IMG/VR virus record: IMGVR_UViG_2778261122_000006
Location: 1-6,285 of that record
Source of the DNA: a virus
Taxonomy: Duplodnaviria > Heunggongvirae > Uroviricota > Caudoviricetes
DNA length: 6,285 bases
Direction: 5' to 3' (one strand)
In this document: in pieces, positions 1-6,285 of the stretch
Numbering within the stretch: position 1 is the stretch's first letter
Layout: the number at the start of each line of letters is the position of its first letter
The notes under the pieces: generated by a model
The model's database searches: none
Seen by the model: the letters and a program-made list of their open reading frames with translations, nothing else
Told to the model about the DNA's origin: nothing
Position numbers and translations under genes: made by a program

Positions 1-369
1 ATGTCAAACATCAAAAAATACATCATTGATTACGACTGGAAAGCATCAATAGAAATTGAAATCGACCATGACGTAATGACAGAGGAAAAACTTCACCAGA
101 TTAATAATTTCTGGTCAGACTCTGAATACCGACTCAATAAACACGGCTCTGTATTAAATGCTGTATTAATCATGCTGGCGCAACATGCTCTGCTTATAGC
201 AATTTCAAGCGACTTAAATGCATATGGTGTTGTGTGTGAGTTCGACTGGAATGATGGAAATGGTCAGGAAGGATGGCCTCCAATGGATGGTAGTGAAGGA
301 ATAAGAATTACCGATATCGATACATCAGGAATATTTGATTCAGATGATATGACTATCAAGGCCGCCTGA
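1..369 (+). CDS. ea10: Ea10-like early-left operon protein (122 aa)
   Basis: ORF-track ORF, ATG 1-3, stop TGA 367-369. Protein MSNIKKYIIDYDWK... matches my recollection of lambda Ea10 (122 aa) and lies directly upstream of cIII as in lambda. Confidence 0.8.
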   Translation: MSNIKKYIIDYDWKASIEIEIDHDVMTEEKLHQINNFWSDSEYRLNKHGSVLNAVLIMLAQHALLIAISSDLNAYGVVCEFDWNDGNGQEGWPPMDGSEGIRITDIDTSGIFDSDDMTIKAA

Positions 370-441
370 GCGCGGCGTTACCGCATACCAATTACGCTTC
401 ACTCGAGGCGTTTTTCGTTATGTATAAATAAGGAGCACACC

Positions 442-606
442 ATGCAATATGCCATTGCAGGGTGGCCTGTTGCTGGCTGCCCTTCCGAATCTTTACTTGA
501 ACGAATCACCCGTAAATTACGTGACGGATGGAAACGCCTTATCGACATACTTAATCAGCCAGGAGTCCCAAAAAATGGATCAAACAATTATGGCTATCCA
601 GACTAA
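442..606 (+). CDS. cIII: CIII, lysogeny-promoting inhibitor of FtsH (HflB) protease (54 aa)
   Basis: Not in the ORF track (below length cutoff). ATG 442-444 preceded by AAGGAG at 430-435. My translation: [54 protein letters not shown], stop TAA 604-606; recognisable as lambda CIII. Confidence 0.9.
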   Translation: MQYAIAGWPVAGCPSESLLERITRKLRDGWKRLIDILNQPGVPKNGSNNYGYPD

Positions 607-718
607 ATTCACTATCGCCACTTTTATTGGCGATGAAAAGATGTTTCGTGAGGCCGTCGACGCTTATAAAAAATGGATATTAATACTGAAACTGAGATCA
701 AGCAAAAGCATTCACTAA
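575..718 (+). CDS. kil: Kil, host cell-division inhibitor (47 aa)
   Basis: ATG 575-577 preceded by AGGAG at 561-565. Product [47 protein letters not shown] is the C-terminal 47 aa of ORF-track ORF 449..718, whose upstream extension overlaps cIII and is not believed. Overlaps the cIII 3' end in another frame, as in lambda. Confidence 0.88.
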
Positions 719-793
719 CCCCCTTTCCTGTTTTCCTAATCAGCCTGGCATTTCGCGGGCGATATTTTCACAGCCATTTTCAGGAGTTCAGCC

Positions 794-1090
794 ATGAACG
801 CTTATTACATTCAGGATCGTCTTGAGGCTCAGAGCTGGGCGCGTCACTACCAGCAGATCGCCCGTGAAGAGAAAGAGGCAGAACTGGCAGACGACATGGA
901 AAAAGGCCTGCCCCAGCACCTGTTTGAATCGCTATGCATCGATCATTTGCAACGCCACGGGGCCAGCAAAAAAGCCATTACCCGTGCGTTTGATGACGAT
1001 GTTGAGTTTCAGGAGCGCATGGCAGAACACATCCGGTACATGGTTGAAACTATTGCCCGCCACCAGGTTGATATTGATTCAGAGGTATAA
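794..1090 (+). CDS. gam: Gam (GamS form), RecBCD nuclease inhibitor (98 aa)
   Basis: ORF-track [24 protein letters not shown]..., ATG 794 preceded by CAGGAG at 781-786. Recognised as lambda Gam short form. The upstream GamL extension is in a different frame here (see findings). Confidence 0.93.
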
Positions 1091-1095
1091 AACGG

Positions 1096-1881
1096 ATGAG
1101 TACAGCACTCGCAACGCTGGCAGGGAAGCTGGCTGAACGTGTCGGCATGGATTCTGTCGACCCACAGGAACTGATCACCACTCTTCGCCAGACGGCATTT
1201 AAAGGTGATGCCAGCGATGCGCAGTTCATCGCATTGTTGATCGTCGCCAACCAGTACGGCCTTAATCCGTGGACGAAAGAAATTTACGCCTTCCCTGATA
1301 AGCAGAACGGCATCGTTCCGGTGGTGGGCGTTGATGGCTGGTCCCGCATCATCAATGAAAACCAGCAGTTTGATGGTATGGACTTTGAGCAGGACAATGA
1401 ATCCTGCACATGCCGGATTTACCGCAAGGACCGCAATCATCCGATCTGCGTTACCGAGTGGATGGATGAATGCCGCCGCGAACCATTCAAAACCCGCGAA
1501 GGCAGAGAAATCACGGGGCCGTGGCAGTCGCATCCCAAACGGATGTTACGGCATAAAGCCATGATTCAGTGTGCCCGTCTGGCCTTCGGATTTGCTGGTA
1601 TCTATGACAAGGATGAAGCCGAGCGCATTGTCGAAAATACCGCATACACCGCAGAACGTCAGCCGGAACGCGACATCACTCCGGTTAACGATGAAACCAT
1701 GCAGGAGATTAACACTCTGCTGATTGCCCTGGACAAAACATGGGATGACGACTTATTGCCGCTCTGTTCCCAGATATTTCGCCGCGACATTCGCGCATCG
1801 TCAGAACTGACACAGGCCGAAGCAGTGAAAGCTCTTGGATTCCTGAAACAGAAAGCCACTGAGCAGAAGGTGGCAGCATGA
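1096..1881 (+). CDS. bet: Bet (Red-beta) single-strand annealing recombinase (261 aa)
   Basis: ORF-track [41 protein letters not shown]..., 261 aa; recognised as lambda Red-beta. Stop overlaps the exo start (ATGA). Confidence 0.97.
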
Positions 1882-2558
1882 CACCGGACATTATCCTGCA
1901 GCGTACCGGGATCGACGTGAGAGCTGTCGAACAGGGGGATGATGCATGGCACAAATTACGGCTCGGCGTCATCACCGCTTCAGAAGTTCACAACGTGATA
2001 GCAAAGCCCCGCTCAGGAAAGAAGTGGCCTGACATGAAAATGTCCTACTTCCACACCCTGCTGGCTGAGGTTTGCACCGGTGTGGCCCCGGAAGTTAATG
2101 CTAAGGCGCTGGCATGGGGAAAACAGTACGAGAACGACGCCAGAACCCTGTTTGAATTCACTTCCGGCGTGAATGTTACTGAATCCCCGATCATCTATCG
2201 CGACGAAAGTATGCGCACCGCCTGCTCTCCCGATGGTTTATGCAGTGACGGCAATGGCCTTGAGCTGAAATGCCCGTTTACCTCCCGGGATTTCATGAAG
2301 TTCCGGCTCGGTGGTTTCGAGGCCATAAAGTCGGCTTACATGGCCCAGGTGCAGTACAGCATGTGGGTGACACGAAAAGATGCCTGGTACTTTGCCAACT
2401 ATGACCCGCGTATGAAGCGTGAAGGACTGCATTATGTCGTGGTTGAGCGGGATGAAAAGTACATGGCGAGTTTTGACGAGATGGTGCCGGAGTTCATCGA
2501 AAAAATGGACGAGGCACTGGCTGAAATTGGTTTTGTATTTGGGGAGCAATGGCGATGA
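1878..2558 (+). CDS. exo: Exo (Red-alpha) 5'-3' dsDNA exonuclease (226 aa)
   Basis: ORF-track [50 protein letters not shown]..., 226 aa; recognised as lambda exonuclease. Start overlaps the bet stop by 4 nt. Confidence 0.97.
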
Positions 2559-2737
2559 AGCATCCTCACGATAATATCCGGGTAGGCGCGATCACTTTCG
2601 TCTACTCCGTTACAAAGCGAGGCTGGGTATTTCCCGGCCTTTCTGTTATCCGAAATCCCCTGAAAGCACAGCGGCTGGCTGAGGAGATAAATAATAAACG
2701 GGGAGCTGTATGCACAAAGCATCTCCCGTTGAGTTAA
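2555..2737 (+). CDS. Small early-left hypothetical protein, lambda orf60a-like (60 aa)
   Basis: ORF-track ORF 2549..2737 ([21 protein letters not shown]...). The third codon, ATG 2555-2557, has GGGGAG (2541-2546) at about 8-nt spacing and gives exactly 60 aa, so I place the start at 2555. Overlaps the exo stop. Confidence 0.7.
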
Positions 2738-2901
2738 GAACGAGTATCGAGATGGCACATAGCCTCGCTCAAATTGGAGTCAGGTTTGTGCCAATTCCAG
2801 TAGAAACAGACGAAGAATTTCATACGTTAGCCGCATCCCTTTCACAAAAGCTGGAAATGATGGTGGCGAAAGCAGAAGCAGATGAGAGAGACCAGGTATG
2901 A
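2710..2901 (+). CDS. Small early-left hypothetical protein, lambda orf63-like (63 aa)
   Basis: ORF-track [66 protein letters not shown], 63 aa, GGGAG at 2701-2705. Overlaps the 3' end of the preceding ORF by 28 nt in another frame. Confidence 0.7.
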   Translation: MHKASPVELRTSIEMAHSLAQIGVRFVPIPVETDEEFHTLAASLSQKLEMMVAKAEADERDQV

Positions 2902-2977
2902 CAACCACTGAATGCATTTTTCTGGCAGCGGGCTTCATATTCTGTGTGCTTATGCTTGCCGACATGGGACTTGTTCA

Positions 2978-3193
2978 ATGACACCTCAGCAAGAAAACGC
3001 CCTTCGCAGTATTGCCCGTCAGGCTAATTCTGAAATCAAAAAAGCCAGACAGCAGTTTCCGGATAAAAACGTCGATGACATTTGCCGTAGCGTACTGAAG
3101 AAGCACCGCGAAACGGTAACGCTGATGGGATTCACACCGACTCACTTAAGTCTGGCAATTGGCATGTTAAACGGCGTTTTTAAGGAACGGTGA
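2978..3193 (+). CDS. Hypothetical protein (71 aa)
   Basis: ORF-track ORF 2912..3193. The internal ATG at 2978 (MTPQQENALRSIARQANSEIKKARQQFPDK...) is my preferred start because the N-terminal 22 codons from 2912 have no RBS and read as non-protein-like (MHFSGSGLHILCAYACRHGTCS). Function unknown; start uncertain. Confidence 0.55.
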   Translation: MTPQQENALRSIARQANSEIKKARQQFPDKNVDDICRSVLKKHRETVTLMGFTPTHLSLAIGMLNGVFKER

Positions 3194-3213
3194 ACATGAA
3201 AAGCAAAATCATC

Positions 3214-3236
3214 AGGGAGCTACAGGCTCCTTTTTT
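3214..3236 (+). terminator. Candidate intrinsic terminator after the 71-aa ORF
   Basis: GGAGC (3216-3220), loop TACAG, GCTCC (3226-3230), then TTTTTT (3231-3236). Short GC stem plus T-run, 23 nt after the stop at 3193. Confidence 0.45.
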
Positions 3237-3291
3237 ATTATTCGCATTCACCCTCAAGCGTATTAACCAACAATTCAGGGATTAATGAAAG

Positions 3292-3513
3292 ATGGCAGAC
3301 ATCATTGATTCAGCATCAGAAATTGAAGAATTACAGCGCAACACAGCAATAAAAATGCGCCGCCTGAACCACCAGGCTGTATCTACCACTCATTGTTGTG
3401 AGTGTGGCGATCCGATAGATGAACGAAGACGACTGGCCGTTCAGGGTTGTCGGACTTGTGCCAGTTGCCAGCAAGATCTGGAGCTTATCAGTAAACAGAG
3501 AGGTTCGAAGTGA
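3292..3513 (+). CDS. TraR/DksA-family C4 zinc-finger protein (73 aa), likely RNA-polymerase secondary-channel regulator
   Basis: ORF-track ORF MADIIDSASEIEELQRNTAIKMRRLNHQAVSTTHCCECGDPIDERRRLAVQGCRTCASCQQDLELISKQRGSK. Cys35-x2-Cys38-x17-Cys56-x2-Cys59 matches the DksA/TraR C4 spacing; size is typical of phage and plasmid TraR-like proteins. Confidence 0.75.
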   Translation: MADIIDSASEIEELQRNTAIKMRRLNHQAVSTTHCCECGDPIDERRRLAVQGCRTCASCQQDLELISKQRGSK

Positions 3514-3665
3514 GCGAAATTAACTAGAAGCCAAAGATAAAATCATCGCTGAGCAGGAGAAAATCGCTAACGGAGAAAAGACAGTAAGTCAGTATATGAA
3601 AACCGCATGATATCATCAGATAAAAATCGGTCGTAAAGCGAAATATTAATACCAGAATAAACGAG

Positions 3666-3689
3666 TCGAGGTAAATTATATTACCTCGA
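3666..3689 (-). terminator. Perfect 9-bp inverted repeat between convergent genes; candidate terminator for the reverse-strand membrane gene
   Basis: TCGAGGTAA (3666-3674), loop ATTATA, TTACCTCGA (3681-3689). Lies 35 nt beyond the reverse-strand stop at 3724-3726; the reverse-strand RNA downstream is moderately U-rich (CUCGUUUAUUCUGG). No T-run on the + strand. Confidence 0.4.
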
Positions 3690-3723
3690 TAAATTAACTA
3701 AAACTTGCCCGCTATATACTATC

Positions 3724-4302
3724 TCATTCAGTATCATCACGCGCGGTCTGTGCATATGTCACTACCGCACCTAATGTATTAATTTTCTTTTCAACATAGA
3801 TAATATTATCGTACTCATAATTGCCATACGGATAGCAAATGCGAATATTCTCATGTAGATCGGGGTCATCCACCTCAGCTCCAGAACAACTTTTTGAACT
3901 ACCGGAAGTATACCGATACGGTGCAACATAAGACGATGTCTCTCCAGGCAAAAAATAAGTTAGTGTTGTAAGGGGTATAATCAGAAAAAATCCAGAAAAT
4001 ATGCATATCCCTGCATAAACCTTAAGGTATGCTGACAGACTCTTCCAGCCGCTTTGTTTTACTATCCCCTTCTTAACCCAAAACAGAGATAACAGAAAAG
4101 CTATTCCCATGCTAAACAGAATGTAATAGTGGGATATACTCTGATTAAGAAACGTGACCCTGTAGATATCTGCCCGCCACCAGAAGAAAAGGAAAATAAA
4201 GATCAGCCCTGAAACTGTCATGCAAATCAAATAAGGATACGAATCTTTTTTCATGTTTAGCGCCCATAAAATTTTTCCTGCCCGGACAAATTTACCATCC
4301 AT
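3724..4302 (-). CDS. AT-rich accessory (moron) integral membrane protein, three predicted TM helices plus acidic C-terminal domain; function unknown
   Basis: ORF-track reverse ORF 3724..4347, whose first codon is GTG. ATG candidates are at 4302 (MDGKFVRAGK...), 4254 (MKKDSYPY...) and 4221; none has a strong SD, so the start is uncertain. Hydrophobic segments LICMTVSGLIFIFLFFWW, YYILFSMGIAFLLSLFWV and VYAGICIFSGFFLIIPLTTLTYFL, with Lys-rich loops. GC is about one-third by eye, versus over 50 percent in flanking genes. Confidence 0.7.
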   Translation of the reverse strand: MDGKFVRAGKILWALNMKKDSYPYLICMTVSGLIFIFLFFWWRADIYRVTFLNQSISHYYILFSMGIAFLLSLFWVKKGIVKQSGWKSLSAYLKVYAGICIFSGFFLIIPLTTLTYFLPGETSSYVAPYRYTSGSSKSCSGAEVDDPDLHENIRICYPYGNYEYDNIIYVEKKINTLGAVVTYAQTARDDTE

Positions 4303-4528
4303 TTTTTGCGCAGAAAATAGCTCATTACTTACTGCACAATAATACACAAAATTGCGTAAATTTTTTGCATGGATTTTAGCTCTTTCAGCCGACGTTTAAG
4401 GGGTAAAGAGCATTTCCTAAAAGCAACTGACCAACCCAACAGAATGGGCTACCGCTTACGTTGAGAGCAAAAAAGTGTATAGCAGCAATGAACAGCATCC
4501 TCGCACTGACGGGGATTTCTTTTATCTG

Positions 4529-4553
4529 AGCTCGCTACGGCGAGTTTTGTTTT
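4529..4553 (+). terminator. Candidate intrinsic terminator or attenuator immediately upstream of the 114-aa gene
   Basis: CTCGC (4531-4535), loop TACG, GCGAG (4540-4544), then TTTTGTTTTA (4545-4554). The T-run is on the + strand only and runs into the GGAGA RBS of the ORF starting at 4567. Confidence 0.4.
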
Positions 4554-4566
4554 ATGGAGACAAGAA

Positions 4567-4911
4567 ATGTCAGATTTGGCTATGAAGGTTTTGAAATGGC
4601 AATCAACTGGCGATGTCGGCATCAGTAGCGCAACTCTTGCCTCAATCGCATGTGGCCTGAAAAAGAATATCTATGGTCATCACTTCGGCGCTCCCCATGA
4701 CGCAGCAGACTTTCGGCGATGCGTTGCACTTGTTGAGCAGATTCCAGAAATCAGAGATTCATTCGACAAGGTTGCAAAGCGCGTTCCGGCATTCAAAGGA
4801 ATCCTCAACGAATGGGATTCACTCGTTGCTCTGTTGAAGTCTGAAATGAAGACGTACGGGAACAAAGCACCAGAGACTTACAGAAGAATCAGCGAGCTAC
4901 GCAAGGACTAA
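4567..4911 (+). CDS. Hypothetical protein (114 aa), accessory gene upstream of xis
   Basis: ORF-track ORF MSDLAMKVLKWQSTGDVGISSATLASIACGLKKNIYGHHFGAPHDAADFRRC..., GGAGA (4556-4560) 6 nt before ATG 4567, stop TAA 4909-4911. No TM segments and no family I can name. Occupies the position taken by ea8.5 in lambda but is not that protein by length. Confidence 0.75.
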   Translation: MSDLAMKVLKWQSTGDVGISSATLASIACGLKKNIYGHHFGAPHDAADFRRCVALVEQIPEIRDSFDKVAKRVPAFKGILNEWDSLVALLKSEMKTYGNKAPETYRRISELRKD

Positions 4912-4967
4912 CCCGCCTCACACTCGATGAGGCCTGTTCATTTCTCAAGATATCCAGACCTACCATC

Positions 4968-4991
4968 GCCGCATCAATGCGGCTTTTTCTT
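4968..4991 (+). terminator. Intrinsic terminator upstream of xis
   Basis: Perfect 6-bp stem GCCGCA (4968-4973), loop TCAA, TGCGGC (4978-4983), then TTTTTCTT (4984-4991). Textbook hairpin plus T-run. Confidence 0.6.
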
Positions 4992-5003
4992 GCGTGTAAT
5001 TGC
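4990..5003 (+). promoter_or_regulatory. CII-binding site TTGC-N6-TTGC of a pI-type (int) promoter
   Basis: TTGC (4990-4993), GTGTAA, TTGC (5000-5003): the direct-repeat motif recognised by lambda CII, positioned over the xis start region as at lambda pI. The -10 and transcription start could not be confidently assigned by eye. Confidence 0.65.
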
Positions 5004-5015
5004 GGAGACTTTGCG

Positions 5016-5234
5016 ATGTACTTGACACTTCAGGAGTGGAACGCACGCCAGCGACGCCCAAGAAGCCTTGAAACAGTTCGTCGATGGGTACGCGAGTGCA
5101 GGATATTCCCTCCTCCGGTTAAGGATGGAAGAGAGTATCTGTTCCACGAATCAGCGGTAAAGGTTGACTTAAATCGACCAGTAACAGGTAGCCTTTTGAA
5201 GAGGATCAGAAATGGGAAGAAGGCGAAGTCATGA
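5016..5234 (+). CDS. xis: Excisionase Xis (72 aa)
   Basis: MYLTLQEWNARQRRPRSLETVRRWVRECRIFPPPVKDGREYLFHESAVKVDLNRPVTGSLLKRIRNGKKAKS is recognisable as lambda-type Xis. GGAG (5004-5007) precedes ATG 5016. The ORF-track start at 4977 lies inside the upstream terminator hairpin and is rejected. The 3' end overlaps the int start by 23 nt. Confidence 0.93.
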   Translation: MYLTLQEWNARQRRPRSLETVRRWVRECRIFPPPVKDGREYLFHESAVKVDLNRPVTGSLLKRIRNGKKAKS

Positions 5235-6285
5235 GCGCCGGGATTTACCCCCTAACCTTTATATAAGAAACAATGGATATTACTGCTACAGGGACCCAAG
5301 GACGGGTAAAGAGTTCGGATTAGGCAGAGACAGAAGGATAGCAGTTTCAGAGGCTATTCAGGCCAATATTGAGTTGCTATCTGAGAACAGGCGTGAGTCA
5401 CTGATAGACAGGATTAAAGGCGCTGACGCAATCACTCTTCATGTGTGGCTTGACCGATATGAAACAATTCTCAGCGAGAGGGGCATCAGACCGAAAACTC
5501 TACTCGACTACGCCAGCAAAATCAGGGCAATCCGAAGAAAATTGCCGGACAAACCGCTCACTGACATATCAACGAAAGAGGTGGCTGCAATGCTAAACAC
5601 CTACGTAGCAGAAGGTAAAGCGGCTTCCGCAAAATTAATCAGGTCAACCCTTGTTGACGTTTTTCGTGAGGCAATAGCCGAGGGGCATGTGGCAACGAAT
5701 CCGGTAACAGCAACCCGCACAGCAAAATCAGAAGTAAGGCGTTCAAGACTGACAGCTAATGAATATGTCGCGATTTACCATGCAGCCGAACCGCTCCCAA
5801 TCTGGCTGAGGCTGGCAATGGATTTGGCTGTCGTTACAGGGCAGAGAGTAGGCGATTTATGCAGAATGAAATGGTCAGACATAAACGACAACCATCTTCA
5901 CATTGAGCAGGGTAAAACAGGGGCTAAGCTCGCCATTCCGCTGATGCTAACGATTGACGCGCTCAATATCTCATTGGCTGATACACTACAGAAATGCAGG
6001 GAGGCCAGCGGCAGTGAAACTATAATCGCATCAAAGCATCACGATCCGCTTTCCCCGAAAACAGTATCGAAGTATTTTACAAAGGCGAGAAATGCATCTG
6101 GACTCTCATTTGATGGAGACCCGCCAACATTCCATGAACTGCGTAGCCTGTCAGCGAGGCTATACCGAAACCAGATTGGCGATAAGTTTGCTCAACGTCT
6201 TCTCGGGCATAAATCAGATTCAATGGCGGCGCGGTATAGGGACAGCCGTGGACGGGAATGGGACAAAATTGAAATCGACAAATGA
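5212..6285 (+). CDS. int: Lambda-family tyrosine integrase Int (357 aa)
   Basis: ORF-track ORF MGRRRSHERRDLPPNLYIRNNGYYCYRDPRTGKEFGLGRDRR... with the lambda Int arm-binding N-terminus. Catalytic-motif contexts are present: GQRVGDLC (Arg), HELRSLSARLY (His/Arg), LLGHKSDSMAARYRD (His and the Tyr nucleophile). Stop is the last codon of the window. Confidence 0.97.
   Translation: MGRRRSHERRDLPPNLYIRNNGYYCYRDPRTGKEFGLGRDRRIAVSEAIQANIELLSENRRESLIDRIKGADAITLHVWLDRYETILSERGIRPKTLLDYASKIRAIRRKLPDKPLTDISTKEVAAMLNTYVAEGKAASAKLIRSTLVDVFREAIAEGHVATNPVTATRTAKSEVRRSRLTANEYVAIYHAAEPLPIWLRLAMDLAVVTGQRVGDLCRMKWSDINDNHLHIEQGKTGAKLAIPLMLTIDALNISLADTLQKCREASGSETIIASKHHDPLSPKTVSKYFTKARNASGLSFDGDPPTFHELRSLSARLYRNQIGDKFAQRLLGHKSDSMAARYRDSRGREWDKIEIDK

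Follow-up and report, generated by a model that had tools for sequence, protein, structure and literature searches.

A common four-T haplotype of the kil-gam junction splits the GamL reading frame from gam in a lambda-like phage

Introduction

Bacteriophage lambda (J02459/NC_001416) carries gam at complement 32816..33232. Its long product GamL consists of 138 aa, and the short product GamS corresponds to residues 41-138. [quoted passage not shown] Both GamL and GamS were active when expressed and both potentiated quinolones, with a slight difference between the two in fluoroquinolone potentiation in Klebsiella, and GamS is the structurally characterised form (PMC5218532).

The run of T upstream of gam holds three T in lambda, and the same three-T allele is found in phage 434 (OL657226), in which GamL is open and yet only the 98-aa gene is annotated, with its own ribosome-binding site. 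Four T are found in 933W (AF125520), Stx2-converting phage 86 (AB255436) and Chlobot (PP925838), which share an arrangement of a 50-codon and a 98-codon ORF. In 933W gam is annotated as 98 aa, and in phage 86 both pieces are annotated as 'gam'. A literature search found no paper on this natural three-T/four-T polymorphism of gam. The 'GamL' of a 2025 Genome Research paper was considered as the long lambda isoform and rejected, as it is an unrelated Gam-like protein of phi80.

Here we describe the kil-gam junction in a 6,285-base stretch of DNA (IMG/VR record IMGVR_UViG_2778261122_000006, positions 1 to 6,285), hereafter the window. The junction is of the four-T type. Compared with lambda, the position in the kil-gam-bet operon, the Shine-Dalgarno sequence and the ATG of gam were alike and the GamS body was nearly identical. 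Chlobot was the best match over positions 560-1100 of the window (99.1%), followed by 933W and phage 86 (98.2-98.3%); these three phages differed from the window by scattered point differences in the flanks, and the remainder of their genomes was mosaic.

Results and Discussion

Gene organization of the window

The window comprised the leftward early (pL) operon and the recombination region, written in the direction of pL transcription, with the gene order ea10, cIII, kil, gam, bet, exo ... xis, int (Table 1). Its source is a lambda-like phage or prophage, one more mosaic lambdoid. The best match of the whole window among phage records was phage 434, with 93.5% over 100% (6.3 kb) in length and with its genes in the same order, and lambda covered 77% of the window at 91.7%. 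None of the complete E. coli genomes had the exact window, the top match being 97.4%. The gene gam was located directly upstream of bet and exo in the pL operon, with matching annotations in lambda, 933W and 434. The length and position of kil were the same as those of lambda kil (33187..33330), and the last 46 nt of kil overlapped the 50-codon ORF in another frame.

Table 1. Features of the window around the kil-gam junction and in the flanking operon
Feature	Position	Strand	Evidence or remark
ea10/ssb	1-369		ORF list
Rfam Lambda_thermo RF01804, cIII mRNA thermoregulator	429-487	+	88.5 bits (gathering score 50); covers the cIII start
cIII	442-606		ORF list
kil, 47 aa + stop	575..718	+	Pfam Lambda_Kil PF06301, E 3e-19
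50-codon ORF, GamL N-terminal 33 residues + 17 out-of-frame residues	673..825	+	ORF list
kil-gam spacer, 75 nt (74 in lambda)	719..793	+	kept also in loci with an upstream gene other than lambda kil
Terminator-like hairpin GCCTG-8 nt-CGGGC (743-760) followed by GATATTTTCA	743..770	+	consensus scan, weak evidence
Haplotype-defining site, C775 + T-run 777-780 (CATTTT; TATTT in lambda)	775..780	+	alignments
Shine-Dalgarno AGGAG of gam, 7 nt before ATG 794	782..786	+	sequence
gam, GamS form, 98 aa + stop, RecBCD inhibitor (predicted)	794..1090	+	Pfam PF06064, PDB matches
bet	1096-1881		ORF list
exo	1878-2558		ORF list
Several small exo-xis region genes, xis, then integrase reaching the window end			ORF list

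The small genes of the exo-xis region included those for a DksA/TraR-type C4 zinc-finger protein of 73 aa (3292-3513, plus strand), DUF1317 (2549-2737, plus strand) and DUF1382 (2710-2901, plus strand). A low-GC island was also present at approximately 3600-4500, where the GC content was 0.37-0.40 compared with approximately 0.52 in bet/exo. It contained an ORF on the opposite strand (3724-4347) for a hydrophobic protein of 207 aa without a Pfam family, and the neighbouring ORF for 114 aa (4567-4911, plus strand) likewise had no Pfam family. The low-GC island with the ORF 3724-4347 resembles an insertion of the moron type within the exo-xis region.

One indel separates the GamL extension from gam

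The ORF starting at ATG 673 encoded 50 aa and terminated at TGA 823-825, and the Gam body of 98 aa, with the C-terminal end ...DIDSEV, started at ATG 794 in the other frame. An earlier note made from the sequence had described both ORFs in this way, and the sequence and the ORF list agreed with it. As the two ATG codons were 121 nt apart (121 mod 3 = 1), the frames differed and a contiguous 138-aa GamL ORF was absent; no upstream ATG in frame with the Gam body and free of an intervening stop was found in the window. In lambda, by contrast, 120 nt separate the two ATG codons, and the upstream one is in frame.

The alignment with lambda J02459 contained exactly one indel within 650-830, located in the T-run, by which the frame arrangement differed from that of lambda. 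The aligned context was ...CACAGCTA-TTTCAGGAG... in lambda (ungapped CACAGCTATTTCAGGAG) and ...CACAGCCATTTTCAGGAG... in the window, and the junction letters were AGCTATTTCAGG in lambda versus AGCCATTTTCAGG in the window. The run consisted of four T at 777-780 in the window and three in lambda. The earlier proposal of a single extra T at about 776-780 was thus correct as to the one extra T when compared with lambda, but its range was one base too wide. The extra T had been placed just upstream of the ribosome-binding site of GamS, and indeed the run ended one base before the AGGAG sequence, which is annotated as the gam ribosome-binding site in phage 434. The alignment also found a substitution at 775, C in the window and T in lambda, which was absent from the earlier description.

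The four-T allele is a common haplotype

Among complete E. coli genomes, 1,997 records had the exact four-T 57-mer as their top match, compared with 784 for the exact three-T 56-mer. In phage records, the exact four-T and three-T sequences were each found 86 times. Exact-pattern scans of IMG/VR returned at least about 120 loci per allele, in which the class proportions do not represent population frequencies. The exact 50-aa product occurred on 976 public contigs, usually under the name 'host-nuclease inhibitor protein Gam', and the exact GamS sequence on at least 1000. C775 was linked with four T, and T at this position with three T, in all 243 anchor-sequence matches listed (IMG/VR loci and four phage records), among which no recombinant type at 775/T-run was detected. 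These results demonstrated that the window carries the commoner of two long-standing haplotypes among E. coli genomes, and reference lambda the rarer one. The term 'disrupted', applied to the GamL frame in the earlier note, overstated the case, as the four-T form makes up the majority in E. coli genomes. The GamS-only four-T haplotype is already known and common; GenBank has contained it from 933W onwards, and many records annotate it.

The GamS-body diversity was 6.2 and 6.25 nt within the three-T and four-T classes and 6.35 nt between them, and identical GamS haplotypes were found with both alleles. The three-T/four-T site has the behaviour expected of a polymorphism in a pool that recombines. 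Because the diversity did not differ and GamS haplotypes were shared, the direction of change was unreadable from linkage; the use of GamS-body diversity for polarity was rejected, as the same diversity within and between classes showed recombination only. An insertion in the four-T haplotype is weakly favoured as the direction of change, because relatives at 71-82% identity mostly read A-TTT-CAGGAG.

The 98-residue GamS as the product of gam

The window Gam aligned to the Pfam family Gam (PF06064) with residues 1-98 on positions 1-98 of the 98-position model (216.7 bits with a cut-off of 25, E 4e-65). On lambda GamL, the same model aligned to residues 41-138. The PDB entries 5MBV_A and 2UUZ_A matched all 98 residues (E approximately 3e-60), and both 2UUZ and 5MBV, the latter in complex with RecBCD, represent the GamS form. 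GamS is the unit shared throughout the family, and the earlier view of it as the active RecBCD inhibitor fits both the length of the Pfam model and these GamS-form structures. As the window GamS is nearly identical to lambda GamS, it probably acts as an inhibitor of the RecBCD nuclease/helicase.

The statement that only the 98-aa GamS frame is intact was borne out, as GamS had its own ribosome-binding site and a contiguous 138-aa GamL ORF was lacking. In the four-T haplotype, gam would be expressed solely as the 98-residue GamS, with translation expected to start from ATG 794 via the canonical AGGAG and its 7-nt spacer. The locus is very probably explained as a common, GamS-only four-T haplotype of the kil-gam junction, in which the 50-codon ORF is a by-product.

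Architectures of gam loci and the GamL extension

The 244 anchor-sequence matches listed, which consisted of IMG/VR loci, reference phage records and the window, were classified by the arrangement upstream of gam. Three T with lambda kil and an intact 138-aa ORF were found in 90, and one further match of this type was in frame with a nonsense change inside GamS. Four T with lambda kil, having the 50-aa ORF split from gam, accounted for 40. Another 10 (8 three-T, 2 four-T) had a further 1-nt deletion earlier in the extension, resulting in a 21-aa ORF. A different upstream gene without the GamL ATG was present in 74, of which 72 had the 98-aa GamS (65 four-T, 7 three-T) and 2 more four-T loci read a 110-aa GamS. 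The remaining 29 were too near a contig end to score. GamL was hence in frame in some loci only, and split, truncated or absent in others. Of the 109 scorable four-T loci among the matches listed, 67 had no upstream ATG. Among the scorable matches listed, GamS departed from 98 aa in only four, two truncated copies (6 and 40 aa) and the two of 110 aa.

The alternative upstream gene encoded 96 aa and belonged to PHROG_294; it was also labelled 'Kil', being unrelated in sequence to lambda kil. The loci of this type resembled the window in the spacer, the Shine-Dalgarno sequence and the 98-aa gam (four-T in 65 of 72 among the matches listed), but the upstream gene was unrelated and neither the GamL ATG nor the 50-codon ORF was present. 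Their homology to lambda started at the stop codon of the upstream gene (TCACTAA). Examples of gam preceded by PHROG_294 in IMG/VR are L010 (minus strand, 2301-2591) and L017 (7769-8059). In one PHROG_294-type locus the stop was lost, and the upstream ORF read through in frame into GamS.

Seven relatives with 71-77% protein identity, from Citrobacter, Klebsiella, Raoultella, another Escherichia species and others, were all exactly 98 aa in length. All seven had a Shine-Dalgarno sequence before the ATG, in which the CAGGAG/TAGGAG/CAGGAA motif was kept, and their in-frame upstream stretches of 1-38 codons contained no Met.

Given the loci without the GamL ATG, the independent 1-nt deletions, the 98-aa relatives and the 98-position Pfam model, the GamL extension appears dispensable in sequence comparison. 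The 138-residue GamL of lambda occurs only where the three-T haplotype meets lambda-type kil, and it is an optional isoform of some lineages. Extrapolation from the class counts among the matches listed and from the 1,997/784 genome counts suggested that an intact GamL frame persists in roughly one in four E. coli gam loci, whether by neutrality or by selection. The majority of four T, the loci without a GamL start, the independent frameshifts in the extension and the 98-aa distant relatives together suggest that GamS is the RecBCD inhibitor of physiological relevance, and that GamL is probably an accident of the lambda lineage.

The 50-codon ORF and the kil-gam spacer

The earlier note had left the status of the 50-codon overlapping ORF uncertain. 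The ORF itself was confirmed, and it is most likely not a gene. No Shine-Dalgarno sequence preceded ATG 673 in TATAAAAAATG, and searches of the 50-codon ORF in Pfam, NCBIfam and PHROGs returned no family. Most related loci among the matches listed had the frame changed, shortened or missing. Neither a ribosome-binding site of its own, nor a family, nor a frame kept in relatives was thus found for this ORF. ATG 673 is located inside kil, where the Lys-Trp codons AAA-TGG are read one base out of register. As the ATG is dictated by these codons, its conservation is explained by Kil and not by GamL. ATG 673 is probably not used to a meaningful extent, and weak initiation may occur there. The ORF is a composite of three pieces, which are the 3' end of kil in another frame, the 75-nt kil-gam spacer and the first 30 nt of gam out of frame. 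By rough estimate, a 40-codon open stretch with an in-frame ATG arises by chance in 5-10% of random sequence.

The nucleotide diversity at 718-768, which is most of the spacer with pattern-fixed bases excluded, was 0.046 and was dominated by two common polymorphisms. The diversity of GamS was 0.022, 0.019 and 0.048 at the first, second and third codon positions, respectively. The value at 718-768 was thus similar to that of GamS third positions and approximately twofold higher than those of first and second positions, and it looks non-coding. When the GamL frame was considered in the 51-nt window after kil, which contained few sites, the diversity was highest at second positions. In the three-T haplotypes, the 50 nt after kil contained 4 synonymous and 3 non-synonymous variants, also few sites, when approximately 27% synonymous is expected at random. 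GamL may be under some constraint in loci that keep it in frame.

The consensus scan for terminators gave one match, the hairpin at 743-770, with 0.9 expected by chance. A T/C polymorphism at 746 keeps the hairpin pair, which is G-U in the window and G-C in lambda. The tL2 terminator cluster of lambda presumably lies between bet and ral, and the hairpin may be one of the tL2 sites. No tL2 terminator feature was annotated in the lambda records, and a literature search for it was likewise without result. The predicted fold of 705-815 was not unusual (z = -0.73), and the Rfam search detected nothing in the kil-gam spacer.

Alternative readings of the locus

The difference from lambda sits in a T-run, where indel errors are common, and a homopolymer sequencing or assembly error in a phage that truly has the in-frame GamL of lambda was therefore considered. 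The identical allele was nevertheless present in the Sanger-era sequences of 933W and Stx2 phage 86, it was the best match in the 1,997 complete E. coli genome records and occurred in 86 phage records, it was always linked with the substitution at 775 with no recombinant among the 243 anchor-sequence matches listed, and the exact 50-aa product was found on 976 contigs. The chance of such an error is negligible. A genuine four-T run might still yield a GamL-like protein if a programmed +1 frameshift or transcriptional slippage in the run rejoined the 673 frame to gam. A +1 slip of tRNA-Phe from UUU (778-780) to UUC (779-781) is chemically possible, and the product would match lambda GamL except for the His/Tyr encoded at 775. 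However, the A-site codon CAG in the context CAU UUU CAG is neither rare nor a stop, and appreciable slippage of the polymerase would need a run longer than four T. In the +1 frameshift of prfB, a Shine-Dalgarno sequence lies approximately 3 nt upstream of the site, whereas the sole such element here is downstream of it. The ordinary fold (z = -0.73) and the lack of an Rfam match in the spacer also spoke against recoding, and neither a slippery motif with a stimulator nor a long homopolymer was found at this site. The 67 of 109 scorable four-T loci listed that lack the upstream ATG moreover showed that the allele is untied to any frameshift product. We regard a rejoining of the two frames as extremely unlikely.

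The 50-codon ORF could alternatively encode a real small protein, or serve as a regulatory upstream ORF whose translation across the gam ribosome-binding site tunes GamS synthesis. It was intact in 40 of the 40 matches listed with four T and kil, it terminates 30 nt inside gam, and it is annotated repeatedly in public records, only by similarity to Gam. Against this, it has no Shine-Dalgarno sequence before an ATG set by the Lys-Trp codons of kil and no family in Pfam, NCBIfam or PHROGs, its C-terminal 17 residues are nonexistent in three-T phages, it was reduced to 21 aa in 10 loci and missing in the 72 with the other upstream gene among the matches listed, and the spacer is as diverse as the third codon positions of GamS. 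Such a role for the ORF is accordingly improbable. The pair of alleles might also constitute a maintained (balanced) polymorphism, which switches a functionally distinct GamL isoform on and off. Both haplotypes were frequent in E. coli genomes and phage records, their GamS backgrounds were indistinguishable (6.35 nt between classes, 6.2 within) with haplotypes shared, and a slight difference between GamL and GamS in fluoroquinolone potentiation in Klebsiella has been reported (PMC5218532). A neutral indel in the spacer would, however, give the same pattern if the gene pool recombines freely, the extension has been lost by several independent routes, and it is missing from all more distant relatives. 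We consider balancing selection very unlikely. A regulatory role of the junction as such, either as an on/off switch for a GamL with its own function or with the 50-codon ORF as an upstream ORF tuning GamS output, has likewise only a slim chance of being correct. If true, a GamL switch could, for example, alter how the phage interacts with host defence systems that detect Gam or are blocked by it.

Under the preferred reading, the common GamS-only haplotype with the 50-codon ORF as a by-product, the 50-aa entries named 'host-nuclease inhibitor protein Gam' represent pieces of an extension that is not conserved, rather than gam pseudogenes in truncated form, and gam in such phages is therefore intact. 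Published annotated phage genomes already contain the allele, as do thousands of E. coli assemblies, and the locus therefore carries little weight as a discovery.

Other gam copies in the searches

On genome contigs of unrelated organisms, including Shewanella, Pseudomonas, Neobacillus, Kitasatospora, Bacillota and others (L245-L259 and L262-L263), gam 95-98% identical to that of the window was found on short or low-coverage contigs. These copies are most likely lambda DNA contamination, and the 95-99% matches on contigs of unrelated organisms were left out of the comparisons. A Gam relative of 82% identity was located at approximately 1440-1790 in L260 (E. coli ECMA0423) and L261 (Shigella flexneri SFBU1023), having no ATG at the aligned start and the upstream sequence CTATTTCAGGAAGGAGTG...; this Gam may use a GTG start, or may be a decayed copy in a defective prophage.

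Follow-up and report, generated by a model that had tools for sequence, protein, structure and literature searches.

The window analysed here, a 6,285-nucleotide stretch of a Caudoviricetes genome (IMG/VR record IMGVR_UViG_2778261122_000006), contains a short open reading frame (ORF) that a first-pass annotation had described as a TraR/DksA-like zinc-finger gene carried in a phage early operon. This locus raises the question of what such a protein does for the phage that carries it: whether it belongs to the TraR family, whether it is likely to act on host RNA polymerase (RNAP) and to what end, and whether it sits among defence or anti-defence genes.

A six-cysteine protein encoded in a lambdoid early-left operon

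The ORF (3292..3513 including the stop, + strand) begins with ATG, ends with a TGA at 3511-3513, and encodes a 73-aa product (MADIIDSASEIEELQRNTAIKMRRLNHQAVSTTHCCECGDPIDERRRLAVQGCRTCASCQQDLELISKQRGSK). Six cysteines can be read off the translation (positions 35, 36, 38, 53, 56, and 59), and four of them form the zinc-ligand pattern Cys35-x2-Cys38-x17-Cys56-x2-Cys59, i.e., exactly the C-x2-C-x17-C-x2-C spacing listed in the first-pass annotation, with Cys36 and Cys53 as extra residues. In an alignment with F TraR, both proteins start with the same N-terminal motif, D3-I-I-D6-S-A8 in the protein studied here. This DxxDxA motif has been defined previously (PMC9239242), and reaches the RNAP active-site region in TraR. 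The gene and its parts are laid out as follows:

3292..3513 including stop, + strand: orf73 orthologue, a 73-aa TraR-family C4 zinc-finger protein (ORF list, profiles, and identity)
3298..3315, + strand, codons 3-8: DIIDSA, the DxxDxA motif at the tip of the N-terminal helix (alignment and published lambda mutants)
3394..3468, + strand, codons 35-59: globular C4 zinc domain, which also contains R46/R47 and Cys53, a residue specific to the clade (translation; Pfam match at residues 33-64)
3460..3504, + strand, codons 57-71: predicted C-terminal helix (AlphaFold model)

The window corresponds to the early-left (pL) operon of a lambdoid phage, written in the direction of transcription. From 5' to 3', it runs through ea10, the cIII region, gam, bet, exo, orf60a, orf63, an orf61-like ORF, a tiny ORF, and orf73, followed by a minus-strand membrane ORF, a 114-aa ORF, xis, and int. 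The genes from ea10 to orf61 upstream, as well as xis and int downstream, are on the same plus strand as orf73. In the source prophage, represented by two E. coli contigs (L083 and L084) that are 99.98% identical to the whole window, cII, cI, and N lie further upstream, so that the proposed location in a phage early operon is confirmed both by the pL gene order from ea10 to int and by the genes preceding it. The elements surrounding orf73 are:

429-487, + strand: cIII thermoregulator element (Rfam Lambda_thermo, 88.5 bits)
2549..3193, + strand: conserved exo-xis block upstream of orf73 (same order in the lambda and 434 annotations)
2549-2737, + strand: orf60a (DUF1317 Pfam match)
2710-2901, + strand: orf63 (DUF1382 Pfam match)
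2975-3193, + strand: orf61-like 71-aa ORF (PHROG 303)
3190-3285, + strand: tiny 31-codon ORF, annotated in phage 434 as a 29-aa CDS
3510..3527, + strand: ea22 start remnant, whose GTG overlaps the orf73 stop and which reads MSEIN followed by TAG (collinearity; lambda ea22 starts with MSEINSQ)
3724-4347, - strand: membrane ORF converging on orf73, 207 aa from a GTG, matching only PHROG 1416 (unknown function)

The Rfam search returned the cIII thermoregulator element as its sole match in the window, and nothing at or near orf73. The tiny ORF shares the frame of orf73, with TAA TGA between them, and immediately 5' of orf73 it includes a terminator-like hairpin (3214-3232), after which the + strand reads TTTTTATTATT, a T-run. 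If this hairpin is functional, orf73 expression would need N antitermination. The hairpin might correspond to lambda tL3. In Red plasmids, tL3 is placed immediately 3' of exo.

Pairwise BLAST comparisons showed that the window is 97.5% identical to lambda over positions 1-3525 and 98.25% identical to phage 434 over positions 1-4569. Lambda collinearity stops at 3525, 12 nt beyond the orf73 stop, which marks a mosaic joint: ea22 and ea8.5 are absent from the window, and a 434-type module (3526-4566; G+C content of 38.7% vs 48.5%) is found in their place. Among 81 related viral loci, 28 carry this 434-type module and 9 the lambda-type module. When the whole window is considered, the closest cultured phage is 434, at 93.5% along its entire length, 77% of the window has a match in lambda, and the best match among complete E. 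coli genomes reaches 97.4% identity. Some part of the window is matched in 4290 of 5426 complete E. coli genomes, a count that refers to the whole-window search and not to orf73 alone.

Profiles and predicted fold indicate a TraR-family protein

Profile searches detected the similarity to the DksA/TraR family that the first-pass annotation had proposed. The protein matches Pfam PF01258 (zf-dskA_traR) over residues 33-64 with 36.8 bits, above the gathering cut-off of 24.9 (E 3.9e-9), and PHROG 54 ("DksA-like zinc-finger protein") over residues 1-71 with an E-value of 2.5e-26. For the NCBIfam TraR family TIGR02419, the match extends over residues 3-64 (E 7.9e-15) and scores 55.2 bits against a cut-off of 59.7. 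All these matches are much stronger than expected by chance. We considered whether this near-miss indicated a failed TraR-family membership, and dropped this reading after calibration: lambda Orf73 scores 54.7 bits and F TraR 80.5 bits. Since the validated lambda Orf73 is also below the cut-off, a sub-cut-off score is uninformative for the protein studied here, and the TIGR02419 cut-off is conservative for the Orf73 clade. Meanwhile, the equivalog profile for F-type conjugal TraR (NF010268) yielded 25.2 bits, far under its cut-off of 108. The protein is a TraR homologue rather than an F-type TraR proper, and its gene sits in a phage pL operon, not in a tra operon. The remaining Pfam matches (C1_1, RecO_C, and DUF7830) were weak, with E-values of 0.05-0.14.

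A sequence search against the PDB matched E. coli YbiI (2kgo) and F-plasmid TraR (5w1s/6n57), including RNAP-bound cryo-EM entries, and a direct BLASTP comparison with F TraR gave 32% identity (E 2e-9). We also built an AlphaFold2 model from a 36-sequence alignment, which is of moderate confidence (mean pLDDT 68). This model displays a helix at residues 8-28, a small globular middle, and a second helix at residues 57-71, i.e., one N-terminal helix without a coiled coil. Together with the length of only 73 aa, this single predicted N-terminal helix agrees with the earlier statement that the long coiled coil of DksA is lacking. The top Foldseek match of the model against the PDB is RNAP-bound TraR (6n57_M; probability 1.00, TM 0.52, 71 columns), followed by DksA, TraR, YbiI, and DksA2, and all of the top nine matches are chains of the DksA/TraR family. 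None of the Foldseek E-values is better than 0.011, a weak significance that is expected for a query of only 73 residues. Pipelines in public use label such genes "TraR/DksA family transcriptional regulator".

Relationship to lambda Orf73, TraR, and DksA

Based on sequence comparison, we identify the protein as an orthologue of lambda Orf73 encoded in an E. coli lambdoid prophage. Lambda Orf73 is likewise 73 aa long and identical at 69 of 73 positions (94.5%), and the substitutions that lead from the lambda protein to this one (I30V, A32T, V49A, and E61Q) are all conservative. Positions 30 and 32 fall in the linker between helix and finger, position 49 in a loop of the zinc domain, and position 61, an Ala in TraR, in the C-terminal helix, so that all four avoid DxxDxA (D3, D6, and A8), R46/R47, and the four zinc ligands. 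The two proteins share all six cysteines, DxxDxA, R46/R47, and the C-terminal helix. V30, A49, and Q61 are often found in other lambdoid phages, and at position 49 it is lambda, with its Val, that has the rare state. Gene position is shared as well, lambda orf73 being located after orf61 with its stop overlapping the GTG of ea22, whereas the 3' neighbours differ: ea22 follows in lambda, and the 434-type module, on the opposite strand, follows in the window. In phage 434, CPT_434_37 ("zinc finger domain protein", OL657226) is identical to the protein at 70 of 73 positions, and this phage carries the same downstream 434-type module as the window, but a different xis/int module.

F TraR is also 73 aa long and, as in the TraR complexes 5W1S and 6N57, consists of an N-terminal helix, a C4 zinc globule, and a C-terminal helix. 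The alignment of the two proteins (~31-32% identity) places D3/D6/A8 on D3/D6/A8, R46/R47 on R48/R49, and Cys35/38/56/59 on Cys37/40/58/61, i.e., the DxxDxA motif, the arginine pair, and the zinc ligands with their spacing are all aligned, in line with the TraR-type assignment made initially. In TraR, contacts with the rim helices and beta' Si3 have been reported for R48/R49. By analogy, the helix at codons 57-71 is probably the equivalent of the TraR helix contacting beta Si1. The protein differs from F TraR by a helix-to-finger linker that is 2 residues shorter, and by the extra Cys36 and Cys53. Functionally, the IC50 of lambda Orf73 on rRNA promoters is similar to that of TraR, and both are ppGpp-independent, but they differ in activation: TraR stimulates host and tra promoters, and lambda Orf73 has at most a weak activating effect on the promoters tested. 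The two genes also differ in their carrier, a phage early operon for Orf73 and a conjugation operon for F TraR.

The resemblance to E. coli DksA is more restricted. DksA has the same zinc finger, the same binding site on RNAP, and two tip aspartates near the active site, but its 151 aa include a coiled coil, and its full activity depends on ppGpp. Orf73 matches only the C-terminal half of DksA, and acts alone and at lower concentration.

Conservation and selection

A scan of viral contigs identified >580 loci encoding a close relative of the protein. We analyzed allelic variation and pN/pS for 82 of these loci and the window, which included 26 distinct alleles. Across these alleles, 18 synonymous and 8 non-synonymous changes were observed, 15 of 23 variable sites were at third codon positions, and the mean pairwise pN/pS was ~0.07, indicating that orf73 is truly protein-coding and that purifying selection on it is strong.

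Residue-level conservation was evaluated by aligning 36 full-length relatives, whose identity reaches as low as 58%. D3, D6, A8, C35, C53, C56, Q60, E64, and K68 are invariant in these relatives, C38, R46, R47, and C59 are nearly invariant, and all of these residues are present in the protein. According to a modelling review (PMC8614690), the hallmarks of these proteins are DxxDxA, the C4 cysteines, an acidic residue in the C-terminal helix, and ExxRK/ExxRL. The two extra cysteines show opposite patterns: Cys53 (codon at 3448-3450) is invariant in the 36 Orf73-clade proteins and replaced by Val in TraR and YbiI, whereas Cys36 (codon at 3397-3399) varies freely across the relatives (C/I/S/E/A/G). 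The one unusual residue is Thr32, which is Ala in at least 90% of the 36 relatives and aligns with the non-conserved Val34 of TraR. T32 is absent from the 82 viral loci, yet is found in many E. coli assemblies, and the exact 73-aa protein likewise occurs in many E. coli assemblies.

Proposed mechanism and biological role

We consider it very likely that this protein is an Orf73-type TraR homologue, expressed from pL, which would bind the RNAP secondary channel, inhibit rRNA and ribosomal-protein promoters without ppGpp, slow the host, and raise phage yield. In this mechanism, infection or induction would be followed by transcription of orf73 from pL, along with the rest of the early-left operon, and Orf73 would bind host RNAP directly, without touching DNA. 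The N-terminal helix would enter the secondary channel and bring the aspartates of DxxDxA close to the active site, the globular domain with its bound zinc would occupy the rim of the channel, and the beta lobe insertion Si1 would be touched by the C-terminal helix, these contacts presumably matching those seen for TraR by cryo-EM. RNAP conformation would be altered such that promoters with short-lived open complexes, i.e., rRNA and ribosomal-protein promoters, are strongly inhibited without ppGpp. The expected outcome would be slower host growth, resources kept off new ribosomes, and a phage yield several-fold larger. At this locus, gene identity, family membership by sequence and fold, the retention of the needed residues, purifying selection, and operon position are direct observations.

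Lambda Orf73 has been characterized experimentally by Gopalkrishnan et al. (mBio 2022; PMC9239242), who purified it along with four further phage TraR homologues, all five of which complemented a dksA deletion on induction. Lambda Orf73 inhibited rrnB P1 without ppGpp with an IC50 of ~50 nM, like TraR, also inhibited rpsT P2 without ppGpp, competed with DksA for RNAP, and bound RNAP at the DksA site; with D3N or D6N, it inhibited rrnB P1 and rpsT P2 much less well (PMC9239242). Expression from pL slowed host growth, and pL induction brought rrn leader RNA down to 29% and rpsT mRNA to 45%, with the dnaA promoters weakly affected in vivo, while lysogens carrying an in-frame orf73 deletion or D3A/D6A produced 3-4 fold less phage after mitomycin C (PMC9239242). 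The tested lambda lytic promoters were unaffected, and thrABC, argI, and rpoH P3 were activated weakly if at all (PMC9239242). The biochemistry and physiology of the protein studied here would be those of this 94.5%-identical lambda protein, with the present allele (V30, T32, A49, and Q61) expected to act alike.

These lambda data bear directly on what was first proposed for the locus. An RNAP secondary-channel regulator acting without ppGpp fits lambda Orf73 well, but the accompanying suggestion that such a protein would "reprogram" host transcription is slightly overstated, as activation is weak if present at all (PMC9239242). The host-takeover reading is upheld by the lambda orthologue, which inhibits rrnB P1 and rpsT P2, slows growth, and raises yield (PMC9239242). 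The tests named in the first-pass annotation, namely TraR alignment, rrnB P1 transcription, and growth inhibition, are already published for lambda Orf73, and all were positive (PMC9239242).

One alternative, which we regard as possible though somewhat doubtful, retains the same RNAP mechanism but assigns to orf73 a main role in biasing infection toward lysogeny and host survival, rather than in lytic yield. The physiological role is in dispute: in work reviewed in PMC8614690, orf73 deletion in lambda and Stx phages lowered both post-infection host survival and lysogenisation efficiency, and another group reported that orf73 reduces lytic yield on infection, with orf73 and ea22 classed as pro-lysogenic. 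In a further study (PMC3824215), a plasmid-borne exo-xis region is described as impairing lysogenisation and altering induction. Against a mainly pro-lysogenic role, the 3-4 fold loss of phage after mitomycin C was obtained in single-copy lysogens with the in-frame deletion and with D3A/D6A, and the authors attributed the discrepancy to the inactivation method and/or the start of lytic growth, arguing that their own changes should be non-polar (PMC9239242). Since the assays differ (infection vs induction), the pro-lysogenic and lytic-yield readings are not mutually exclusive.

A second alternative, which we see as quite unlikely, would make host DNA replication initiation the main target (the "bin" phenotype), either via the dnaA promoters or via origin supercoiling. 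Earlier work cited in PMC9239242 implicates orf73 and its neighbours (the orf73-ea22-ea8.5-orf55 cluster) in a block of host replication initiation, and dnaA P2 and P1 were inhibited in vitro by TraR and Orf73 at high concentration, with IC50s of ~420 nM and 1.7 uM (PMC9239242). However, these values are ~8- to 30-fold above the one for rrnB P1, and ea22 and ea8.5 are absent from the window, so that this locus lacks the complete four-gene cluster of the earlier work. Both the lysogeny bias and the replication block concern the biological role of Orf73 more than its mechanism.

Finally, C4 zinc ribbons are common and short, and the weak C1_1, RecO_C, and DUF7830 matches could be read as those of a zinc-ribbon protein that shares only the C4 motif with TraR and binds DNA or a protein other than RNAP, but such a target is effectively excluded by a TraR similarity that goes beyond the zinc finger (the DxxDxA N-terminus, R46/R47, and the C-terminal helix), by profile matches of near full length (residues 1-71 for PHROG 54 and 3-64 for TIGR02419), and by the binding of the near-identical lambda protein to RNAP at the DksA site.

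Within the favoured reading of Orf73 as an RNAP-binding TraR homologue, the cysteine pattern suggests a refinement, which we nevertheless hold to be unlikely: the Orf73 clade might be an inhibition-only variant of TraR, in which the invariant Cys53 reshapes the zinc domain or adds redox sensitivity, and thereby changes the contact with beta' Si3. If true, this could explain why lambda Orf73 inhibits yet barely activates, and might provide a link to the role of the exo-xis region reported in peroxide-triggered Stx prophage induction. An altered globular domain or altered folding of Orf73 had previously been suggested, as a speculation, to result from the two extra cysteines (PMC9239242). The angle added here is only mildly new, in that an invariant Cys53 and a variable Cys36 narrow the published speculation to a single residue.

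Neighbouring genes and minor observations

The gene family, the mechanism, and the effect on phage yield are already known through the 94.5%-identical orthologue, so that the discovery value of this locus is small and its practical value is one of annotation. Because orf73 is unannotated in the lambda RefSeq entry, despite its experimental characterization, and is widespread among E. coli genomes, spotting it makes prophage early regions easier to interpret, among them those of Shiga-toxin phages, whose exo-xis block influences induction. In RefSeq NC_001416, lambda orf73 is located at ~30392-30613 on the minus strand, between the annotated orf61 and ea22 (3792-4013 in our lambda reference locus, L001).

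The first-pass annotation had further suggested that regions encoding such regulators often neighbour defence or anti-defence genes, and this expectation received no support in the window. PADLOC returned 0 matches for the seven window proteins searched (ea10, orf60a, orf63, the orf61-like ORF, orf73, the 207-aa minus-strand ORF, and the 114-aa ORF). For the two ORFs downstream of orf73, Pfam returned nothing, PHROGs only families of "unknown function", and tblastn against phages only "putative membrane protein" or "hypothetical", leaving the membrane ORF without assignable function. Defence or anti-defence genes beside orf73 are thus unsupported by PADLOC, Pfam, PHROGs, and tblastn, although the membrane ORF may yet have such a role.

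The minus-strand ORF at 3724-4347 is called at 176-192 aa in other assemblies, includes three hydrophobic stretches, and has its own terminator-like hairpin at 3689-3666. It resembles a moron, and is possibly expressed in the lysogen.

Two small frame differences were observed upstream of orf73. The orf61 region of the lambda reference (L001 3381-3693) has one extra A, i.e., A7 vs A6 in the window and in 434. Of 76 related loci with a readable site, 75 have the A6 form, the common form being the 71-aa ORF of PHROG 303, and the 61-aa "orf61" of lambda seems to be the product of a frameshift that changes its C-terminus. For gam, the long 138-aa form (673-1090, + strand) is out of frame through one extra base at 777 vs lambda and 434, and the short Gam (98 aa, 794-1090) is intact. 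Because 34 related loci share this sequence, the extra base is a common variant rather than an error in sequencing.

At the other end of the window, the xis/int module (4968-6285, + strand) is 75-80% identical to lambda and 434, with ~80% identity to 434 beyond 4542. In several genomes, the chromosomal region beyond int contains torS and gnsA-ymcE-csp, and since the prophage adjoins these genes, its attachment site is unlike that of lambda.

Outside the window, contig L083 includes a 180-aa ORF and a DUF1828 protein between cI and N (1652-2958), and an Nmad5-domain protein (PF18757) between N and ea10 (3907-4530). These ORFs may represent accessory or defence-related cargo.

Follow-up and report, generated by a model that had tools for sequence, protein, structure and literature searches.

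Phage genes of the lambdoid pL operon run in one direction, and a lone gene set against them raises the question of where it came from and what its product does for the phage or for the lysogen. Such a gene lies in the 6,285-nt sequence analysed here (referred to as the window; IMG/VR record IMGVR_UViG_2778261122_000006, positions 1 to 6,285), in roughly 1 kb of AT-rich DNA located between a TraR-like gene (3292-3513) and a gene for a 114-aa protein (4567-4911).

Composition and limits of the AT-rich island

An earlier note on this DNA, made from the sequence alone, had placed an island of about one-third GC at 3515-4566 among genes of 50-60% GC. The contrast is real, although the figures need correction: the GC content of 3514-4566 is 38.7%, compared with 48.5% for the remainder of the window (i.e., a difference of ~10 GC points), and values for individual genes range from 38.5% for ea10, which is equally AT-rich, up to 53% for bet and exo. 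The best-fitting 1053-nt segment (38.5% GC) starts at 3473, 41 nt upstream of 3514. The low GC content is not solely a matter of membrane-protein composition, because the GC3 of the minus-strand gene is 0.38 (flanking genes, 0.41-0.62; 0.41 for the TraR-like gene and 0.47-0.62 for the others) and because both of its intergenic flanks are AT-rich as well (35-41% GC). In each of ten other contexts tested, the GC content of the gene is lower than that of its flanks by 8-16 points. The arrangement of genes is as the note described it: by the ORF list and annotation, all remaining recognisable genes of the window are on the plus strand, and the only long minus-strand ORF forms a convergent pair with the TraR-like gene and a divergent pair with the 114-aa gene.

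The proposed limits of the island, in contrast, are too wide on both sides. On the left, homology to lambda and Stx phages, which covers orf73/TraR and the beginning of ea22, extends to 3526; on the right, homology to HK022, mEp234, and Stx phages resumes at ~4471-4539, the position of the junction varying by phage. The segment is made up of the following features, given with the evidence used to delimit them:

3510-3610, plus strand: decayed ea22-like gene (lambda/Stx homology stops at 3526/3527 under an ea22 annotation; aligns with a longer Ea22-like pseudogene beside the E. coli P2 copy)
3634-4390, minus strand: core mobile cassette, consisting of upstream region, CDS, and downstream hairpin (blastn of the island against P2-context loci)
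3666-3689, minus strand: terminator-like hairpin (consensus scan; fold energy)
3724-4254, minus strand: CDS for a 176-aa membrane protein, MKKDSYPYL...ARDDTE (ORF, conserved start, dN/dS, AF2 model, hydropathy and conservation)
4255-4347, minus strand: what looks like an N-terminal extension in the ORF (window, 434, and mEp332 aligned; annotated lengths)
4289-4297, minus strand: candidate extended -10, TGgTAAATT (conservation in the upstream alignment)
4330-4349, minus strand: tandem 10-bp direct repeat, TTGTGTATTA TTGTGCAGTA (upstream alignment; 434 annotation)
4391-4496, no strand: island DNA confined to lambdoid copies (contains the 5' half of the 56-aa ORF gp35 of phage 434)
4497-4566, plus strand: lambdoid backbone, not island (homology, terminator scan and fold, tL4 annotation)

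The ea22 remnant begins with a GTG that overlaps the TraR stop codon, runs for five codons (VSEIN) to a TAG, and continues as an out-of-frame internal fragment (EAKDKIIAEQEKIANGEKTVSQYMKTA, then a stop); it marks the left junction of the insertion. A blastn search of other phages for the source of 3527-3723 found none, and this stretch is accounted for in part as ea22 remnant. At the opposite end, 4497-4566 holds two hairpins with T tracts, corresponding to tL4 (Baker et al., record M60848), together with the ribosome-binding region common to ORF55 and ORF114.

The island encodes a 176-residue membrane protein

The full minus-strand ORF covers 3724-4347 and is 207 aa long when read from a GTG at 4347, but its conserved core is 176 aa, and the gene length in the earlier note had to be corrected. 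We place the CDS at 3724-4254 because the diverged homologs all begin at MKKxSY (lengths 173-176 aa) and because the upstream frame is broken by an indel. Annotated lengths in close relatives are 188, 200, 207, and 223 aa, and we rejected the 207-aa ORF as the gene given that its first 31 codons are unconserved and that a 1-nt indel between 4280 and 4281 shifts the frame among the near-identical sequences of the window, 434, and mEp332. Most likely, 4255-4347 is not translated but serves as 5' leader and promoter. The 176-aa gene itself is under purifying selection, with dN/dS values of 0.08-0.17 against diverged homologs; as a rough estimate from base composition, the chance of finding an ORF of 176-207 codons in 39% GC DNA is ~1e-6.

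The 56-aa ORF upstream of the gene in phage 434 (gp35) was considered as a partner and rejected. In the window, a 1-nt deletion between 4429 and 4430 puts it out of frame, its 5' half is outside the cassette common to the P2 copies, and it is probably no real gene. ORF114 and ORF55 were also rejected as functional partners, as the island is found with either one.

A cassette that moves with its flanking DNA

As determined by blastn, the cassette (3634-4390) has 77% DNA identity to a copy in an E. coli P2-like prophage. The DNA shared with P2 copies extends past the CDS by ~136 nt on the upstream side and by 90 nt on the downstream side, i.e., the flanks travel with the gene, and the cassette is a mobile unit with definable ends. 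On the downstream side, the shared DNA includes the hairpin, which has a 9-bp stem located 35 nt past the stop codon, a weak T tract after it, and a fold energy of -12.9 kcal/mol (z = -3.9). On the upstream side, the TGnTAAnTT columns (T124, G125, T127, A128, A129, T131, and T132 of the alignment) are invariant in seven sequences that include the lambdoid and all P2 contexts, and from this we infer a promoter with a predicted transcription start near 4282 on the minus strand. A sigma-70 scan upstream of the gene returned no consensus promoter and no 9-of-12 match at the candidate -10.

The tandem repeat, located upstream of the candidate -10, is largely conserved across contexts and could be a regulator site. 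It is labelled as a match to the CII consensus in the 434 record; a CII-dependent promoter is not supported, since the spacing to any -10 is unlike that of pRE and the motif is kept in P2 contexts that lack CII. An Rfam search gave no small RNA within the island, the only match being the cIII thermoregulator outside it. The svsR sRNA of another lambdoid prophage is located in cI.

The cassette is found in lambdoid phages, P2-like prophages, and chromosomes

The same island is present in phage 434 (gp36, annotated as a "putative membrane protein"), mEp332, and 2B8, and in prophage Sp3 of E. coli O157:H7 Sakai (ECs_0804), a defective prophage that also carries lpxR and Nle effectors. The gene is carried by 905 of the 5426 complete E. 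coli genomes, about one in six. Comparison with related phages, as called for in the earlier note, shows the slot to be variable: among the 182 phage records that share the TraR-like gene, the island is present in five (representing three distinct phages) and absent from ~177. In the island-free records listed, homology mostly stops at 3526/3527, with many continuing as ea22-type sequence, and in others at ~3471-3523. When tblastn was run across 50,697 records, a homolog was found in only three distinct phages, all temperate. Scanning of species-representative genomes turned up only three loci. Solitary chromosomal copies, with no phage genes nearby, are found in Citrobacter, Serratia, and Cedecea.

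In unrelated P2-like prophages of E. coli, Salmonella, and Enterobacter, homologs with 78, 70, 59, and 57% identity immediately follow the portal gene, within the gpQ-gpA region between the portal gene and replication gene A; the window copy is not located in such a region. Neighbouring ORFs of 81 and 119 aa in this hotspot lack family matches and are not constant, and no partner gene is conserved across the contexts compared; the occurrence of the gene as the only cargo of several P2 hotspots and as solitary chromosomal copies suggests that it acts alone. Experiments have validated the gpQ-gpA region of P2 as a reservoir of anti-phage systems (PMC9122126), and in P4 hotspots six of eight randomly picked unknown loci protected against phages (PMC13586616). 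It should be noted that genes for ParM/StbA-like and YafO proteins are seen in the same P2 hotspot loci, and hence not all hotspot genes are defence genes.

In one E. coli P2 prophage, the copy is adjoined by an Ea22-like pseudogene. Because this ea22 fragment has been kept, the cassette probably passed, together with the fragment, from a lambdoid phage into P2; the dragged fragment would thus document an exchange of cargo from a lambdoid to a P2-like phage. Presence in few phages, the P2 and chromosomal copies, and a distinct composition strongly support the earlier reading that the island is a moron gained by horizontal transfer and set in a variable part of the phage genome, and we regard it as very probable that the island is a moron, or accessory cassette, of phage-434-type prophages. 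Morons are expected in lambdoid phages, and the existence of this one is therefore unsurprising.

A predicted periplasmic domain with no family or fold match

The 176-aa protein has three predicted transmembrane helices (residues ~6-28, 38-61, and 71-101) followed by a C-terminal five-strand beta domain (residues 102-171) with two invariant cysteines, C123 and C140; by hydropathy and conservation analysis, the C-terminal domain is the best-conserved portion of the protein. The N terminus and loop 2 are enriched in Lys and Arg residues, and the protein is predicted to insert into the inner membrane with its N terminus inside. With this topology, the C-terminal beta domain and its two cysteines are probably periplasmic, and the cytoplasmic parts would amount to no more than five N-terminal residues and a loop of ~10-18 residues with little conservation. 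The confident AF2 model (pLDDT 92.3) has a short predicted strand at the conserved loop 1 (residues 34-36), which the N-in model would put on the side of the membrane where the C-terminal domain lies. The protein has no lipobox or signal-peptidase site.

No likeness to known exclusion or defence proteins was detected by sequence or by fold. The best match in Pfam-A is DUF6057 (E = 0.03-0.1, far under its cut-off), with no holin or Imm-type exclusion family; NCBIfam gave no match to the 176-aa protein, the PADLOC-DB v2 defence HMMs gave no family at E <= 1, fold searches of BFVD and the PDB returned nothing for the AF2 model, and neither did a profile search of PDB sequences. PHROG 1416, whose function is uncharacterised, spans the C-terminal 88 aa. 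A literature search by accession and locus tag yielded nothing on the function of the gene, which is annotated only as hypothetical. A gene that is common in E. coli and present in 434 and Sakai Sp3 is yet outside every protein family, defence database, and structure searched.

A possible role in exclusion at the envelope

In the best overall explanation, the island is a single-gene moron, made up of a putative upstream control region, the 176-aa CDS, and the hairpin, that took the place of most of ea22 (its distal part), and of whatever came next, between exo and xis of a lambdoid phage. As its most likely function we propose protection of the lysogen at the envelope by superinfection exclusion, and the explanation as a whole we hold, tentatively, at somewhat less than an even chance. 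Since the gene is read against pL, expression would be expected from the repressed prophage, and during lytic growth pL transcripts would be expected to interfere with it in antisense. The small beta domain, with its disulfide bond, would be held in the periplasm by the three helices and may hinder genome delivery by incoming phages there: it could bind the ejection or tape-measure proteins of these phages, or it could occupy a host factor of the inner membrane or periplasm on which they depend. The homologs occupy a P2 hotspot whose unknown cargo has repeatedly proved to be antiviral, and that the protein has some anti-phage role is nearly, but not quite, an even call; that it blocks genome entry specifically is doubtful. 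If an anti-phage role holds, the protein would define a new envelope-level exclusion family and help to identify the step at which genome entry can be stopped by a periplasmic domain. The most far-reaching form of the proposal, an unrecognised single-protein exclusion family with a new periplasmic fold that hits genome delivery of several phage families and is carried on a ~0.75-kb cassette moving among the lambdoid exo-xis slot, the P2 cos-proximal hotspot, and the bare chromosome, we consider unlikely. Exclusion proteins like SieA usually go with a single type of phage and with the ejection proteins of that type, and with siphoviruses, myoviruses, and bare chromosomes as carriers, a general envelope function fits equally well.

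Such a function could be that of a lysogenic-conversion factor unrelated to phages, in which the periplasm-facing domain protects or modifies the envelope, for example by conferring immunity to a periplasm-acting bacteriocin or to a contact-dependent or T6SS effector, by inhibiting a lytic enzyme, or by promoting stress tolerance or colonisation. Such a role might be expected where conservation is strongest in a small domain that is probably periplasmic and has two invariant cysteines, and the colicin M immunity protein has a comparable build, its disulfide-containing periplasmic domain being anchored in the membrane; the solitary chromosomal copies without neighbouring phage genes and the retention of the gene in a defective O157:H7 prophage next to lpxR and Nle effectors point in the same direction. 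However, the protein resembles no immunity protein or inhibitor in sequence or fold, there is no adjoining toxin gene in any context examined, and the repeated location in the P2 cos-proximal hotspot, with its wealth of anti-phage cargo, counts against it, so that we regard a conversion factor as rather unlikely.

Hotspot location and single-gene autonomy would also suit an abortive-infection effector that is inert in the membrane until infection causes it to depolarise or permeabilise the cell, which would die before the phage is completed, and small multi-pass membrane proteins are frequent defence effectors (PMC9122126). The cytoplasmic parts of the protein are nevertheless so small that they offer no obvious sensor of intracellular cues, its conserved residues are mainly on the presumed periplasmic side, and there is no conserved partner gene, which together make this mechanism improbable. 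Even less probable, to the point of being hard to credit, is a role in the phage's own lytic cycle (as lysis regulator or as an aid to injection or assembly): although a small protein with three transmembrane helices is superficially like a class I holin, the gene opposes pL and lies in the exo-xis region, outside the lysis cassette, is missing from most close relatives of 434, is found in unrelated phage types and at phage-free chromosomal sites, and matches no holin or other Pfam family.

Comparison with known systems

Among characterised proteins, SieA of phage P22 is similar in being encoded by a temperate-phage gene on the strand opposite to its neighbours (PMC10461980; PMC10883804). SieA has its own promoter, is sufficient alone, resides in the inner membrane, and blocks DNA delivery (PMC10461980; PMC10883804). 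At 162-164 aa with three predicted transmembrane helices, it is also close in size and layout to the 176-aa, three-helix protein described here. The two are nonetheless unrelated in sequence (hhalign probability 0.2%), and the SieA motif FnRYPnEAnnFNK is absent from our protein; SieA has a long loop after the first helix, a conserved C-terminal motif for which a cytoplasmic location is predicted, and no C-terminal beta domain, and it is bound to P22-like phages and located beside ejection-protein genes, whereas the present gene crosses phage families.

HK97 gp15, reportedly described by Cumby et al. in 2012 and 2015, is one of the moron-encoded inner-membrane exclusion proteins, with which T4 Imm may be compared. 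Proteins of the gp15 type are single small moron-borne membrane proteins that act on genome entry at the inner membrane or periplasm; they differ from ours in the number of helices and in genomic slot, and the searches on which the comparison rests, of Pfam for Imm-type and other exclusion families and of BFVD for folds, gave no match. The conversion genes bor and lom are AT-rich, independently transcribed, and expressed from the prophage, and encode envelope proteins, but these are outer-membrane or lipoprotein factors encoded in the late region, in contrast to a protein of inner-membrane type without a lipobox.

With the cargo of the P2 gpQ-gpA region (old, tin, and the systems of Rousset et al. 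2022, PMC9122126), the homologs share exactly the same locus, although the cargo known from there is for the most part cytoplasmic, comprising nucleases, ATPases, and TIR or RT systems, and our protein has no PADLOC match. In lambda, finally, ea22 and ea8.5 occupy the same slot, between orf73/TraR and xis, as the cassette does in the window, where the start of ea22 survives as a remnant; ea22, however, is co-directional with pL, encodes a cytoplasmic protein of unrelated sequence, and has here been displaced.

Composition and boundaries of the AT-rich island

The window represents the pL arm of a lambdoid genome of the phage 434 type, with the gene order ea10, cIII, kil, gam, bet, exo, orf60a, orf63, a 93-aa ORF, a TraR/DksA-type zinc-finger gene, the island, a 114-aa gene (ORF114), xis, and int. 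Positions 3400-4700 are 97.8% identical to phage 434 (OL657226), and phages mEp332 and 2B8 show 98% identity to the same stretch. The features used below are as follows:

429-487, + strand, Rfam cIII thermoregulator RF01804 (full-length match, 88.5 bits, E = 3e-21)
3292-3513, TraR/DksA-type zinc-finger gene (TraR-like gene)
3724-4254, - strand, membrane-protein gene
4349-4330, - strand, tandem 10-bp direct repeat TTGTGnAnTA, TTGTGTATTA TTGTGCAGTA, largely conserved in P2-borne copies
4567-4911, ORF114, between the island and xis-int

The GC content is 38.7% in 3514-4566 and 48.5% in the remainder of the window, and the minimum-GC window of the same length starts at 3473 (i.e., 41 nt upstream), with 38.5% GC. 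The dip noticed in the earlier note is thus real, but its contrast of one third GC against 50-60% is overstated, ea10 being equally AT-rich (38.5% GC); the observation as a whole holds with corrected GC figures, gene length, and boundaries. Because GC3 of the membrane gene is low (0.38, compared with 0.41-0.62 in neighboring genes) and the non-coding flanks are AT-rich on both sides, the dip reflects more than membrane-protein composition. The gene lies 8-16 GC points under its surroundings in all ten contexts tested.

At the left edge, the window stays homologous to lambda and many Stx phages across the TraR-like gene and into the beginning of ea22 (GTG start), where the homology ends at 3526/3527. 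The window reads GTG AGC GAA ATT AAC TAG at this start, followed by an out-of-frame coiled-coil-like fragment up to 3610. A longer form of the ea22-like gene (MSEINYQALRE..., an ead/Ea22-like pseudogene with a frameshift in the PGAP annotation) adjoins the membrane gene copy in an E. coli P2-like prophage (locus L028, 4771-5141, - strand) and is convergent with it, matching the arrangement in the window; we therefore assign 3510-3610 (+ strand) to a decayed ea22.

Toward ORF114, similarity to HK022, mEp234, and Stx phages begins again between 4471 and 4539, the position varying by phage; the stretch 4497-4566 belongs to the backbone and comprises two T-tract hairpins, the first of which corresponds to t-L4, a terminator annotated in M60848, and a ribosome-binding region common to ORF114 and ORF55. 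ORF55 is missing from the window relative to 434, and the junction lies inside the common ribosome-binding sequence, a sharp boundary between modules of the kind usual in mosaic lambdoid genomes. At ∼4550-4570, ORF114 is fused straight to the upstream sequence within the motif TTTTATGGAGA. ORF55 is present and ORF114 absent in mEp332 and Sakai prophage Sp3, and ORF55 is also found in 434. A 56-aa "putative membrane protein" annotated in 434 as gp35 (- strand, L001 4431-4601 in 434, 4385-4498 in the window) is probably not a gene, since its ORF loses its frame in the window through a 1-nt deletion (between 4429 and 4430) and is shared only in part with other contexts.

A conserved reverse-strand gene and its putative control region

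The single long ORF in the island spans 3724-4347 on the minus strand, and, as originally described, it is convergent with the TraR-like gene and divergent from ORF114. Homologs of 166-189 aa (from Salmonella, Enterobacter, Cedecea, and more distant sources) nearly all start at the equivalent of MKKDSYPYL, and a 1-nt indel between 4280 and 4281, upstream of the corresponding ATG (4254), separates the window, 434, and mEp332, which is why near-identical copies are annotated as 188, 200, 207, or 223 aa. We therefore place the coding sequence at 3724-4254 (176 aa). Comparison with four diverged homologs gives dN/dS values of 0.08-0.17 (Nei-Gojobori), and the protein is thus under purifying selection. 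An N-terminally shortened, 112-aa form of the E. coli P2-type homolog (P0117/P0119), which starts at the equivalent of V65, retains only TM3 and the beta domain, and is recorded on at least 1000 contigs, may reflect an annotation artefact or a frameshift, or may be a genuine short isoform.

The stop codon is followed by a stable hairpin at 3666-3689 (z = -3.9). We found no consensus sigma-70 promoter upstream of the gene; an alignment of lambdoid and P2 upstream regions contains an invariant TGnTAAnTT (4297-4289) that resembles an extended -10 element and, farther upstream, the tandem repeat. From these upstream motifs, transcription is predicted to start near 4282, in which case the indel site would fall in the leader. 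The tandem repeat is labeled a CII consensus site in the 434 record; control by CII is disfavored by how the repeat is spaced and by its presence as a conserved element in P2 contexts, and the repeat could be the binding site of some other regulator.

A three-helix membrane protein of a small family

Hydropathy analysis identifies three membrane segments (residues ∼6-28, 38-61, and 71-101), and an AlphaFold2 model (35-sequence alignment; pLDDT 92.3, pTM 0.79) shows three long helices, one short strand within loop 1, and, at the C-terminal end, a beta domain of five strands. The protein lacks a lipobox and a signal-peptidase site. Lysines are abundant at the N terminus and in the second loop, and conservation is highest in the C-terminal domain, where the only invariant cysteines (two, C123 and C140) are found, all of which fits a predicted N-in/C-out topology with a disulfide-bonded periplasmic domain. 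In loop 1, R32, T34, and L36 are conserved among closer homologs, and T34 still ranks with the best-conserved positions when the whole family is considered.

This is a small family, comprising 57 clusters (50% identity) in a set of 1.84 billion representatives. The protein has no Pfam, NCBIfam, or PADLOC match, the sole match being PHROG 1416 (function unassigned) over the C-terminal part, and no fold match was obtained in the libraries searched.

Distribution and mobility of the cassette

The earlier note read the island as a moron, and comparison with related phages supports this: only 5 of the 182 phage records with the TraR-like gene contain the island. A tblastn search of 50,697 records found a homolog in only three distinct phages, all temperate; among complete E. 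coli genomes, 905 of 5426 carry the gene, and the copy in Sakai O157:H7 (ECs_0804) lies in the defective lambda-like prophage Sp3. Homologs in P2-like prophages (78% identity in E. coli, 70% and 59% in Salmonella, 57% in Enterobacter, plus a metagenomic clade) are located immediately after the portal gene Q, in the part of the genome near cos that separates gpQ from the replication gene gpA. Rousset et al. (PMC9122126) showed this stretch, the P2 old/tin locus, to be a hotspot for anti-phage systems, and at the analogous P4 hotspot six of eight randomly chosen unknown loci were anti-phage in a later study (PMC13586616).

At the DNA level, the window can be aligned with the E. coli P2 copy from 4390 to 3634 (77% identity), that is, from 136 nt upstream of the ATG to 90 nt beyond the stop, with an additional patch within the ea22 remnant. 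Because ea22 belongs to the lambdoid backbone, the cassette and the ea22 fragment most likely moved jointly from a lambdoid phage into the P2 hotspot. The more divergent homologs stand alone in the chromosome. Gain and loss at a fixed slot, foreign composition, retention in defective prophages, and travel with its own flanks among unrelated temperate phages and chromosomes make the moron assignment well supported.

Solitary low-GC copies in ordinary chromosomal neighborhoods include those at L019 8001-8519, L020 7980-8510, and L011 and L022 6001-6522; the Cedecea copy adjoins an integrase fragment and a phage lysis remnant, the Citrobacter copy is near tus and a histidine kinase, and the Serratia copy directly follows ptsG. 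In a sibling prophage of E. coli O112ab:H8 (L004), whose island is 99.4% identical to that of the window, a frameshifted DGQHR-domain gene (3562-4625) separates orf60a from the TraR-like gene, again suggesting that variable, possibly defense-related cargo is accepted in the exo-xis segment.

Possible functions

That the gene is autonomous, is confined to temperate elements, and is placed in the P2 hotspot points to a role that would benefit the lysogen at the level of the envelope, as does the clustering of conserved positions on the presumed periplasmic side. Among the specific possibilities, superinfection exclusion acting at genome entry ranks highest, and we propose it tentatively; an anti-phage role of any kind is plausible, if a little short of probable. 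P22 SieA, a three-helix inner-membrane exclusion protein of ∼165 aa (PMC10461980), is alike in helix number, inner-membrane type, and size, but has no sequence relationship to the present protein (hhalign probability 0.2%) and a different layout. Second, and rather unlikely, is a function that has nothing to do with phages, for instance immunity to toxins acting in the periplasm. Abortive infection, ranked third, is improbable because the protein has almost no cytoplasmic part able to sense infection, and a part in the phage's own lytic cycle, ranked last, is very hard to credit. To phage biologists a moron will be unsurprising, yet the gene is prevalent and easily tested, and, coming from a so far uncharacterized protein family, it is well placed as a candidate for a new exclusion family.

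Additional observations in related genomes

Genes or fragments for NleC-, NleH-, and NleD-type type III effectors are found in both 434 (L001 7073-8499) and Sakai Sp3 (L027 39623-44294), positioned past attP or the tail fibers; the two are therefore close relatives with several conversion modules in common. A 3.6-kb contig labeled as a "Candidatus Nanosynbacter" MAG (JARKOR010000073.1) carries bet, exo, TraR, and the membrane gene (98% identity); it is really E. coli lambdoid prophage DNA and was evidently mis-binned.

Follow-up and report, generated by a model that had tools for sequence, protein, structure and literature searches.

Two hairpins, each followed by a run of U residues, lie in tandem on one strand just upstream of the gene for a 114-aa protein (ORF114) in the stretch of prophage DNA that we analysed (6,285 nucleotides; hereafter the window). 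They are probably tandem intrinsic terminators that insulate the genes ORF114, xis and int, with antiterminated transcription from the leftward promoter pL reading through them. The hairpin closer to ORF114 (hairpin 2) is already known as a predicted terminator of phage lambda, and its upstream partner (hairpin 1) was given the name of a terminator in 1991.

The window corresponds to the leftward early (pL) operon of a prophage of the lambda/434 kind, carried on the + strand. According to the list of open reading frames, its + strand gene order is ea10, cIII, kil, gam, bet, exo, a set of accessory genes, xis and int (Table 1), which on comparison matches the order in the lambda and phage 434 records; given this lambda-type order, we take the + strand to be the one transcribed leftward from pL. 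When the whole window was compared with Rfam at E ≤ 1, the sole match was the lambda cIII thermoregulator, with none at the hairpins or in the spacer that holds them. A consensus scan found 15 terminator-like sites in the window, 11 of them on the + strand, compared with 6.2 ± 2.1 in shuffled sequences, and promoter-like matches at chance level (8 compared with 9.5 ± 3.0). The nearest full prophage is that of Escherichia coli SCU-301 (97.4% identity), in which the genes run cI, a small gene at the N position, sieB, ral and ea10 through to xis and int.

Table 1. Coordinates of the features discussed, in order along the window.
Feature	Position	Strand	Basis and remarks
ea10	1-369	+	ORF list
lambda cIII thermoregulator RNA (RF01804)	429-487	+	Rfam, 88.5 bits, E 3e-21; extends across the start of cIII
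bet	1096-1881	+	ORF list
exo	1878-2558	+	ORF list
orf60a/orf63-like genes	between exo and the DksA/TraR gene	+	ORF list
DksA/TraR zinc-finger gene	3292-3513	+	ORF list
Terminator-like hairpin just past the membrane-gene stop	3666-3689	-	Consensus scan; -12.3 kcal/mol
Membrane gene, 176 aa from ATG 4254	3724-4254 (or to 4347)	-	ORF list, phrog_1416, start-codon comparison
Candidate extended -10, TGgTAAATT	4289-4297	-	Best in a crude scan; consensus match only
Candidate -10, TATTAT	4339-4344	-	Sequence; best -35 poor (TGCAAA at 19 nt)
Probable remnant of the 3' end of the + strand gene that lies before hairpin 1 in Stx phages	4471-4496	+	Alignment; hits start at 4471
Hairpin 1, stem and tail	4497-4526	+	Consensus scan, folding; homologue of 434 t-L4 and lambda predicted t3
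Hairpin 2, stem and tail	4528-4553	+	Sequence, consensus scan, folding; homologue of lambda predicted t4
Shine-Dalgarno GGAGA (4556-4560), 6-nt spacer and ORF114 ATG (4567)	4556-4569	+	Sequence and comparison
ORF114	4567-4911	+	ORF list
t'I-type terminator hairpin GCCGCATCAATGCGGC followed by TTTTT	4968-4988	+	Consensus scan; t'-I in M60848 and OL657226
xis	5016-5234	+	ORF list
int	5212 to window end	+	ORF list

The earlier note on this DNA had pointed to a + strand hairpin ahead of the GGAGA ribosome-binding site of the 114-aa gene, and sequence, consensus scan and folding all confirmed it. In hairpin 2 a 5' arm (GAGCTCGC, 4528-4535) and a 3' arm (GCGAGTTT, 4540-4547) form eight pairs, four of them G-C and two, at the ends of the stem, G.U, around the loop TACG (4536-4539). 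The result is a cUACGg tetraloop of the UNCG class with a C-G closing pair, and tetraloops of this class closed by C-G are unusually stable. The U-tail, TTTTGTTTTA, begins within the last stem pairs and ends at 4553, with U at eight of the nine bases 3' of the stem. The free energy of hairpin 2, folded as a 32-nt RNA segment, was -11.9 kcal/mol, with a z-score of -4.13 and no equally stable fold among 200 dinucleotide shuffles. The element has structural features of an intrinsic terminator, namely a G+C-rich stem within the range of ~5-14 bp, a loop of 3-8 nt and a U-tract directly 3'. The reverse strand offers no U-tract at this site, so hairpin 2 would act in one direction.

A second terminator-like hairpin, absent from the earlier note, lies 31 nt upstream of hairpin 2. 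This hairpin 1 (ATCCTCG-CACTGA-CGGGGAT) has a stem at 4497-4503 and 4510-4516, the loop CACTGA and the tail TTCTTTTATC, and folds at -8.6 kcal/mol (z -2.6). The two hairpins fold independently of one another, and for the 63-nt segment that includes both, the minimum-energy fold is also the centroid. Chance alone would place a calculated ~0.1 terminator-like sites on one strand of the 219-nt spacer, compared with the two observed.

Comparison of related loci argues further that the hairpin-1 position needs a terminator. At least four unrelated stems, most of them G+C-rich, occur at this position, all on the U-tract TTTCTTTTAT (74 copies). The stem families that precede the common tail TTTCTTTTATCTGA are ATCCTCGC...GCGGGGAT, CCGCTTAATGCGG, AACCCGCAGAGTGCGGGTT and a weak one, AACCAATTGATGGTT. 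Covariation counts for hairpin 1 are understated, because the register of pairing differs among the alternative stems, and the swapping of unrelated stems ahead of one common U-tract is the better structural argument. In most relatives a + strand protein gene ends directly 5' of hairpin 1, its stop codon joined to the hairpin as TAAC(A/T)ATCC. The window probably retains the decayed 3' end of such a gene, which in a visual alignment shows a weak similarity to the end of the Stx-phage gene (~23 of 30 bases shared) and has lost the stop codon; a short-word blastn search of 4348-4500 for a gene remnant gave no match. In the Salmonella phage g341c, a P22-like phage, a different hairpin (GGTCGCAATGCGGCC, then T6), annotated as a Rho-independent terminator, splits the arms of hairpin 1 (CCTCG...CGAGG; extracted locus 2455-2510), and hairpin 2 and ORF114 follow unaltered.

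Both hairpins have named or predicted counterparts in well-known phages. A megablast search against phages aligned window positions 4300-4569 with phage 434 at 96.7% identity. In the 434 record of 1991 (M60848; int, xis, ORF114, ORF55, ORF-22+) positions 2292-2322 are labelled as a terminator, 't-L4'; its sequence, CAGCATCCTCGCACTGACGAGGATTTCTTTT, is hairpin 1 of the window, and hairpin 2 is present directly 3' of it, without annotation. In lambda both hairpins lie on the complement strand between the ea8.5 stop and orf55 (lambdap35), at 29355-29305 (hairpin 1, 29355-29336; hairpin 2, 29324-29305). Bloch et al. (2014; PMC4195576, Table 4) applied ARNold to the lambda exo-xis region and listed five predicted terminators, t1-t5, of which t3 and t4 were called by Erpin and RNAmotif; t3 is hairpin 1 and t4 is hairpin 2. 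The printed sequences of t1 and t2 matched the window exactly, at 2619-2641 (inside the orf60a-like gene) and 3214-3232, respectively, and t5, or t'I, has a variant copy at 4968-4983. The copy in 434 is labelled t'-I, and the 434 record cites PMID 6305007 for it. The pI CII box, TTGC-N6-TTGC at 4990-5003, comes right after the t'I-type terminator and upstream of xis. A further hairpin, GCCTCACACTCGATGAGGC, which lacks a U-tract, lies just past the ORF114 stop at 4915-4933 on the + strand.

In lambda and 434 alike, homologues of the two hairpins thus occupy the same place in the operon; in the window the hairpins lie on the pL-transcribed strand within the exo-xis interval. Of the roles that the earlier note had offered for its hairpin, that of an antitermination-dependent terminator is the one supported by this homology to 434 t-L4 and lambda t4 and by the position between exo and xis. 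Points that weigh against a terminator include the short stem of hairpin 2, the status of lambda t3 and t4 as software predictions, and the restriction of the 434 annotation to hairpin 1. Searching the literature, we found no mapped 3' ends, termination efficiency or N-dependent read-through for hairpin 2 in any phage; Bloch et al. (2014) proved the relevant source, and papers that mention tL3 dealt with a synthetic terminator.

From structure, homology, conservation and the mosaic joints described below we infer a mechanism in which the hairpin pair, placed between the variable accessory block 3' of exo and the ORF114-t'I-pI-xis-int block, would stop unmodified RNA polymerase at either U-tract (4522-4526 or 4550-4555), at a distance of 3 to 40 nt from the ribosome-binding site of ORF114 downstream. 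Basal activity of pL, read-in or any + strand start in the AT-rich spacer could supply unmodified polymerase; it counts against the mechanism, however, that with a divergent upstream neighbour there is no obvious + strand transcript to terminate besides that from pL. ORF114, xis and int would thereby be silent in the lysogen. Once modified at nutL to resist termination, polymerase would pass both hairpins, as happens at tL1-tL3 and t'I in lambda, and ORF114 would accordingly be a delayed-early gene dependent on antitermination. The positions of N and nutL fall outside the window, and the antitermination step therefore rests on operon homology.

The same comparisons place the hairpins at points where lambdoid genomes have exchanged modules. 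Sequence comparison identifies the ~60-nt unit ATTTCTTTTATCTGA - hairpin 2 - TTTTGTTTTATGGAGA as a module joint conserved among lambdoid phages, and the terminator tails together with GGAGA are seams for the exchange of accessory cassettes in the exo-xis region. The breakpoints of the mosaic coincide exactly with TTTCTTTTAT and TTTTAT(T)GGAGA, and the phage matches returned by megablast begin at window position 4471, 4497 or 4516. In E. coli SCU-301 (NZ_CP051751.1; extracted locus 8497-9400) the hairpin-1 tail is separated from hairpin 2 by exactly one inserted + strand gene of 801 bp, with the repeated sequence ATTTCTTTTAT on either side of it. The joint unit was found in lambda-like, Stx, P22-like (g341c) and TorI-type prophages, and window positions 4300-4620 (the spacer and the start of ORF114) were covered to at least 80% in 828 E. 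coli genomes; the element is present in some 1,900 genomes of this species.

Three loci deserve separate description. With the 801-bp insert of SCU-301 come a further two terminator-like hairpins, GCCGGCGCAAGCCGG (then T6) and GCCGCTTAATGCGG. In E. coli Res13-Lact-PEA14-20 (extracted locus 8424-9935) a block 99.7% identical to window 4300-4620, with the order zinc-finger gene, reverse membrane gene, hairpins and ORF114, adjoins torI (a KplE1-type excisionase gene) beside Mu-like tail genes with IS elements, and from these surroundings we conclude that the module travels between prophage types. A 3.3-kb contig labelled as part of a Segatella copri metagenome-assembled genome (JAJXBQ010000292.1) carries ORF114 at 99% identity along with both hairpins, and seems to be part of an enterobacterial prophage that was binned wrongly with a Bacteroidota genome.

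Mosaicism of this kind could mean that the unit formed by the hairpin-1 U-tract, hairpin 2 and GGAGA is kept mainly as a recombination joint, a short stretch of homology for cassette exchange in which the terminator shape is incidental or secondary. The exact placement of the breakpoints and match starts, the near invariance of the unit while both of its flanks change, and its spread over four kinds of prophage are what such a role would produce. However, it leaves unexplained why each upstream module brings its own stem and why the hairpin is stable and carries a U-tract, and it is compatible with termination and not opposed to it. As the main reason for the conservation of the unit we consider it unlikely.

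Insulation by tandem terminators also has to be weighed against the chance that hairpin 2 does little. We collected 74 copies of hairpin 2 from related loci, most of them through a scan of viral_contigs with ORF114 (a scan of genome_contigs with ORF114 gave three loci only); by sequence search, the Rac prophage of E. coli K-12 is without the hairpin motif. Hairpin 2 is fully paired and nearly invariant across the 74 copies, with variation at only three stem positions, and in the 29 distinct 63-nt sequences among them it is paired in 100% of cells. Five of its pairs are invariant, and the other three vary on one side only, in a wobble-preserving manner (A-U/G.U, U-A/U.G and C-G/U.G). No pair showed a two-sided compensatory change, and there was no significant covariation relative to shuffles in the 29 sequences; the relatives, at 90-100% identity, are too similar for a covariation test to decide, and recent common ancestry could by itself account for the conserved pairing. 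It is thus conceivable that hairpin 2 is a weak or non-functional relic inherited with ORF114 or ORF55, or perhaps only an RNA-stability or processing element, as its short stem with two terminal G.U pairs, the missing compensatory changes and the uninformative conservation among such close relatives would allow. Against this stand a stability that no shuffle equalled, a UNCG-class loop, a near-perfect U-tract, the agreement of two independent predictors on the lambda copy, and the retention of pairing at all three polymorphic stem positions, which together make a relic improbable. A still more doubtful idea is that the unit ATTTCTTTTAT - CTGA - hairpin 2 - TTTTGTTTTATGGAGA might be more than a terminator, namely a dedicated insertion site for accessory cassettes in lambdoid, P22-like and TorI-type prophages for which hairpin 2 is conserved, for example a structured single-strand recombination substrate like integron attC, or that hairpin 2 might yield a stable, functional RNA derived from the 3' end.

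Upstream of the hairpins lies a gene that runs the other way. The membrane gene is a moron-like insert transcribed against pL, such that pL transcription must cross it in antisense. Its product belongs to phrog_1416, a PHROG of unknown function, and gave no match in Pfam or PADLOC. The gene is surrounded by a low-GC island (3520-4470; GC 0.35-0.40, compared with 0.45-0.53 downstream) that among sequenced phages occurs only in 434, 2B8 and mEp332. The earlier note had favoured the ATG at 4302 or a later codon as the start of this gene, and it is the later codon that stands. All ten of ten relatives contain one extra base near window position 4280 (CCGGGGCAGG, CCGGGTCAGG or CCGGTGCAGG, where the window has CCGGGCAGG), which puts both GTG 4347 and ATG 4302 out of frame in the relatives; the in-frame extension upstream accordingly reads MDGKF... 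from ATG 4302 in the window and MSYFLRKKW... in the relatives, and ATG 4254 (MKKDSYPYL...) is the only shared start.

The promoter proposed for this gene fared less well. The hexamer TATTAT, suggested as its -10 element, is present on the reverse strand, but its best -35 is poor, and between 4230 and 4566 the consensus scan listed nothing promoter-like, whichever strand was read. The best match in a crude scan, the candidate extended -10 TGgTAAATT, would leave a leader of ~28 nt to ATG 4254. TATTAT overlaps a TTGT-N6-TTGT sequence that is labelled a CII site in the phage 434 genome record; we rejected this site as a feature, since by our own estimate TTGY-N6-TTGY is expected several times per such genome by chance. 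We likewise rejected the 56-aa 'putative membrane protein' ORF of the 2022 434 record (window 4329-4499, - strand; 434 extracted locus 3030-3200), which has no open frame in the window, where an indel falls within its span (CTG-ACC versus CTGCACC), and which is probably not a gene.

The spacer itself could in principle give rise to a short + strand non-coding RNA, starting within 4348-4496 and divergent from the membrane-gene promoter, that the hairpins would end. This was another of the roles put forward for the hairpin; a U-rich tail would suit binding by Hfq, ~150 nt of non-coding sequence is available upstream, and a weak match, TTGAGA-17-AGCAAT, occurs at 4461-4489. That match is without the -11 A, however, and no promoter-like site scored at least 9 of 12; segment 4348-4496 shows no structure beyond that of shuffles (z -0.27) and has no Rfam hit at E ≤ 1. 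Moreover, lambda, the Stx phages and others lack segment 4348-4470 and have the hairpins right after the stop of a protein gene; that segment is confined to 434-type phages, whereas the hairpins are widespread. Among published prophage small RNAs, the Pas sRNA genes adjoin Q, lysis and structural genes and not this region, and the paper on the small RNA svsR makes no mention of a terminator, xis or an intergenic context. The spacer holds no credible + strand promoter, and such a transcript is very improbable.

The closeness of hairpin 2 to the ORF114 ribosome-binding site has a simpler origin. ORF114 corresponds to the ORF114 of phage 434 and to p30 of HK022; it belongs to phrog_1229, another PHROG of unknown function, and had no match in Pfam or PADLOC. 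In lambda and 434 hairpin 2 leads into ATGGAGATGATAAATG, the start of ORF55, and in 434 ORF114 comes after ORF55, preceded by a weak t'I-like hairpin, a T run and ATTGGAGACAAGAAATG. In the window TTTTATGGAGA continues straight into CAAGAAATG, the start of ORF114, with the joint inside the short repeat TTTTAT(T)GGAGA and ORF55 absent; it is thus the missing ORF55 cassette that brings hairpin 2 up against the ORF114 ribosome-binding site. Loci that do bear ORF55 have a terminator-like hairpin over the ORF55 stop (CCGCCTGATGGCGG, then T5-T8), and this, together with the same GGAGACAAGAAATG, precedes their ORF114. The GGAGA is part of the conserved joint, and the bases beyond it vary with the gene that follows, which across the copies is ORF114, ORF55 or a third gene beginning ATGGCCTGTTCAACATTCA. 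As the same hairpin and GGAGA stand before three different genes, the abutment is not a regulatory design for ORF114. We therefore give almost no credence to the last of the proposed roles, in which hairpin 2 would be one arm, the terminator, of an attenuator or riboregulator controlling ORF114. It does lie directly 5' of the ribosome-binding site, and one minimum-free-energy fold encloses it by a weak UUUCU/GGAGA pairing. However, the centroid lacks this outer helix, the fold of the 67-nt segment does not reach significance (z -1.79), each hairpin folds on its own and no competing helix appears, Rfam gave no match, the upstream sequence differs between phages such that no leader is conserved, and three unrelated downstream genes are served by the same hairpin.

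Read as tandem terminators, the hairpins would give ORF114, xis and int of this prophage a defined upstream insulator. They also add a second hairpin to the old 't-L4' annotation of 434, which can now be linked to the predicted t3 and t4 of lambda, and they show that terminator U-tracts are exchange seams in the exo-xis region for cassettes such as ORF55, the 801-bp gene and the reverse membrane gene. Those who engineer or annotate lambdoid and Stx prophages, in which exo-xis genes influence the lysis-lysogeny decision, may find this useful. Beyond correct annotation its importance is small, the element being an ordinary one, known as a prediction.

The closest known counterpart of hairpin 2, lambda t4, is the same element: lambda has TTTTATCTGAACTCGC-TACG-GCGGGTTTTGTTTTATG where the window has TTTTATCTGAGCTCGC-TACG-GCGAGTTTTGTTTTATG, a difference of two wobble-type stem substitutions, on the same strand, with the same partner hairpin 31 nt upstream and the same GGAGA after it. 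The neighbours differ, with t4 lying after ea8.5 and before orf55 and hairpin 2 lying after the divergent membrane gene and before ORF114. The likeness to 434 t-L4 extends to the divergent membrane gene; there t-L4 is hairpin 1 with hairpin 2 right after it, the annotation covers the former and not the hairpin flagged at the outset, and ORF55, which the window lacks, is found between hairpin 2 and ORF114.

Two broader systems frame the pair. Lambda tL1-tL3 and t'I have been characterised experimentally; they are intrinsic terminators in the N-antiterminated leftward operon and bar unmodified transcription from the genes downstream. The hairpin pair differs from them in sequence and position, and the window holds its own copy of t'I. 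Lambdoid phages have an architecture of morons and module boundaries, in which accessory genes come with their own promoter or terminator and short conserved sequences mark the boundaries. The exo-xis region likewise has cassettes bounded by terminator hairpins, with breakpoints at repeated U-tract and Shine-Dalgarno sequences, and its reverse-strand gene lies on a low-GC island and has a terminator-like hairpin of its own; this is a likeness of genome organisation and not of molecular mechanism, and implies no recombinase-specific site.

Follow-up and report, generated by a model that had tools for sequence, protein, structure and literature searches.

In lambda, genes in the position just before xis are read only by antiterminated transcription from pL. 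Antitermination is provided by N in lambda and 434, and by the put RNA in HK022. Two of the lambda proteins encoded between exo and xis are Ea8.5, which is homeodomain/zinc-finger-like, and Orf55, a small alpha/beta protein; ea8.5 lies beyond orf55 relative to xis (PMC8614690). The lambda homolog of another gene of this region, of the orf73 type, reportedly binds RNA polymerase (PMC9239242).

The window, that is, the whole stretch of 6,285 nucleotides that was analyzed here, is the leftward early arm of a lambdoid phage or prophage, and its features are listed in Table 1. The gene under study, ORF114, was described in a previous sequence-only reading as an unrecognised soluble protein in the slot just upstream of xis where lambda carries ea8.5, and as a possible partner of the divergent membrane-protein gene. 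In lambda, that slot belongs to orf55 (lambdap35), which adjoins xis, with ea8.5 one gene farther out. Comparison of ORF114 by tblastn with the 27.5-32.5 kb region of lambda, which includes ea8.5, gave a best E value of 0.53 and no homology. Both ORF114 and the membrane gene are absent from lambda.

Table 1. Coordinates of the features found in the window
Feature	Position	Strand	Basis and remarks
ea10-like ORF, followed by cIII	442-606 (cIII)		Start of the window order
Rfam Lambda_thermo, cIII thermoregulator RNA	429-487	+	88.5 bits; overlaps the start of the cIII ORF
kil, gam			After cIII and before bet
bet	1096-1881
exo	1878-2558
orf60a (DUF1317), orf63 (DUF1382), phrog_303 ORF			After exo
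TraR/DksA-type zinc-finger gene, orf73 type, 73 aa	3292-3513	+	PF01258, phrog_54
Membrane-protein ORF	3724-4347	-	Followed in the window order by ORF114, xis and int
Terminator-like hairpin and T-run, tL4 of 434	4497..4516	+	Terminator scan; M60848 annotation; coordinate mapping
Second terminator-like hairpin and T-run, directly 5' of the ribosome-binding site	4528..4547	+	434/HK022 comparison; marks the ORF55 deletion joint
Ribosome-binding site GGAGA	4556..4560	+	Direct sequence reading; part of the repeated TTTTAT(T)GGAGA cassette
ORF114 CDS (114 aa and stop)	4567..4911	+	ORF list; ATG 4567, TAA 4909-4911
Terminator-like hairpin directly 3' of ORF114	4915..4933	+	Terminator scan
Terminator t'I	4968..4983	+	Terminator scan; 434 annotations
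CII-type site TTGCGTGTAATTGC of the pI promoter, after t'I	4990-5003	+	434 annotations; marks the start of the xis-int module

Identification of ORF114

The open reading frame is present as first read, and its good ribosome-binding site was confirmed, with GGAG at 4556-4559, 7 nt 5' of the ATG. The encoded protein is basic (pI 9.2) and has a mass of 12.7 kDa. It has no transmembrane segments, in agreement with the same reading: the maximum Kyte-Doolittle hydropathy over 19 residues is 1.02, and there are no windows above 1.6, against 21 in the neighbouring membrane protein.

The protein is not, as had been stated, an unrecognised one. Megablast and tblastn identified its orthologs in phage 434 (ORF114 of GenBank M60848, AAA67902; CPT_434_33 in OL657226) and in HK022 (gp32, HK022_32), with amino acid identities of 95.6% and 96.5%, respectively, and the copies found in phages EC.P3 and E212 are 100% identical to the window protein; in these and many other phages the identity ranges from 95 to 100%. 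It matches the phrog_1229 profile along its full length (E value of 1.8e-51; residues 1-114 against profile positions 1-113 of 116); phrog_8038 and phrog_15291 are fragment families of phrog_1229. The gene and its family are therefore already catalogued, with identical proteins in GenBank, and ORF114 is not a new gene. The statement that no family could be assigned holds for families that carry a function, Pfam, NCBIfam and PADLOC being empty, and does not hold for the catalogues, where ORF114 belongs to phrog_1229. This membership gives ORF114 a name, without functional annotation or explanation, and every database name retrieved for its relatives is "hypothetical protein".

Scans of the ORF114 protein against Pfam and NCBIfam gave zero matches, and the PADLOC-DB scan, whose scope is defence systems and not anti-defence, gave no defence-protein family at E <= 1. 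When 79 diverse relatives were scanned one by one against Pfam, scattered chance matches only were obtained. Among solved structures, including characterised anti-defence proteins and nucleotide sponges, no fold or sequence relative was found, and a literature search that included anti-defence screens returned nothing on ORF114, phrog_1229 or the protein accessions. A structured-RNA explanation of the region was excluded by the Rfam scan.

ORF114 is a real gene under strong purifying selection. This follows from a median dN/dS of 0.078 over 60 distinct alleles, from the presence of homologs across bacterial phyla, and from an AlphaFold2 model with seven helices and high confidence (pLDDT 95, pTM 0.88).

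Genome organization and mosaic structure

The window is closely related to two model phages, each in a different part. Positions 1100-4569 are 98% identical to phage 434, while from about 4550 to 6285 (ORF114-xis-int) the identity is 96.8% with HK022 and falls to 80.5% with 434. By these identities, a mosaic junction is placed at the start of ORF114, where a 434-like left part is joined to an HK022-like ORF114-xis-int segment. The 434 record (L001) also contains, at 5873-6571, just past attP and outside the window, a gene annotated as an NleC-like type III effector zinc metalloprotease, which one would not expect a classical laboratory coliphage to carry.

ORF55 (55-59 aa; lambda orf55/lambdap35) is present in 434, HK022 and lambda, and is missing from the window. 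In both 434 and HK022 a cassette composed of a GC-rich hairpin, a T-run, the sequence TTTTAT(T)GGAGA and an ATG is found 5' of ORF55 and again 5' of ORF114. The copies compared were window 4528-4569, 434 (L001) 3430-3480 and 3626-3676, and HK022 (L004) 2280-2330 and 2486-2536. In the window, the hairpin that is normally 5' of ORF55 abuts the start of ORF114; ORF55 was lost by a clean deletion, via a crossover within the repeated cassette. The hairpin-RBS cassettes look like joints where accessory genes of the lambdoid exo-xis region get swapped or deleted, and the window is a clear example of such use.

Transcription signals and predicted expression

On its own strand, ORF114 has terminator-like hairpins on both sides (Table 1), and no other gene separates it from xis. 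No sigma-70-like promoter was found on either strand in 4348-4566. ORF114 would be expressed only from antiterminated pL transcripts, that is, early after infection or induction, and would be silent in the lysogen; the dependence on N or put is deduced from lambda biology, the consensus hairpins and the 434 annotation. The protein should accordingly be classed as a delayed-early product.

Two CII-type TTGY-N6-TTGY matches occur in the window, which is no more than expected by chance from shuffled sequences. In addition to the pI site, there is one on the minus strand (4336-4349), which the 434 record likewise lists as a CII site. It lies a short way 5' of the point where the membrane gene probably starts, and might drive this gene during the establishment of lysogeny, separately from ORF114.

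Distribution and genomic context of the ORF114 family

An exhaustive HMMER search yielded 2,837 clusters at 50% identity (E <= 1e-3). Homologs were found in phages of Vibrio, Aeromonas, Haemophilus (the Mu-like SuMu), Providencia, Arthrobacter and Clavibacter, and also in Agrobacterium. A search of a genome collection with an alignment of closer relatives recovered only 5 loci. In every unrelated phage examined, the homolog has small early or accessory genes around it. In SuMu it is located between gam and mor; in Vibrio phage D70 it is part of an array of small genes that includes a Lar-like gene; in Aeromonas phage ST4 it adjoins a Ser/Thr phosphatase in a small early gene array, with methyltransferases nearby; and in an Arthrobacter phage it adjoins an HNH endonuclease and an HTH gene. 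In one metagenomic prophage the homolog is the first gene divergent from a cI-like repressor, and in another metagenomic contig it is found among SSB and homing-endonuclease genes. No recurrent partner was found beside the distant homologs of phages and metagenomic contigs. At one locus (L099) a DksA/TraR-type gene lies near a distant homolog.

Most distant representatives (91 of 131) are stand-alone proteins, and about 30% carry extensions, which are heterogeneous. The sole fusion with a Pfam annotation is a metagenomic protein of 558 aa (P0245), in which the ORF114-like domain is C-terminal to a CCA-adding/poly(A) polymerase enzyme with an HD domain. If real, this fusion would hint at a tRNA-related role. 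It was given little weight as a functional clue, being an isolated case whose junction resembles a separate gene start, perhaps a read-through of two adjacent genes. Other apparent fusions were discarded. Those to Kil, Ea22, ERF and dATP/dGTP pyrophosphohydrolase are near-identical E. coli chimeras, that is, recombination scars. The "DNA methyltransferase" fusion of Stx phages consists of two genes, a truncated ORF114 and a methylase downstream of it, and some annotations merge this mosaic scar into the methylase CDS: phages phi315 (L005 2501-2668) and phiSTEC801-Stx1a (L006 2501-2704) hold an N-terminal remnant of 67 aa (phrog_8038), with ORF55 on its 5' side and an adenine methylase gene on its 3' side in place of the rest of ORF114. 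The absence of ORF114 from lambda, the truncated remnants in Stx phages and the many chimeric fragments show that ORF114 is accessory: it is a non-essential cassette of one gene, which closes the pL operon ahead of xis-int.

The association of ORF114 with its neighbours was assessed in three collections. Among phage records, ORF114 was found in 275 and the membrane gene in 6 (434, 2B8 and mEp332), and both together only in 434. Phages 2B8 and mEp332 carry the membrane gene and lack ORF114; the reverse holds for HK022, mEp234, mEp043, mEp213 and many Stx phages. Among 5,426 complete E. coli genomes, with a coverage of at least 80% required, ORF114 is present in 915 (about 17%) and the membrane gene in 910, the two being adjacent in 115 at most. 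Finally, of 80 prophage loci of IMG/VR whose ORF114 is at least 97% identical, 28 contain ORF55 and 8 the membrane gene, which answers in the negative the synteny check that had been proposed, namely whether both genes co-occur across prophages. The 49 of these loci that could be resolved into ORFs show at least 17 families of upstream neighbours and at least three unrelated types of excisionase downstream. ORF114 is thus inherited independently of all its neighbours, the divergent membrane gene among them. The second option of the sequence-only reading, an independent accessory gene of the pL operon, is supported by this independent inheritance, by the location as the last gene before xis and by the lack of a promoter-like site of its own.

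Conserved residues and proposed mode of action

The family has an unusually well defined set of conserved positions. In an alignment of 129 sequences with a median identity of 38%, W11, G18, S20, S21, P43, D45, D48, R51, C52, L55, P60 and W83 are each conserved in at least 95%, and the signature can be written as W-x3-G-x2-G-x-S-S ... P-x-D-P-x-D-F-x-R-C-x2-L-x4-P-E ... W-D-x-L.

Tandem relatives with two ORF114-like domains are found in two independent lineages, one represented by P0146 and the other by the Agrobacterium-type proteins P0275-P0280, such as that of Agrobacterium rubi (L098 6001-6750). The C-terminal copy is canonical in both lineages. The N-terminal copy retains W11, P43, D48, L55, P60-E61 and W83, and has lost S20 and S21 in both; C52 is also lost in the Agrobacterium type, and D45 and R51 in P0146. 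Since the N-terminal copies lose these residues, folding does not require S20, S21, D45, R51 and C52, and their most likely role is to make up a functional site. Helix capping could explain part of the conservation of S20/S21, D45-P46 and P60-E61, which are at helix N-termini, instead of function. The tandem arrangement suggests that the single-domain proteins work as dimers. In the P0280 model, obtained from a shallow alignment, two helical domains similar to ORF114 are seen (pLDDT 77, pTM 0.74), which is only suggestive.

Taking all results into account, the explanation that we favour, and consider reasonably probable, is that ORF114 is an independent, non-essential, early accessory cassette of a single gene. 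A more detailed mechanism can be proposed from the conservation pattern, and is offered as a tentative one, with a smaller chance of being correct than otherwise. ORF114 would act alone in the cytoplasm, probably as a dimer. Its candidate site, a conserved polar one, would combine S20-S21, with which helix 2 begins, and D45, D48, R51 and C52, where helix 3 begins. What is bound or chemically modified there would be something that very different hosts have in common, such as a small molecule of the nucleotide type, a nucleic acid or a host protein of universal conservation. The outcome would be host takeover or counter-defence, and the protein would not be a structural, recombination or membrane-associated component. 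A mechanism based on DNA mimicry, as in Ocr-like or ArdA-like proteins, was excluded, as the ORF114 protein is basic.

A bolder version, which we regard as rather unlikely, is that ORF114 is the prototype of a structurally new and very widespread early family, in which an invariant Ser-Ser/Asp/Asp/Arg-Cys site binds or chemically modifies a universal small molecule or macromolecule. If true, the targets could include tRNA, a nucleotide cofactor or a second messenger of immunity, and a previously unrecognised class of counter-defence or host-takeover proteins would be present in about one sixth of E. coli genomes.

Alternative roles

The main alternative is that ORF114 is an HTH-like DNA- or RNA-binding regulator that tunes the decision between lysis and lysogeny or early transcription, as reported for other exo-xis genes. 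The segment G-I-S-S-x-T-L fits such a role, as do the basic charge of the protein and the TetR matches, which are recurrent though insignificant. However, neither a profile match nor a significant fold similarity to HTH proteins (e.g. of the TetR, Xre or AlpA type) was found for ORF114, and the invariant Asp, Arg and Cys residues are outside this segment. We give this possibility a low probability.

A role as a helper of site-specific recombination, acting on the directionality of Xis/Int, is suggested by the order of the genes: an excisionase is located directly 3' of ORF114 in the E. coli prophage loci analyzed, and the order ORF114-xis is also seen in 434 and HK022. However, the excisionases belong to several unrelated families (at least three types), which points to the operon position and not to a specific partnership. 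Lambda and 2B8 integrate and excise without ORF114. This role is very unlikely because many of the phages that carry homologs have no xis/int, or have them far from the homolog, as seen in SuMu, D70, ST4 and the metagenomic contigs.

The proposal that ORF114 and the membrane gene form a co-regulated pair, such as effector and regulator or toxin and immunity, was based on their divergent arrangement across about 220 bp. This arrangement was confirmed, the gap being 219 bp if GTG at 4347 is the start of the membrane ORF. Both tblastn and the 434 annotation favour a more downstream start, with which the gap probably widens to some 265-310 bp. The two genes are also adjacent, with or without ORF55 between them, in phage 434 and in about 115 E. 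coli genomes. However, independent inheritance, which the sequence-only reading had itself named as the observation that would count against a module, is seen in phage records, E. coli genomes and IMG/VR loci alike, and refutes the pair. In 434, ORF55 and two terminators separate the genes. In the gap of the window no shared promoter-like element was found, and two terminator-like hairpins lie there on the plus strand. The GC contents also differ (36-39% for the membrane gene and 44-49% for ORF114), as do the transcription signals, and no such neighbour is ever found beside the ORF114 homologs of unrelated phages. A functional pair is thus highly improbable.

For the membrane gene there is a separate terminator-like hairpin (3689-3666, minus strand). 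The gene is annotated as two CDSs in the 434 record, and is matched by phrog_1416, a family with no assigned function, only in the C-terminal 88 aa of its product. It looks like a separately acquired insert of low GC content on the opposite strand (a moron), and it may serve in lysogenic conversion or exclusion.

Finally, that ORF114 is a spurious or decaying, non-functional sequence between mosaic joints has practically no chance of being true: the databases do hold many truncated or chimeric fragments of it, but the dN/dS value, full-length copies in all 915 E. coli genomes, a family of thousands of clusters with a sharp conserved motif, the confident model and the good RBS all argue against it.

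Significance and comparison with known systems

The finding of ORF114 is in itself ordinary, as the gene has been in GenBank since the deposit of the 434 int-xis sequence. Its remaining value is that of a target: the orphan family is large and reaches phages of Proteobacteria and Actinobacteria, the model is confident and without relatives of known structure, and the invariant motif is unusually sharp. ORF114 is a tractable candidate for functional screens of early phage accessory genes, and the model phages 434 and HK022 allow easy clean deletions.

The proposed mechanism, a single early gene whose product would act alone, has a parallel in the nucleotide sponges Acb2, Tad1 and Tad2. These are soluble, oligomeric proteins of about 100 aa, encoded by single-gene cassettes in early or accessory regions of phages of unrelated hosts. 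They neutralise host immunity by binding a universal ligand, and have a few invariant pocket residues. The analogy with ORF114 is only in the way of working, since ORF114 has no fold or sequence relation to any solved structure, and its invariant Cys is unusual for such sponges.

The lambda exo-xis genes (orf55, ea8.5, ea22, orf61, orf63, orf60a and orf73) share with ORF114 the operon and the general slot between exo and xis, as well as the logic of early N-dependent expression, non-essentiality, small size and mosaic inheritance. ORF114 has no sequence similarity to any of these genes, and the folds of Ea8.5 and Orf55 differ from the seven-helix model of ORF114, which is without structural relatives. 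The closest systems are 434 ORF114 and HK022 gp32, which are the same gene: length, RBS cassette and location at the end of the pL operon before xis all coincide. Both phages differ from the window in that they carry ORF55 directly upstream of ORF114.

Follow-up and report, generated by a model that had tools for sequence, protein, structure and literature searches.

An HK022-type integrase gene in the early-left arm of a lambdoid prophage

The window, which is the whole 6,285-bp stretch of DNA analysed here, is the early-left arm of a lambdoid prophage and ends at the stop codon of an integrase gene, int. This gene very probably encodes an intact HK022-type Int, which would integrate and excise a lambdoid prophage at attB(HK022) between torS and torT. 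The assignment is based on sequence identity, domain content, the catalytic residues and the sequences of attL, attR and attB, all of which were read directly. The int gene, the att core, attB and the consequence of integration are already known and are not novel.

The int gene and its alleles

On the + strand, int runs from an ATG at 5212 to a TGA at 6283-6285 (5212..6285) and encodes a heterobivalent tyrosine integrase of HK022 type, 357 amino acid residues plus the stop codon. This feature is real, far beyond chance. The peptide ELLSENRR...IRAIRR quoted in the original prediction corresponds to residues 54-109. The arm-type DNA-binding domain (PF09003) is encoded by codons 1-63 (5212..5400, + strand), the core-binding domain (PF02899/PF22022) by codons 75-176 (5434..5739, + strand), which include D99 (GAC, 5506-5508), and the catalytic domain (PF00589) by codons 177-357 (5740..6282, + strand), with Y342 at 6235-6237. 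Using Pfam, Arm-DNA-bind_1 (PF09003) matched residues 1-68 (E 1.2e-27), a SAM-like core-binding domain matched residues 81-158 and Phage_integrase (PF00589) matched residues 179-346 (E 2.5e-41). The top matches among solved structures were the lambda Int chains 5J0N, 1Z1G and 1Z1B, with E about 1e-177, and the arm domain matched the N-domain of lambda Int (PDB 1KJK, E 9e-33). R212, K235, H308, R311, H333 and Y342 are all present and aligned with lambda Int. The gene has the features of the lambda Int family, namely a C-terminal tyrosine-recombinase domain with the R-K-H-R-H/W-Y residues, a separate N-terminal arm-type DNA-binding domain and an adjoining, overlapping xis as directionality factor. 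NCBIfam gave sub-threshold matches of Int to Xer and integron models only, and no specific model.

The protein is 98% identical to the Int of phage Gally (7 substitutions), 97% to HK022 Int and 75% to lambda Int (356 aa, 91 differing columns). The differences from lambda Int are concentrated after residue 55, and residues 1-44 do not differ among the window, lambda and HK022. The arm domain (1-63) agrees with lambda Int at 54/63 residues and with HK022 Int at 60/63; in the core-binding domain (75-176) the corresponding counts are 77/102 and 99/102. Identity to lambda Int is 3/11 in the linker (64-74) and 132/181 in the catalytic domain (177-357). The original prediction had described a protein of 357 aa, of the lambda family but not lambda Int itself, with a lambda-like arm segment and catalytic motifs and many substitutions across the core-binding and catalytic domains. 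This description is borne out by the three lambda-type domains, the 75% identity, the unchanged residues 1-44 and the six catalytic residues. Of the 91 columns that distinguish lambda from HK022 Int, 84 in the window Int agree with HK022, 4 agree with lambda and 3 with neither. Relative to HK022 Int there are 11 substitutions, I45V, T46S, G58E, A78V, A117T, S137A, S234G, T245M, Q261K, S267G and N303D, four of which (I45V, T46S, G58E and S234G) are at positions where HK022 and lambda agree.

Megablast against deposited phages separated the int matches into two classes, 94-97% versus ~71.5% identical. The former contains four Stx1a-converting phages, phage Gally, HK022, mEp506, mEp235 and H19J, and the latter lambda, 434, HK97, HK106 and HK629/630. 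Nucleotide identity of int is 96.2% to HK022, 97.1-97.2% to Gally and the four Stx1a-converting phages, and ~71.5% to lambda, 434 and HK97; the highest value is 97.2% among phages and 97.9% among complete E. coli genomes. HK022 had been named in the original prediction as a relative with another specificity, which holds, but the gene had not been recognised as an allele of HK022 int itself (97% at the amino acid and 96.2% at the nucleotide level). The HK022 integrase (AAF30377.1; AF069308 / X51962) is also 357 aa long and is accompanied by an identical Xis, and its C' site, overlap and torS-torT attB are all as for the window Int. The P' arm differs from that of HK022 at several bases, and to the left of ~4550 the window is 434/lambda-like and not HK022-like. 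The closest deposited phage int alleles are those of Gally (Lederbergvirus, CAH1189519.1), whose Int has the V45/S46/E58 arm-domain variant in common with the window Int, and of the Stx1a-converting phages (LC744181-84). The backbone of Gally is P22-like and the Stx1a-converting phages are lambdoid, so that near-identical int genes reside in quite different phage backbones, which shows the int-xis module to be transferred as a cassette.

Identity to the reference phages changes within the gene. Nucleotide identity to lambda is ~99-100% across xis and the first ~18 int codons (to ~5265) and falls to 57-76% by ~5370. Identity to HK022 across xis/int is 94-100%, except for a dip to 84-88% around 5266-5366. 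A patch at 5312-5361, in the part of int coding for the arm domain, matches HK022 at 38/50 nt and Gally at 49/50 nt; it is flanked by identity of at least 94% on both sides and carries I45V and T46S. By its sequence this patch looks like a micro-mosaic inside the gene. The variant arm-domain patch and the P' arm are common to Gally-type modules.

Dorgai, Yagil and Weisberg reportedly found in 1995 that the changes N99D, S282P, G283K, R287K and E319R are enough to give lambda Int the specificity of HK022. At positions 99, 282, 283, 287 and 319 the window Int has D, P, K, K and R, as HK022 Int does, while lambda Int has N, S, G, R and E; the HK022-type codons after D99 are P282 and K283 (6055-6060), K287 (6070-6072) and R319 (6166-6168). 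None of the 11 substitutions relative to HK022 Int falls at these positions. Judged from its residues at the five switch positions, all of which agree, Int is predicted to be of HK022 specificity. The alignment that the original prediction had proposed as a check thus gives HK022-like and not lambda-like residues at the specificity positions. A literature search for an explicit list of all five positions returned partial statements only. 'Just five key residues' are said in a review to account largely for the specificity difference between lambda and HK022 (PMC6007267), N99D is described as a specificity determinant matching HK022 attB in a paper that also has a statement on N99D/H329R (PMC10863862), and position 319 is given as E in lambda Int and R in HK022 Int (PMC7736782).

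Attachment sites and chromosomal location

The last bases of the window are the int stop codon, and in HK022 the annotated attP extends only into the final 7 bp of int. By that annotation, 6279..6285 (+ strand) is the extreme outer end of the P' arm of attP/attL, and the other parts of the att site lie beyond the window; the placing of attP outside the window in the original prediction was essentially right. Neither the deposited phages nor the complete E. coli genomes contain the window at 100% identity, but the exact 357-aa Int is recorded in many NCBI assemblies (82 index blocks). One contig of an NCBI draft genome (GCA_012907605.2, AATMKG020000023.1; L009) is 100% identical to the window across all 6285 bp. 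In L009 the int stop codon is followed by 73 bp aligning with the P' arm of HK022 and Gally, and then by CAACTTA TTCACCT AAAG|TGCACC and the GTG of torS, the sequence departing from HK022 attP after AAAG. Past AAAG it reads TGCACCGACC GTG AAT TTA..., which is the start of torS. In CAACTTA-TTCACCT-AAAGTGC the C' half-site and overlap of HK022 are fused to host sequence, and this attL core/host junction lies 7 bp ahead of the torS start codon. The 40-bp attL-torS junction is identical in 10/10 loci encoding the exact Int protein.

Contig L009 ends inside the prophage, and attR was taken from a related genome (L007), where torT is followed by AACCTTT TTCACCT AAAGGAT and then by an HK022-like P arm; the core of this attR is the HK022 C site. 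In E. coli K-12 MG1655, torS and torT are separated by 82 bp, and the empty attB in this interval is AACCTTT TTCACCT AAAGTGC, with 7 bp between its end and the GTG of torS. With CAACTTA-TTCACCT-AAAGGAT as attP, AACCTTT-TTCACCT-AAAGTGC as attB, CAACTTA-TTCACCT-AAAGTGC as attL and AACCTTT-TTCACCT-AAAGGAT as attR, the four sequences are, at the level of sequence, the pattern expected of exchange within an overlap of 7 bp, which on the conventional strand is AGGTGAA. The overlap AGGTGAA, the C' site TAAGTTG and the attB GCACTTT-AGGTGAA-AAAGGTT between torS and torT are those of HK022 specificity. The lambda core overlap, TTTATAC, differs from this TTCACCT-type core downstream of int. Lambda Int (PDB 1Z1B, 1Z1G and 5J0N; also the 434, HK97 and HK106 alleles) has its three domains, catalytic residues and arm-site layout in common with the window Int, but the lambda overlap is TTTATAC at gal-bio whereas that of the window Int is AGGTGAA at torS-torT. 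The P' and P arms have arm-type sites (consensus C/AAGTCACTAT) placed as in the attP of HK022 and of lambda. One of them, AGGTCATTAT, lies in the P' arm of attL at 6814-6823 of L009, outside the window, and two others, CAGTCACTAT and AGGTCACTAA, belong to the P arm at the attR of L007. Their conservation fits the conserved arm-binding domain of Int.

A different att specificity, which the original prediction had raised as possible, is supported by the HK022-type residues together with the torS-torT core. The core downstream of 6285 in L009 is of HK022 type and not the lambda-type core that the original prediction had named as part of a refuting result, and the question of the integration site is answered by an attB between torS and torT that is already published. 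Carey et al. 2019 (eLife, PMC6814406) place the HK022 attB between torS and torT and give 73 bp from the int stop codon to the junction. They report outward-reading HK022-like integrases of prophages at the torS site in ~5% of sequenced E. coli, and a phage-borne promoter in the int-torS interval that replaces the native torS promoters, and they showed that torS in HK022 lysogens is driven from an outward promoter in the P' arm (PMC6814406). A 21-bp BOB' attB with a 7-bp overlap is described by Kolot, Yagil and colleagues (PMC7736782). The published prophages at attB(HK022), for example that of E. coli NRG 857C (Carey et al., PMC6814406), have the site, the orientation, with int as the final gene and directed at torS, and the 73-bp spacing seen here; there is no difference of kind, and the window is one more allele. 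E. coli NRG 857C is itself among the E. coli genomes matched by int.

An int 95-99% identical in the divergent part of the gene is present in 403/5426 complete E. coli genomes. Adjacency to torS was inspected in two of them, SCU-301 and 97-3250, and in both the 95-99% identical int is directly upstream of torS with the attL-torS junction kept. At 6800-6896 of L009, int reads straight toward torS, whose GTG begins 94 bp after the int stop codon. The P' arm in L009 departs from that of HK022 at several bases and is closer to that of Gally. Integration at the torS site removes the native torS promoter region. The host flank of L009 (6881-11072; torS, yccM) is 96.9% identical to E. coli K-12 (L014) over 4192 bp, a divergence that, on this sequence, is inside the E. 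coli range and on its divergent side. An int fragment 88% identical to the window int occurs in ~320 genomes, most of them O157:H7. This variant was considered as a sister specificity class and set aside, since the copy in the single genome examined is a truncated pseudogene and uninformative on specificity. In that genome, E. coli O157:H7 FRIK2533 (L019 3450-4376), the int pseudogene is N-terminally truncated, has an internal stop and lies away from torS, inside another prophage and beside IS elements and the effector gene nleA.

The xis-int module and its mosaic surroundings

The excisionase gene xis (5016..5234, + strand) encodes 72 aa with an Exc domain (PF07825, E 7e-41) and shares 23 nt with the beginning of int; in the mechanical ORF list it begins further upstream, with the ATG at 4977. 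Its product agrees with HK022 Xis at 72/72 residues and with lambda Xis at 71/72. By its position, 4990..5021 (+ strand; ttgcgtgtaattgc) is the putative region of the pI promoter; its cII-type site, TTGC-N6-TTGC, spans 4990-5003. The annotated pI promoter and cII site of phage 434 (L015 5789-5820) have the same offset from the xis start codon as in the window. A sigma-70 consensus scan detected no promoter at the pI region, which was not counted against pI because pI is cII-dependent, that is, activator-dependent. Just upstream of pI, at the position of tI, is an intrinsic-terminator-like hairpin, GCCGCATCAATGCGGC, with a T run (4968..4989, + strand); the hairpin at 4968-4983 matches the terminator annotated in phage 434 (L015 5768-5790).

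Upstream of this region the window contains ea10 (1-369), cIII and kil between ea10 and gam, gam (794-1090), bet (1096-1881), exo (1878-2558), homologues of orf60a and orf63 after exo, and an ORF for a DksA/TraR-type zinc-finger protein (3292-3513). On the 3' side of the zinc-finger ORF follow a counter-oriented ORF for a predicted membrane protein (3724-4347, minus strand), which opposes the direction of the pL operon, then orf114, xis and int. The 114-aa orf114 (4567-4911, + strand) stands in the left end (4550..4911) of the HK022-like module; its HK022 homologue is annotated 'N15 early protein homolog', and it matches PHROG 1229, a function-unknown family. Positions 1-4569 are 98.25% identical to phage 434, and positions 1-3525 are 97.5% identical to lambda. 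Positions 4550-6285 are 96.8% identical to HK022 and ~80% to 434. This switch of identity from 434 to HK022 therefore places a mosaic joint at ~4540-4570.

Two terminator-like hairpins, at 4497-4516 and 4528-4547, lie just upstream of the joint. A ~70-nt stretch at 4497-4569 is 86-89% identical to lambda and Gally, and 4471-4569 is 83% identical to HK022. The minus-strand membrane-protein ORF has 176 aa from an ATG at 4254 and 207 aa from an upstream GTG. It gave no Pfam hit and no PADLOC hit, and PADLOC found nothing among the neighbouring ORFs of the int region; its C-terminal half alone matches PHROG 1416, a function-unknown family, and its homologue in phage 434 is annotated 'putative membrane protein'. 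In position and orientation it resembles a moron or lysogenic-conversion gene. A polymorphism of this ORF (176 aa versus 49 + 40 aa) was rejected as a gene-calling difference, since in L008, L010 and L013, the three loci where the call is split, the DNA is the same as in the window.

Proposed function and alternative readings

We propose that Int would be made by read-through from pL or from the cII-dependent pI promoter. Its N-terminal domain would bind the same arm-type sites as lambda Int, and its core-binding and catalytic domains would bind C/C' and B/B', recognising the HK022 core (C ATCCTTT / overlap AGGTGAA / C' TAAGTTG) and not the lambda core. With IHF, an Int tetramer would carry out strand exchange over the 7 bp of the overlap, with a Holliday junction as intermediate, and Xis with Fis would direct excision. 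Int and Xis, with host IHF and Fis, would in this way integrate and excise the prophage at attB(HK022), GCACTTT-AGGTGAA-AAAGGTT, leaving int to read outward to torS. The core sequence recognised would be the sole functional difference from lambda. The prophage itself is a mosaic of a 434/lambda-like early-left operon (ea10 to exo and beyond) and an HK022-like orf114-xis-int module. By analogy with its relatives this Int allele is presumably active, and the roles of pI, cII, IHF and Xis would be those assigned by homology to lambda and HK022. The integrated copies at the torS site may be taken as an indirect sign of past Int activity only, and the 11 substitutions relative to HK022 Int were counted against the assignment, as were the truncated or rearranged prophages of L005 and L007 and the base differences between the P' arm and that of HK022.

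Two other specificities were considered. If the substitutions were neutral, the protein would be functionally lambda Int, acting at the gal-bio attB with the core GCTTTTTTATACTAAGTTG. The identity of residues 1-44 and of all catalytic residues to lambda Int, the 71/72 match of Xis and the best PDB matches all agree with this; however, overall identity to lambda Int is only 75%, HK022 residues stand at all five specificity positions, and every inspected copy adjoins torS, with none at gal-bio. The attL sequence refutes it, the downstream core being TTCACCT-type and not the TTTATAC overlap. With both the specificity residues and the core of HK022 type, lambda specificity is excluded, and we regard this reading as almost certainly wrong. 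Alternatively, the 11 substitutions relative to HK022 Int could retarget the enzyme to a new core and attB, as a third specificity class. A78V, A117T and S137A do fall in the core-binding domain, and five more in the catalytic domain, but the substitutions leave positions 99, 282, 283, 287 and 319 unaffected, and the attR core of L007 is the HK022 C site. A third specificity is excluded because the exact protein occupies the canonical HK022 attB, with the canonical overlap and C', in 10/10 loci; this alternative is extremely improbable.

The HK022-type assignment would also hold if int were an intact-looking relic in a defective, grounded prophage that has lost excision in its host, a reading that bears on the state of the prophage and leaves the identity of the gene unchanged. 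The exact Int is found in the rearranged and truncated prophages of L005 and L007, exo being truncated in both, the distance from torT to int in L007 is only ~6.6 kb, and contig L009 ends within the prophage. Against this, the int ORF is full length with all catalytic residues kept, xis, the pI region and attL are intact, and the full-length copies in L004, L006, L008, L009 and L010 are at most 2 SNPs from the window in 6285 bp, which suggests recent spread. We consider a relic unlikely, with some chance left to it. In L005, window-like DNA starts inside exo at ~5098 (window 2309) and abuts lysis and terminase genes; in L007 it starts inside exo at ~5298 (window 2509) and abuts tail-fibre/baseplate genes near torT. 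From their sequences, these two prophages with identical Int appear to be grounded remnants keeping the int-xis end. A measurable effect of the 11 substitutions on activity, on arm binding or on how stringently the core is recognised is very unlikely. In that case the allele would represent natural tuning of an HK022-type Int, and the outward torS promoter in the P' arm might be regulated differently as well.

An intact HK022-type Int remains the preferred reading, and its significance beyond correct annotation is small. HK022 Int serves as a genome-engineering tool. At the torS site, a prophage replacing the native torS promoter alters how TMAO respiration is regulated under aerobic conditions (Carey et al. 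2019, PMC6814406). The gene should be annotated as an integrase of HK022 type whose attB lies upstream of torS, and not as lambda Int, and the locus is a clean textbook case of lambdoid mosaicism, in which a 434-like early-left region is joined to an HK022-like orf114-xis-int cassette.
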